Positions 1 to 64,000 of a DNA stretch of 64,000 bases are shown here, piece by piece (positions within the stretch are counted from its first letter, which is position 1; every line of letters begins with the position of its first letter). Source of the stretch: Podospora anserina (lineage: Eukaryota); NCBI GenBank assembly GCA_017654855.1, contig CM030338.1, positions 2,356,001-2,420,000 on the forward strand. The letters are read 5' to 3'. A program made the position numbers and the translations under genes. Below the pieces are notes generated by a model, which saw only the letters and a program-made list of their open reading frames with translations, was not told where the DNA came from and made no database searches.

Positions 1-3000
1 CTAGAAGACGTCATTGCAACCTCGGGGTAAGAGAGGTGGAGATGGCTTTTATGGATTCGCAGAAGAGCCGTATTCCCAGTGAATACAGGATCCGCCCGTG
101 ATAAGGGAAGCTTGACGGTCGTGGAACCGTCGTGGTGGCTGCGGGGAAGTCGGCGCCTTTATACGGGACGCAAACGAGAGTGGAAGCCTGCCCACACAGG
201 TCCGTGGCACTCGAGCGATTGGGGGTCCGAAAGGATAGTGGGCTGTTGCCGATAGCCTCGAATGCAGTAGAAGTGATGCAGCAGCAGAGGATGCCGAGAG
301 AACAGCGCAAAAGGCTATGTGTGCCGTCTATAGATCATGGATATACACCGTGGGTATCTCGATAAGAAAGTCGCAGTAGACACCAGAGAGGTTGAGCTTC
401 AGAGGCAGGAGCGTCAGTCAGTCAGTCAGTCAGTCAGCCAGCCAGCGCAAGAGGCATCAGAAGTGGGAAGCAGTTGGAAAAAAGGGCAAGTGGGGGCAGG
501 GTCGGAGAAGTTGTAAGGCTGATGATGATGGGTTACCACACACACAGCCCACTCGCACCCACCCAAGCAAGCACGGCAAAGCTTCAGGTAATTGTATAAT
601 TGTCCACCTGAAGCCGGAGCCGAGAGGCCAAGGGAACGGCGAGGACAAAAGGTAAAGAACAGGAGAACCTGAGCTGGCGGCGAATTGTACTGTGTTGCAG
701 ACGGGTGTGCAACATGCAAGCACTTACCGCACGTTATTAATTGGCTTCTCTAGCCCGCCGACACACGTCCTCTCTCCCTCACAAGCTCTCTCGGGTTGCG
801 CGGGGACGGGGGCAGCCTGTGCTGTCGTTTATGCACCGGATTCCGGCGGCCAGCGAATAGGTGCTGTTGCGGCCGTCGTCGGTCATATGTGTGTGTACGG
901 AAGACGGGACGGTGGGTGGGCGGTCGCTCGCTCGCTCGAAACTATCTGATTGTCTTGGTATCCGGAGCTGTGGGTGGGTAGGTAGGTAGTTAAAGCTACC
1001 GTAGGTATTTGGGAGGAGGAGGAATGGCCAGGTTAGGTTAGGTTAGGCTAGGCAAGGTAAAGCAGGTCGGCAGGACGAGGCAGAGGGTGAGGCGAGTTTG
1101 CGTGTTTGCGAGTGTACGGGGGAAGAGTCGAGGAGGCTGCTCTGCTAAGAAGTAGTAAAGTGAATGGCGGTGTTTTGGACTTGTGTGGTCGAAGAATGGA
1201 TGCGATGGTGCTCGGTGGAATGTAGCCAGACCCAGGGATGGCTCTGGTGCGGAGGATGGGCGAGCCACGGGCAGAAGCCAAAAGCGGGTCGGGGAGGGGC
1301 CCTGCTTTTGCTGCTTGGTGCCAGGTGCTGGGTGCTGGGTGGGTGTGGGTTGATCTGGGATGAGATGGAGATGGGGATTCGCGACGGGGGTTGGAGGGAT
1401 TGGCCTTGATGCGCGGCGTTGAGACGAAAGGAGAACGGTCGGACAGGGCTCCAGTGCAGGGCTTGCAGGGCAGTTTTGGCGGTTTTGCGGGTGTTGCGCA
1501 GGAGAAGCTCCCAGCTACGACAAGGGAGGAGTGGGGAACGCTAAGATCTTAGCGGAGTCGAGTCAACCCTGTGGCTCCTTTTTTTAGGGCGCTACCGACC
1601 ACCCGACGGCAGGGGAGGGGTCCAGTCTTTTTTTTGTTTTTTTTGACGTCGCTCGTTGCTCCTGTTGCTCTCTGTTGCTGCAGGTCACGATGCACGCGAT
1701 CAACTTCAGACGGTCATTATTTTATGGTGGTCTATTGGGGGTTGGGTGTGATATGCCAGCTGCTTCGTGTAGATAGAGATGGGAGCGTCAATCTACCTAT
1801 CTTATCAGGTAGGTCAAAGAGAGCTATCCATATCCATATCGATATCCATATCCATATCCATATCCACACCATTACGTAGACGTCTCTAGACGGAACCTCA
1901 AAAGTTGCTCTACGTCGTCGATCGTTGCTCCCACCCGCGATTAGGTAGAGATAGTTTTAGATACACGGTCCCCACTCAAGACCGGTGGAGCCCTACCTAC
2001 AAGCGACCAACTGTTATACCTGACTCCCGAACCGGAGCTTGAAAAGGGCACCGTGTGCCTCACTAGCCCAAGGACTCGTCAGTCGAGGCTCCAAGGGCAC
2101 AGCAATAGCTGATGGGTGGCATCGGACCAGAAGCGTGTTTCGGCAGCGTGGTCAGCGCCGTTTCCAAGGTCGCCAACAAGGCCTTTCTCTTTCTTTCTCT
2201 GTCTCCAGAAATGCGAGCGGCAAACCGTGTGAGAGGGGAAGTGGAGGAGTAGAGAGGGGCCTTTTCCGGGGATGGAAGGGCACCTATCCGGGGCCGCTCA
2301 CCAGCGCACCTCAGTCCCTCAGTCCTTCGAGGTAGCATGACGACGGCGATGTGCTAGTGGCTGTGTGAATGTATCGCCGGTGCAACCGGGGCCTTGAGGG
2401 TGTTTTCTTGAGCACTTTTTCTTTTGCTTCTTTTTTCTCTCTTGTTGTCTATTTTCCTTTCTGTTGGCTCGATGGTTGCCTCATGCCCTACACTATATCA
2501 TAGCAATTAATTGTCTAGGCCTTCTTGGGCAGTTGGCACCGTGTGCGCAAGCCACTTTGCGGACTGTGTGTTCCAATCAGCGGCATCGAACACATGCACC
2601 GAGCGCCCAGCAGATGCTCCCTCGGTGCCGTGCCTCCTCCCACTGTTGGCTTTCCCTTTTCCATGCCAAAGTCCAATCGTCTTCCGGCCGAGATTTGATG
2701 CCACACGATGGGCGATCCGCAAGGCCGCTGATCTCGCGGCCGAGTCCCTCGTTAACTAACGCCCTTCTTTGTTTTGCTCAGGCCTCTCTGCGTTGTTAGC
2801 TCGAATCTCGAACACTCTTGATGAGGCCCTCAGAGCCAATACGTTTCGAAACGCCCCGTTCTCGGCCACAAAGCAATTGTTGAAAAGTCGGCCGTTTCGG
2901 ACAAATAGACAATGGGGGGCGACCGAACCCTGGCCTGACTGAACGCTGCCAACTTGACCTCCTGGTTCAGAGACAAAATTCGTACACCGTGGTGCACCGT

Positions 3001-6000
3001 TGCACTTGGGGCCATGTGCGGAATGCTTGTGCTTGTCTGGCGTCATTTGTCACCAGCAAACAGTCTCTTGCGCGTGCATATGCTGGCCGTCTCCATTTTG
3101 GTTAACGGATATTAAGGGGGTAAGAGAGGGTTCGCCACAAAAACCGGCCGTGGTCACGAATGGCACCATCGTGGGATGCAGGGACACAGTGTTCACCCAA
3201 AAGCACACCCTTGGCGCCTTCACCGGTATGGATGCGACAAGGGAATGGCAATGTGCAGAATATTGCACCGGTCTGATAAACAGAATCTCGATAGCTTCGA
3301 GGTAAGGGATGCTGTCTCTATATCAAGCTCCTCTGCCCTCGTGGAATGCCTTCATCTCCGTTGTCATCGACGGGCCGAGAAGCACGAACGAGATCACCGT
3401 CCGGTGTCTCGCCGCTTCCCGCCCGCAAACTCCTCCCCTGACTGGCCCAGCTCGATGGCGATGCGCCTCCCAGCAGCCGGATCCGGGGAAGACCAGACGA
3501 GCTTGGTGTTCCCACCTTGTCATACCTACCCGATCCAGTGGCAGGCCATCCGTGTGTATAAATGTGCGCCATCTGTGATCCTTCCAAACAAGCAAGCGCC
3601 AGTACACATCTTGTCACACACTCCAACCTCACCCTCTTTGCCCCAGGCGTGCTTCTCTTAGGTTCCTTCCCGGGAGAGGCATGCGACCCTCTTCCTTTTG
3701 GGGTTTATGCTGAAAGGTGTGTATGTGTTGTTAAGTTGTTGGGTTTGGCCCCCAAGGCCCCATGTTCAGCCGACCACTCGGGGCCTCTTACCCGGCCGCC
3801 GTTGATGGCCTTTGTTTCAGGAAAGGGGGAAACAATTGCGGCTGCCGGCAGCACGCAGGAAATAGAACAATCTAGCGTGTACATTCCGTGGAACGACCAT
3901 CTGTTGACTGAGATGCTCGGGTAGCTGACTCATTTGACAGGCAAGACGTCGCAGTGAAAGCCGCAGGGCCCCCCAGCGCTGGCCATGTGCGGCCGGACTG
4001 CCGTGCAGTTGTTCGTTTCCACTCTGGAAAAGCGCCCGATGTCCGGCACCGAACCCGTATCTTCCCCAGCCTCTTGCCCGGTGCCGGTCTTGGCCATTAT
4101 CAGCAAGCCGACATCTGCCAGCATGCAGAGTCTGCTGGCATCTCCCAACCGCACCACCCCGTTGCCGTCCTGACCTTTCCATCGCTGTAACCATGCTTAG
4201 CTGGCTTCCAGGTTCTCCTAATTAGATGGTTGAACAATGTCAGTCTGAGACATCGGTAGCACATTTTTGTTTTGCTGGCTTTGCCAAACACCCTTCATCT
4301 GGCAATATGGCTCGACGCGCTCGTGTGCCATAACACAAGACAGACCTGCTTCGCTGGCAGGTTGCCACAGGTTGTGCTCGGGTCTGAGAGCCGGTATCAC
4401 GGCTCCCTGCATCGCCAGCAACCAAGAGGGAGGTCTGGCCGGGTGAGAACGTCATCTACCCGGGTATAATGGTCCTCGACGTGCCCGCTGGCTGGGCTCT
4501 GTTGCTTCCAGTTGGGTATTTCTATCCATGGGCCATCGCCAAGACACCCATCGACGGTATGCTTCCACGTTTCCCGCAGCAGCACAATATCGTCCAATTG
4601 TCATATCCTCAAGTTCCTTTGGGGTTGTGCATGCAGTGTCCGATAGGTTGATATCACGGGAATGTTTCACACCTCGTTGACGACTTGCAGTTTCACCGCC
4701 CTTTGGGAAATTATCTGACATCAACAGATTGCTCGAGATCGGAAGCAAAGTTGTCGAAAGACTTCTGGGTCGCCCGACGGCTGTCTTTTCTTTCTTGGGA
4801 ACCGAACTTGACATACTGTGTGGGAGGGCCTTCTTGTAGCTTGGTAAGTGGTAAGTCATGATTGTGGCAGATGGCCCCATATATGCTGAGATTAGGTTGA
4901 TGAACATTCGCTTACTATACATTAGATACTGATCAGTGAGCACACCAGCCTGAATGGTGTTCCGGAACCATGTGACATATTCATGTCACTTCGAGATCAC
5001 CGTGGCGTCATATCACAGTTCCGATCTTTCTGAGCTGTTCACAGCACCTTGGCAAGGTGTGAGGTTGCCGCCGAGGGCAGTCAGCCTGGCGATAGAGGTG
5101 TGCTCCTGGTGAGGTAGCATTGTCGAAGAGGCGCCAAACTTTGGTCCGGGCTGTCAGGGAGAAGAGCCGGGTTGGCGACAGCGAGGTGGAGAGGGTGTCG
5201 GGTTCTAGAACCTTTCATATATATATGTAAGAGATTGGCCGGTTGTCGGCTGCCGGCAACACCGTGGCCCGTTGGATGGTGATAATCAAGGCATTGTTTT
5301 GATAATCTCTCATCTCGAAATGGCTGAGGTGAAGATCGTGTTTGGACCAACATGAACTGTCAACCCCACACAATTTCGCCGGCGCACCCACCTCCAGCAC
5401 GACGTTTCCGCACCTTTTCAGCGAACCGCTTGGCAGGGGTATGGCGCTTCCAAGATTGGGCCCACCGGATACGAGAGACATTATTGGTGTGTGCCTGATT
5501 ACGGTGGAGTTCTCGTGAGTGGTTCATCCCAATCGGGACATGGCGTTGATTTCGCTAGCGCTCGCTACATCCCCTGAAGGCAGTGCTGACCGCAACTACT
5601 TGTGCCAGGCCTCGCGCCTTGCCTGGCCGTCTCGTCCATCTCCTCTTTTTCCTTCATCGTCGACGTCAAAGCTTGGGGACTGCTTCACACAGTCGTTCTT
5701 TCGATCACTCTCTTTTCCACCACTCCTCCCGCCCTCAGGGAAACCCTATAGGTATCGGCTTCATTCTTTCAGCCGTTCCGTCCAGTCATTTTTGTTGATG
5801 CAGTCCCTGTGACACAACACGAGGAAGTAGAGTAAAAGTAATTACACGCGCGGTTGTGAGTTGAAGTTGATCTACTTGATATGTATCTACAACACCGCTA
5901 ATATTCTCTCTCTACAGCTCCCGGCAGCTCGTATATACCGACCGCCATTTACATTCCTTACGTCTGGCTTTAGGTCTCACAACACCACCGCCACAACCAC

Positions 6001-6004
6001 CACA

Positions 6005-6541
6005 ATGGACTCATTCACACACATCGTCCGCCGGGGTCTCGACACCGGCGACAACGAGACAACCGTCGATATCCTCATCGCACTTCTCGCTCTTACTTTT
6101 TGCGGCTTGCTGGCTTTCTCCCTTTTGGTGCTGATGCGGAGGATGCGGAGGCAGAAGCAGATGTTGGACGAGACCCTCCCCCAATACCATGATGTCAAGA
6201 AGTCGGGCAACCACAGACGTCTCACCATCGAAACCGGCAACGGCCGACAAAGCGTCATTGTCTTCAACAATGGCGCCTCGCCCATGCTTGCCAACCCCCG
6301 ATCGCCTCCCCACTCCCCCGACAACGTTCCCCAGATTCACATCACCTTCCCCGACGAGCAGGACGACCAAGGCAGGCCAAAGAGCGGCCGTGTGGTTGTC
6401 GTCCGTGTTGGCGAGACCACCGTTGGCCTCGAGCCCCTCAACGACGAGCAACTCCCCGCCTATGAGAAGGAAAGCAGCACGCAGTTCTACTCGGTGGACA
6501 TTGAGAAGATTGGCGGACTCAAGGAGAAGGAGTTCCGCTAA
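6005..6541 (+). CDS. Small single-pass membrane protein of unknown function (~178 aa)
   Basis: ATG at 6005 in good context (ACAATGG). One hydrophobic segment (ILIALLALTFCGLLAFSLLVLM) is followed by basic RRMRRQK, then a C-terminal region (VPQIHITFPDE...GRVVVVRVGE...LPAYEK). Codon usage is coding-like, with a probable 5'UTR intron acceptor at ~5917. Confidence 0.75.
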   Translation: MDSFTHIVRRGLDTGDNETTVDILIALLALTFCGLLAFSLLVLMRRMRRQKQMLDETLPQYHDVKKSGNHRRLTIETGNGRQSVIVFNNGASPMLANPRSPPHSPDNVPQIHITFPDEQDDQGRPKSGRVVVVRVGETTVGLEPLNDEQLPAYEKESSTQFYSVDIEKIGGLKEKEFR

Positions 6542-7818
6542 ACTACAACATGTTACCACTCAAACAATGGGAACCAACAACAAACATGAAGGCTCATTCG
6601 CGCACACAAACGACGAGCCGGACTTTTTAATGATTTGATGGGCGACTGGAGTTTGTGAGAAAAACGGGACCGGGCACGAAAATTATACCATACATACCTT
6701 CCTTCTGCAGAAAACACCGGCCTTGCTGTTTTCTTCCACTTGTCTATTTATTCAATTCGAGGGTCTCTGAGGGCACCCAGCTTCCAAACACTTTCGACAC
6801 AATTCAGCTTGGAGAGGATAACCTGATGCGCGCAGGCTGGCTTAACGGGAGCATGGGGGGAGCACACCAGATGTGCCCGCTATATAGATAGATGCTATGA
6901 TGGTGCCAACGGGTAGCAACCGCGTACATTCACACACACACACACATTATGGAGTACTCTTTTTTTTTCAATGTTTTTCGGTGGGAGGATCAACGTACAT
7001 ACTTGGGGTGCATTGCTGATCGGGCAGCGTTTCGATGGCGGGTTTGTGGCATTTCTCTAACCGTCACCTCGGTCATTCTAGTATTGTATAATTAAATATA
7101 CGATGCCTGCCGCGAGGCGGGCGTTTTTGAACGGTCTCGCAACTGTCCATGATCGACCGTTTGTGGGATACTGGTATGGGGCCGAGCATCCCCCGACGGT
7201 TTTTTTTGTTTTGACGTTTCTCGCTTGTTGCTTTGCTTTCCAGGTTTCCATGCTTGCCGAAAGGAAGCGTTGTTTCCTTCCGAGGCGAGATGATGATCAT
7301 AATTCTCCTATTGGATCGGTCTAGATGCTGATTCAGGAGGTGGCATGTGTAAATCAAGGGTTAGGGTAGTTGCGCCAACAAATGACGACGGCCTGAGGAT
7401 TTTGCTGGGAGACACGGGGAGGAGGAGCTGCCAAACAAAGCTGTGGAGATGGTTTTGCTTTCTGGAAGCTCCAAAAATCAACAGCTTGCCAGTTGGCATT
7501 TCGTCGCCGTTCAAATGGCGCATTCTTCTTACCTGTCTCGTTGAACAAAAGTTCCGTATCCTCTCGCCTTGTCGACGGCCTTTTTCTTTGGCTCTACTCT
7601 TTTTTGTTGTAATAACCTCGATACGTGGGAGATCTCACCCGTTCTTTATCTTTGAACCTATTTTCTTTTGCTTCTTCAACTCTTCGCAATTCGACATCCA
7701 ATCGTATAACCCACCCATCACCCCTTAATCGCATTCTATCAGATCTCTTACCCCTGACGACAACCCCACGACGACATCGACACGCGCGCGCGCGAAAGCG
7801 CCACCATAAACCTTCACA

Positions 7819-10800
7819 ATGCCACCACCCCAACCAACCCCGAAAAAAGCGGTTCCCGCCCCCGATTACAAGACGCTCAAATCCCAATGGGACGCCGCCA
7901 AGCGCAAAAAGGACGCGGAAGATGCGACCAAAAAAGCCGTCAAAGACCAAGCCGTCACCGCCGTAGAACCCAACAACACGGACGAGATCAAGCTCCGCGA
8001 ACTCCGACGAGCAGCCCTCGAAGGTCGCCGCAAAAAGGCGTACCAATCCCGCTGGGCATGGACGGCCGGGTTCTGGGTCTGGATGCTAGCCATCCACCTC
8101 GTCGGGCTGGGGTACTTCACCAGCGGCTTCCTCCTCACAAGACTGCAACTGGACGATAAATCCCTCTGCGACGTCTCTCCCGCAGGGCAAGAAGGGGGGA
8201 TCTTGCCAGCCTGGCCAGGAAAGGGGACCCCAGAAGGAGGATGCTGGCACCCCAAGACCTTCGACAAGGCAGTGGTGGTGTTGATCGACGCGTTGAGATA
8301 CGACTTTACCGTTCCCGTGGACGACAACGCCGAGTTTCACAACCGGTTCCCGTTCATGTACGAGACCGCTGTTCGGGAGCCGAACAAGGCTTTTTTGCGG
8401 CCGTTTATTGCCGATCCGCCCACGAGTACGCTGCAGAGGTTGAAGGGGTTGACGACGGGGACGCTGCCTACTTTTATTGATGTGGGGAGCAGCTTTTCGG
8501 GGACGGCGGTGGAGGAGGATAATTTGTTGGGGCAGCTGAGGGGGGCCGGGAAGAGGGTGGTGCACTTGGGGGATGACACTTGGGAGAGTCTTTTTCCGGG
8601 GTATTTTGAGGGGAATCTGAGCAGGCCGTATGATAGTTTTAATGTGTGGGATCTGCACACGGTGGATGAGGGTGTTATTGAGCATATCTTTCCGTTGATG
8701 GAGGAGGGGAGGAAGGGGGAGTGGGATGTGGTGATTGGGCATTTGTTGGGGGTGGATCATGCGGGACATCGGTATGGGCCTGAGCATCCCGAGATGGGGA
8801 GGAAGTTGAGGCAGATGGATGGGTTTGTGAGGGATCTGGCGGGGAAGATTGACGAGAGGACGGTGTTGATTGTGATGGGAGATCACGGGATGGATAGTAA
8901 GGGGGATCATGGGGGGGAGAGCGATGATGAGGTGCAGGCGGCGCTTTGGATGTACTCGCCAAAGGGGGGTTTTGGGAGGACGAAGCCTGAGTTTGCGGTC
9001 CCGCCGGCTACTGCGGTGGAGAGGCCGGTGAACCAGATTGATTTAGTGCCGACTTTGGCGCTGATGATGGGTATTCCTATTCCTTTCAATAATTTGGGGC
9101 GTCCTATCGAGGAGGTCTTTGCTGGTCCTCGCGGCAATTCTTGGAATAATTTGGCTGCGGCTGAAAGGGTTGCGGCTGCTGGTGTCAAGCGGTATCAGGC
9201 CTCCTATTTTGCTGCCAGAGGCATGGCTGAGGAACCTGCTTCTACCCCCGGCTCGCCGGCTGATCTTTGGGACAAGGCTGAGGGTCTGGTTTCCAAGGGC
9301 AACTGGGTTGCTGTCTATTCTGCTTTTGCCGAGTACCAAAGGGAGACTCTGGCTCGCTGCAAGAGCCTTTGGGCGCAGTTCAACATCAAGAACATGATTC
9401 TTGGAATCGCCGTCATGGGATTCGGTGTTCTTACCCTGCTAGTCTACGTCTCCAAGGGAGCCGAGGATGATGAGGCTGTTGATGACCCTGAGCTGGACGA
9501 TGCTGAAAAGAGCCTGGAGATTATGGGCGTCATTCCTGACTCGGAGCTGCCGTTGGAGAATGTTCTCGAGAGGAAACTTGTTGCTGCTGCTTTCCTTGGC
9601 GCAGTTCCGGGCCTTATTGGCGGTGCTCTCCATGCTTACCTCAAGGGCACGGGCGACTATTACCGCGGTGCTGCCATGGCCGCCCTCACCAGCATTGCCA
9701 CTGTCGGTGTGTCGCTCTACGAAATCAAGGAGACCCTCCGGACTCTTGTTCCATCCACAATTTGGGGGTGGATGGCAGCAGTGTTCACTCTCAGCCAGTC
9801 TATCGGCTTCGCTTCCAACTCGTACACAATCTGGGAGGACTCTATTCTGCTCTTCTTCATCACCACCTTTGGCTTCGTCACAGCCCTCTCCGCCCTGCGA
9901 ATCCAGTCCCTTGCCGACCGCTACATGGCCATCTACCACTCGATCCTCTTCGTGGTCCTCGGCCGCCTTGCCTCCGCCTCCAAGCTCTGCCGCGAAGAGC
10001 AAATGCCCTACTGCACATCAACCTACTACGCCTCCTCCACCTCGTCAACCTCTGCCCTCTGGCAGCTCGCCATCCCCTTCGCGGTGAGCCTGATCCTCCC
10101 CACAATCATCAAAGCCTACCTCCAACCCACCCGCTCCTACGAGGGCCTAGCCCCAGCCTGGATCGGGTACGTCTTCCGCACGGGTCTCTTCATGTCAGCC
10201 CTCTACTGGGTCCTCGACTCAGCCGACAACGGGAACTGGATCTCTGGCCTGCCCGAAAAAAAGCTCAAAAACCTCTCCGTCTACACCGCCCAGATGGTCC
10301 TCGGCCTGGCCTTTATAGCAGGAACAACAGCATTCATGTGGGCGCCCCCCTGCGTGAGCATCGTCACCTCAGCCTCGAAATCAACACCCACCCGGGCACA
10401 GGTCGCGATCTTGGGCTACGGCAACGCGCACGGGGCGCGGTACCTCCTCCTCCCGCTCAACTTCCTCGTCTCCCTAATCCTCCTCTCCAAACCCATGGGC
10501 GGCGGCGCGTTGGCCATTCTATTCTGGCAGATCCTCTCCCTCGTTGAAATCCTCGACTCGAACTCTTTGTCTGCAACCCCGATCGGACCAGTCATGCTCG
10601 CGATCCTGGGCTCGTTTCACTTTTTCAAGACGGGCCATCAGGCTGTGCTGTCGACCATTCAATGGGACTCCGCGTTCATCCCCCTTTTTTCCGTCCGCTA
10701 CCCTTGGTCACCCTTGGCAGTGGCGATGAACACCTTTGCGGCACAGATTCTCGCCACGGTTTGCGTCCCCCTCTTGGTGCTTTGGAAGGCGTCACCCAAG

Positions 10801-11055
10801 AAGAAGGGTGCGCTGGCGGAGACGAGCAAAAAGCTGGGGGCGTTTGTCGGTTTTTTCGCGGTGGAGGGGTGGATGAGTATGATGTGGGCGGGGCATTTGA
10901 GGAGGCATCTGATGCTTTATCGGGTGTTTATGCCGAGGTTTGCGACGGCGGGGGTGGTGTTGATTGTGGTGGACTTGGTGGCGTTGGGGGTGAGTTTGTT
11001 GGGGTTGAGGGGGAATACGGTGGCGATTGGGGAGGTTTTTGGGTGGGCTGAGTAA
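7819..11055 (+). CDS. GPI13: GPI ethanolamine phosphate transferase 3 (PIG-O/Gpi13)
   Basis: 1078-aa single ORF. Alkaline-phosphatase-superfamily motifs (VVLIDALRYDF, ADPPTSTLQRLKGLTTGTLPTFID, HLLGVDHAGH, MGDHGMD..GDHGG) followed by many TM segments and the C-terminal HLRRHLMLYRVFMPRF. Confidence 0.95.
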   Translation: MPPPQPTPKKAVPAPDYKTLKSQWDAAKRKKDAEDATKKAVKDQAVTAVEPNNTDEIKLRELRRAALEGRRKKAYQSRWAWTAGFWVWMLAIHLVGLGYFTSGFLLTRLQLDDKSLCDVSPAGQEGGILPAWPGKGTPEGGCWHPKTFDKAVVVLIDALRYDFTVPVDDNAEFHNRFPFMYETAVREPNKAFLRPFIADPPTSTLQRLKGLTTGTLPTFIDVGSSFSGTAVEEDNLLGQLRGAGKRVVHLGDDTWESLFPGYFEGNLSRPYDSFNVWDLHTVDEGVIEHIFPLMEEGRKGEWDVVIGHLLGVDHAGHRYGPEHPEMGRKLRQMDGFVRDLAGKIDERTVLIVMGDHGMDSKGDHGGESDDEVQAALWMYSPKGGFGRTKPEFAVPPATAVERPVNQIDLVPTLALMMGIPIPFNNLGRPIEEVFAGPRGNSWNNLAAAERVAAAGVKRYQASYFAARGMAEEPASTPGSPADLWDKAEGLVSKGNWVAVYSAFAEYQRETLARCKSLWAQFNIKNMILGIAVMGFGVLTLLVYVSKGAEDDEAVDDPELDDAEKSLEIMGVIPDSELPLENVLERKLVAAAFLGAVPGLIGGALHAYLKGTGDYYRGAAMAALTSIATVGVSLYEIKETLRTLVPSTIWGWMAAVFTLSQSIGFASNSYTIWEDSILLFFITTFGFVTALSALRIQSLADRYMAIYHSILFVVLGRLASASKLCREEQMPYCTSTYYASSTSSTSALWQLAIPFAVSLILPTIIKAYLQPTRSYEGLAPAWIGYVFRTGLFMSALYWVLDSADNGNWISGLPEKKLKNLSVYTAQMVLGLAFIAGTTAFMWAPPCVSIVTSASKSTPTRAQVAILGYGNAHGARYLLLPLNFLVSLILLSKPMGGGALAILFWQILSLVEILDSNSLSATPIGPVMLAILGSFHFFKTGHQAVLSTIQWDSAFIPLFSVRYPWSPLAVAMNTFAAQILATVCVPLLVLWKASPKKKGALAETSKKLGAFVGFFAVEGWMSMMWAGHLRRHLMLYRVFMPRFATAGVVLIVVDLVALGVSLLGLRGNTVAIGEVFGWAE

Positions 11056-11095
11056 GGGGGCAGGGGACGAGATGAAGAGGGGGAGAGAGAGAGAG

Positions 11096-11126
<31 letters not shown>

Positions 11127-11573
11127 AGGGAGGTGGTTGATTGGTTGTACACACATCACGGCAGGAGTCAAAAAGTTCTGCTTGGTACTTGGGGGTGTAT
11201 GGAACCTGAAAAGGGGTCTTGTTTCTTTTGTGTATAGTTGATGTAATGAACGGGATTGTATATAATTAATAGACTGTACGTCAAACTGAAAAGGCAGTTC
11301 TGTTGCTATGTTCGCTCATCACGATGTTGCTACTGAACACCTAATGAATGACAAGTTGTGTTTCCTTCCTGTCATGATACCAACACCACCTTTCCTGCCC
11401 CAAGACTTCCATGTTTCCTCTCCCTCGCAACATAATCCCTATTTATACCAATACCCACCCAACACATAAAAACACCAGCCATAAGCACACAAAAGAAAAA
11501 GACGCTCCATACCTATCAACGATATACTCAAAGGTATCAGCGCCGACCCCTTCTCTTTGCCTCCACCCTCTTC

Positions 11574-12967
11574 CTAAGCAAACCACGAATAATCCACCCT
11601 CCGCAGCGCCAACCCTCTTGGATAATTCGGCGTGTTATAAGCACACCCCATTCCCCAATCATACCCAACCGCATACGCAAACATGGTCGCGTCCCAGTTG
11701 AAGCCACAAGCCGTGATACTCCCCCCGGGAGACGGATACGATATCAGTCTAGTTTTCTTAGTCACATTCCAAACCATAACCTGTCCATCCTGACCTGCCG
11801 TCGCCATCACGATCCTCGCCGTCGAGCCATTTTGATGGGCAATATAATTGGCAAAGGCAAGGTCATTGACGGCGGACACGTTCGTCACTTTGCTTGATTC
11901 TTTCGACACTTCACGATGGCACTTGAACGAGAAAGTCACTCCTGACCTAAAAGCGAATAAGACAAGGTCCGGTTAGTAAAAGGCGTAGAGCGAAGCCAGG
12001 GGGCCGAAAGATGGGGGTATACTTCATCGGGTTAGGTTGGGTAGCTCCAAAAGCTACCCTTCCGCCAATACCTCCCACCGCCCAGTATTGACCACCGTGT
12101 TTGACAGCTATGCATCTGATTTGTTGGTCCACAAGAGGCGAGTCGATGACCATCGTGGGTCTTATGGCACTGCTCTGTGTCATCTTTCCCAGGTTGAAGA
12201 TGTGAATCTTGTTGTCTGCTGTCCCCGCGACGAGGGTCGTACCGGACCCATCCATGGCCCATACACGGTCGGTGAGGTTGACGGTGGCGATGGGGTTGGG
12301 TTGCCGCTTGTCCCAGAACCGAAGTGTCTTGTCCCATGACCCAGAAACAAGCAGACCGGTCGAATTCCCGGCGCAGGGAAGGTCCACCCAACGGACGGTC
12401 CTCACAGGGGCTTGGTGACCGGAAAGTGTCATGGTTTGACCTGGCGCGTTGAGATCCATGATGTGGACTTTTCCGTCGGTCGAGGCACCGGCAATCATGT
12501 TCCCTTCCTGTTGGGGTCCAGGTTAGCGGATGTGGACAGCGCAGTGTTGTGTGGTACATGCCTGTTTAAATCACCAGTTTATATATGTTCACGCATATTT
12601 GCTTCCTCCACGTATCACCATCAACATCCGTGGATGCTCCTCGCATCCTCCTAGTGGGTCCTCGATAATCTCGATTCGGTCGAGTGGGCGAATAGATGCA
12701 TCACCTCACTCATCAAAAACTTACTTGGTTGAAATCGCAATCGAGAAAAGGGTGGAGGTTGTTGTTCATGGCGGTGACAGGGCGGATGGAACCTGTGCCG
12801 CCGGCGACGTTTGTTGCATCGTAGATATACACTCTGCCGTCCCAAGCAGAGGCGGCCACATGGTCTGCCTTGGGAGACCATCGGAGGGCGCTGACGGTGT
12901 CCTCGGGCCCTGGAGGGAAAGCAATATCGGCGTCCAAGGTTCCGATGTTTGGTTTTGGGGCGGCCAT
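11574..12967 (-). CDS. RAE1/GLE2-like WD40 protein (divergent); exons ~12967-12726, 12507-12023, 11946-11574
   Basis: PEDTVSALRWSP, ASAWDGRVYIY, SGSWDKTLRFWD, FSFKCHR and FAYAVGYDW are Rae1/Bub3-family motifs. The GT..AG introns join the three ORFs in frame. Confidence 0.8.
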
Positions 12968-14368
12968 TGTGTTGGTAATGAGGTTGTTGATGTATGCCGA
13001 GTAGTTGTTGTTGAATGCTGGATGAACGTTGCAGGATGATTAATTCTTGGAGAGGGTTGGTGGAAGGTTATTATTATAGACAGGGTTTGCGCAAGCAAAA
13101 GCCAAAAGGGGGCAGGATTCCACTGAGGCTTTCCATTGGAACTTTGGGTAGGAGCAATGGGACCTGGGAGTCATCTCGACCACCAAAAGGACTGCTGCCT
13201 GCTGACTCTTCAAAAGCCTAAAAGCTGGCTACATCACCCCTTCACCCCTTTCTCTTCTCTCTTACATTTCACCTTTAGCCAATCGTCCTTATTTGTTGGC
13301 CATGTCTGCTAGGTACTGGCCACAAGTGATAGAGCCAGCCTTTGTTATCTCGTCATTACGGAAGATGGTCTGGTAAAACTGTGGTTATTATATAATCGTC
13401 AAGACCTCAATATAGTGTCATCAAGCCGTGACCGTGTATCCCCTCGTGTCTGCTCGCGCGACTTACAAACACGACACCACGTGACCTCTCTATGGTGGAA
13501 TTCCACTCGCCAGTGACAGCATGCCAAGAAATGCTTCTCCCTCAGTTGCTCCATTATTGACCTCCTGAGAAGCGCAGCCAATGAGCGATGTGCCTATCTT
13601 ATCCTTTCTTTTCCAGCCTCTCACACTCACTCAGCATCTGGTTGATCGCCATTGCATGGCTCAGAGGCGATTAACCCAATTTTCTGCATCCATATTTTTG
13701 TTTTTTTTGGTGGGATGCTATTTTCATCTTACATTGCAAGACGTTTGTGTTTGAGGAATAAGTCGAGCTTGTAATAGTTAGTGTGAATCCGGAGCTTGTG
13801 TCATTGAACGAGATACCTGGATACCTTTGGCCAGATATCTCCTACGACCATATAAGATGTTTTAAATCCTCCCAAAATCATCACTTGCATCTGGTTAATT
13901 GGCCCTCTTGGTAGCTTAACGGCTACCACATGACCATCAATCAAATGTAAGAAATCCCTTTTTGTTCTTCACCCAATGTCTTGCCCTATTGAAGACAAAA
14001 TACCAAGACGCGCGAGTTCGAAAAGTAACTCGGCCGTTCTCTATTCTTTTTCTTCTTTCTCCAACCTTGCTTTCCTATAACCAGCAATGATGCACATCTA
14101 TTACACACACCTCTGTCCCTTTCTTCCACTTACCTTTTTTCACACTCAACAACAAGGTCAATGTTTGTTCAAATCTTGAATTCACTTGATCTACCTCCCC
14201 TCTCCCACACCCAATGTAAATGCAAAACCCTCAGATGCTGCCTACCCAACAAACAAATCCAACCCATACCCAAGCCAAACGCCACGCCCATTTCCCCTCT
14301 CGAGAAAACCAGAAGATCCTGCCCCTGACCACCAAAACAACGCCATCAAAATGCAAAGATACGACCCC

Positions 14369-16068
14369 TTAGACCACCAGCAAAACTCCCACCATACCCG
14401 CCACCAACCACACCACCCCAACCTCCAAACCCCTCTTATTCCCAGCACTTATCCCCCCCAAACCATTCGGCCCATCCAACCCCTCCGTCGCCTTGGTCGG
14501 ATTCTCCACCTTCGTCGCCCCCGGCACCCCCCCCTCCCCCTTCCCTATCTCCTCAACCCTCGTCCCCGTACTGTTGAACCTCGTCGCCGCCAACGAAATC
14601 TCGTTATTCTCCAAGTCATAAACCACATACGCACTCCTCAAAAACGTATCCCCCAGCACATTCGTCCCCTCCCCCGCCGGCGCAATCCCAAACAGGCACG
14701 CCTCCGTCCCGTCACTAAAAACCGGCCTCCTCCCCGAGCTCGTCACAAGGTCGAGCACAAGCTCATCCATCCCCACATTGATCGTCGGCTCCGTAAACGT
14801 AAACGACAAAACAGCAGTCTCATTGTCGGCAAGCGAGCAAGGAACATACGCCGCGTTAGCCTCAGGATCGTACTGCGCGTCGACAAGGTCGAAAATATCT
14901 TGCACCATCCGGTCGGGGAGGTACGTCAAGCTGCTGCCGGTATCCAACAGCACAGCCAAGGCGAGATCGCCGCCTACCTGCGCCGAGCCGAGCTCGACTT
15001 TCGTCAACGTGATCATAAACTCGGCGTACACCCCCGCCTCGGATTCCACCGGGAGGGACATCAACGGGGGAACAAACTTTTCCGTGTCGACACCGCCAAA
15101 CAGAATATTCCCCGTGTCAGCGTCGAGGTCGTTCAGCCACAGGGAATAAGCGTTTGTTTGGATCAGCCCGTCGGCCACCATTTGCGCGGGGAGGTTGTTG
15201 TAAGGTCTCATTCCTGCCCTGCCGACTTGGACTTCGTTGATCGGGTACCCTATCCCGAGGATGCCCTGGGCGTTGTTGGACGAGTATCCTATGCCAAACT
15301 GCAACCTGTCCAGCGTGGCGTCGCCAAAGGTGACGGTGTCGGAAACGTAATCCCCCGAGGCGCCGGAGCCGTCGACGTAGGAGATGTTGAACCAGGAGCC
15401 GATGTACTCGTACGTGCTTGAGCCGTTGGCCGAGTAAGTGCCGGCGTATTTACAGGGCGCTGAGGACTGGGTGCATAGGGAGGAGGATGGGGTGTTGACC
15501 CAGAGGTCGGACGAGCCGGTGTCGAGGTGTAGACGGAGGGATTTTGGTGGGGTGCCGATTGTGCCGTTGATGAAGTAGAGGGTTTCCTAGAAACGTGTAA
15601 GTGTTTACCATCCTGACACATTATTCGACGCCAAAAAAAAAAGGAAAAAAGGAAAAAAAGAAGAAAAAAAGAAAAGAAGAAGAAAAGAAGAAGAAAAGAA
15701 GAAGAAAAGAAGAAGAAAAGAAGAAGAAAAGAAGAAGAAAAGAAGAAGAAAAGAAGAAGAAAAGAAGAAGAAAAGAAAAAAAGAAAAAAAGAAAAGAAAA
15801 AAAACAAGAATAAAAGGAAAAAAAAAGAAAAAAAGGAACGTACCTGATTGTCCAAATCGACCTCCACGCTCCCTCTCTTTCTTAGATGATCTCGATGTAA
15901 TGGGTTTTTGGGCGTCCTCCTCTGAATATCCATCCCCACAACCCTCGGTCCACTTCCATCTCTTCGTTGTTGTTGTTGTGTTGGCGTCGTCGATGGCAAA
16001 GAGAGAGCGTCTATCGTCTGACCCGCAAGCGAGGCTGCAACAACCAAAAGAGAAGTGGCTGTCTTCAT
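14369..16068 (-). CDS. Secreted, probably GPI-anchored aspartic protease (yapsin/OpsB-like); exons 16068-15844, 15586-14369
   Basis: Signal peptide MKTATSLLVVAASLAG, propeptide ending LRKR, two catalytic motifs (LDTGSSDLWV and LLDTGSSLTY), and a hydrophobic C-terminal tail typical of a GPI signal. Confidence 0.9.
15631..15836. repeat. Purine-rich compound microsatellite (AAG/AAAAG) inside the protease intron
   Basis: About 200 bp made almost entirely of A/G on the + strand, with repeating AAGAAGAAAAG units. Confidence 0.9.
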
Positions 16069-16220
16069 CCTTCCGTTGCTCTCGAAAAGAATATGAGTGT
16101 ATGGTCTCGAGTATAAGAATGTAGTCGAACAACCAACGACACAAACAAACCCAACAATCTCTTCCAAGAAACCGCTTATTGCAGTAGTTGCTATAATGGC
16201 AGCATGAGGTACAACTTCAC

Positions 16221-16222
<2 letters not shown>

Positions 16223-16256
<34 letters not shown>
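16223..16256. repeat. Poly(dA) tract upstream of the protease ATG
   Basis: Uninterrupted run of about 34 A. Confidence 0.85.
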
Positions 16257-16258
<2 letters not shown>

Positions 16259-18349
16259 AAAGAGTGAATGACTATATGTAAAGCCCCCCTTCGTCAAGGT
16301 CCCCTGTCTCTACTTAGGTCCCGAGTGGTTGGTAAGGGCAGCAGGATAGCGGCCGGCGAACAGACGTTCAGAAAAAGAGCAAAAAGCGCAAACCCGTTTG
16401 TGCTCGGCAACCGCAAGGACCTAAAAAGGGAATAAGAGCAAACTCCTCCTTCCCAAGAACGCGACGTGCGGCAGTGTGGGTAGCTCGTGTACGTAGGCCA
16501 AGGCCCGAGCCGGCACGACTTGTTCTTTGCGTTCTTGGTGTCGAAGAGGGAGGGGGCCGAGTGGCAACTACCTTGCCTGCTAAGGTAGGTAAATGTGCCA
16601 AAAACAGAAAGAAGAGAAAGGTTTAAAATAAAATTGCCCGCAAGAGGGCGAGGGTCAAAGAAAAGGAAGGGACGAAGGGAAGAGAAAGAAAGGAAAGAAG
16701 GAAGGAGCGAGACCCAAGCCCGAACCAGCGAACCAAACACAACTGGGAAAAGAAGACAGAAAGAGAAGAGGTTTTGGAGATGGAACCGGACTCCTTCATC
16801 AGTCACTTGTCCAATTCATCATCGATCATCCCCTCCAGAGTCCCAGAGGAGCCGGGAACCGGGGGCCCGGTTTGGCTTGAGAGAGGGGGCGGGTAAGATG
16901 CATTGCGTGCCATCTCTTTCACTCGCCGTGGCTCTCTCTTCACCGTTCAGACTGAAACGATGGGCAGAGAGGCAGGCAAAGTTGAGGATCTGGCGGACCA
17001 GGATCATGACGGATGCCAATGTCCATATCGGGGTCATTGATCTTTGGCAGCTTCTCCTTCCTTCTGTCGTTGAAGATCTGCGACATTGCGACCCAGGAAA
17101 ATATTTAGCGTCGATGTTAGCATGTCTCGCTACTGAGCCCTTCAACCCTGTGCTGATTGGCTTTCCGATATCTTCACCCGTTTGTCCCGTTGAGGAGATA
17201 ATCGTCAAGAAGGGCCGACATTCCAACCATGAGGAAACAAAGGGTATTATCAAGTGTACGCGCGGCCAGTTCCATCGCAATTCCTTGGAGATGGACCCCC
17301 GGATTCCCAAGTCTGTGGAGAAGAGGTGTGGTAGAGGCCGTTTTGGGTAGCCGGGCTATCCCGTGCCCCTCACGTCTTCGTCATCATACTAGTGAGCGGC
17401 CGGATCGTCCGGATGGGCTGTTCCTGGGAAGCTTTCAACGACGTGGGGAAGCAGATGAAACGTCGACCAGATCTGATACAGCCCATCTGTGCACAATGCG
17501 CTGCGTGGGTGTGGTTGCGTGGACATCAGGGTCATAGCTGACTGTGAAAGATATAAAAGCGCGTTCAGGCCATCTCCAGACTAGTCTCCGAGGGAACTGG
17601 GTGATTGGGAATGCTCTTCTTTGGCTCAGCAATCGAGATATAAAAAGCGCTCCTTGAGGATAGAGTTGGGGCTAATACCCATGGTGTTGTTTCTGCTGGT
17701 ATTAGCGGCCGTTGTTGAATTGTCCGGGGAAGCCTGAAGATTTATTGTGGGGCATCAAATGCTGGGTAGGTAAACTTCACTCACTTACACCCCCTCTCAT
17801 ACCCTACATAAAAGAATCTTGCGCAACCCAACCCCCAATTCCCAACCCCGACAGCTTGCCTCCCGTCTCACATCGGACATTTCTGTCGGCTGTCAAAATG
17901 CCATTCCTGACACGCCAATCACATCCCCCATATGTATCCCCAACCGCAGCTCCTTCCGCCCGCAAGACATCGCCAAGCAACATGAACTCGTCAGCTGCTC
18001 TCTTTCGCGGCCTGTGCGACCCAAAGAACCTCCACGTTGGAACACACGTATAGATTGGAGGAAGGAAACCCTTTTATTGTGCTGCCTAGATGCCTCGCAA
18101 AGTTGATGCTCAGCTGGGAAGAGGTAGCTACGGAGAGGTAGGTAAGCTGGTATTAATAGCAAGAGGAGAGAGCTGGTTTTGCCTTTGAGCCATTGCGGTT
18201 GTCCATCATCAATCAATCTTTGTACATGACAGACAAGATTAAAGCTATCACGATATCCCCAACTCCAACGAACCTCAAATCCCATCTATCTCTCTCTCTC
18301 TCTCTCCCGCTAAAGACTACCTGCTACAACGAGGACGACAACAGCAAAC

Positions 18350-18973
18350 ATGGACGAAGCACACTACAGAGACCTCGATCGATGGTACTCTTCCCTTCTC
18401 CTCTCCCCAATACACACCCAACTAACCTCCATCCGTCAACAGCCCAGACTACTCCGTCAGCCTCCCCCTCCTTAAAAAAAAAAAAAAAAACACCCCCTGA
18501 TTACCCTCTAGCCCTTCTTCGGAGCGCTAGGCTGCGCCCTCTCCATAATCCTCACCGTCTTCGGCGCCTCCTACGGCACCGCCAAGTCCTCTGCCGGGCT
18601 CTTCTCCTCCGGCGTCCTCCGCCCCGACCGCGTCATGCAAAACACCCTCCCCACCATCATGTCCCAAATCCTCTCCATCTACGGCCTCGTAATCTCAGTC
18701 ATCATATCCTCCTCCCTGATCGAGTCCGTCCCCCTCTTCACCTCGTTCCTCCACCTAGCCGCCGGCCTCTCCGTCGGCCTCTGCGGTCTCGCCGCCGGCT
18801 TCTCCATCGGCATCGTCGGCGACGCGGGCATCCGGGCGTCTACCCAGCAGCCTAGGCTCTACACCGGCATGGTCCTCATCCTCATCTTTGCTGAGGTGTT
18901 GGGGTTGTATGGCGTTATTGTTAGTATTCTCATGATCACTAGGAGTAGGGAGGGGAGGGCTTGTTTGGAGTAA
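18350..18973 (+). CDS. V-ATPase proteolipid c-type subunit (Vma3/Vma11 family, divergent); exons 18350-18384, 18443-18455, 18512-18973
   Basis: Spliced product MDEAHYRDLDRCPDYSPFFGALGC...GASYGTAKS...GVLRPD...IYGLVISVII...GIVGDAGIRASTQQPRLYTGMVLILIFAEVLGLYG, which retains the TM4 Glu. Confidence 0.88.
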
Positions 18974-19154
18974 GAACACCATCAAGGCTTTTGAGCAGAG
19001 GGGGAGAGACGGGAACGGTCGGTGTTTGATAAATCGAGGGTATCAACGTTTCGCTCTCTGCTTTCTACGTCATATAAATTCCATCTTGGTCTCATCACAC
19101 CTCACTCGGGTTGTTAAAAATACGCTCACCACCCTGACATCATAACCCCCCCCT

Positions 19155-22100
19155 TTACAAAGCCCACTCCTCCAAATCCTCCCCCTCCGCCACAAAGGGC
19201 TCATTAATCCTCCTAACAGCATAATCACTGCACAAAATACTGTTCTCTTTCGTCAGCCAAACATCTCAGCCTCTCCGCTTCGGAAAAAAAACTCACCAAG
19301 CATCAGCAACCAACCCATCCAACTCCCTCACCACCCTCTCCCTCCTCTCCCCCTTCACCACCCCCTTCCCAATCAGCCCCTGAATCTCCCTGATCCTCCT
19401 CCCCTTCGCCGCCCCGCTCTGCTCCAGCACCCTCCTCCCCAAACAGTCACTGTGAAACGCGTGCTGACACGGAAAAACAAAAAACTGCCTCGCCAGCAGC
19501 GGCAGCCCGCAAACATAGCACTTCTCCCCGGGCTCCACAATCGCGTACCTCCTGTCCAGCGCCGCAATGTCGACCTTGATGTTCGCCGCTGTCAGGCTGC
19601 TCTCGTCCATCTCCTTCCGCAACGCATCAATGCTCCGGCTGTACTCCTCCAGCGCATTGCAAATCTCCTCTTTGAAATCGTCAATCACGACGAAATCTGG
19701 AAAAAACGGGATCAAATCTTCAATCTTGAGGAGGTCGTTGCAGCGCTTGAGGAACTCAATCGCGGCCTTGATGCCGTTGGATTGCGAAATGACCTTTTTC
19801 GCGACAGCAAGCCAGAGTTTTTTCCGCAACGCGGGGTTCGACATGGGCCGGTCGGCAACGATGGACGCGAGCTCGATCTTGTCGTGCGACAGGGCCAGGT
19901 CCACAGCCTGGACGTACTGTCCCATGCTGGTGTAAATATGTGCGCAAGACAGGACCCGGTGGTTCTGTATGCACAACCTCAGCGCGAAATCCTGGTCGAA
20001 ATTCGGCTCGTCCCCCTGTGAGGCGAGATAGGCCATGAGCTGGGACTCGTCCGTTGACGAGTGCGAAGCGTAAATCGACACCAGAGTGTTGTGAACAGCC
20101 GCGTCTGTCGAGCCGAGCTGGTTAACCACATACTGCAGATACCGAACAGCCTGGTTCTGACTCAACGGCCCCTTGAAGTTCCTGTCATACTCCAGCAACG
20201 CCGGGATCAAATTCCGTGGGTCAAGGTTGCTCTGTCGCATCAAGATATCGACCAGCTCGGTAGCGGCATGCGTCATAAGCACGCTGCTGTGCCGGTAAAA
20301 CACCCCGGCATCGGTCTGCCTCTTGAGCACCTTGAGCGCCTCCGACCACCTCTCCCTCTGAACCCAGTACGACAAGACATAATTGTAGTCGTTGATGACA
20401 TTGGCATAATACAGCAGCTCCTCCTCCCGGCCATGGCTGCTGATGATATCATAGACAGTCTGCCGGTCAAGATCCTGCTTGTGCTTCGTGACAAAGTCCT
20501 GAAACTCTGCCCTCACGGCCTCGAGCTGCTCTCTCGTCTGGGTCGGGCTCAACGTCTCAGACAACTCCGCCCCTGTGATGATAGTGTCATCCAGCGAGTT
20601 GAGCTTGGCCATAAACACCTCCACCAACCAAGCCGCAATCATGACCCTCTGCATCACAAACGACCTCTTGTACGTGCCCAGCTTGGTCAGCAAGTACTTC
20701 CTCAGCGCATCCGGCTGGTCGTTGTCGATGAACGTCAACGCCACCTCCTCAAACGGCTTGCTGCTCTTCCCATACACCCCCGCCGCCTCGTTGTGCTGCC
20801 CCTTTCCCACCATGTGATCCCCATGCGCAATCGCCACCGCATCCTTCTGCGCGGGCGTGCGCGCGTGCTGCAGCGCTGCCTCAAAGTCCTCAAACTTGAG
20901 CATAATCTTCCAAATATCCCTATCCTCCTCCTTGGGCACAATCTCCAATATCTCCTGCGGCGTAAACAACCAGAAAGTGTTCTTCTGAACATCCACGCTC
21001 AACCCCACCGCCCTCTGCCCCTGCTCCAGCGCAATCTGATCATAGACAATATCCCCCGTCAGCCGATTGGCAACCACCACCCTCCTCCCAACCAAGCAAA
21101 TAACATGCCACTGCGTCAACGCCACAGCCTCGACGTCATCCGTCGAAACCTGCCTCTTCCCCCCCGCAGCCTCCACCCCATTCGGATTCGTCAGCTGCCC
21201 CTTGGCCAACAGCCTCCCCTCATTGAAAACCCTGCTCCCCAAATCCCCCGTGTTCCCATCCACCAACAGCCGTCCATGAAACACCCCCTGCGAACTCAAC
21301 CAAGCAAACGCCCTCTCGGGCACCTCTTCCTCCCTGAACCTCGTCGGATTAACCCCCTGCTCCACCACATCCGGGCTCACCACCAAACTCCCTCCCTGCC
21401 CCGGCCTCCCATCCCCAAAACTCACCGGCTGCTCCCCCTCAAACAACCCCCCATAAATCCCTTGGTGCCCCTCATGCCCCCTCCTCCCCACCTTTCCAAC
21501 CCAGTGCATCAGCCTCCCCCGCGTAGCCACCAACACCCTCCTCACCTCCCCGCTCCTATCCCCCCCAGGCAGGGAATCAACCCACAACCCCGTCACCGGC
21601 CCACCCTCACCAACCTTCCAAACCAGCTTCACATACTTATCCTCCTTGCGATAAAACTCATTACTTTGTTCAACAAACGCCTCATAGATATTCCCATCCG
21701 CCGCACCAATCAATATCTCCCTCGTACTACTCGTCGGCAGCGCAGGCGACCAGGCCACCGCCTCGATGGAGACACCCCGGAGTTTTGCCAGGGGGCGGGG
21801 GGTGTCGGACTGGGAGTGGAGGTAGTAGTTTTCCCCGAGGGAGGTAGCGATGAGGAGGTGGGAGGCGGTCGGGTCGAGGAACATGCGGCGGATGATGCCT
21901 GATTCGGAGGGTTTTTTGGGAAGGTGGATGTCTATATCATTAGCGTCTGATACTCAGAGGGTGGGGGGGGGGGAGAGAGAGAAAGAAATACCCTGAATCT
22001 CATCAGGTCTGTTGAGATCAATCCTCAGGATCCGCCCCGACGAAAGAGCGAGGATGATCACATTGTTGGCTACCTGTCCCGCGACAAAGTCGTCGTAGAT

Positions 22101-22238
22101 AGGGAACTGGAGCTGGACTTGCTCGACGTTGAATAAAGGCAGAGCGGTATCAGTGGCGAGGTCGGTGAGGGCGTCGGCAGCGACGAAACCGCCGTTCGTC
22201 GTGGTGGTGGTGGTGATGGTGGTTGGTTCGAGTGCCAT
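19155..22238 (-). CDS. VPS18: Vacuolar protein sorting Pep3/Vps18 (HOPS/CORVET subunit); exons 22238-21992, 21931-19297, 19239-19155
   Basis: N-terminal Pep3 region (MFLDPTASHLLI), clathrin-repeat-like middle, LLKIEDLIPFFPDFVVIDDFKEEIC, and a C-terminal RING (CYVC..FFVFPCQHAFHSDC..CILC) completed by the last exon. Confidence 0.93.
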
Positions 22239-23064
22239 GACGGGTTATGTGGATGGTGGAGAGACGTGGTGGTTTGAATGTTTCCGTTAGGCTTTTAGAT
22301 GGTACGCATTGTGGGTTGGGGGGGTTGGTTTGTGTCTTGTTGACCAGAATTGGGTTCCTTCAACCGAAAGAAAAGTGATGTCGTCGTCGCAAAAAGTTGG
22401 AGTTAGCTACCTACCTAAAGCAAGTTGTGTTGTTGCGTTGCAGAAGGCACCACCACCGCTGATCGGCAATGTGATGCGCCGCCACAGAGGTGCACCCAAG
22501 GTACCCCGAACCTATAGCTCCAAAGGCAAGCTTCCGTCCCCCTTCCCTACGGGAACCCCCAACCACCGACCATCCGGCTCCCGGTCAGCCCCACATGACA
22601 CCCCCCTATACAAACTTCTCCTGTTGCTCCTGTTCGTCATCTGATTCATCCCACGTGTGGACAATACATGTTTAAATGATTTGCATGCAATGCTATATAC
22701 ATAGAGTTGTTGGTTCGGGTATCTATATATACAAAAAAGAAATATCATCCATCCAGTCCTCCCCCTCGAGAAAGAATATCAAAAAAAGCAACAGAGAGGG
22801 AGGGATGGGGCCAGCTCAATAAATACGAAAATGATGAGCACACTCCCGCCCCATCTCCAGCTCCCCGGACATCAATCTCGTGTCCCTCTGCCGTTTCCCT
22901 CATCATAAAGATAACAACCCCAAGCTCAGCAGCCCCCCAACCGTGATAGCCAGCAGCAGTCCTAAAATAAAAATAAAATAAAAAAAGAAGCCGACATGTG
23001 CCAATCTACCCTGGTGTCCTCCCCCCGTTGTTCTTGATCACATCATGATATCTCGCTGCCTCCC

Positions 23065-24523
23065 TCACCCCATTGGTTCGTCCGATAACCTTTGCATTGT
23101 CCGTACCGACCTACCCCCAATCGTGCTCTCATCCCCGCTATAATCATTCAGTTCCCCATTCTCCGCCAGCCCCTTCGCCGTCCACTGCCCAGGCACCAGC
23201 GGTTTCCTTCCCACCATGACACGCAACTTGACCACAAACGAACTCAACCTGTCCGGATCATCCGCAATCGCCTTCGTCTCCTTCGAAACGGTATCGCACA
23301 GACCCCTGACATACTTCTCATCCATGTCCAGATACTTGGTCAGCAACCTCAAACACTGAGCCTCGATACCCGTCACAATGGAAAACAGCCAAAACTTTCC
23401 ATAGCTGGCGTTTTCCCTCGACCCAATACCGAGGTCGTAAACCTGCTCCTTGATGTCGACAAACCCTGCTTGAATCAACAAGTCCTTATTCATATGCACC
23501 CCCCTAGGTCGTCCAGCCCGTTCCGCCGCTTCGATGGATGCCTTGGTGAGAATATGCGCCGCTGACCCTTCGGGAAAGAAGGACAAATAGTTATCATCCG
23601 AGAACAAATCGTCCCAGTCAATCACCTCGATCCACCCCCCGGGCTTGATGCACATGAACGCCTGACTGTAGATAAACGACCAGTCCGTAAAACACCCGTC
23701 CATGCTCCGAATATGCACCAAGTCCACTGCATCCATCGGTCTTATCCATTCGTCCTCGGCGTTTTCAATGTGAAATTCGATGTTGAGCGGCACCTGGTCC
23801 GTCGGCTGGATAGGCGCAATATCCGTCCCAAATACTTCGCAGCGAGGGTACTTTTCCGCCATGCCGATCGCCCACTCCCCAATACCCGTCCCAATGTCCA
23901 GGATGTACTGTGGGTTGTCCAGTGGCACTGTGGTAAGTTCAAGGTCGAATAGCTTCAGAAACACCTGATGCACCACGTATTGCCGCGTCTGTTCGGTTTC
24001 GTCAATCGGCATGTAGTAGTCGCCGCAGTATGTTCGTCCATATTCTTCTATGTAATCGACATCTTCGGCGTAAAGCGTTCGGGACGAGTCTCTGCGAGTC
24101 GTGGTTAGTTTGCACATCCCATGTGGGGGCTGAAGAGATTCGGAGAACAAACATTGTCGCGGCGTCCATCCCATACTCGAATGGATATTCGACCTGGTGG
24201 GCCGGTTGGACGGTAGGGTAGGTGCTCATGGCGTACACCGACCGGGCGTGACCCGGGCGCTCTTCTTCCTCCTCGTAGCCGTTTCCTTCCAAGTCCTCGT
24301 CCCCGTCTTCGTCAACCTCCAACACAACCCTCCTATCCCCTTCCACAACCACCACTCGATATTCCGTCTCGGGGTCCGTGTCGACCTCGATAGGTTCGCC
24401 AAACGTGCAGGGTGGTGGAGTCTTGTCAACCGGCGATCGACAACGCGACTCCTCCTTCTTTTGCACGTCGTGCGTAGCAGGCAACAAGCCGTTTCCGTTT
24501 CTGATAGTCTCGACCGAGTTCAT
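23065..24523 (-). CDS. SAM-dependent methyltransferase, LaeA-like family; exons 24523-24177, 24091-23065
   Basis: YGRTY...YYMPIDETEQ, ILDIGTGIGEWAI (motif I), FGTDIAPIQP, DLVHIR and IKPGGWIE. Confidence 0.87.
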
Positions 24524-24893
24524 CGCCACTGTTCGTCACTGTCCTATTTTCTCCCTTTGCCTTTCCTAAGCACTGCTGACTGTGTCCTCCCACCTCGGCC
24601 GCTTTCCCCCATGAGAGTTGTCCCGACAAGATATCCTGCTCACAAAGCTGCTACTCGACTAGGTAGAGGTGACGGCGCATAGGGTAGGATTCGAAAGGCG
24701 CAACACGCGCGCAATTGTCTCGGTTGTTTGTAGGGAACGAGAAAGGCGTTTTAATTGTTGCCGATCCCACCATGGGTCAAGTGAGAGGGATTTGGGGATG
24801 TGTGACCACAACCGGCTGTTGTTCCCCGTGTGAGGCAAACCGCGGGTGCGAGAGCCGAGAGGGCGGATATGGTATCAAACCCGGCTCTGGCCA

Positions 24894-24894
<1 letters not shown>

Positions 24895-24936
<42 letters not shown>

Positions 24937-24951
24937 AGATACACACACACC
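24895..24951. repeat. (CA)n microsatellite
   Basis: Long CA dinucleotide run. Confidence 0.9.
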
Positions 24952-26432
24952 AAGTGCCGAGAACGGAGATATGGGAAAAGTCAAGGGCAAAGGTGGCAAC
25001 CAAAAATATAACAAGAATGATAAAATAAGAAAAGAAAAGAAAAAAAGCCGTTTGTCCCGCTGCGATGGATGGGATCAGAAAACGGGATGGATGGATGGAA
25101 TGTTCAAAAAGCGCCGATACCGTTGATTTGGTTCGGCCACCTGCCCATGGTCAGATGTCAGATGAAAGGGTGGGGGAGAGAACGAGAGATAATGAAGGAA
25201 GGGTAGGGAAGAGAGAGAGAGAGAGAGAGAGAGAGGGAAAGGGACAAAAAAAACGTGCAGGCGAGACGGGCAGAAACAAACGAGCGAAGCGGGAGCAGCT
25301 GTGTGCTGCTTGATGTTCTCTCTCTCTCTCTCTCTGTGTAAGGTTAAGTAAAGGTAGGGGGGTGACTTGATCTGGACTGGGCCGGTTCTTGACGCTAGCG
25401 ATATGCAGCAGAGAATCCACTGAGAATTCCCTGGCTCCTGGCTCCTGGGTACCGCCGCGACGCTACGATGCTTCGTTACGAGGCCAAACGAGCGGAATCG
25501 TTCCCGTCTTTTTTTTTTGTTTTTTTGTTTTTTTGTTTTTTTTTTGTTTTTTTTTGTTTTTTTTTGTGCTTGCTTTCCATCCTCTTTTTCAGTGCATCCT
25601 CTTTTCAGTGCTCAACTCGACCCCGGCTGACTCTGTATCTGACTCTGTCTCTATCTCTCTCTGTACCTATCTAATCGCGGATCGATGAGAGGATACCTAC
25701 TGTGCCTCACACTCAATGCTCTCCATCACTAACAGCATCCGCCATCCGCAACCGCACACCCGAAGTCTGTCGAGCTTGGACCCGGCCTGTGATGAACAGC
25801 AGCGCGCCTGGGGATCCCTTCCCCCCCGCTCGCGGACACATTGAGCGGGAGAACCCTTGCCAGGGGTGTGGTGAACTACGCTCGGGCCAACCGAAACCAA
25901 CCATTGGGTTGGGACGTTGAGCACGGGCCTTCCAAGAAGCACCCACGGCACCCAAGAACCAGGTGCCAGGTGGTTTGTTCATTCAGGGCAAAAGAGGGCA
26001 AACCCGTGGCAGCGGTTCGGTATTGTTGTGTCTTTCTTTTTACTTCTTTGACCGTTATTCGCCTCGCTTCCACCTCTCAGCATGCATAATGCACTCACTC
26101 GGACTATAGCCCCCGAGAAGAGAAATCGGCTAGCTCTTCTAGTTCTCGGACAACTTCAAAAGTCTCTCTCTCTCATCAGGACGGAGTGTCATTCGATTCT
26201 TGACATATCCATGATCTAACACAGCAAAGATCATCGTCAACCTCTTTCCAAAACCCCCTCAAACCCGGTAACACCCAAACCCAAACCGCTCCGACCCGAC
26301 AGCGCGGGCGGCACTTCCCTTCCGATATGTCCACTCTTCTCACCCTGCCCCATGGGAACATCCCATCTTTTTACGTCTGTCGGTTTCGCTTAATTTTTCG
26401 ATATCCCCTTTCTCAATATGCTTTGCTGGCAA

Positions 26433-26469
<37 letters not shown>

Positions 26470-27692
26470 TCACTCACTCTCTCACTCACTTTCTCACTCA
26501 CTCTCTCTCACACTCACTGTTATCCTGCTGTTCTGTTTCTGTTTTCTAGGCGTACCCGATCCAATGCCACGGGCCCTAGTTAGGGTACCTTAGCTCACTG
26601 ATCCTCTATCAGCACCCCTGGAACTCGCATGTGAGCTTCGAACACGTCCTGGTTGTCGGTATCCAAACAAAACCCGCCACGACAGCAAAGGTCTCCAAGC
26701 GTGCATTATAAACGAGATTTGCTTTTCTTTTTTTGTTTCCAAAGATCCCGAGGGTTTGGATCGGGTCCCGCCTTTGACAAAAGATTCCAAATTCACAACT
26801 TGCGTCTTCAGCTTCTACTCTATGCATTCTCTTGGTTTTGGATACTCGAGCCACATTGTGGAATTACAACAACCTGAACACAGGCTCAAGATACCTAGCC
26901 ATATGCCCCCGAGTTCCATCAAATAAACGCAAACCACACCCAATTCCTAACTCTCCCCTTCCCCCAAAGTTCCCAAAGTGGACTCAGTCATTAGTCTCGA
27001 GCCTCGGTTGGCTTTCCCCCACCCTGTTCGCAACCCCAACCACCCCCCCTTCCCACAAGGAAACAAAACTCCACCAGCTCGCGCACAATTGGACTTCACA
27101 GCTATCCATACACACATATCACAAGCACTCGTAGTATGTAGCGCGGTTACGGTATACGATACAGTGGATGCCTTACCTTCACCTTCCCAGCATATCGGAT
27201 ACGCGCCGCCGAGCGGTCCATCGAAGCGAGCATCTGCTCCATCCCGAGCGTCGTCGGTCGGAGAGAAAACCTCACAAGCGAAGCGAGCGCTCAGACACTT
27301 TCATATGTGAATATGCCATGCTTTATTATGCTCGAGTCCCCGCGAGCGGCCATGGCAAATATCTTACTACAAGCTCAATCTCGGCGTGTGAATGCCGGCC
27401 GGCTGGATAACTTCAACTTATTGGCAACGACCGACTGCAACTCTTACAAAGCAGCTTCATCACACACACCTATTACTGAGAGAGAGAGGCGTAGTCAACC
27501 GCAGGAATGATATCTCATATTCATAGGAAAACCCCTCAAAACCTACTCCATAACCCCTGTTCTCTTTGCCCTCCCCCCCGTCAGCCTCTTACAACTCTAT
27601 TCATCATCTCTTCATTAAACCCCCAACAACCTCAACCTCCTCAACTCCTCCCTCGTCCCCTCAATACCCCCCCCCCCCGCGCAAAGCGACAC

Positions 27693-29181
27693 CTACGTCG
27701 CCACCACATGCTGTCCCCCCCCACCAACCCCATTCTCGCTCCTCGTCTTCCTCTTGCTACTAAAACCCCCCTCCGCCCCTTGAGGGTGATCGCTGACAGG
27801 CTCATGATCGCTCACCACCTCCATCCCCGTCACCACCGGAAACGGGCTCAACACCTTGCTGATATCCCCCCACCACTCCTCCCCAAACCTCCTGTACCAC
27901 TCCACCGTGATCCTCAGCCCCTCCGCAAAGCTCGTCTTCTGATCCCACCCCAGCTGCCTCAGCTTCGTCCCATCAACCGCATACCTGTGGTCGTTGAACG
28001 GCCGATCGTGGGTGTACTTGACCCACCGACCAAACTCGTCGGGCGTCCCGTGAGAAATGCCCATCTCGTCCAGCAGCTTGCCGCAGAGCGACAAGTTGCT
28101 GATCTCATCGTACGATCCCACATTGTAAATCTGGCCCAGCTGGCCCTTGTGGAGAATCGTGTCAAACGCGTCCGCCGCGTCGCCCGCAAAGAGGTAACGC
28201 CGCGTGGGCGAGCCGTCGCCGTGGAGGACAACTGGTCTGCCCCGGTTCAAAAGGCAGGCGAATTTGGGTATGATTTCTATTCCTCGTCAGTAACATCACC
28301 ACACACACGGCTTCAAAACCGGGCCAAAAACTCACTCTCGGGATACTGATGCGGTCCATAAACATTGTTGCTCCGCACAATGATCACCGGCAGCTTGAAG
28401 CTCTTCTGATACGAATGCACCAGCATCTCGGCCGCCGCCTTGCTCGCCGCGTACGGGTTCGTCGGCGCCAGAATGCTCGTCTCCAGCAAGTCGTCGTCGT
28501 CGTCCTTAACCTCGCCGTAGACCTCGTCGGTGGAAATATGGATAAACCTCTTGATGCCCACCTTCTTTGCGCTCTCGAGCAAGACGTGGGTCCCGTACAC
28601 ATTCGTGTGGGTGAACCCGTACGAGTTACCAAAGCTCAGATCAACATGCGACTGGGCCGCAAAGTGGAAAATGGTGTCAATGTTGTACCGCTCGAGGCAG
28701 CCCAGGACCTCGGACGGGTTGGTGATGTCGCCCTGGTGGAAGGTAAAGTTTCGTCTGTCGTTGAGGACTCTGGTGTTGTTGAGTGAGGAGCAGTAGTCTA
28801 GCTTGTCGAACGAGACAATGTTGTAGGCGTGGGGGTAGGTTAGTGTGAGGTGACGGACGAGCCAGCAGGCGCTGCGGGAAACATTGTCAGTTCCTGGGAG
28901 ACCGAAATGCCGAGCCGGGTAACTTACATGAAGCCGGCGCCTCCCGTGATCATGATATTCTTGACATCGGGCAATGGGTCAAACTTGGTGCTGCCCGTGA
29001 AGATGGGCGCCTCCTTCCAGATGCCATAGTCCTCGAAGAAGCTGTTGTTTCGGCCGGGAGGGCGATAAGCTGGAAAATTGCGGTGAGCATAGACGTTCGG
29101 CTTTTAGATGCTCAAAAAGGCGAGGGCTGCCTTACCATTGACTGACCCAGCGGGCGAGACTGCCCCAGCCGCGATGGTCAT
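27693..29181 (-). CDS. dTDP/UDP-glucose 4,6-dehydratase (extended SDR; first step of NDP-rhamnose synthesis); exons 29181-29136, 29069-28928, 28871-28336, 28276-27693
   Basis: IMITGGAGFI, FDKLDYCSS, HFAAQSHVDLSF, HISTDEVYG, PTNPYAASKAAAE (YxxxK), NNVYGPHQYPEKIIPKF and DRPFNDHRY. Confidence 0.92.
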
Positions 29182-29388
29182 TGTCTCTTTTAGGTTTTAT
29201 GAGATATAAAAGTATATATGGCGAGAGAGAAAGGTAAATAATGCCGAGCGCGTGTTGTCCGTCAGGAAGAAGTTGAGGCGGGCGGTTGGTTCAAAAGAGA
29301 GAGCAAGCAACCTGGAACGACGACCGGATCCTGGAGCAGAAGAGTAAGTACGAGCGAGGAATGCAGACCAGTATGATGAACCCTCCCT

Positions 29389-29392
<4 letters not shown>

Positions 29393-29442
<50 letters not shown>
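29393..29442. repeat. (TC)n microsatellite in the dehydratase upstream/5'UTR region
   Basis: About 25 TC units followed by T-runs. Confidence 0.9.
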
Positions 29443-29452
<10 letters not shown>

Positions 29453-31194
29453 TCTTCTTTTTTTTTCTCTTTCTCTCTCCCCGCAACACGCACCAGCCGA
29501 TACAGACACATATACGTACCTTACCCTTCCTCTTGTTTCATAGGAATTGTTGATGTCGGTGACATTGGCTTGTTGCTAATAAAAAGTAGAGGTCAAGCAG
29601 AAGAAAAAAAAAGTACCATGTGCAGGAAAGCAAGCAGCAGCAGCAGCAGCACCAACCACCACCACTCATGGCAGTGAGACGGAAGATCGGCCCAAACGGG
29701 CAAGGCCTGGCTTTTTTTTTTTTTGTTTTGTGTTGCTTTGCTGCGAAGGAAAGGGTGAGCACACTGCGAGGAAATCATGAAACGGTACCTGATATGGAAA
29801 ACGCAGAAGCCACCTTTGCCTTTGCTCCTTCAGCTTTCCCAGCCTGTCACCGTCTGATCACTTTCCCGCGTTTGTTGGTTGGCAGAGTTCAGGGCTTCAG
29901 CTCCTTCCAGGCACACGAAGTAACCAAGCATGGAAACTAAGTACCAACAAGGCTCCAAGGTGGTCCCGTAGGTTAGGTAGACACACGTCCACGTAGTAGA
30001 TGGAGAGAGAGCTATCATCTAGCGCGCCGCTTCCTCATCAAGCAGGTCTCCAAGTTCATGCCTTTATGAGGTGTTCAGCCAGCCCTCTACAGATGGGATG
30101 GTTGTTGGCCATCTGATGATGTGACAAGGGGACCCGTCCGTTTTCTCGGCCGTGATGGGAGGGGGACTGGAAGGGCTGAAGGAAGGGGTCCCTGCCTTTG
30201 TTTGGCGGTAGTTCAGCGGAGGGGCAGGGCAGCAAGGGCACCCCCACCGAAACAGAGTGTGGGCCGAGTGCTTCAAGCGGGGGGGATCATTTTAGCGCGC
30301 AAATCCCCCGTCTCAGGCAGCTCACCTATCTCCATCAATTCCAAAGAGCCCGTCGGCGAGGTGTTGTTGTTGGTCTCGTGTCAGTTGTTCAAATGGGTAC
30401 GTACTACCTAACGGGTAATAGTCACCGTTTTCTTTTAGTGTAGTCAGGAACGAAACATCCACCAGTATTATTCCAAAATACGCCATGCATATCCGTATCC
30501 TCATCCATTCTTCCAGCTCGACGGCAGGGGGGGAGGGGGCCTTTCTTTCTCGAACCACCATCTGGAATGGGCCTTGTCCATATTGACGGCGCTATACGGG
30601 ATCTGTGCTGCAGATTTCAATAGTTTTTGTGCCGACCCTGAATTCCAGCCGCAATGAAAGAAGGCCCGGGGGATTTGGGGGTGTTGCTCTCCTCGCCGCA
30701 GGGCAGGTAGGATCAAAGTCAGCACCCCTCCCCCCGAACGCGGTGAGATGGCACTTCACAGTGTGGTAATTCCGATCAGCTCGGCTTACCTTATGCCTTT
30801 CAGTATAGGGAGGATCGGCGCGCCTCATCGAGGGGAAGGGGGGGGAAGGGGGCTTATCTTCTTCTCGCTTGACAATCCAACACACTGGTTTTCCCTTCTA
30901 GGTGATGAAATGAGTATTCTCACCACTTTCTTCCGCTTCGACCTCAACTTTATGTTTCCACATATGACATATCTCCAACTTTCGTCCAACTCGCAAGGTT
31001 GAGATCGATCGACTTGAGCGACGCTGCTATTGTGCTATACATGGCCCAATAGCAGGCCATACTCTCCCTGATGATACCACCTCACCAACGTAAGCTTAAG
31101 CAGACACTATAACTTTTTATTTTTATTTTTAATTAATTAACCCCCAACTTCTGCCCATTGATTCTCCCCCGCAGCAGCGAGCGCGGCCGCCGTC

Positions 31195-32497
31195 ATGGCT
31201 GCTACTGCATCGACCGAACAACGCAGCGAGGGACGGGCCGGTTCCTTCTCATCCTCCTCGTCCGACACGGCGACGCATGTCGGGAGCAGCACCGTCTTGG
31301 CGCGACTGGGCGACGAGGAAAAGCTCACCCCGCCAGAAGACCTCGAGATTCACGAGCTGGAGGAATACGGGGACCACTCGTCCAACAGCGAAGATGATGC
31401 GCTTCTCATGGAAAAGGATCAAGATGAGCCGCCCAAGCCGCCTCAACCACCGCCAGAACCGAAGAAGAGTTCTTTCTGGTCGTCACTGATATGGATGACG
31501 GTCAACACTTTGGCTACAATCGGAATTGTAAACCCCCCCCCCCCCTTTGTCATCTTCACGAACTGACTGTTGAATAGGTCTTCACCAACAAAGCAATCTT
31601 CACCGACCCCTCCCTGAAACTAGCCCAGCTCTCCTTCGCCTCCTTCCACTTTCTCGTCACCTACCTAACCCTCTTCACCATCTCCCGCCCCCGCTTTGCG
31701 TTCTTCGTCCCCCGGCGCGCCGCCATAAAAGACATCCTCCCCCTCAGCATAGCCATGTCCCTCAACGTCATCCTCCCCAACCTCTCCCTCGCCTTTTCCT
31801 CGGTAACGTTTTACCAACTCGCCCGGATCTTGCTAACCCCCACCGTCGCCCTGATGAACTACATCCTCTACCGCGCCACCCTCCCCAGACTCGCGATTTT
31901 GTCTCTAATCCCCGCCTGCGTAGGAGTAGGCATGGTCTCGTACTACGACTCCCTCCCCACGAGCAACACCAACATCAAAACCACCTCCTCCCTCGGGGTA
32001 ATTTTTGCCTTTCTCGGCATTTTTGCCTCGTCTCTCTACACCGTTTGGATCGCGTCGTACCACCGGAAGCTGCAGATGAGCTCCATGCAGCTGTTGTTCA
32101 ACCAAGCACCTCTTTCGGCGTTTATGCTGTTGTACGTCATCCCGTTTGTGGACACTTTCCCCGAGAGCTGGGGGGGTGTGAGCGGGAGCAAGTGGGTGTT
32201 GATCGGGATGAGCGGGTTGTATGCTAGTTTGATAAACATTAGCCAGTTTTTTATTATCGCGCAGACGGGGCCGGTGAGCAGCACGGTAGTGGGGCATGTC
32301 AAGACTTGTACTATTGTCGGGTTGGGGTGGGTGACGAGTGGGAGGGGGGCGGGGGATAAGGGGGTGGGAGGGGTGGTGGTGGCGCTGGGGGGGATTATTG
32401 CGTGAGTTTTCCTTGGGTGAAAAGGGGGGTGAATGTGCTGACTGGTGATAGGTACTCGATTGTGATGCTCAAAGAGAAGAAGAAGGGTGGGAAGTAA
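31195..32497 (+). CDS. Nucleotide-sugar transporter, TPT/SLC35E family; exons 31195-31527, 31578-32401, 32452-32497
   Basis: WMTVNTLATIGIVFTNKAIF, NLSLAFSSVTFYQLARILLTP, MSSMQLLFNQAP and GPVSSTVVGHVKTC, with about 10 TM segments. Confidence 0.88.
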
Positions 32498-32832
32498 GGT
32501 CAAATGTAACATATGCCGTGTAGGATGGGGTTGGTTTGGGTTGGGTTGGTACAAGGGTGTTGATATCTCTGGGTAGGAAATTCGGGCAAGGCGTTTACGG
32601 TAAATCAGGATTACAGATCTCAAGGGGGGGGGGGTTCGGGCATTGGCGAGAGCAAGAGGGAAATGATGTTGGCTTACACCCTTTCAAACATCCCAATGCT
32701 TCCATACCTTGGCTACAAAACAAAAACCAATAAATAGTCAAAATATCATAGTCACAAATTAATCCTAACAAATGGCCATTCATTACTACTTGAGTATACA
32801 CGAAAACCACGGGTATCAATTTCGCCTCCTGT

Positions 32833-34174
32833 CTACAAGTTGAAGCGCGTCCTCTTCTTCTCCATCTTGGCCTTCCACTCCCACTTGAGCGCACCCTCGC
32901 CCTCACTCCCCGCCCTGCCGATCCCCTTATCAACCCTACGAAGCTTGAGCGTCATCCTCGGGCCAATCTCCTGAAGACCAGCACGGATGCCCTGCATACC
33001 CTCCATCTCCTTGCCCTCTGCCGTGACGACATTCTTTTCCGTGGCTCTAGCTTCACGGAAGACATAACGATGACGGCGGAAGAAAATGTAATCGCGCTGG
33101 TTGTGCAGCGTTACGACTTGTCTGCCCTGCAACTCAGGTCTGGCTGGGAAAAGCGTGTTCATCGACTTGGCGGCGAGGAGACCCAGCGGTGTCTTGAAGT
33201 TGTTGAGGAGCAGCTCGGGGTAGTGGTTGGTGGCGTTGCCGTGGCCCAACAGAGACTTTCCTGGGAGGTAGTTGCGGATGGAATAGGTGAGGGTAGGTCC
33301 TGGCGCGGCATCTTCGCTGTTGAGGTGTACGATGCTCATCTGGTGGGGACGCTTGAGGTCCTCGTGGACGACGACGAGAGCTGTGTAACCACGGTCTGTC
33401 GCGTGTTAGCATCCGATCTTACGGGAAAGAGGTAGAGAGGGAAAACATACTCTTTGCAAACTTTGCAATTTCCCTGACGCTGTACTTGTGACCCCAGCGG
33501 TGACCGCTACGCCTGATATAGGTCGAGTTGGGGAAGATGGCGCCGATCTCCTCGGCCTCCTTGTGTATCGTCGCGTTGAGCGAGGTGGTGACGAGAATCT
33601 TGGGCATCGGGGGAGGTTCATCGCTGAAGAGGTGCTCGAACTGCCGCGTAAGAGAATCTGGTGTCAAATCAAGGTTTGTTGATGTCGTCGAAGGGGCAAT
33701 GCTCGGTTGTCTTTGCGCCCGTTTCCTCTGCAGCTTCTCCTCGCGCTCCTCGTCGTCTTCCCCGTCGTTTTCAGAGTCGGAATCCAACATGCTGTCGGCA
33801 TCGTCGTCCTTTTCCTCCTCGTCGTCCTTTTCCTCCTCGTCATCCTTCATCGCGGCATCCGCCTCAGCAGCAGCGGCAAGCTCGGCCTGTTCCATGCGAC
33901 GGCGCTTCAAAGCTGCCAGATCAACCTGTGCCCCCAAGCTATCGTCGTCGACATCGTCCCACACTCTCTTCTTGTCAATACTCGCGGGCTGGTTCTTGGC
34001 AAGTCTTTCCTCTCTCAATTCGGGGTTCTTGGCCTCCTCTCTTCTGCGGCGATGGCGCTCTTCGTGACGGGCCTTGTTGGCGATCTTCTTGTCCTCGATG
34101 TACATTTGCTTGCGTCTCAATTTGTTGCCCGTTTTCAGGGACAGGGAAGACCCTCCGGAGCGTGAAGACCCCAT
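32833..34174 (-). CDS. RPF1: Brix-domain ribosome biogenesis protein Rpf1; exons 34174-33451, 33395-32833
   Basis: PKILVTTS, GPTLTYSIRNY, HYPELLLNNFKTPLG, GRQVVTLHNQRDYIFFRRHRY and LQEIGPRMTLKL. Confidence 0.9.
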
Positions 34175-34657
34175 TTTGGCGATTGTTTGCGGTGGTGGGT
34201 GAATTGGTCGAAGAGGTTTTGCGATGGTGACGGCGATGGTTGATTGATAGCGATTGGGAATCTCCAAAAAAAAATTTGGACGGCTGGCTGCAATCGATTG
34301 CTGATCCATGCGCTCCGGGGGGGCCCCAGCACTCACTGTTGACGGGCAGCCCACAGGGTTCTCAACGGGTCCGTGCATCGAAATCCAGAAGGCGGGACAG
34401 TGAGGGGCACATCTTCTTGGAAATAGCGGTTAATTGAATTTCCGCTGATTCATGCCCCTCCAACCCTGAAGCCCCGGACAGTGTCTCGCCGTAGAATGCA
34501 TCCACCGTGCCATGGCTGGTGTGGTGCCCTGCTGTGGCAGCCGTTTCCTGGGTTTCATCTATCGGGTCTCGAAAAAAAAAAAAAGAGGAGTGCCTTAGAA
34601 AAACGGCCACCGTGACTCACTGAGAGGGGGACGAGGCCAACACTTGCAATTGGGGGA

Positions 34658-36922
34658 ATGAAGCCTCTTCTGTCCCTCATCCTCACCCGCCGCCTGTCTT
34701 CACCACTTGTTGCTGGCACTCCACTCCACTCCAACAACAACTATACATCTGTAGTAGCCCCTCTCCGTAGGCTTCACCGTCCAGCCTTTGCCCCCTCTAC
34801 CCCGCGCCTCAAGTTCCAGATACCGCAGATCAACAAAAAGAAGCCCGAAAAGATGTCGACAGATGCCACCACCCTCAAGGGCCAGCCCCTCGACAGGGCC
34901 GCCCTCGACGCCATGCTGAGGCGGCGTCTCTTCTACACTCCCTCGTTCGAAATCTACGGCGGCGTCTCTGGCCTCTACGACTATGGCCCGCCGGGTTGCG
35001 CTCTCCAGGCCAATGTCATTGACCTCTGGCGCAAGCACTTTATCCTGGAGGAGGACATGCTCGAGGTGGACTGCACTGTTCTGACCCCCCACGATGTTCT
35101 CAAGACCTCCGGCCACGTCGACAAGTTTGCCGACTGGATGTGCAAGGACCCCAAGAACGGCGAGATCCTCCGTGCCGACCACTTCGTCGAGGACATCCTC
35201 GAGCAGCGGCTGAAGGGCGACAAGGAGGCCCGCGGCCTGAAGGTGGAGGAGAAGGAAGAGACAGACAAGAAGAAGGCGGCCAAGAAGAAGAAGAACAAGG
35301 GCGGTGTTGAGGCCGTCAGGCTTGACGATGCCGTGGTCAAGGAGTACGAGGAGATTCTGGCTCAGATTGACAACTACAACGGTGAGCAGCTGGGCGAGCT
35401 GATCAAGAAGCACGATCTCCGGAATCCCGCGACCGGCCTCCAGCCCACGCCTCCCGTCTCCTTCAACCTCATGTTCCAGACCTCAATTGGTCCCAGCAGC
35501 AACCTCCCCGGTTACCTGAGACCGGAGACGGCCCAGGGCCAGTTCCTCAACTTTGCCAAGCTCTTGGAGTTCAACACGGGCCAGATGCCGTTCGCCTCTG
35601 CCTCCATTGGCAAGTCTTACCGCAACGAAATCTCTCCCCGCGCCGGTCTCCTCCGTGTCCGCGAGTTCTTGATGGCCGAGATTGAGCACTTTGTCGACCC
35701 GGAAGGCCACAAGAAGCACGCCCGCTTCCACGAGGTGGCCGACGTCGAGCTCGCCTTCCTCGACCGCCACACTCAGCTCTCCGGGTCAACGGTCGTCAAG
35801 AAGCAGACGATCGGTCAGGCCGTCAAGGAGGGCCTCGTCGACAACGAGACCCTCGGCTACTTCCTCGCCCGCATCCTCCTCTTCCTCAAGAAGATTGGCA
35901 TCGACGAGAAGAAGATCCGCTTCCGCCAGCACATGGACAACGAGATGGCTCACTACGCCTGCGACTGCTGGGATGCTGAGCTTCACACTTCGGCCGGGTG
36001 GGTTGAGTGCGTTGGCTGTGCCGACCGCAGCGCGTACGACTTGTCCGTCCACGCCAAGAAGACTGGTGCGCCGCTTGTTGTGCGTCAGCGCCTGGAGGAG
36101 CCGATCACTATTGAGGAGTGGGATATTGCGATTGACAAGAAGAACTTTGGTCCTTTTTACAAGAAGGACGGCAAGACGATTGAGAATGCTCTCCTGGCCA
36201 CCACCCAGGAGCAGCGTGGCGAGCTTGTGAAGCAGCTGGAGGAGAACGGCAAGGTTGTGATTGACGTGCCTGGTGTGAACGACGGCAAGGTGGAGGTTAG
36301 CAAGGACTTGCTGGCTATCAAGTGGGTGAAGCGTGTTGAGAACGTTAGGGAGTACACCCCCAACGTGATTGAGCCTTCGTTTGGTATCGGCCGTATTCTG
36401 TACTCTCTTATGGAGCACAACTACTGGACCAGAGCCAGTGAGGGTGGTGATGAGGCCCGTGGTGTGAGTTAACTTTTTAACAGTCCGATCTGAGCTCGTG
36501 TAAAACTAACTCTGTAACATCAGGTCCTCTCCTTCCCTCCGGCCGTCGCCCCGACCAAGGTCCTCATCGTGCCTCTCTCCTCCAACAAGGACTTTACCCC
36601 CGAGGTCCGCAAGCTCTCCCAGAAGCTCAGGTCGGCCGGCGTGTCCAGCCGGATTGACGACTCGTCTGCCAGCATTGGCAAGCGGTACAGCAGAAATGAT
36701 GAGCTGGGCACTCCGTTTGGTGTCACGGTTGATTTCCAGACTCTGAAGGATGGGACGGTGACGCTGAGAGAGCGGGACAGCACACGGCAGGTGAGGGCGG
36801 AGGAGGACAAGATTATTGCGGCGATCAAGGCGCTGGTGGAGGGGACCAAGACGTGGCAGGATGTGGAGGGGGAGTTGCCGATTTTCGAGGGGCAGCAGGA
36901 GGTTGAGGTTGTTGTGAGGTAG
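34658..36922 (+). CDS. GRS1: Glycyl-tRNA synthetase; intron 36464-36523; second in-frame ATG at 34853
   Basis: FEIYGGVSGLYDYGPPGC, SGHVDKFADWM, YLRPETAQGQF, RNEISPRAGLLRVREF, VIEPSFGIGRI and the anticodon-binding domain SIGKRYSRNDELG. Confidence 0.96.
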
Positions 36923-39790
36923 GGGGTGGCTGAGGAAGAAAAATTGTAAAATAGTTTAAAGGGTTTGATAGTGGGGGGCGGTCAGCAAGCAAAGCAAAGC
37001 AAGCAAGCAGGGTTAGATTAGCAAGGTGTTTTAGAGATGGCTGTTGGACACTTTGGAATCTAGATGTTTGTTCTTCTACATCGTAGTACCTGTTTGCTGG
37101 TGGTGTAATATGGGACTTGTCTATCTTGGCCTTGGGCCAGAACGGTACTACTAGTGGCAGCTTTTTAGCTATTACTCGACATCGACATGGACACCCAGAT
37201 GACGTTGCCCGCAAGGAAGAAAGGGAAACAAGCAGAGGTCGAAGCTTTTGCTTTCGAGAGAGGCCGCCAACGGGGCGTTTTAAAAGTCTTGTTTGACAAG
37301 GAAACGATTCCCGATCAGCATGAAAAACATGTTTTCTGTTGCATATTCTTTTTCTCTCCCATGTCAAAGCCGGTTGTTTTGGCTATTCCTCTCTTGTTCT
37401 TTTCCGCGACAGTTGGGTCGACCCCTTATCTCCACCGGGAGAGGGCATCGTTTCGGTGTTGATCACTTGATGGGAGGAGAGTTGTCAGTTTACCCCTTCT
37501 TTTACGGGATGAGATTTCTCTCTTCCGATCCCTGTGGCGGGATGGCGGATGAGACGAGTCAACAACGGGCATGAGTCGTCGGGTTGCGGGAAAGGGTAGG
37601 TTCAGGTTTTGGAGGCGGCGGCTAATAAACCACTTGACTCGATGGGGGGAGGGAAGGGTTGGTTATGCTGTTATGATGTGCATTATTCTTTGCTTTTTCT
37701 TACGACATGTTGAGCAGCTGGTTTCTCTATCAAAAAGGTTGTTTCTTCACTAGGGCTGGACAGCCTGTAGAATAGCATGACATTTACAATTCACTTTGGA
37801 TGGTATGTATCTAGCTAACAGTGTCCGTTAGGTGGGTGCTCAAATCATAAACACATACCGATGATGCTTCCCCTGCCTGGGCTATGATCACCACCAAGAG
37901 CGTAGGAGGATCCTGAAACGGCGCATACCTTTTTCGCTCAGGCAAAATGCAACGCTGTCACTGGGCCCCGCGATGATGAGAGAGCTTCTGTTCAAGATGA
38001 AGGACTGAACCCTTGCCAAGCCGGGCCTTGTCATCGTTTCCAACGGCGGCCGGGGGGGAAGTGCAGCAGATCCTCAAGAAATGGGGTGACTTTGCTTTGT
38101 GATCTGCAAGAGGTTCCCAATTAGGCGCTTGGTTCTTTTTTGTTTCTGTGATGGATGAGGTTTATATATGTGTGTGTGTGTGTGTGTGTAATGTCTTCAA
38201 GGCGGCTGTTGGTTCACCAACAACAGGCCTGAGTGATATCCGCGTTGGATCTGTCGCTGAAAGGCGGGGGGGGCAAGGAGGTCCCGGAGAAGTTACACAT
38301 GGTTGGAAAAAAATAAAAGGCTCCAACCTGGCTTGAGTGGGTTGCTTGGGCCGGTGGCCAGGAGGGAGGAGGGGGACCTCCTGAGCTGGGATATAGGTTG
38401 TAAGAAGGTAAGGTTGGCAGAGGAGGAACCTGACCTAGGTAGGGCTGCGGCGGGTGAGGTTCTTTCGACGACCCCAAGGCACATTAGATCGAATATACCG
38501 GACGTAGGTGTAAAATCTTACCAACTGCATGTTCAGCTTTCTCGGTTATATCCGGCATCAAGGCCGATACATATCATGCCGCCGGCGGGACTTGCAGATA
38601 TATAGCGTACCTATCTTGGGGAAGAGGTTCTTCAGCAACTGACGGGCTGCTGGGTGAGGTGAAGGGGCCGTGTCTCCATTGTTCCAAAGTCTCAAACATG
38701 CAAGCCCGCCATGTGTGTGTGGTGCTCCGAGTGGGAATCGCGCCTAGGGTGGCCAATCCTTTGTGGTCGGGTGCCCCTCAATGTCTCGAAGGGCCGCCAG
38801 ACCAGGGGTCCTGGGGATAGTCAGATAGCGCTGTACTTGTTTATTATGAAAGAGAAGACGTGTGAATAGAGGTACATGTCTAAGAGCTCTAGCGGCCGAA
38901 TGGAGTTGGTTTTTTAGAATTGTGAGGGCGAGCGCACTTACCCCCCCCATGCTGCCACAGCGCGTGGTTCCACAGGCACACCCGACTCTCTATCGCACCG
39001 TACCTTACCACCACACCTACCGACCTTTGTCTCTTTCGTCTCGTCTGCTGCGACTCCAACTTTGTGAACACGATCCCAGGATCTTTTTTTTTGCCCCTTC
39101 CCACCTGGTTCCCCCCGTTGTATCGCACGCAGCATCACTGCTGGGAGCCTTGCCCGAGGAAGCTTTACCGAGTGATCGCCTGGGGGAAGAAGAACAACAT
39201 CTCGTCACTTACCTCCGCTACCTACTCACTAGCCACCTCAGTGCACGCCCACCCGAAATATACGGCACGGCGCCAGCACAGAACCTCGCCGACTGACTGA
39301 CCGACTGACCGCCCATCCGTCACCTAGGACTTGGACTTGGACTTGGACTCGGACGTGGACATCTCCACCTTTTCCAACGAGAGAATCCCAGCCAACAACG
39401 TCTAGCAAGCAAGCAAGCGACTGCTGTGGACGTCGCAAGTTGTATCCTCTGGGCTGCTTGGCAATAGAATACACCCTTCGGCCTCGCGCTGCGCGGTGCT
39501 GCAGTTGCTGCTGCCGGTGGAAGTTGTCTCTCATCTTCATTGCGAAGCATCACGGGTCGTGTTTCGTTGACATCGGTAAGTCCGCACTGTCTTTTTTTCC
39601 TCCTGTCTCGACTAGGTTGTTGCCAGCGCCCAGCCTTGCCCCCTTTTCCTACCCTTCCTGACCGTTGGCGATCGCTAAAGAGACCCTGCCTTCAGCCAAC
39701 GCAAGCCTACATTAACTTTGACGACTTTGACGACGACTTTGACGACGACTCCTGCTTCGAGTCGCTGTAATAATATTCATCGACGACGAC

Positions 39791-42785
39791 ATGGCGATGC
39801 ACAACAGGTATGCATGTTCCACGACGCCACCGCTCATCTGTCCCTCTTTTCTAATCACGGCTCCTCTGCCTGCTGGTGGGTGAGCTGTCCAGGCCCCCGG
39901 GCGCGGACACCACACTGTCCACTGTCCACTGTGAGCCACAAGGGCCGGGGTTGCATGGGTGGGAAGCACGTCGGGATCATCTTGTTGCGCTGCCGTTCCC
40001 CAGAGAAACACCCTATTAGCGGTGGAGCTTGCGACCTGACCCCGCTGGGCCTGTCTGATTGCTGGCTCCCTGCTCGCCATGGACTCCATCGCCTGTTTTC
40101 TTTAATATTAAAAGACCCCGCCAGGGGGGAGGACAAGCAAGCTGATGTTTTTCTCCTATATAGTGTTTACGCGAACGGGCAGTTCATGAACCCAGGGCCT
40201 GCCCCCAAACCTCCGTCAGAGAAGCCTCGCCTGGGCCTGATGCCGAATGTCAACCTCCCTGGGTCTATGAGTTCCATGAGCCTGAACTCCCCCGTCCCGA
40301 GCAACTACAGCGGATCGACCATAGCCCTCCCCATCTCCCGACAAGGATCCAACACCATGGAAGGCGCCGGAGGACTCGCCATCATCAAGCAGGGCCCTGT
40401 TGGCCTTCCCAGCAAGAACCCTTTCCAGCAGTGGAAGCAGAGATACCTGATCCTGCGCAAGGACATTCTGGACTTCCACAAGAACGAGAACGGCAAGCAG
40501 CTCTACAAGATTCAACTATCCGATGTTGTAAGTGTTGGCCGAGTCGAAGACGACAACGGCGACCCCGTCTTCGAGATCAAGCGGCACTTGACCAACCAGT
40601 ACGTCGGGCCGCCAGGCGACGACGACGGAAATGGCATGAGATCACTGCGTGTCTGCGTCAAGAGTGACGATGATTTGTACGAATGGATCGACTGCATCTA
40701 CGCCCGCTGCCCCGGCGGCGTCAGCAACCCTACCAACTTCTCACACGCCGTACACGTCGGCTTCAACCCTCACACCGGCCAGTTCACCGGGCTTCCGGAA
40801 GAATGGACCCGACTACTCAACTCGTCAGCCATCACCAAGGAGGATGTCGAGAGAAACCCCCAGGCCGTGTTTGAGGTCCTCGACTTCTACTCCGACTTGG
40901 CCAAGCGCGCCGAGAACCCCGAGGAGTACCCTACACCCATCCAACAGACGCCCTCCCCGAACATGATGCAGAATGATCAGTTTGGCTATCCCAGCAGCGG
41001 GAGCTCGATCGCGCCGCCGAGACAGACCAAGCCCATCCAACCACAGCGTAGCCCCGCATCATACTCGACGACCCCGAACGCGCAAATGCGACCGAACGAG
41101 CCGCAGCAACCCCCCATGCAGCAGCTCCAGAACGTGTCACCAAATTACATCTCGGCCGATCGCATGCGGGAAGAACAACGATACAGAGAATTGGAACGAC
41201 AACGAGAACAGTTGAGAGAAAGGGAGGAACAGGCTCGCCGGGAGCAGGAGGCTTATAATGCGTCGCTTCCCAAGACCAAGGTTCCTCTGGCGCAGCAAGA
41301 AATCGGTGGTGGCTACGGCGCGCCACCGGCCACCGATAGATTCAACCCATCCCGGGCTGCCCCCAAGGCTCCAGGACAGGGACAGGCCCTCAAGTCACAG
41401 AGACCAGCCCCGCCTCCACCAAGCAGCTCTGCTTCTCGCCCTCCCATGCAACAGCAGCCCAGCTCTGGCCAAATCCCGTCCGGCCAACAAAGATTACCAC
41501 CACGGCCTGATCAGGCTCAACCTTCGCGGTACCAGAATGGCTCGGCGGCTGCCACACGGCAACCACAACCTCAACCTCAGGCTTCTCGCCTGCCCGCCCC
41601 CGTGAAGCCCCTGAATGTTGCCAAGCCAAATAATGATGCCGTCAAGGCTGCCGAGGCCGCCCTGACAGCTAAGCCTCCCGCGACAGAGCGCAAGCAGGAT
41701 GTTCGCATGTCGACCATGTCTGAGAATGAGGTTATGGCCAAGTTGAGGGAAGTTGTGTCCAACCACGATCCCAACCAGCTGTATTCCAAGCAAAAGAAGA
41801 TTGGCCAGGGTGCGTCCGGGTCCGTCTACGTGGCCAAGATCATCTCGCAACGACCAGGCGCTCCGCAGGTGTCGCAGCTCAAGGCCCGCGGCGGTAGCGA
41901 CCGTGTCGCTATCAAGCAGATGGATCTGGCTCACCAGCCCCGCAAGGAGTTGATTGTGAACGAGATTCTGGTCATGAAGGAGAACAAGCACGCCAACATT
42001 GTCAACTACCTGGATGCCTTCCTTATGGATAACGACAAGGAGCTCTGGGTGGTGATGGAGTACATGGAGGGTGGTGCGTTGACGGATGTTATTGAGAACA
42101 ACCCTGTTATTACGGAGGAGCAGATTTCTACCATCTGCCTTGAGGTATGTTGACTGATTGGGGAGCATGGAGGGACGGATGAGTGCTAACATGGGATACA
42201 GACATGCCAAGGTTTGGATCATTTGCATGCTCAAAACATCATTCACCGCGACATCAAGTCTGACAATGTCCTTTTGGACGCTCGGGGTAACGTCAAGATT
42301 AGTATGTTTTTTTTTCCTCTTTCTTTTTCAGTGCTCTTTGTCAGTCAAAGCAATTATGTGCTAACTTTTGTCCAGCTGATTTCGGCTTCTGCGCCAAGCT
42401 CACCGAGACCAAGTCCAAGCGAGCGACCATGGTCGGGACGCCTTACTGGATGGCGCCCGAGGTGGTGAAGCAAAAGGAGTACGGGCCCAAGGTGGATATT
42501 TGGTCGCTGGGCATCATGGCGATTGAAATGATTGAGAGCGAGCCGCCTTATCTGAACGAGGAGCCGCTCAAGGCGCTGTATCTGATTGCGACGAACGGGA
42601 CGCCGAGGCTGAAGAAGCCAGAGAAGCTGAGCAAGGAGCTCAAGGCCTTCCTGTCGGTGTGCCTGTGTGTTGACGTCAAGAGCAGGGCGTCGGCGCAGGA
42701 GCTGCTGAATCATGACTTTTTGAAGCATGGGTGCCCGCTGGCGAGTCTGAGCGAGCTGTTGGCCTTTAAGAGGGTGGCGAAATGA
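39791..42785 (+). CDS. CLA4: PAK kinase Cla4 (PH-CRIB-kinase); exons 39791-39807, 40164-42144, 42202-42301, 42376-42785
   Basis: PH domain ([10 protein letters not shown]...LYEWIDCIY), CRIB ([15 protein letters not shown]), and kinase motifs [18 protein letters not shown] and [12 protein letters not shown]. Confidence 0.95.
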
Positions 42786-43153
42786 GTCAATCATGAAATA
42801 AGGAAGGGAAAGGTGGGTATTGTTTGTTGAGAGGGAGGATGGGTTAATTAGGAAGGGGGTAATTGGATGTCTTGTTGTCTTTTTGAGACTTGGACGTGTG
42901 AGGAGAGCGAGATATGGTTTTTTTTTAATAAGCGGGAATAGGGATGGATGGAAATGGAAAGGGGCCTTTTCGTGGAGGGATATAGAAAGGTCTTTTTTTT
43001 GGTGGTGGGGAGGAAGGCGGGCGAATGAGGGAAAATGTGATGGTATAGAAAAGTCGAGGCATATGTTTAGTGATTGAGGAAAGATAAGTGAGCGGAAGAG
43101 ATATGGAGGAACTTGAGTGAGCGAGTGTTGTAGGAGGATAGCTAAAGATATTG

Positions 43154-43328
43154 TGTTGCTGTTGTGTGTGTGTGTGCTGTTGTGTGTGTGTGCTGTTGTG
43201 TGTGTGTGCTGTTGTGTGTGTGTGCTGTTGAAGTTGGGGGTGTTGTTTGTTTGTTTATATATATATGTAGTGTGCTTGGTTGTGTGTGTGTGTGGTTGTG
43301 TGTGTGTGTGGTTGTGTGTGTGTGTGTA
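43154..43328. repeat. Compound (GT)n/GCTGTT microsatellite downstream of CLA4
   Basis: Interrupted GT dinucleotide arrays. Confidence 0.85.
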
Positions 43329-46045
43329 GGATGGATTGATTCGATGGGTGGGAGTTGGGTGATTATGAAGGGTGTTTTTTACTTGTTGCTTTTTTTCTTC
43401 TGAGCGCAAAAGAGGATTTTTATTTATTTATTCAATATTCACACACCACCTATTCTGGACTCATGATTGTGAAGATTTATGTTGAGGTACTAGACTTTGG
43501 ATCTGATGGCCAAGATCATCTTGTGTTCTCGTTCTGGTCAGGGTTTGGGGTGTTTGTTTGGTCGAGTTGTGTTGTGCTCTCCTTTGACTGGGTAGACTTG
43601 TGGACTGGGGCCGGGGAGGGGGGAGGGGCATTTGGGAGGTCTAGATTTGTGCCTCGTTCGAGGGCGGGTGTTTCTGAGATATTCATATCGTAAGTTTAAG
43701 GGGAGAATCCGGGGTAAGAATGACGGGAGGGGGGCGGGGGATTAAAGAGGCATTGTGTGAATATGAAGAGACGCCCTCGTGGCGATCGAGGGGTTGGTTT
43801 CTTTGTCTGGGAGGGGAAGGGTCGTGGTGCTTGCGTCAGTGAGAGGTATTTTACACGGGATAGCCGAAGATGCGTTGAAGGCTTTAGGAAATATTTCCGA
43901 GTGTTGTTCTGTGTGTGTGCCTTGATTAGATTTGCCGGTTGAGAAGAGAGAAAATTGCTAGACCTTGAGTTTGTCTCTGCTAGACTTTTATACTTGATAA
44001 CGTTTGCCACTGAGGTGTGTGAGATGGGGTGTCATGATTGGGTACGATCCCAGTTTTACATCAACAGGCATTTAAGACGGACCAGACCGTCTGTCTATAC
44101 CAGTGTGTTGTGTATATGAGAGAGACTTTCCATTATCGTGAGATATCATTCTACATGCAGTCTACTTAGACCGGGCCATCTCCTCCGCGTCATATCTCCG
44201 TTTGTCTCTTTCTTGCTGCCAGATTGAGTTTTGGAGGTTAGATTTTTCGGGGACCTCGGCGGTTAACAAAGAAGGGCCCCCCGTTTTTGCCCCTGAAGAT
44301 TGTCAAAGAGTTGATTTTCCTATCGGGGTTTGTTCCTGTCCCCCTTCCTTGGCGGGGTCGAGATCTGCAAAAGAGGTCTTCGAAAGTATCCCGAGTTTGT
44401 GTCTTTTGTCTAAAAAGAAGACTGGTGGGGTGTGGGTATAGCAAAGGAAGGGGCATAGGTATGAGGTGGGCAAGCAGACGCGAATACAGAAAATCTGGGC
44501 GGCGTTTCAGATTCTTCGAGTAGAATCCCTTCTGGAGGGTGATTGGTGGGGTTAGCTATGTAAGGTAGGAAGGGGAGAGGGAGGGGGGGTGTTAGTTGGG
44601 GAGCATGAATATGGATTGGCGGGGATCTCTGTTGGAGGAGATTTATAGGAGAGATCTTAACCCCCCCAATCGCTGGTGGAAGCTTTCGAGAAGGAGGGGA
44701 GCTAAGAGAGAGGGGAGCTAAGAGAGAGGGGGTTATTAGGGTCTGGTGTTGATGAAGTGTGACGAAAATGGAAGATGTTGCAGAGGAGGGTCTCAGAGAG
44801 CTCGGAGAAAGGGGTCGGCAAGTTGAGTCAGGGGGTGGTGGTGTAATTCACTCTTATAGCAGAGAAGACAGACGGTCATGCACACGAGCCATATCGCCGA
44901 CGGGCCACGCCGTGGAGGGGCATGCGGTGGTCTTTAATGCTTCCTCCTTTGCGGACGTAAAAGTCGGACTATGCAAGGCAGGCGTGAGTGATAGTTTTAC
45001 TCGTAGTCCCGATCGTCGCTCAAAATGCAAGCTGCAGGTCGGGAGGAAGGGTAAAAAAGACAACCTGCATACCACCCGAAATAGGACGAGCTGAACCAGG
45101 GACGCCACGTCTTTGAGAAGCACATCTTGAGAGAGAAGAGGATGATCTGATGGGTGGATGGATGGCATCCGAGGGCGGATAGACGGCCGCAAGTGCCAGT
45201 CCATACAAGGCGAGTGATGGGCATTTACTTAGGTCACCGTCCATGTCGGATTCAGGGGTGATGTTTGGTGGCACAGACTGCATCCCCGCAGCAGGCTCTT
45301 GCTCCCCGCTGTGATTATTCTGAGAGAAAGTGACAGGAGAAATGGAAGGAGGAGCCGAGAGTCACCCTCACTAATTAGGATACTGTAAATGACAGCCTTG
45401 TGACAGCGTGACAACTTCCAAGGTTCAAAGTGCGCAAGCCTTTGTCAGTTGTCAGTGCCCTTCCAACAAGTTCGAAGCCGGCTCCGGGGGGCTCACAGGG
45501 CTCACAGCGGTAACAAAGTGGACACGGTGTGGGCCTGCACAAAAAACCTGACGTCCGCCCAGTGGTCGAAAGCACCAGCTTTTGCAGCTAACCCCTAGTG
45601 TTTCATCTTTCCTCTTTCACTCCCGCCTTGTCATCTCAACCCCCCGAACATCGCTTTTTTTCTGGGCTGCCACCCCCCCACCGGCACTCAATCACTACTA
45701 CAACCACGAACACCACTACCACTCGCTACTACTCTCTCTCAACCTCACCTCACCTCCTCCCTCCTCCACACGACTACAACGTCGGCTTCTCTTGGACGAC
45801 GACGACGACGTCAACGTCCTCCTCTCTCTCTCTCTCTCTCATCCCCCAGACTGCCACCTAATGATGCCTGTATATTGTTATTAGGTCTTTCTTAACATTT
45901 ACTTGCATACTCTGTAGTCCGCCTGCGAAAAAGAGCGGGAGCACCTAGCAAAGGGGTAGTCGGACCACAAAGGAGAGCCGTCCCGCCCTATCCCCAGGAA
46001 AGCCAAGCCGAAACGCGCGAACGGGAGCAACCCTCAGCAGCAGCA

Positions 46046-46084
46046 GCATTTCTGCATTTCTGCATTTCTGCATTTCTGCATTTC
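46046..46084. repeat. Short tandem repeat (GCATTTCT) x ~5 upstream of the PUF gene
   Basis: gcatttct gcatttct gcatttct gcatttct gcatttc. Confidence 0.85.
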
Positions 46085-46587
46085 CATCCAAAAAGAGGTC
46101 AATCGAGTTTCTTGAACCACTCACCTCTCCCCTCCTCCCCTCGACTCGACCTCAACCTCGACCTGAACCACCTCTCGACCCTCTTCTCTTTTCTCTCCTC
46201 TCATAGACAAAAAGGCCCCGGCCACACCAACGACGGCACTCCTCTTCGTCACATCGACCTTGTAATTGAGTTGCAGCTGCCAGCTTGCGACTTCGTATTT
46301 GACTCGACTTTGCTACCCTTCAGCGACGCTCCTTCGGCCCGGCCTTTGCCGTTAGTTCTCAATCCTCGCTTAATTGGATCCTCGCAGTGCGGTCTTCCGC
46401 CGTGCATTATTTTTTCCCCCCCAGAGATCACCCTCTCCACAACCGACCGCGCTCTTCACGTCGTCGCACCGCTCTGGCAGTTTCGGGCCCGACGTTGTGA
46501 CGCCATTGCCCCCAGGCCGGAAAAAAGGGAAAAAAAACTAAATACATACAAGTATCTGACGAGGGTCGGAATAAACGATAATCGATA

Positions 46588-49500
46588 ATGTCGACTTCAA
46601 GACCAGCCGAGCATCTGACCATTGGCTACCCGCCACAGACCGTGTCCGCTCAGAACCGCTCCAACTCCCCAACAAGCACCTCCCCCAACGACCCCCAGTC
46701 CGCCGGCAGCACCCTGAGGTCTCCATATGGTCTTTCTCCAGGTCTGACGCCCACCTCCAAGATGCCGGGTGCTTCGCGCTCTGGTGCCGGTTCTCCGAAT
46801 CACGAGATGGCGGCGTCTGGCCGTTTGTTCTCCAAGCGGTAAGCTCCCAGCCACTCCACTCCCATCCACCTCCGGGTGAACACATGTGCTGATTTTTCAA
46901 ACTCCAGGGCCCGAGAAATCCAAGCTCAAGAAGGCATCCCGGGAATCCCGGTGAATCCCTGGGGCGGACCTCCGACTAGCGGCAACTCGACTCCTCTTCG
47001 TGAAAACATCCCCGAGTCGCCGACCGATGGCTTCCCCGACTTCGCACAGCTACCCACACCACAGGAGCTTCCCTCAACACGCCGTGCTCGTGCCGGCACC
47101 GTTCCGTCTCGCTTCTCCCCGGGTGGGGCCGGCAATGGATTGCTTGCCATCCCGTCTCTGGCTTCCAAGACGTCTCGTCCAAGCCCCTCTCAGACGCCGT
47201 TCAAGTCTCCATCACCGGGCATCGAGTCATCCGGCAACGATATTTCCAATGCTTCAGCACTTCTCTCGAGGCTGAGGGCTGGCTCCATGCCACAAAGAAG
47301 CCCGTTCGCCCACGTGCCTGGCACCAGCTCTCCGTTTGGTCCTTCTATCTTCAGCAGCTGGAACCCCACCGGGACAGGGCGCGACAGAGGCAACACACTG
47401 GCCAGCATTGCCAGTGTTCCTTCCAACGGGCCTAGTTCTCCCGCGCAGTCTCACTTTTCCCGAGAGGGCAATGCTGAGAGTGATGTTCATATGAGAACGC
47501 TGGACTACCTTGGTCTTGCGGAAACACCTCAGCCCGCACGAGCTCAGATTGCTACTCCGACATATGTCCCCAACTATGCCGATTTCTCCAAGGCCGCCAA
47601 CCGTTTCCGGTCTTACTCGGTGAACAACAAGGACAGGTATGCGGACGAAGATGAGGATGATTATGACGACCCGGTCATGATGATGGAGAACCAGTATTTG
47701 CAGATTCAGGATCAGCTCGCTGCCACCAATGCTGCCATCCAGCAGCACAACCTGGCCGTCCAGGCCTTTGCGAACCAGGCCGCCCGTCCTCGTGCCAGGA
47801 CCGCTGGTGTGCTGGATACTCCGGCATCCCGCGTTCTTCGCAACTACTACCCCACTCCCTCCAGGCTTGATGAATCCATCACGGCCTCTGACATCCGTGT
47901 TTCTGGTGACAAGGAATACGATGATCTTCCGCAAGCCGTTGCTGGGTTGTCGCTTGGTAGGTCCAACAGTCGCAACAATGGCCTCTTGAGCGCCGAAGAA
48001 CAGGGGCTGGAAGGTCCAACTAGTGCTTTGTGGCTCGGCAGCATCCCCACATCCACCACCACATCGACCCTGACGGAGATGTTCAAGTCGTACGGACCTA
48101 TCTTGTCAGCTAGGGTCTTGACTCACAAGAACTGCGGCTTTGTGAACTTTGAACGGGTCGACAGTGCCATCTCCGCCAAGAACACAATGAATGGAAAGGA
48201 GATCTTCCCTGGTGCCGGGCCCATTCGCATCAACTTTGCGAAGCCCCCCTCCGCTTCCAACACGCCAGGACATGACGGAGCCATGCCCTCGCCCAGCCCT
48301 GATCCGTTTTCCAAGGGCCAGGACAACTCTCAGGGTATGGGCACCGGTGCTCCCGGCGACTCTTCTCCCGCTGCGCTTGTGGGCACTGCGACGCCGACCG
48401 TGCCCCCTCTTGCTGAGATGACCGGTGATATTCTCAGTATTGTTGTCCAGTTTGGGGCGACTGAGGAAGACAAGTACAACATCTCGGCTAGCCTCCAGCG
48501 GGCGATCCAGTACGGCGAGTTCGTTGACGAAATCCCTCCCATCAAGGAACCTGCGCACACCAGAATCCACGATGCGCCCAAGCTCCGGGATATCCGCAAA
48601 AGGATTGACAACCAGGCCTTGTCCCAGGCCGAGATCGAGAGCATTGCCGTTGACATGCTTCCCGAGATTGCCGAGCTTTCTTCGGATTACCTTGGCAACA
48701 CGGTCGTCCAGAAGCTCTTTGAGCACTGCTCTGATGATGTTCGCGATCAGATGCTGGCCGAGATCGCGCCGCACATGGCCGAGATTGGCGTCCACAAGAA
48801 CGGAACCTGGGCTGCGCAGAAGATTATCGAAGTGTGTAAGACACCGCACCAGATGAACCTCATTGTGCAGCACTTGCGCCCTTACACGATCCCTCTGTTC
48901 TTGGATCAGTACGGCAACTACGTTCTCCAGGGCTGCCTGAAGTTTGGAAGTCCCCACAACGACTTCATCTTTGAGACCATGCTGAGCAGAATGTGGGAGG
49001 CGGCGCAGGGACGATATGGAGCTCGCGCCATGCGGGCTTGTCTAGAGAGCCACCATGCCACCAAGGACCAGCAGAGGCTGCTTGCTGCCGCCATTGCTCT
49101 CCACAGTGTCAAGCTTGCGACCAATGCCAACGGTGCGCTGCTCTTGACCTGGTTCCTGGACACCTGCACCTTCCCACAGAGACGCACAGTTCTCTCGCCC
49201 CAGCTTGTGCCCTACTTGGTCAATCTGTGCACCCACAAGGTTGCTTACCTGACGGTCCTCAAGGTTATCAACCAGAAGGCCGAGGGAGACGCCAGAGACA
49301 CCGTTCTCAAGGCGCTCTTCTTCACCCCCAATGATCAGGTTTTGGAGGCGATCCTGAGCGACCACGCCTGCGGAGCCACCTTGATTTTCAAGGTGCTCAC
49401 CACGCCCTTCTTTGACGAGACAATCCGCAGCCAGGTAGTCGAGACGGTCAAGAATGTGTTGATTCGCATCAAGGCCCAGCCGGGACAGGGTTACAAGCGG

Positions 49501-50248
49501 CTGATGGATGAAGTTGGACTGTCCACCCGCAGCGGTGGAGGCGGTGGAAACAGCGCCTCTCGCGATCACAGCAATGACAACAGGCAACGACCAGGCTCGA
49601 GACAGACCCCCGGCAACGCTCAGCACCACCAGCAACCGCAGCAGGCTCAACAAGCTCAGCAGCAGCAGCAGCAAGGTGGACAGTACAACGGCAATGCCGC
49701 TCCTCAGTACTACAACCATCTCAATGCCCCTGCTGGCGTTCCTGGTTACGACATGGCATATGGAGTTCCCCGTGGCGAGGGGGTTGATGCCGGCTTGACC
49801 CAGCAGTTCCCAACCTTCCAGCAGGGAGCCATGTACAATGCACCAAACACGCCCATGGCACCCGCCTCCATCCAGCAGATGCAGTACCAGCAGGCCATGA
49901 TGCGGGGAGGGCCGCCCATGAGCAACTACTACTCTGCCGCAGTCCCTGCTGGCTTCAACGGGTATCCGGACCAGTACCGTAACATCGGTAGCCCGATCCA
50001 GCCCCCGAGCGCTCAGCTGTCGAACGTCCCCGGACAGGCGCCATTCCCTCCGGCCCCCGGATTCGGCATGAACATGAGTTATGGCTATGGTGGCCAGGGA
50101 CAGATGCCACCCAACATGGGATACATGCCGCAGCAGGAGCAAGGCAACAACAGCCGACGTGGACGTGTAGGTCGCAGCCCACAACCTGACAGACGCCGTC
50201 AGTGAACTGGGAACATGTTACTCACATCTGACACTGTAACAGAGATGA
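46588..50248 (+). CDS. JSN1: RRM + Pumilio-repeat RNA-binding protein (Jsn1/Puf1-Puf2 type); exons 46588-46838, 46908-50166, probable last exon 50243-50248
   Basis: RRM (ALWLGSIP...KNCGFVNF) and PUF repeats (SDYLGNTVVQKLFE, HKNGTWAAQKIIE, DQYGNYVLQ, GRYGARAMR, NANGALLL), with a Q/G-rich tail. If the terminal intron is not spliced, the ORF ends at 50205. Confidence 0.9.
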
Positions 50249-51236
50249 AGATTTTTTTTCGACGATTACGGAACGGAACGCTAAATAATGATCATCATGC
50301 CGAGCGTTGGGATGAATTCAAATTACTGTACGGAATAGATAAAGCATTGGGCACAGCACAGCGGGCATGTGCCGGGCGTTTTTTCTTTTTTTGAGAGGGG
50401 CCTTGATTCGTCGACCACTTTTGTTTCTTCTGGTCGACTGATATCTAGGTGGGGGTTCTGTTTGCGGGTTGGATTTGGGGGGGGTGAATCAACAGTTCTG
50501 TATCACAGGCTGTTGGTTTTTCTTCCTGATTCTTTTTTTTTTCTTACTTCTTCCTGTTGATTACTTTTTGCAAGAGTACAAGTTTGTTCTTTTTCTTGAT
50601 GTGAACAATTGATGATTTGGGGGGGATGCCCTATGAAGAGATGGATGATGGATGGGATTGTTGGGTGTGGGTTGGTGGGGGGATCAAGGTAAGAGGATGG
50701 AAAGGGAAAGGTAAAAAGGGGGGTTCATTAGGTACTGCACAATGGGCAAATGTTTTCGTTTTTTTTTGGATGTTGTTTGTTGCTGTTGGTTTGTGTTTTG
50801 GTGATTTTGTGTTGTGTGGTTGATTCTTTTCTGTGATGTGATAAGGGGGATTCCTCTGTGAGGGTCGATTGTCAAGGTGAGAGTTGAGGACGGGAAAAAA
50901 ATTGAAAAAGAGTACTGGGGAATGAGAGGCTTAACTTGTGTTGTTTTGTTTGGTATGTGTTGCGTTCTTGTTCGGCTGCTGTTATTGTCGTTGTTGGGGC
51001 AGCTAGACTATGTGAGGCTCTGGTGTAGGTATGTAAGGGTATGTGTATAGATGAGACGAAAGACTGATTGATGTTGAAAAAAAAAGGAGGTCGATGTGTG
51101 GATGGGATAAGTAGGAAATAGTATATACAAGGTAGACTGTTGAACTCAGGTGTATTCTTATTCGGTGTGATATATACCCCTAACCTAAAGATATTCAAAA
51201 GAAAAACAGTTCATAACACATCATCACATCTCGCAT

Positions 51237-54200
51237 CTACTTATTCCCCGTCCCACCCCTCAACCACTCCCTCACCACCCCTCGTTTCTTGACCACCTTG
51301 TTTATTACTCCTCCTCCTCCACCACCTTTGATGTCGCCCGTGGCAGTGGCGGGAGTGAGGCCCTCTTGAACAGCATCAATCTCCTCGTATTCTTCCTCGG
51401 TGACTCCAGAGGTATACTCATAGTCAAACCCCATCATCTTCCCCTTCAGATCCCCGACAGGAGTCCCGCTGGTTGGAGAAGGAGTCTGACTCCCCAACCC
51501 CATCCCCGCCTCCCTCATCCTCTCCAACCCCCTCGCCAACGGCCCCACAAACACCGCCTCCCCTTCCTCCTCGATCCCCTTCCTCTTCTGCCACTCCACA
51601 TCCTTGAACCCCTGTTGTCCTCCTCCCGACTCAAACGGCGGAGGCGGACTCACACTCGGCGCGATGGGGGAGTACCCCCCCTCCTCCCCCGGTAGCACAG
51701 CAGCAGAATCCTTCCTCATCATCCCCATCATCAACCCCTTCCTCCACAGCGCCGGAAACCGCCCCTCAAACTCCCTCTCCAACTCCCCCTGCCTCTCCTC
51801 CACCTCCCTGAGTCGTTCCACCTTCCTCCCAGGCACCAGCTCATTCCCCTTACTCCCCTTCCCCTTCCCCTTCCCCCCCCACCCCTCCAACCAGGCCTCA
51901 AACAACCCATCCCTCTCCCTGCCCTCCTCCTCAGTCAAACTCCCCCCTTTCTGCCTCAACCCATCCAGATACTCCTTCGCTTCTTGCGTCATCTTTTCTC
52001 CCGAGATGTACCTATCGAAACTGGCCGAAAACTCCCTGTAATGACCCTTGAGCACAAAACACCTTCCCTTCCACCCCTTTTCCCCGAATTTTTTGCCCAG
52101 CGCCGAGGCAGTCGGGCATTCCCATGGAAATTCTATCACGCGGTCGTAAAAGACCACGCAGCGGCAGGTCGACCACTTGGAGAACGACCGTCGTGATTGG
52201 TCGTCCACAAAGGTGTCTTCTACCATTTCCAGGCTTGCCCAACTGATAAACTTGAGTGGGGCTCGTAAATTGATGGAGTTGTGGATGTGGGACCGTTCGA
52301 AATCGGTGCTGGAGCGCAGGTCAACCAACAAGATCCCCTTGGAGGGGTAAATCTCCAAGAGGCGGTTCAGATGGCCCGGGAGTATCATGTCTGGCTCGTC
52401 ACCCGGGTCGACTGGTTCGCTGGAGGGGAGGCGCAAGGTCTGGAGGTTGGTGTCCAGCCGGTGCTGTTCCCTGCGGTTGTGGAACCAGATCCTGATGTCG
52501 TTCGTTTCCACCCCCAAATGGGAGGCCAAATGCTCAAGGACTGCTAGGTTTGGTTCGGGGTCGCGGTGGAAGTATTCTTCTAGGCGGTGGAGGACGTGTT
52601 TGGCTAGTTGGTGGCCTGGGGGGATTTCTTCGTCCGGCGAAAAAGTGGAGCGTTTGGAGGATTTGGAGCGGTTGAGGATCATTGTTCTGGTTATGTCGGG
52701 GGTGTGATGGGAGGGGGAGGTGAGGGAGGCTGGGCGGGGTTGTTGTTGTTGTTGTTGTTGTTGTTGGCCTGAGAGGGATATGGCTGAGCCCATGTTTCTT
52801 AGGGAGGTGAATAAGCTGCTGGAGGAGGGCTGAGGGGTGAGGACTTGGGAGTAGGGGGTTAAGGGCATGGAATCGGCTCGGTGGGTTGATGTCCAGGGGT
52901 CTGCGGGGATGTTTGGTACGCTGGCCCCGTGGCGGACGGTTTCCATGTTTTCGGTCTGGGCGAGGGTAGATCCGGAATAGGATTCGGCATCGTCCTGGGC
53001 GAGCTCTGGTTGGACTTCACGGCTGAGCTCTGGTTGTACTTCCTGCGTCACGGTGGCAGGGACGCTTGCTTCAGCTGGTGTTGGCTCGGGACTACTCTCT
53101 TTTGGTTCTCGCAACAGGTTGTTTGACCGAATGAATGCCACAAATGAACATGCTGGATCGTCAGGAAGAAAATCCCACACCATCACCGGTAGTGATAGCA
53201 ACAAAAGTGTCGAATGGCTCTTGAAGACGCCTTGCACCTTGACAAACTTCGCCAGCGCAGGAAAGCTTGCCAGCCACTCCTCCCACTTATTCAAATCCAG
53301 CTTCTGGTCATCCTCCAGAGCCAGGGAAATCATCACGTGAGGCTCGTCCTCATTCGGCTCCGAGGCCGTCGGAATCATGTCATCCATCGAGGATGGGAAT
53401 GGCTGGTGCCAGTCCCGACCCGTTGGGACTGAGCTCGATGCCATGCCACGACGGGACTTGGCAGGTTTTGGTGGCACCAGTCGGCATATCTCGATGCTGG
53501 GTGCTTTGTGGTTCGACGTCATCATGAAGTGAACTGGTGTTGATCTCGCCTCGAAGTGTTTGCCGTTGATCAAGATGGGACGTGGATGCTTCAAACGAGC
53601 AAGGACCTCGGCGTGCAGCATCGCGGCCGAGAATGTCTTTCCTCTCCACTCTTCAAGAACCTCGATCAAGGTGTTGGTGAAAGAATATCTTCCCGGATCA
53701 GGGGCGATGGCGTCCCAACTCGAAGCGGAGATGGTCTCGGTGATGCTTTGGCCTGTCGGGAATGTGGCACTGGCTGCTCCGGCACAACAGTCGAGAAGAA
53801 TCAACACATCTGATATTGATCTTTCGAGGAGAGTTTGGATGGCAGACCATTGTAGCCACGGTGAATCATGACGGCGATTACTACAAGAGTTAGTCGAGAG
53901 GGTTGAGGGTCTGATGGCAGAGTCGTAACATACGCGCACCAGGTGCTCTGCCGTGACTCGTCTATCCTGGCATGACCTCCATAGTAGACCACGAATAGTG
54001 TCTGTTCGGATTCGTATTGTTTGACCATGTCGCCAATCCTGAGCATCAACTCCAGGTGAGAGTTCTCAGACGGAATCGAAAAGATGTCGGTCTCGAAGCA
54101 GTAGTGATCCCGGAAGCACTTCTCCAAGTCCTCCAACTCTGGCAAAACAAACAAATCATCGCTCTTCCAGTGAAGCATCAGGGCGTGGACCTTGGTGTAT

Positions 54201-54562
54201 CGCTGGGTAGGGCCTCGGTTTGGGAATGCCCTGCTCGCTGACTGTGATGATCTGTTAGGTTATCTCTCATACCGTTACTATCGCTTACACAAACATACAT
54301 CTTCCAAAGCCTGGGCAAAGCTCTCGAGGTGCTTGACATGGTAGCTAACTCGGCTGATATCATGTGTCGCTGGGGAGCAACTCTCGCTCGATGAACCATA
54401 CTGAATGATGTCAGCGACCATTTTCCCCTCCGTCTCGATGAAGAGGAAAAAAGAGAAACGTACAGCAGAATCAGAGCTGCTGCTTATACTCAGGCTGCTC
54501 TGATCCCGTTCATTGACGGGCTGTCTCGAGCGGATCCTTATAAACTCTGGCGTGGGCTCCAT
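51237..54562 (-). CDS. Caspase-like (C14 fold) + homeodomain + rhodanese/Cdc25-homology protein; exons 54562-54464, 54400-54299, 54241-53934, 53880-51237
   Basis: The spliced frame gives RYTKVHALMLHW, LFVVYYGGHA and VLILLDCC (caspase-like His/Cys motifs), LEEYFHRDPEP...IRIWFHNRRE (homeodomain), and ILLVDLRSSTDFERSHIHNSINL...FVLKGHYREF (rhodanese). Confidence 0.82.
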
Positions 54563-55119
54563 GGTGGAGAGAGAGGCGAATCCCCCGTGGATTCAAGTAA
54601 CCATCAAAATAAGGGGACTGAACCAAATAGCGGAGAAGCTGACTATTGTCGCCTGGAACGATGTATTTACCTCGTCTTGAAGCTATCTATGATTAAGAAT
54701 GATGATTGTAGAAACAACAAGAAGTGGGCAGTTTGAAAGAGGGGCCTTGGAAACGGTCAAATGGTAAAGAGGGATGGAAAAGGTCAGAGATCAAGCATCT
54801 GCCGCACCGCTTATTCAACGACCTATGCTATCAGCCATGTTATGCGCTGTGCTGTGAGTGGGCGTGCTTGAAGGAGAGGCTGAGCAGTTTCGCCGTTGCA
54901 GCCGGTGCCCAAAAGGGGTTAGTGTGGGTGGGCTTCGGTGATGCTTTGGGCAAGGACCATGGGTGGGTCAAGACACCCGAGACAGCCTGTCATTCTGACC
55001 AATCAGATGCTGCCACTTTAGGCTTCTGGGGGCTGTTATTCAACGTCAACTCACGAGTGAACTCACCTATTATCAACCATCAACATCAAAGTCTGTGAGT
55101 AATCAGGAAGACTGTGACC

Positions 55120-56661
55120 ATGAGGGAAAGAATTACGTTTGTGCAAAAGGAGGGTGACTCGATAGAGCCCACAGCCTTGAAAGTCGACGGCAACGGACTG
55201 AAGGGCCCAGAAGTGAAGGCCGTCCGCGAAGACAGGCTGACATTCGCCCTGGATGAGTTGCCTGCGGAACTCAAAGCCTTGTTAGAGGGTGTCAACCAAC
55301 TACACGTCCGATGGGTCAGTCCCGTCGCATATGAGGCTGTTAGTCCATTACTAGCACGTCTTCCTCCTGGCTTCCACCTGTTCTACACTCCTGGCAGTGA
55401 TGCATTGTAAGCTTACCAGTCTTGTATACCCATCCATATACTGTACTAACATGCCCTCAGAATCAACCCCTGCCCCCTCCTCACCAAAGCATTCGGCCTC
55501 GACTCCTGCTCCTCCCCCTCGGACTCCTTCACCACCCTCCCAACCGACCGCTTCACCCACTCCACAACCCACCAATTCTACCAACCCCTCCCCTCCCTCA
55601 AAGCCTTCGCCCACTTCGCCAGATCCCTCCTCTGCCCCCCAGGCTCCCCTTCATCCTGCTCCTCCCGCGTCGGTTCCCTCACCGCAGCCAGCCAACTCGA
55701 CCTCTCCTATGATACAATCTCTCACACCCTCCGCCTAACCTCCCTCTGGCCTTACTCCCCCCAATCCCTATCAGCATCCCTCCTCTCCCCCACCATCCGC
55801 ACCGAAATCGGCATCCTCTCCCAAACCTCCCCCAAAACCCTCGAACCCCACGAAATCGGCATCTCAGGCCTCTTGACCGTCCTAGGGCAATCAACCACCC
55901 CCTCCCCAACATTATTCTCCTTCCCCTCCCGGCACAGGGACTCCTCCTCCTCCTTCCAAGCCCACTTCCTCCCCCCGACAGGCCTCCACCCAACCCTCCA
56001 GCTATCAATCTCCTCCCCTTCACCCCCGGCAAAATCCCCTACTGAAGAAACCTGCCGTTTACACGGGTACTTCACCCTTCCCAAAACCCTCTTCCCTGAT
56101 CGTCACCAGCTCAACGATCCCCTTTTTCTGTCGTCTAAAAACCTGACTGCGGTTCGGTATATCACCCCTGGAATCGACCTCGAAGCACCAGTGTATGTAA
56201 CCTCCACATGGGGCTCTACCCTCCTTCTCGAGCTTGCTCCCCCCCATTCTTCTTCTTCTGGAAAAGAATGGACAGCCGAAATCCCGCTTCATCTACGGTA
56301 TTTGCCTCCCAGTTTAACCGGGTATCAAAAGGCGGAGGTGCCCTACCCGGCATTGTTCTGGGCTTGCACAGCGGAGGAGGGGACGAAATTCCCGGGCAAC
56401 CCCTTTGAGAAGGACAGGGTGGGCTATGATGGGTTGTTTGGGGAGAGGACGGTGTTTTGGCATTTGAATCCCTCGCCCGCGGACGGGAAACTGGTAAACA
56501 CTGTCAAGGTCCCGGTGCTGAACCTGGAAAAGGCAGACTGGGTCGGGACTGTGACCGGGGCCGTGGTGGTGGCTGGGTTTGCGTGGGTGGTGATCAAGTT
56601 GCTTGGGGTCGTGGTGATGGGTGGGAAGAAGGTTGGTGAGGACAAGAAGAAAAAGCAGTGA
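55120..56661 (+). CDS. PBN1: Pbn1/PIG-X, GPI mannosyltransferase I subunit; intron 55407-55460
   Basis: MRERITF, REDRLTF, RLPPGFHLFYTP, PTGLHPTLQL, LPKTLFPDRHQL, DLEAP and IPLHLRYLPP, then a C-terminal TM and a KKKKQ ER-retention-like tail. Confidence 0.88.
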
Positions 56662-56825
56662 GAGGGATTGGATGAGGTAATCATGAGGGACAGAAACAAG
56701 AGAATCATTGCGAGGCTTTCATAGCATGTGATTGATGGATTGATAATACAGACATAATCCGATACCTACCAATCTTATCTCTCGAGATATATTTCAAGAA
56801 CCTTTGCAAGTAGCCAGTTATTTTA

Positions 56826-57233
56826 GAGAGAACCTTTACGGAGCCCCCCATTTATCTTGCAAGTTCCCCACCCACCTGATATAGAATTAACTATATTTTA
56901 AAGGATGATTATTAAGTGTTAAGAAATAATTAATAGGCTTTAAAAATAGTTAAAAGACGGAAAGGATAGTTCAAAGGCCTTAAAAGATACTTAACAGGAC
57001 TTAAAAGATAGTTCAAGGGTCTTGAAGGATAGTTCAAGGGCTTTAAAAGATAGTGTAAAGGCCTTTAAAGATAGTTTACAAGCCTTTAAAGATAGTTTAC
57101 AAGCCTTTAAAGATAATTTAAAGGCCTTTAAACTATCTGAAAGTCCTTTTACTATATTATAAAAAAAGTAAGTAAATAGGTAGGGAGAGGGGCACTGGTA
57201 AGAGAAAATAAGGGGCTCCGTAAAGGTTCTCTC
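56826..57233. mobile_element. Non-autonomous DNA transposon (MITE-like, 408 bp), AT-rich and RIP-like
   Basis: Perfect 22-bp TIR GAGAGAACCTTTACGGAGCCCC (56826-56847) / GGGGCTCCGTAAAGGTTCTCTC (57212-57233), extending imperfectly to ~50 bp. It is flanked by the identical 8-mer TTATTTTA (56818-56825 and 57234-57241). The interior is much more AT-rich than the flanks. Confidence 0.88.
56930..57135. repeat. Degenerate ~21-bp tandem array (AAGGCCTTTAAAGATAGTTTA-like) inside the transposon
   Basis: About 9 diverged copies, e.g. aagcctttaaagatagtttac repeated near 57060-57120. Confidence 0.8.
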
Positions 57234-57536
57234 TTATTTTATCCCAACAGCGTTAGATACCTCCCACAAGAGCAACACACGCAGGCATATATCACAACCA
57301 ACCAGCAAGTTTGAATCACACCAAACACCAAAAAATAATCGTCTCTTGTTTTGGAAAATTGTATACTTCATCTTCCCACCCAAAACGCCGAAAACGTGTA
57401 TTTTACGGCCCCTCTCCCCCTCCCTTTCCTCCACCCAACCAAAACCACTTAAACATACATTGAGCCTGCTACTACTCTGACTAGGTATCCGCTGAAACCT
57501 GTCTGCGTACATAGAATACGAGAAAAAAGAAACATT

Positions 57537-59012
57537 TTAAACACCAAATCCCTGTGAACTCGCTGCTCCCGCCCCCCCTGAACGGCCCTTCGGACCGGTT
57601 ATAGCCCGATGAGTTATCGGCTGCGTCTCCTATTTGCAGTGCTCAGATAAGTCGCGCAGTTTACACTGATCACACGCGATCTGTTCAAAGTACGACCCCC
57701 CTGTACATACAAGATGAGCATCCTGGCATGGATGACAGATCTGATGGCCGGTGGTGGTTTTCCGTTGCTGTGCAGCCGGCTTGTAATCCCTTCGAGGCCT
57801 GTTCAAGACAGGATCATATTTGCACTGATCATGCGTCTGGTGATCTTTACATTGCTTGCATGGGGATTTCCGATCACATGGGATTCCTCCTCCTCTGTCC
57901 GCACATGGGAAACAATACGCGGTAGACTTTGCTTCTTTTTTTTCGTGCGCCACTTCTCTTATATGTTCCCGGAGAAACTTTTCACTTTTGAATCCAGTTT
58001 CGTTCCGGCAATTGGGGAGCGGACAATAATGGCGACCCCCACCCGCTGCGGGAGGCTGATTCCCATCGTGAGGCTGCGAGTTCGGGAGAGGCTGACCTTC
58101 TTCGTGCGCCACATCTTTCATATGTTGCCGGAGATTTTTTTCACTTTTGAATCCAGTTTCGTTCCGGCAATGGGGGAGTGGACAATACTAGCGACCCCCA
58201 CGCCTTGCGGGAGGCTGGTTCCCATCGTGAGGCTGCGAGTCTGGGAAAGGCTGACCTTCGCCGGCAGAGAACCCACTGTTCGAAAAACCATAGTGCGGCA
58301 AATTGTCTTGAGTAAAGAGTTGCGAATCTTCTTCAGGAGGCTGATTGGTTTGAGGAGGCATGACTTCTTCTCGGTATTCATCCTCCCAAAGAGACTGCGA
58401 ATTTTGGGAAGGTTGCCCTTCGTTGGTATCGAACCCACCATCCAAAAATCCAGAGGGTAGCACACCATCATCATCATCATCATCAAGAAAAGACAGATTC
58501 TCCTCAGGAGGCTGATCAACTTGAGAGGGCATGATCTCTTCTCGGCGTTCTTCCCCCCGAAGAGGCTGCGGGTGTTGGGAAGGCTGACCTTCGTCGCCAT
58601 GATTTCCACTAGTCGCCCAACGATAGTACTCGAAATTGGCTTCATTTTGCAAAAACGGATCCTGATCGGGAGGCGCGTCGGCATATGGCCGCCAGATTAT
58701 GTTATCATCTGGCCCACTGGTCAAGAAACGACAGGGCGACTCAGATATAGGCGCATCTTCTCTAGGGGGCCGATCCTTCTTGGCAGACTGCTAGTCTTTG
58801 AAAAGCTCATTTTCGTCCTCAGACACCATACTCTGAAAATCAACGGACGTTTCCAGCCACGGCGCCCCAGGAACCTGAGCGGAGTACACCAAAACGGAAC
58901 GATTTCGTACGGGCTTGGCTTCTCGGAATAACATCCGAAAGATCCACGGATCCAATCCCCGACCGGTTGACAATCGTCCAGGAAATAAATCCCTTCCAGG
59001 CTGACCTTGGCT
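57537..59012 (-). CDS. In-frame C-terminal continuation of SNF5 (2x C2H2 + 2x Zn2Cys6-like), interrupted by TAG at 58793-58791, 58190-58188 and 57632-57630; candidate A-to-I-edited extension, alternatively a pseudogene
   Basis: ORF-track pieces 58791..58973, 58188..58724 and 57630..58121 all share the frame of the SNF5 last exon (59013..59369). The gaps between them contain no stop, and the first non-TAG stop is TAA at 57539-57537. Confidence 0.65.
57942..58259. repeat. 159-bp tandem duplication, each copy encoding a C2H2 finger on the - strand
   Basis: 57942-58100 and 58101-58259 both begin ttcgtgcgccac and end ggctgaccttc. They translate as HYCPLPNC..FKSEKFLREHIREVAH and *YCPLPHC..FKSEKNLRQHMKDVAH. 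Confidence 0.92.
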
Positions 59013-61416
59013 CTAGGAAGTCCGCGTATGATTCGGATTCAAGGCGGGTATGACGATCCCCGTCCCTCCAGCTGGCGCCCCACTACCGGCCCCAACACTC
59101 GGACTCCTCCCATCTCCCACCACTGGCAGCCCGCCGCCTCCGGCCAGCCTCGCCCTGACCCTCTCCTGATGCGTGTTGTTCTTCCTCAGATGCACCTCAA
59201 AGCCCTTGACCGTGTGCTCCGGACCAACGGTATAACTCTTGCCCGGACAGTCTGCACACTTGATCCTAGGCAAGAATACGTATTTTGTCGTGGGCAAGGC
59301 CATCTGTTCCGGGGTGAGAGGCAAAGGCATCGAGTTCCCTGTTTCGGAGTTGATGGCAAAGTACCGCATTGTAGAGTCAAAGATGTCGTTGGGGTAATCG
59401 CGGCGAAGCTCATCGAGACAGGCTGTGAGCCACGCTGGTGGTGGTGGCTAAGGGCAGGGTATGAGTACCTAGCCAACACGGGCTCGAAGTGGGACAAGGG
59501 GTCAAACTTACGGCTGCAATCTTGGGTTGTGTGCCATCCGGGTTCGGTGGTGGAGCCGGAATGCCATCTTGCTGGTTCTGAACATTAGGGACCACGGCGC
59601 CGCCTGCTGCTGATGGCGTTGACGGTGGGCCCATCGAACCCGCCACGCCCGGAGCTCGTAGGTGAGCAGGCGTTGGTGTAGCTGAGCCTAGCGCTGCCAG
59701 CGGCCTCGGCTTGTACTCCCGCATAAACTTCCTAAGTCGAGCCGGGTTGACACGCAGAGTGATCATGTATTGTTGTGGCACATCTTCTGTCTGCTCCCTG
59801 GTGGCCTCCCGGCCATACCGCCGAGACGTTCGGGTCTCGTGGTGGTGGATGACAGCCTCAGGGGTCTCGGATCGGCCAATATTGGCCATGCGCTGGGCAG
59901 CTGCCGTGGCGGCGCCGCGCATACCCCTGGTTCTGGCGGTCCCTTGAAGCTGAGACACGGCCGGTGAATCAGGATCAGACTCGTCACTGTCTTCCGAGTC
60001 TGAAAGGTCGACACCATCTCTGAGTGTTCTCTTGCCTCCCCTGCCAGCCCCAACACCAGTGGCGCGCTTGAACAGCCGGCTTTCCTCAATGTTTAGAGCT
60101 GCACCGGGCAGCACCGAGGATACGATCGAAGTTCGGATGGTCCTTTGCCTTTCCTTAAGATCCGGCAACTGAGGCCCACCACGTCTGTTGGTAGAACGCT
60201 TCTGTCGCCTCTGCTCACGTGAGAACATGTTTTCGGTTCGTTCCAGTTCGGCCTCGGTATTCTCGTACAAGTACGGTGCGTAGTCCTTGGCTTGTTGTTG
60301 AGGTCGGAACACAGATGGAAGGGGTGTAGGCAAGAAGGCAGCAAGGAGGTCTGGATCCTCGATTGGCCGGCCGTCGAATGGATGGCCCACACTGTACAGA
60401 CTGCGCGTGAAGAGCTGGACCTGTTCCCTGATGCAGTGAGCAATGGCGGTTGTGAACTCGCCCGACAGAGAGAGGTCCCGGGCCATGCAAGCAGCAAATT
60501 CCTCGGGCGAGTTCAGGGGGTTGTTGAGCTCCCATTCAAATTGGTCCACAAGCGTGTGTGCCCCAATGGTGATGTTGAGTTTGATCAGGATGCGCATCTC
60601 GTCATTCTTGTATGCCGAATAGGGGAGCTCGGGGTCGAGGGCTTCCTCTTCCGAGTGGACGAAGGGGAAAAAATCCTGGAGCTGTTCCGTCATCTGGGCA
60701 ACCACTTGGTCATAGACAGGTTTGGCCAGAGGCGGTTCGAGGCCCATGTCTTCGACCAGTTCGGCGGCAAAGTGTTCGACTGACACGAGGCGCTCATAGA
60801 GGTTGAAGGTAAAGGTATCCCGGAGCTTGATTCTGTCGTAGTCCACATCTATCCGGACGGGAACCAGTTCTTCAGGCTGCTCTGCCTGCTTCTTGATCTG
60901 GGACTTTGTGAACTTGACAGGTGGCGTGGCCCTGCGACCGGGGCGACGCCTCTGGGAGGGATATATGAGCTTGGTAGTCCCGCCATTCTCCGTGTAGCCG
61001 TTGCCATAACCGCGGTAGCCTTCACCATATAACCTAGCCGGATACTGGTGATAGAACTCCTTGTAGGTCTTGAAGTCACTGGTGCGCGCAAGCACATCCT
61101 TGGTAGTCTTTTCGAGCCGTATTTGATCTTCGCCGAGAAGAGAAGAATGAACCCAGTCGCGTGTCTGGAAGCGGTCCACCATGACTCTTGTGAAGCTGTC
61201 CTTGTCGCGTATGGGGAGCGCCGCATCCCCATCCTCGGGCTCGGGGCTTGTGGCAGAGGATTTAGTTGGGCCATCGGCAGGTGTGGATGCAGAAGGCTGG
61301 TGGGAAGATGATGGGCCGTCGACCTGGACGTCGGTGTCAGGGGGGAGGTCGGCGGCAGTGGTCGACGTGGACGACGTGCCCAGTGCTGGTGGTGCTGACC
61401 CTTGGAGAGCAGCCAT
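59013..61416 (-). CDS. SNF5: SWI/SNF chromatin-remodelling core subunit Snf5; exons 61416-59512, 59447-59013 (start approximate)
   Basis: Two SNF5 repeats (EELVPVRIDVD..KLRDTFTFN..FAAELVED; EMRILIKLNITIG..LVDQFEWE..PEEFA..GEFTTAIAHCIREQ). The last exon reads PPPPAWL..PRIKCADCPGKSY..FEVHL and ends at TAG 59015-59013. Confidence 0.92.
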
Positions 61417-62045
61417 TGCCGCGAGGTAGCGGGTATGTTTCGTATGTGTCTGCTGGATATGGTGGAATAGAGGGAATTCGATGGGGTACGTTAGCAAATA
61501 GTGGCTAGGAGGGGTGCAGCCTTGTTGCTGTGTTGCGTATCAATGGACTGTCGTTGAGCGTGAATGGTGAAGTGAAGCAAAGCAAATTGCAAGGCTGCTG
61601 CTGCTGCTGGCTTCAGATCAATGGGCGCCAGAGAGATGCGAAAGTGCAAGAAACGGCGAGGCGCGCGTCGCAGCAGGAGCCAATGGGACGCGAGAAGGTA
61701 GCGTCAAGGAGCTCAAGAGTATCAGGTACTTCTATCCTAAGTATAGATCAGGTGAAAAACAGGGTAGCCAGTACTTTATTGCAATCAAGGTAGCAATGTG
61801 GCCCGTGCCTACCACTCAGAAGCCCAGAAGGAGGTCATAACGTGGTGGGGTGCAGCGACGAGCGAAGGCACAAATGCAAAGAAGAACCCCGCCTTCACAA
61901 AATCAAGCAACCGCAACAGGCTCAAAATCGTCACGCCCCGCCAGCCGCCTTGATTGTTTGCTCTCCCCCCCCTTCCTCCCCTCGCTCAGTACTATTTTGT
62001 TTATTTCCCCGACTGTCCACCGCTCGTTCGAGTCCAGCCGCCAAA

Positions 62046-63605
62046 ATGACCACCGAGGAGAAGCCCGTCGGTCAGTACACACCCCCCTTCCCTTCGCCTT
62101 GCTACATAGGATCCCCATGCCTTGCTTCTTGTCTCTTTTTTGTACAGGACAGGACCACCTTGGGCTCCCCATCATGCGCCCGCCCGATGCTAACCTTGTT
62201 TTTCCCGCCATAAAGACTACACTCTGAACAACCCCGACACCCTCACCAAGTACAAGACCGCCGCCCAGATCTCGGAGAAGGTCTTGGCCGAGGTATCGAA
62301 GCTATGCGTCGCTGGTAGCAAGATCGTCGACATCTGCGAAAAGGGCGACAAGCTCATCGAGGAGGAAGTTGCCAAGGTTTACCGCGGCAAGAAGATCACC
62401 AAGGGTACGTTAAGAGGTGCCCGACCTGGGATCCTGCCTGCCACACCTTGACATGTCGCCACTGGCTCCCGATACCCCCTGAGCTTGTGCTTGTGCCGGT
62501 TGTTGGTGTTGACACAGATTTTTCCGCCCATCTATAGGTTTCTCTCATCCCACCACCGTCTCCCCGGCTGCCTTTGTCACTCCTTACACCCCCCTGAAGA
62601 CGGACGAGAAGGAGGCTGCGACTGAGATCCAGGCCGGCGAGCCCATCAAGATCCAGCTCGGTGCCCAGATCGATGGCTTCGGCTCCATCGTTTGCGACAC
62701 CGTCGTCGCCCCCGAGAAGGAGGGAGCCGAGCCCGTCATCGAGGGCCGCACTGCCGACCTTCTCCTGGCCACCTACTATGTCAACGAGCTCCTCCTTCGG
62801 TTGATGATCCCCCCTGGACTTTTGGCCAGCGGCACCGAAGAGGAGAAGGCCAAGGCTGCTTCCGTCAAGCCTCCCTCGCAGTCCAAGATCTCCAGCCTTT
62901 TGGAGAAGGTCGCTCAGGCCTACGACTGCAACATTGTTGAAAGCACGACCTCGTGGCTCTTTGACCGCAACGAGATCGAGGGCTCCAAGAAGATTGTCAT
63001 CTCTCCTGGCGAGGGCACCAAGGGCGAGGGCGTCCCCGAGGTCGGTGAGGTCTGGGGTGTCGAGGTTGGCGTCAGCTTGGGCTCTGGCAAGGTCAAGCAG
63101 TTTGAGCAAAGAACGACTCTGCACCGCCGCACCACCAACACATACGCCCTCAAGCGTCCCACCTCGCGCAAGATCCTCTCCGAGGTGCAGAAGAAGTTTG
63201 GCACCTTCCCCTTCAGCTTGCGCCAGCTCGAGGATGAGCGTGATGCCAAGTCTGGCATCATCGAGTGTGTCCGTGGCAATGTGATCCGTCAGTACGAGGC
63301 CAGTGGCGAGAAGGACGGCGAGCCTGTTGCCAGACTTTTGACCACCGTTGGTAAGAAACATTTGGAATTCCACGTCATTCTAGGACAGCTGCAGACAGAG
63401 ATGTGCTGACAAATGATTGATTGTAGCCATCACCAAGAACGGCCTCTCCAAGGTTGGTGCTCCCCCTGCTTTGGACCTCGCCAAGGTGAAGTCGGACAAG
63501 AAGATTGTGGATGAGGAGATCCTCAAGATTCTTGAGCAGCCCCTGTCCCGCAACACGGGCAAGAAGAACAAGAACAAGAAGAAGAAGGCCGAGGGCGAGG
63601 AGTAA
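62046..63605 (+). CDS. Curved-DNA-binding protein / PA2G4 (Ebp1)-like, inactive M24 peptidase fold; exons 62046-62070, 62216-62404, 62538-63350, 63427-63605
   Basis: DYTLNNPDTLTKYKTAAQI, GFSHPTTVSP, KIQLGAQIDGF, YALKRPTSRKILSEVQKKFGTFPFSLRQL and a Lys-rich tail. Confidence 0.9.
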
Positions 63606-64000
63606 ACGCAACGGCGGGTTGAATATGGGGGGCATTGAGCTGGATTCAGCGTCGCTACCCGAGCACAGGAATGTCCGGGGTGCAAACACCTCCTCCAGGC
63701 AGCTTCTCGGCTCTCCGGCCGCAACGGCTTTGTTACGTGGAGGACTGGGCTTGAAGTGCCCAGCAGAACAGTAGGGACAGTCGAGCAACGGCAAGCTGGG
63801 AGGGGCAAAGCGAAAGGTGTGGGGATGTGGTAGGAGAAAAAGGTTTTCTATCCATTACCCCCGCCGCCTTGGCTTATCGCTGTTTCTTAGTTCGAGCAGA
63901 AATGAATAAAAAAAGTTAATCGCACTTTGGCAACCCTTGCAGCTGAGTGAACAGTAGGTATGAAGTTAGTGACGCTAGGTGGTGACGCTATGAGGCGTGT

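Follow-up and report, generated by a model that had tools for sequence, protein, structure and literature searches.

Sordariomycetes, including Fusarium, Neurospora and Sordaria, carry out A-to-I mRNA editing during sexual development, by which UAG is recoded to UGG (Trp). PUK1 of Fusarium graminearum is reportedly an example of a PSC ('premature stop codon corrected') pseudogene, and the adaptive value of restorative and stop-loss editing is said to be under dispute at present. Fungal A-to-I editing prefers U at -1, A or G at +1 and +3, and an A placed in a hairpin loop, and stop-loss editing hits hundreds of genes in F. graminearum and N. crassa (available text of PMC11156358). In F. graminearum, 71 PSC-type genes are described, six of them with two sites; according to the accessible part of the same source, the ancestors of most were already functional before PSC editing became fixed, and origins from codons other than TGG occur (PMC10776026). 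Strong editing sites reach 70-78%, and stop-loss tails of 11-27 aa, which are disordered, act as degrons in FgDBF2, FgMOB1 and FgCDC14 (PMC13123824, in its accessible part). Closer to Podospora, Sordaria macrospora, likewise of the Sordariales, has such editing, with 47 stop-loss sites in protoperithecia (PMC5381528, available portion), and ADAT genes are up-regulated in P. anserina fruiting (bioRxiv 10.1101/2024.12.09.627484, available portion). Transcription outside coding sequences is also documented in P. anserina, with 3'UTRs of up to 5620 nt (median 212-239 nt) and 3203 new transcriptionally active regions (nTARs), 1471 of which partly overlap genes (PMC9801653).

Here we describe a locus within a 64,000-nt window of Podospora anserina DNA (contig CM030338.1, the whole stretch that was analysed), in which SNF5 is followed by a long frame interrupted by TAG codons. 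All features discussed lie on the minus strand. The RNA evidence consists of assembled contigs from four runs of four studies; such contigs conceal minor variants, and they come from samples of unstated stage.

SNF5 is an ordinary gene of the P. anserina species complex, encoding 779 aa in two exons and terminating at a normal TAG. Exon 1 (59512-61416, 635 codons) contains the SNF5/SMARCB1 domain, and its 3' end is set by an RNA joint. It is followed by a 64-nt GT..AG intron (59448-59511), which is skipped exactly in the RNA contigs of all four runs (joint 59447|59512, with ends CT..AC on the plus strand), and by exon 2 (59013-59447), which comprises 144 codons and the stop TAG 59015-59013. 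The protein matches Pfam PF04855 with E=3.6e-71 (239.9 bits, cut-off 21.8) over 225 of 225 profile positions. Its length equals that of the named SNF5 proteins in five Podospora species, exon 2 is 99% identical to named orthologs, and the C-terminal end falls at the identical position in all four ortholog SNF5 sequences compared (three from Podospora, one from Triangularia setosa).

Beyond the SNF5 stop the same frame continues for 492 codons (59012-57537) with no frameshift until it is closed by TAA 57539-57537, and the stops inside it are TAG only (58793-58791, 58190-58188 and 57632-57630), just as the preliminary description had read it. Over these codons the frame holds 4 stops, against 29 and 30 in two of the other frames and 7, 7 and 11 in the remaining three. 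With so few stops and a strong three-base periodicity, the long open frame exceeds chance.

The same description had joined this whole frame to SNF5 as a zinc-finger extension reached through edited UAG codons, a proposal that the distribution of coding signal does not bear out. Three-base periodicity is present in SNF5 and missing from the 183-186 nt directly past its stop (59012 to about 58935/58830; chi2=2.8, p=0.83). Of 994 in-frame pieces of similar size taken from SNF5 or the downstream ORF, not one is as flat as this linker (0/574, 0/83 and 0/337). Periodicity is strong at 58826-58191 (p=9e-16) and at 58187-57633 (p=2e-5), and is absent again from the tail at 57629-57345 (chi2=7.0, p=0.32). 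The sliding frame-0 score is negative at 59042-58893, positive from about 58920-58830 and negative past about 57632, lying below zero from window 57662-57573 onward. The coding signal begins near ATGs 58934 and 58829 and stops at TAG 57632. Two of the three frames across the 186-nt linker are stop-free, and the third has one TGA. Among simulated sequences of linker composition, 22% lack an in-frame TAA or TGA, and combined with a 1-in-3 phase match this gives a chance of about 0.07, so that the openness of the linker is unremarkable and the link to SNF5 is not beyond chance. Given the flat linker and a signal bounded by the ATGs and TAG 57632, the supposed fusion is most readily explained by two units that happen to share a phase, with the first TAG (SNF5) and the last (57632) as ordinary stop codons.

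The second of these units would be an orphan Cys/His-rich ORF (57630-58829) that begins at ATG 58829-58827, 399 codons before its own probable stop TAG 57632-57630; an alternative in-frame start at ATG 58934-58932 would lengthen it to about 434 codons. Depending on the start, it would begin 78-183 nt after SNF5 on the same strand. The linker (58830-59012), open in the SNF5 frame and lacking a coding signature, probably belongs to the SNF5 3'UTR, to the leader of the downstream ORF, or to both. The post-ORF stretch (57537-57629), 31 codons from TAG to TAA with no coding signature, is taken as 3'UTR and would be open by chance. Two internal TAGs would block a full-length product from the DNA as it stands: the first (58791-58793) is the 13th codon after ATG 58829 and is unaltered in the RNA contigs of all four runs, and the second (58188-58190), likewise unaltered in RNA contigs, directly precedes the first C2H2-like unit. 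The ORF sits behind Pa_7_8430 and has no annotation.

The downstream stretch is transcribed, with RNA cover that is continuous with SNF5 and intron-free. The preliminary description had named, as an outcome that would count against its proposal, polyadenylation of all SNF5 transcripts soon after 59013. The contigs show otherwise: spliced SNF5 contigs of all four runs continue unbroken past this stop to 58142, and overlapping contigs, broken at repeats, extend the cover to about 57345. No intron or joint is seen 3' of SNF5 in the contigs of any of the four runs. The contigs end at 57345, 57348, 57422 and 57447 in the four runs, a zone (57345-57447) that hints weakly at where the transcribed unit is likely to end. 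The arrangement would be either an overlapping transcript or a 3' region of SNF5 extending for about 1.67 kb; the 78-183 nt spacing leaves little room for a promoter, contigs bridge SNF5 and the ORF, and both observations would be compatible with a single transcript as first proposed.

Two other accounts of the TAGs are rejected. Removal by splicing is ruled out by the unspliced downstream stretch in the RNA contigs, and assembly error by the same contigs, which show no other letter at any of the four sites in all four runs.

We regard it as most likely that the downstream frame is a separate gene, decaying or editing-dependent, whose sharing of the SNF5 frame looks coincidental. More specifically, we give an even chance to a lineage-restricted and probably decaying ORF, separate from SNF5 and carried on its long 3' region. 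Such an ORF may be a young gene in decay, or one that was never fully established, and the loss would be proceeding rather than being repaired. It resembles no protein of any length among 1.84 billion representatives, bar a 47-aa ORF called in this very region. A near-length protein search returned no relatives, two metagenome scans were both empty, and protein-level searches gave neither an ortholog with a sense codon at the internal TAG sites nor a gene older than the stop. The ORF therefore appears lineage-restricted, judged by the lack of relatives among the proteins searched.

Its internal repeats bear on the question of constraint. A tandem duplication of 2 x 159 nt (57942-58259; 53 codons, in frame) has copies that are 88% alike and differ by 4 synonymous and 12 non-synonymous changes (dN/dS 0.84). 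GC at third codon positions is 0.46-0.47 in the ORF against 0.63-0.66 in SNF5, and the codon-usage score of the finger part is weak or negative; together with the dN/dS of the young copies, these values indicate relaxed constraint. An older internal repeat pair has a dN/dS of 0.35 (8 synonymous, 13 non-synonymous; Fisher p = 0.066), which hints at past selection on the protein. The lack of any frameshift, TAA or TGA in 399 codons and the strong periodicity suit a gene under maintenance no less than one lost very recently. Were two nonsense mutations to strike this ORF at random, both would yield TAG with a probability of 0.15-0.22, so TAG-only internal stops are unremarkable, but the editable appearance of these two (purine at +3, A in a predicted loop) counts against plain decay.

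The predicted protein has an acidic, repeat-built N-terminal part followed by two C2H2-like units (58104-58187 and 57945-58028, each C-x4-C-x14-H-x5-H and one per copy of the young duplication) and two six-cysteine clusters, the first (57822-57914) spaced C-x2-C-x8-C-x5-C-x2-C-x8-C and the second (57636-57737) C-x2-C-x6-C-x10-C-x2-C-x8-C, all spacings being read by hand. The consensus spacings are C-x2-4-C-x12-H-x3-5-H for C2H2 and C-x2-C-x6-C-x5-12-C-x2-C-x6-8-C for Zn2Cys6. The units share the F..L..H..H layout of fungal C2H2 factors but separate their second Cys from their first His by 14 residues rather than 12; cluster 2 fits the Zn2Cys6 consensus (x2, x6, x10, x2, x8), whereas cluster 1 has x8 where x6 is usual. 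The Cys/His spacings first reported for this frame are thus present, while the names 'C2H2' and 'Zn2Cys6-like' given to them derive from spacing and find no backing in Pfam. Zn_clus (PF00172) gave no match at E<=10 with the whole C-terminal ORF or with either cluster alone, and the isolated first C2H2-like unit scored below threshold against zf-C2H2_4 (E=0.11, 13.8 bits, cut-off 27) and zf-C2H2 (E=0.2, 12.6 bits, cut-off 25.2). A ZNF462-type profile matched the whole frame at a sub-threshold E=0.012, and the frame was assigned to no Pfam family. Language-model neighbours are C2H2-type clusters at 0.78, under the lead threshold of 0.9. Unlike fungal C2H2 and Zn2Cys6 transcription factors, the ORF has no match at Pfam threshold and no recognised basic or dimerisation region.

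The reading that survives next best makes the downstream frame a separate, Podospora-specific gene of the 'PSC pseudogene' type, in which ADAT-dependent editing in fruiting bodies would convert the UAGs at 58793 and 58190 to UGG, and a full-length Cys/His-rich protein would arise in sexual development only. We hold it to be unlikely, though a serious candidate. TAG alone interrupts its intact and strongly periodic 399 codons, and the internal TAGs lie in preferred context. All four TAGs of the locus agree with the preference for U at -1 and a purine at +1 and +3. TAG itself supplies the U and the G at +1; the chance that all four also carry a purine at +3, estimated from base composition, is roughly 0.08, and in both internal TAGs the +3 base is A. 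In the predicted MFE and centroid folds, a 5-bp hairpin carries a 3-nt loop that opens with the A at 58792, and the A at 58189 also lies in a loop; the terminal TAGs fall in MFE stems, with the A at 59014 paired in both folds and that at 57631 in the MFE fold, giving loops at two of the four sites. Against this, none of the folds at the four TAGs exceeds shuffled sequence in stability (z between -0.75 and +0.52), and two internal stops that are both TAG and both looped would arise by chance on the order of once in 50, a rough figure from an estimated loop frequency for features chosen after looking. The F. graminearum genes, two-site cases included (PMC10776026, available text), the editing in S. 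macrospora (PMC5381528, in part) and the ADAT up-regulation in P. anserina (bioRxiv 10.1101/2024.12.09.627484, in part) provide precedent, but the absence of relatives at the protein level sits poorly with the functional ancestors of most PSC genes. The dN/dS of the young copies and the poor codon usage speak against it as well, and the second repeat copy carries CAT at the codon matching internal TAG 2 (58190-58188), so Trp is not ancestral there. No A>G change appears at any of the four TAGs in the four RNA contig sets, a weak counter-argument given hidden minor variants and unstated stage.

Plain stop-loss editing of SNF5, which would lengthen the protein in fruiting bodies by at most 73 residues, as far as UAG 58793 and short of the zinc-finger part, we consider improbable, on a base-rate guess drawn from the class rather than from specific support at this locus. 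The SNF5 stop is a UAG with purines at +1 and +3 and its transcript runs past it, such editing is common in F. graminearum and N. crassa (PMC11156358, available text) and occurs in S. macrospora (PMC5381528, in part), and short degron tails are known (PMC13123824, in part). Against it stand the pairing of the A at 59014 in both folds, the unaltered contigs and the flat tail region, although degron tails need no coding signature.

Somewhat less probable still is translation of a 163-codon ORF alone (ATG 58121-58119 to TAG 57632) from an internal transcription start, with everything upstream a relic and a small protein of one C2H2-like unit and two cysteine clusters as the product. The ORF is unbroken from ATG to stop and periodic, and its language-model 'recognition' of 2511 is reached by 91 of 100 known-family proteins and by 9 of 100 shuffled ones. 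The coding signal, however, reaches far upstream of ATG 58121 through both TAGs, the contigs bear no sign of a separate start, the ORF is not called in the protein collection, its AlphaFold2 model, at a mean pLDDT of 36.6, does not allow the fold to be judged, and it matches neither Pfam nor PDB.

The originally proposed fusion, in which one mRNA edited at four UAGs in fruiting bodies would yield a SNF5 of about 1270 aa with zinc-binding domains and a retargeted remodeller, is very improbable, as is its variant with a Podospora-specific module that needs editing at 59014, 58792 and 58189, 57631 being optional: the frames are in phase with no TAA or TGA at 59012-57540, spliced contigs of all four runs pass the stop and the next TAG, and each TAG has its purine at +3, but the linker is flat, the 31 codons past the fourth TAG look non-coding, as expected after a true stop, the first and fourth TAGs lie in MFE stems, the ortholog proteins end at the SNF5 stop, the extension resembles no protein among the 1.84 billion representatives, and four near-complete edits per molecule are needed where, even at the 70-78% levels in the available text of PMC13123824, the fully edited share would come to roughly a quarter to a third.

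If the downstream ORF is merely decaying or nascent, the locus amounts to an annotation note for a model fungus, namely an unannotated transcribed ORF and support for the 779-aa SNF5. Should editing in fruiting bodies correct both UAGs, the gene would depend on editing and lack relatives in any other sequenced organism, and it would be relevant to the dispute on the adaptiveness of restorative and stop-loss editing. The fusion, if true, would be a new mode of retargeting a chromatin remodeller, with the targeting domain supplied by RNA editing alone.

Like the PSC pseudogenes of F. graminearum, as the available part of PMC10776026 presents them, the downstream ORF is an intact transcribed frame of a Sordariomycete cut only by TAG in the favoured sequence context (U at -1, a purine at both +1 and +3), and it resembles the 6 of 71 two-site genes in having two TAGs. 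It differs from them in that most PSC genes had working ancestors, whereas no orthologs were found here and editing is a candidate only; it also lies 78-183 nt behind SNF5 and shares its RNA contigs, and one paralogous codon is CAT rather than TGG. SNF5 resembles FgDBF2, FgMOB1 and FgCDC14 (PMC13123824, in its accessible part) in having a UAG in preferred context and a transcript that continues beyond it; in contrast to their tails of 11-27 aa, the fusion would need 491 aa and three more edits, and its first 60-odd codons look non-coding. The long 3'UTRs and nTARs of P. anserina (PMC9801653) are likewise transcribed DNA outside annotated coding sequence beside an annotated gene, although the stretch of about 1.67 kb behind SNF5 is far longer than the median 3'UTR of this species and holds a long, clearly coding-like frame.

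The upstream gene on the minus strand is identified from its sequence as SNF5. Its first exon (61416-59512), which carries the Pfam SNF5 domain (E=3.6e-71), is followed by a 64-nt GT..AG intron (59511-59448), whose removal is seen as a joint in the RNA contigs of all four runs, and by exon 2 (59447-59013), giving a spliced product of 779 aa. A search with exon 2 matches four longer proteins, all containing the SNF5 domain: a 779-aa SWI/SNF subunit from Podospora pseudoanserina (99%), the 781-aa SNF5 of Triangularia setosa (91%), and two more distant proteins of 833 and 836 aa. Four SNF5 sequences compared, three of Podospora and one of T. setosa, share the same C-terminal end position. The 90% cluster of SNF5 contains 779-aa proteins from five named Podospora species, together with PODANS_7_8430, an earlier model from P. 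anserina S mat+. The window is accordingly placed in the P. anserina species complex, its source being a perithecium-forming member of the Sordariales. PODANS_7_8430 is 766 aa long and seems to be wrong, with a longer intron used, because in all four RNA contig sets the intron removed is the 64-nt one, which leads to 779 aa. No mention of Pa_7_8430, Pa_7_8420, Pa_7_8440 or PODANS_7_8430 was found in the literature.

As the preliminary description reported, the SNF5 frame stays open past its TAG (59015-59013) for 492 codons, to a TAA at 57539-57537; the in-frame stops of this extension are TAG only (58793-58791, 58190-58188 and 57632-57630), and a frameshift is not needed. It had been proposed that A-to-I editing of all four UAGs fuses SNF5 to a zinc-finger extension in fruiting bodies. 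Base composition by codon position, tested per stretch, reveals where the coding signal lies. Periodicity is present in SNF5 exon 1 (p=1.6e-14) and exon 2 (p=0.008), missing from the linker behind the SNF5 stop (59012-58827; chi2=2.8, p=0.83), present again in 58826-58191 (p=9e-16) and 58187-57633 (p=2e-5), and missing from the tail (57629-57345; p=0.32). In a power check with in-frame 186-nt windows, a chi2 as low as that of the linker is reached in 0/574 windows of exon 1, 0/83 of exon 2 and 0/337 of the downstream ORF, the lowest values being 4.0, 7.1 and 3.7, respectively. A sliding frame-0 likelihood score is negative over 59042-58893, becomes positive from about 58920-58830, stays mostly positive until about 57600 and is negative beyond; its onset coincides with two in-frame ATGs (58934-58932 and 58829-58827). 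Two of the linker's frames are free of stops, and the remaining one contains a single TGA. Of 20,000 simulated linkers with the same first-order make-up, 22% lack TAA and TGA in frame, which, with a 1-in-3 phase match, puts the chance of an apparent in-frame fusion at about 0.07. Four parts therefore emerge: the normal stop of SNF5, a linker that is non-coding, a separate ORF spanning 399 codons (434 if the upstream ATG is used) and a tail that is open by chance. The separate ORF's own stop is TAG 57632, and the residual oddity is the two TAGs within it.

RNA evidence comes from four runs of four studies (X1, X3, X5 and X12; sample stage unspecified), chosen among 21 runs of which none is recorded as RNA, and taken as RNA from their spliced contigs. 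In each run, one contig with the SNF5 intron removed extends, without branch or difference, across the SNF5 stop and TAG 58793 to 58142. The outcome named in the preliminary description as refuting its idea, that SNF5 transcripts always end soon after 59013, is thus not seen, although a contig spanning two genes does not prove a single transcript. The next contigs cover 57983-58167 and then about 57345/57447-58008, with overlaps of 26 nt and ends at 57345-57447 among the four runs. The two contig breaks are 159 nt apart, the same spacing as between the tandem copies at 57942-58259, and are read as assembly breaks at the repeat and not as transcript ends. Besides the SNF5 intron, no joint is reported in the contigs of the four runs, and therefore no intron removes a TAG; the sole GT..AG pair around the first internal TAG would define an intron of about 36 nt, and no such joint is seen. 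At the four TAGs, 0 letters in the contigs of all four runs differ from the window. The TAGs are therefore not assembly errors, and no A>G change dominates in these samples of unspecified stage, contigs being a form of data that hides minor variants. Downstream/SNF5 contig depth ratios (0.66, 1.07, 1.99 and 1.83) carry no weight, since contig depth cannot rank gene parts, and none is given to the zero cover of 56867-57033 in all four runs.

The separate ORF is an orphan. A near-length homolog search with the extension confirms 0/6763 candidates, and a complete HMMER scan of 1.84 billion representative proteins, with no limit on length, returns a single match, a 47-aa ORF call (two variants, one residue apart) from the same place (58934-58794); therefore, that library contains no fused SNF5 form. 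In metagenomes, 18 pattern matches are obtained for the extension and 593 for SNF5 exon 2, of which 0 are confirmed in either case. The Cys/His spacings listed in the preliminary description are present: two C-x4-C-x14-H-x5-H units (58104-58187 and 57945-58028) and two six-cysteine clusters (57822-57914 and 57636-57737), all on the minus strand, with spacings and coordinates worked out by hand. Their assignment to the C2H2 and Zn2Cys6 families finds no support in Pfam: no Pfam family is found for the ORF, Zn_clus is absent even at E<=10, and C2H2 matches are sub-threshold (E=0.11-0.2, 12-14 bits vs cut-offs of 25-27). A PDB sequence search gives 0 matches at E<=10. In a language-model atlas the nearest entries are C2H2-type clusters (best score 0.78, a lead only), and the language-model 'recognition' value, 2511, is at a level usual for real proteins; a single-sequence AlphaFold2 model of the 163-aa ORF is unusable (mean pLDDT 36.6). 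A tblastn search of the rest of the window finds no paralog (best E there 0.63), and no Rfam match is found within the ORF, the four sub-threshold matches all lying in an AT-rich array at 57049-57146.

The orphan ORF is made up of internal repeats. A young 53-codon duplication shows 4 synonymous and 12 non-synonymous differences (dN/dS 0.84), and its second copy has CAT where the first has TAG 58190. An older 31-codon repeat pair has a dN/dS of 0.35 (8 synonymous, 13 non-synonymous; Fisher p=0.066). Third-position GC is 0.46-0.47 vs 0.63-0.66 in SNF5. When codon usage is scored against six long ORFs of the window as training set, the N-terminal part comes out weakly positive and the finger part negative. 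On the whole, the ORF is or was protein-coding, and it is young and poorly adapted, with signs of lately relaxed constraint.

Six-frame stop counts over the extension are 4, 7, 7 and 11 in the stop-poor frames vs 29 and 30 in the others. The extra long frames over the orphan ORF, a 248-aa antisense frame (57714-58460, +) and a 188-aa frame on the same strand (58118-58684, -), look like shadows of coding periodicity; relatives of the former, sought as a proxy for variants in other strains, number 0/518 candidates. An exact look-up of ten local ORFs in a protein collection finds two, neither within the zinc-finger part: a 186-aa ORF on the strand opposite SNF5 exon 2 (59028-59588, +) and a 92-aa ORF in the 3' region (57234-57512, -). 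Both are recorded as predicted proteins from assembled runs and resemble artefacts of automated ORF prediction in eukaryotic contigs rather than genes. Farther along, an AT-rich tandem array (56926-57132; 75-77% matches), with sub-threshold Rfam matches only, has 21-, 42- and 63-nt units, the 21-mer being repeated about 10 times. It lies where the SNF5/ORF unit and a PIG-X gene converge, between their 3' ends. The PIG-X gene is a 403-codon open frame (55450-56658, +) with a PIG-X/PBN1 domain (E=4.8e-67) and an extreme GC skew in its first half (down to -0.70 at 55350-56100). A 942-codon open frame (51240-54065, -) encodes both a homeodomain (E=5.9e-12) and a rhodanese-like domain (E=2.6e-6), an unusual pairing.

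The probability that two random nonsense mutations in the orphan ORF would both be TAG is 0.15-0.22. All four TAGs have a purine at +3. Fold predictions place the A of both internal TAGs in loops and that of the two terminal TAGs in MFE stems, and around none of the four is fold stability above that of shuffled sequence. RIP is expected to give near-pure transitions, whereas the repeat-copy differences mix transitions and transversions (hand tally), and it is rejected as the source of the TAGs. We know of no convincing match to programmed read-through contexts at these sites.

We give about an even chance to a separate, lineage-restricted ORF, broken by two TAGs and probably decaying, that lies on the long 3' region of SNF5 or on an overlapping transcript, its phase match with SNF5 being a coincidence. 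For P. anserina, PMC9801653 gives median 3'UTR lengths of 212-239 nt, with 5620 nt as the longest, and counts 3203 new transcribed regions. It is possible, but on balance unlikely, that this ORF functions as a gene, editing in fruiting bodies correcting its two internal UAGs, which are predicted to be in loops. Simple stop-loss editing of SNF5, adding a tail of up to 73 aa, is improbable; its site has the +3 purine and sits in a predicted stem. Translation of the intact 163-codon 3' ORF alone, a stretch with periodicity, is very improbable. The four-UAG SNF5 fusion is the most doubtful, weakened by the non-coding nature of linker and tail, by the stem position of two of its sites and by the need for several near-complete edits on one molecule.

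Among the main texts searched, the only paper that combines SNF5 with two or more of A-to-I editing, stop-loss and perithecia is an Agaricomycete review without the term 'stop-loss'; supplementary lists of S. macrospora, N. crassa and F. graminearum editing sites, and the nTAR and UTR tables of PMC9801653, may contain entries for SNF5 orthologs or for this transcribed region. For P. anserina, the passages available state that ADAT genes are differentially expressed during fruiting (bioRxiv 10.1101/2024.12.09.627484) and contain no editing-site list. In the corresponding parts of papers on related fungi, in-frame UAGs of F. graminearum are corrected in perithecia in 71 genes, with two sites in 6, and the corrected TAGs originate mostly, not always, from TGG (PMC10776026). 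Known stop-loss tails span 11-27 aa and function as degrons, their sites being edited at 70-78% (PMC13123824), and 47 stop-loss sites are reported in S. macrospora protoperithecia (PMC5381528). Fungal A-to-I editing prefers sites in hairpin loops that have a U at -1 and A/G at both +1 and +3 (PMC11156358); the four TAGs agree with these preferences in their +3 purine, and the two internal TAGs also in their predicted loops, in folds no more stable than shuffled sequence.

Follow-up and report, generated by a model that had tools for sequence, protein, structure and literature searches.

The 1.47 kb adjoining the SNF5 gene of Podospora anserina on its downstream side was found to carry a minus-strand frame of 491 codons with three TAG codons, quite plausibly a lineage-specific gene, decayed or only marginal, within the 3' region of SNF5. 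The window, the whole 64-kb stretch of DNA that was analysed, belongs to chromosome 7. The segment behind SNF5 would be what is left, or what marginally survives, of a lineage-restricted gene encoding a small zinc-binding protein, and the former product would have comprised a region of acidic repeats, two C2H2-like fingers generated by a 159-bp in-frame duplication, and two Cys6 clusters. The remnant would be transcribed without splicing, either along with the 3' part of the SNF5 mRNA or in overlap with it, and TAG2 and TAG3 (numbered from the SNF5 end, Table 1) would be ordinary nonsense codons. Since the UAGs are unchanged in the sampled RNA, a ribosome would halt at the UAG of SNF5, so that the frame behind it would not be made as one protein. 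The frame was probably coding once and may now be non-functional.

The SNF5 stop codon and the frame behind it

The minus-strand frame runs from 59447 to 57537, through the last coding exon of SNF5 and on to a closing TAA at 57537-57539. A preliminary description of this stretch had reported four TAGs in one such frame and no internal TAA or TGA. All four TAGs were recovered, each in the context reported, with the frame's end coordinates having been off by 3; from 59012 to the closing TAA, the 492 codons include three TAGs, no TGA and the terminal TAA alone. The reading of all four as internal stops held for at most three of them, as set out below.

Table 1 Features of the SNF5 3' region in window coordinates.
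Feature	Position	Strand	Basis or remark
Last SNF5 intron, 64 nt, GT..AG	59448..59511	-	Joint 59447/59512 in RNA contigs of 4/4 runs
Last SNF5 coding exon, 144 codons	59016..59447	-	Candidate ORF in same frame
TAG1, canonical SNF5 stop, UCC-UAG-AGC	59013..59015	-	Annotated orthologues stop here
73 open codons, SNF5 stop to TAG2	58794..59012	-	No Pfam match
TAG2, GAC-UAG-CAG	58791..58793	-	Predicted 3-nt hairpin loop
Acidic repeat units A1 and A2, 57 and 54 aa, each beginning EGQP	58260..58592	-	Older repeats
159-bp tandem duplication, 2.0 copies of 53 codons	57942..58259	-	TRF; 88% identical, no indels
TAG3, CGC-UAG-UAU, codon directly before finger 1	58188..58190	-	Predicted 7-nt loop, 2-bp closing stem
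C2H2-like finger 1, C-x4-C-x14-H-x5-H	58104..58187	-	Sub-threshold Pfam C2H2 families
C2H2-like finger 2, C-x4-C-x14-H-x5-H	57945..58028	-	PF23077, E 2.2e-4, 21.3 bits vs cut-off 27
Cys6 cluster 1, spacing 2-8-5-2-8, then K-Y (TAT)	57816..57914	-	No Zn_clus match
Cys6 cluster 2, spacing 2-6-10-2-8, then K and TAG4	57633..57737	-	No Zn_clus match
TAG4, AAA-UAG-GAG	57630..57632	-	Predicted in stem, P(unpaired) 0.02
30 further open codons and closing TAA	57537..57629	-	Frame end

SNF5 in the window (PODANS_7_8430) is encoded by two exons giving a protein of 779 aa that matches Logan protein P0011 exactly. Its head and its tail of 131 residues are identical to those of PODANS_7_8430 from P. anserina S mat+, and the five annotated Podospora SNF5 models of equal length differ from it solely at internal positions. 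Protein comparison with Podospora pseudoanserina SNF5 (779 aa) gave 99% identity at 100% query coverage, and in Triangularia setosa SNF5 stops at the corresponding position. Judged by these annotated orthologues, SNF5 terminates at TAG1; reading this TAG as an internal stop was rejected because the annotated Podospora models terminate at the same codon. Thus three TAGs, and not four, belong to the candidate frame.

Within that frame TAG2 and TAG3, and possibly TAG4, are in-frame UAGs in an otherwise open frame, as in targets of premature-stop-correcting (PSC) editing. Mononucleotide shuffles of the stretch (n = 2000) contained 22.5 stops on average and never fewer than 8. An in-frame ATG with A at -3 and G at +4 lies at 58827-58829, 12 codons ahead of TAG2, and the stop-free ORFs that begin with ATG measure 47, 114 and 163 aa.

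Zinc-finger-like modules and coding character

Each copy of the 159-bp duplication, which is in-frame, holds one C2H2-like finger, and neither finger has lost a C or H ligand. A Pfam scan gave no family at its threshold anywhere in the frame, several C2H2 families falling just under it in the finger region; the best was PF23077 (Table 1), and PF00096 scored 11.4 bits against a gathering score of 25.2. The canonical C2H2 gap is x12. The two C...C...H...H copies resemble C2H2 fingers (PF00096, PF23077, PF12171 and others) in the helix predicted over the His pair, and differ from them in the x14 gap and in reaching the gathering score of no family. In a single-sequence AF2 model the block of finger 1 had pLDDT 69-80 with a helix at residues 16-29, and that of finger 2 pLDDT 64-75 with a helix at residues 69-82, while the mean over the whole model was 48 and both Cys6 clusters were below 50. 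Foldseek rows were weak (E of 1.6 or more) and consisted mostly of C2H2 proteins.

The Cys clusters had been labelled Zn2Cys6, for which the consensus is CX2CX6CX5-12CX2CX6-8C. Both contain six Cys, the spacing of cluster 2 fits this consensus, and cluster 1 has an aromatic residue two positions past its last Cys. In contrast, the first loop of cluster 1, with 8 residues where the consensus has 6, misfits it, and AF2 was not confident at either cluster. Zn_clus (PF00172) was absent at E<=10 whether the whole frame, the 185-aa part or the 103-aa Cys part was scanned, and likewise in a Pfam scan at E<=0.1, so that Pfam does not support the label. Nor did the proposal that Trp fits the protein at two of the TAGs find support in the paralogous columns, which hold His (CAT, in repeat copy 2) for TAG3 and Tyr (TAT) for TAG4. 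For the latter, TGC AAA TAT GA of cluster 1 stands against TGC AAA TAG GA of cluster 2, and TAG4 is either the original end of the frame or a Tyr codon (TAT) turned into a stop.

Protein searches returned no homologue, which left nothing to align for the suggested check of Trp or another aromatic residue at the TAG columns. A word-indexed search of 5.8 billion proteins gave no match among 1631 candidates of 219-699 aa and none among 135 candidates of 30-218 aa, and phmmer with the 185-aa part found no match among 1.84 billion representatives. Six annotated Podospora proteomes were included in the searched collection, and still no protein from the candidate frame was found in it.

Codon usage differs from that of the neighbouring gene, GC3 being 0.47 against 0.63-0.66 in SNF5. 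The codon log-likelihood was 0.038 per codon, compared with 0.20 +- 0.12 for 40 in-frame gene chunks, and the finger and Cys part scored -0.076, under the lowest gene chunk (-0.044). The two 159-bp copies have 18 differences, distributed 8/3/7 over the codon positions, with a dN/dS of 0.84 (53 codons, little power), so the young finger duplication appears to have evolved nearly neutrally. Repeats A1 and A2 share 67% nucleotide identity and differ at codon positions 24/10/18, with an NG86 dN/dS of 0.44, again of little power, and suggest some past constraint, second positions being least changed. The lack of any homologue, the finger dN/dS and the weak codon score speak against a conserved or functional product of the kind expected from a PSC target.

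It is decidedly unlikely that the stretch was never coding, that is, that it is SNF5 3'UTR in which base composition and in-frame tandem repeats keep stops few and the zinc-finger look arose by chance. No more than 7 stops occur in each of two further frames here, 269 codons in a row are open on the opposite strand, and the absence of a Pfam family at threshold, the low mean pLDDT and the codon usage, which is not gene-like, would all agree with such an origin. Against it stand the ESM recognition, 2515 for the frame and 893 for the opposite strand, the complete finger ligands with helices at pLDDT 64-80, the C2H2 families just below threshold, and the distribution of differences over codon positions, 32/13/25 for both repeat pairs together. 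ESM recognition and the repeat constraint together suggest a frame that once coded or codes weakly, and not pure noise.

A short protein made without editing was considered very unlikely. It would be encoded by the 163-aa ORF from the ATG at 58121 to 57633, which is stop-free, is covered by RNA contigs and comprises one C2H2-like finger and both Cys clusters. An internal or separate transcript would be needed, TAG4 would be a normal stop, and the sequence upstream would be decayed 5' sequence. The ATG of this ORF has C at -3, the RNA as joined in contigs has many ATGs and the entire SNF5 ORF ahead of it, the part has the worst codon score of all, and no such protein is on record in the protein searches.

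RNA, base composition and editing context

Spliced RNA contigs from four runs, one from each of four studies, extend over all four TAGs, and between 57464 and 59012 they contain no joint. The last SNF5 intron is spliced out in them, showing that the contigs are RNA-derived and minus-sense here. For none of the four runs, which are of unspecified stage, was a difference between RNA and genome listed, contigs being apt to hide minority variants; over TAG1 to TAG3 there were no other letters in any run, with the same reservation as to stage and dropped variants, and at TAG4 one X12 contig had a single unplaced other letter. Contigs break at the 159-bp duplication, as expected for a repeat. The locus is thus transcribed, and its assembled form is unedited there. 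In three of the four runs the SNF5 coding sequence is joined to the region down to 58142, although a contig spanning two genes is not proof of one transcript.

RIP is indicated by TpA/ApT above about 0.89, (CpA+TpG)/(ApC+GpT) below about 1.03 and low GC. Computing these indices, as had been suggested, excluded RIP over the frame, which has values of 0.43 and 1.42 and a GC content of 0.519, compared with 0.539 for the window. Only the spacer at 56700-57536 is RIP-like (1.24 and 0.93, GC 0.372). The retention of CAG, CAA and TGG codons in the frame was borne out as well, with counts of 25, 12 and 5, respectively.

Editing sites of F. graminearum prefer C/U at -2, U at -1, A/G at +1, G at +2, A/G at +3 and A/G at +4, in a hairpin loop (PMC9600606). 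The TAGs match 4-5 of these 6 positions each, two matches being automatic for UAG. The purine at +3, on which the claim of favourable contexts had relied, is present at all four UAGs (chance about 1/16), but the other positions are mixed: -2 is C or U at three of four (C at TAG2 and TAG3), +2 is G at one and the depleted base at two, and +4 is a purine at two. Folding +-30 nt around each site, another of the suggested checks, placed three of four UAGs, including TAG1 in a 10-nt loop, in predicted hairpin loops; of 47 control UA sites in the same transcript, 24 (51%) were placed so as well. From the codon content of the frame, in which 4.4% of substitutions create a stop, the chance that all stops are TAG is 6-10% for three of three and 15-22% for two of two. 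Contexts such as these are compatible with A-to-I editing of the fungal kind, and correction of the UAGs is possible, as a candidate event.

That the frame is a real sexual-stage gene, starting at the ATG at 58829 and corrected by PSC A-to-I editing, seems unlikely. A Tad2/Tad3/Ame1 deaminase would turn UAG2 and UAG3, and perhaps UAG4, into UGG in perithecia, which is doubtful; the product, to be regarded with like reserve, would have roughly 400-430 aa with C2H2-like fingers and Cys clusters and would be made in sexual development alone. This reading accounts for stops that are all TAG and for the lack of frameshifts in 491 codons. It also draws on U at -1, G at +1 and a purine at +3 at every site with C at -2 of TAG2 and TAG3 (preferences from PMC9600606), on the predicted loops at these two sites, on the absence of RIP, on the ATG context, on the protein-like ESM recognition and on the sign of earlier constraint in repeats A1 and A2. 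A-to-I mRNA editing is common in Sordariomycetes (PMC11087585), and ADAT genes are differentially expressed during P. anserina sexual development (10.1101/2024.12.09.627484). The contigs of all four runs, which argue only weakly because of their unspecified stage and the loss of minor variants, agree with the genome; there is no homologue at all in the protein searches, codon usage is atypical, the fingers are near-neutral, the hairpin result equals the control rate, and the TAG-only pattern has a chance of 6-22% and was the very reason for choosing the finding. The accessible parts of the literature, including the preprint just cited, gave no Podospora editing-site data.

Extension of SNF5 by stop-loss editing, in which the SNF5 UAG and the three following UAGs would all be edited to add up to about 490 residues in sexual tissue, is extremely improbable, as are the zinc-binding modules that these residues would bring. 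The candidate frame is that of the last SNF5 exon, which has a 1 in 3 chance, and the contigs that join SNF5 to the region do not establish one transcript. UAG1 lies in its predicted loop, and in F. graminearum and N. crassa the genes subject to stop-loss editing number in the hundreds (PMC11156358); four independent edits per molecule would nevertheless be rare unless each were near-complete, and no edited form was present in the contigs, with their unspecified stage and dropped minority variants.

Relation to known stop correction and significance

The PSC pseudogenes of F. graminearum (PUK1 and others, 71 genes; PMC11156358, PMC10776026) offer the closest comparison. Among the 71, 43 encode hypothetical proteins, 16 are expressed in all stages, 6 have two corrected sites, and codons other than TGG are a frequent source of their TAGs (PMC10776026). 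Editing is therefore compatible with a gene that is an orphan, has constitutive RNA and has TAGs of His or Tyr ancestry. The candidate shares in-frame UAGs in an otherwise open frame, a hypothetical product, RNA that may occur outside sexual tissue and TAGs that need not descend from TGG. It differs in that no A-to-G change was seen (in contigs of unspecified stage that hide minority variants), in having three UAGs where the accessible text of that catalogue names at most two sites per gene, and in being unannotated, without an orthologue in other fungi and in-frame right behind another gene's stop. Compared with stop-loss editing of a canonical UAG (PMC11156358; DBF2, PMC13123824), the UAG of SNF5 likewise has U at -1, G at +1, a predicted loop and an open stretch after it, but no editing was observed and the extension meets the next UAG after 73 codons. 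In Neurospora rfk-1 an early UAG is edited to yield a longer product (bioRxiv 10.1101/2020.12.30.424869); that gene too is lineage-restricted and needs a UAG read as sense in sexual tissue, whereas no finding ties the present locus to meiotic drive, and no editing is seen in its RNA contigs.

Decay of a former gene, on which belief and doubt are about balanced, is favoured by the lack of a protein of any length class on record, the atypical codons, the near-neutral fingers, the unedited contigs and a TAG-only chance of 0.06-0.22. Against it, 491 codons with three nonsense codons but neither a frameshift nor a TAA or TGA have the look of a UAG-corrected frame, and neutral decay long enough for two or three stops would be expected to leave indels too. 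Further counterweights are the hairpin loops at three of four sites and the purine at +3 of all four, with editing in Sordariomycetes (PMC11087585) and PSC precedents (PMC10776026); moreover, the RNA runs are of unspecified stage, contigs drop minority variants, and dN/dS rests on 53 codons for each pair.

Two cautions follow for the recognition of such loci: a TAG-only frame beside a real gene contains that gene's own stop codon, and long TAG-only frames are common in this GC-rich genome, the window alone containing 17 that span at least 300 codons. If the UAGs are uncorrected, which is more likely, this is an ordinary decaying or marginal ORF in a long SNF5 3' transcript region, whose main worth lies in these cautions. 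It is improbable that the locus is a gene of the P. anserina lineage, confined to the sexual stage, whose product appears only after two or three UAG to UGG edits, or, in the boldest form, that the SNF5 UAG is edited too and a zinc-finger tail is fused to a chromatin remodeller subunit in perithecia. If this were true, the corrected stops per gene would exceed the maximum of two named in the available text of the F. graminearum catalogue, and Podospora would have its first documented case of stop-correcting editing. Correction in perithecia would mean that an unannotated lineage-specific zinc-binding protein is turned on purely by RNA editing, and would provide a clean test case in a classical genetic model that is readily crossed and readily yields perithecial RNA.

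Frame anatomy and the SNF5 stop codon

One minus-strand reading frame spans 59447 to 57537 and contains four TAG codons, numbered TAG#1 to TAG#4 from 5' to 3' on that strand. The SNF5 domain (PF04855) is present in full (E 4e-71) in a 709-codon frame at 59413-61539, and the 144 codons at 59016-59447 are 99% identical to the C-terminus of the 779-aa SNF5 of Podospora pseudoanserina and 91% identical to SNF5 of Triangularia setosa, both of which terminate at the position of TAG#1. The two SNF5 exons of the window, joined over a 64-nt intron, give a 779-aa protein identical to one Logan-derived cluster member; annotated SNF5 proteins from six Podospora species fall in the 90% cluster. P. anserina S mat+ PODANS_7_8430 is identical to the window's SNF5 over a head of 635 and a tail of 131 residues. 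These comparisons place the window on P. anserina chromosome 7 and show that TAG#1 is the ordinary canonical stop codon of SNF5. In the older S mat+ model (766 aa), the sole departure from the 779-aa sister-species models is the way in which the last intron (59448-59511) is drawn, and the 64-nt form giving 779 aa is backed by RNA contigs in all four runs examined.

Stop codons and tandem duplication of the minus-strand frame
Feature	Position	Strand	Remarks
TAG#1	59013-59015	minus	
TAG#2	58791-58793	minus	
TAG#3	58188-58190	minus	
TAG#4	57630-57632	minus	
Closing TAA of frame	57537-57539	minus	
159-bp tandem duplication	57942-58259	minus	2.0 copies, 88% identical, no indels

The preliminary description had counted four TAGs; TAG#2 to TAG#4 do lie in the candidate frame (59012-57537, 492 codons), but TAG#1 belongs to SNF5. 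TAG#4, the last of the remaining three, may be the candidate frame's own stop. As had been described, the frame contains no TGA and no TAA other than the terminal one beside its three TAGs, it retains CAG (25), CAA (12) and TGG (5) codons, and the mRNA contexts of the four TAGs are exactly those first reported. Mononucleotide shuffles of the stretch carried a mean of 22.5 stops and a minimum of 8 (n = 2000). From the codon content of the frame, the probability that a random nonsense change gives TAG is 0.39-0.47, and the chance of a TAG-only outcome is 6-10% for three of three changes and 15-22% for two of two. Since, in addition, just 7 stops occur in each of two other frames over this stretch, and frames of 300 codons or more broken by TAG alone number 17 across the window, most of them off-frames of real genes, the TAG-only pattern by itself is not significant. 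The best case for a maintained frame would be the occurrence of zero frameshifts beside two or three nonsense codons, as judged from the extant sequence rather than from an ancestor.

Predicted product and search for relatives

No Pfam family was detected in the candidate frame at E<=0.1. At E<=10 the two finger copies, with the spacing C-x4-C-x14-H-x5-H, matched C2H2-type families only, all under gathering score, the best being PF23077 (E 2.2e-4, 21.3 bits against a gathering score of 27). The Cys-rich C-terminus gave no row for the zinc cluster family PF00172 at E<=10, which leaves the Zn2Cys6 label previously attached to it unsupported; of its two Cys clusters, the second (spacings 2-6-10-2-8) fits the Zn2Cys6 consensus and the first (2-8-5-2-8) does not. 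An AlphaFold (AF2) single-sequence model was poor (mean pLDDT 48): it gave each finger a helix over its His pair (block pLDDT 64-80), but the Cys part had pLDDT <50, and the model is useless for the Cys clusters. Foldseek found no PDB match at E<=0.001, its weak rows being C2H2 proteins for the most part, and a PDB sequence search at E<=10 gave 0 matches.

The read-through product (TAG as Trp, 399 aa) was compared with candidates sharing words with it, 1631 of 219-699 aa and 135 of 30-218 aa, and matched none of them; phmmer with the 185-aa piece carrying the fingers and Cys clusters found none among 1.84 billion representatives at E<=0.001. The six annotated Podospora proteomes within the searched collection hold no gene model for any piece of the frame. 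The closest ESM Atlas clusters (scores 0.76-0.77) are leads at most. A metagenome scan with the 185-aa piece returned one locus (L001, 44% identity across 43 residues), taken as a chance match on a bacterial-looking contig.

On the opposite strand, a stop-free frame of 269 codons (57651-58460, plus) extends to 426 codons if a single TAG is passed. As ESM recognition was 2515 for the candidate frame versus 893 for this open frame, the minus frame is the coding one, if anything codes here. Pfam found 0 families in the opposite-strand ORFs and in the ORF of the -1 frame, and, given also the low recognition score, the opposite-strand frame probably does no more than mirror the minus-strand one. 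An Rfam scan of 56600-59600 gave three rows only, at 57049-57143, far under gathering score.

Internal repeats and composition

Each copy of the 159-bp duplication comprises 53 codons and one finger; between the copies there are 18 base differences (8/3/7 over the three codon positions; dN/dS 0.84). Copy 2 has CAT (His) in the column where copy 1 has TAG#3. The sequence around the last Cys is TGC AAA TAT GA in cluster 1 and TGC AAA TAG GA in cluster 2, so that TAG#4 has Tyr as its paralogous residue, one transversion apart. Trp had been proposed to fit the protein at both sites; these columns do not bear this out, and an ancestral Trp is backed by neither. By itself, the presence of His and Tyr is no argument against editing.

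A1 and A2, two older acidic repeat units upstream of the duplication, differ by 24/10/18 changes by codon position (dN/dS 0.44). The D6 stretch of A1 is encoded on the minus strand by 58466-58485, which reads as perfect (CAT)x6.7 in plus-strand sequence and explains part of the A1/A2 length difference. For the acidic and finger repeat pairs summed, the changes amount to 32/13/25, and the second codon position, being the least altered, gives a modest sign that the candidate frame was formerly coding. At present it lacks gene-like codon usage, with a GC3 of 0.47 versus 0.63-0.66 in SNF5 and a codon log-likelihood of 0.038 versus 0.20 +- 0.12 for gene chunks; the finger/Cys part scores -0.076.

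RIP as the origin of the TAGs was ruled out by the indices of 57537-59012 (TpA/ApT 0.43, (CpA+TpG)/(ApC+GpT) 1.42) and its GC content (0.519), which agree with the whole window (0.63, 1.23 and 0.539, respectively); no RIP signature was found, as had been anticipated. The window's sole RIP-like stretch is an AT-rich spacer at 56700-57536 (1.24, 0.93 and GC 0.372), which separates the candidate frame from the convergent PIG-X gene and carries a 21/42/63-nt tandem array at 56926-57132. Loose ends of RNA contigs at 56822-56858 continue into different sequence, suggestive of a short dispersed repeat. No transposon gene was seen beside the candidate frame; of the long frames nearby, one (51243-54065, minus) encodes a protein with homeodomain and rhodanese parts and another (46843-50199, plus) a PUF/RRM RNA-binding protein.

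Transcription and possible RNA editing

RNA contigs of four runs from four studies (X1, X10, X12 and X15) were aligned to 55000-61700. The PIG-X intron (55407-55460) and the last SNF5 intron were spliced out in all four, so the contigs are RNA-derived, the run labels themselves being only guesses. All four TAGs lie under contigs, and in three of the four runs a single contig links the SNF5 coding sequence with the region down to 58142. Contigs break in the candidate region only at the 159-bp repeat; X15 also has a break at 59111-59113. An intron removing the TAGs was rejected, as no splice joint occurs inside 57464-59012 in any run. The contig comparison listed no letter differences between RNA and genome for these four runs of unstated stage; one X12 contig (57464-58008) holds a single unplaced other letter, absent from that listing. 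Thus the locus is transcribed and unspliced, and its assembled RNA form retains the TAGs. Assembled contigs lose rare variants, and partial or sexual-stage editing could escape such a comparison.

Compared with SNF5, the 3' part had a contig depth of ~1.1x (X10), 1.8x (X12), 3x (X1) and 4-6x (X15), ratios that cannot rank parts of a gene and from which no separate transcript is deduced. Contigs end at 57464 (X10, X12), 57395 (X1) and 57573 (X15), and 57016-57463 is almost without RNA contig cover; these ends come from RNA runs only and are not taken as the 3' end of the transcript.

A-to-I editing is described as common in Sordariomycetes (PMC11087585), and its stop-correcting and stop-loss forms are well attested for Fusarium and Neurospora (PMC11156358). 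In F. graminearum there are 71 corrected pseudogenes, with two sites in 6, hypothetical proteins in 43 and expression at all stages in 16 (PMC10776026); the preferred bases are -2 C/U, -1 U, +1 A/G, +2 G, +3 A/G and +4 A/G, and folding of +-30 nt puts ~62% of edited sites in the loop of a hairpin (PMC9600606). The literature search found no editing-site data for Podospora; a P. anserina preprint notes differential expression of ADAT genes (10.1101/2024.12.09.627484).

UAG itself fixes positions -1 and +1. At the others, the contexts called editing-favourable do have a purine at +3 in 4/4 and C/U at -2 in 3/4, but G at +2 in 1/4 and a purine at +4 in 2/4, and they are compatible with editing, not discriminating. 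In +-30-nt folds TAG#1, TAG#2 and TAG#3 lie in hairpin loops (10, 3 and 7 nt) and TAG#4 in a stem, but 24 of 47 control UA sites of the same transcript likewise lie in predicted loops. Stop-correcting editing of these codons is regarded as possible but unlikely. The original observation is real but overstated, in that TAG#1 is the stop of SNF5, the zinc-cluster label is unsupported and the paralogous columns do not favour Trp. On the likeliest reading, to which we assign about an even chance, the SNF5 transcript carries in its 3' region a lineage-specific ORF with zinc-finger-like features that is either decayed or marginal.
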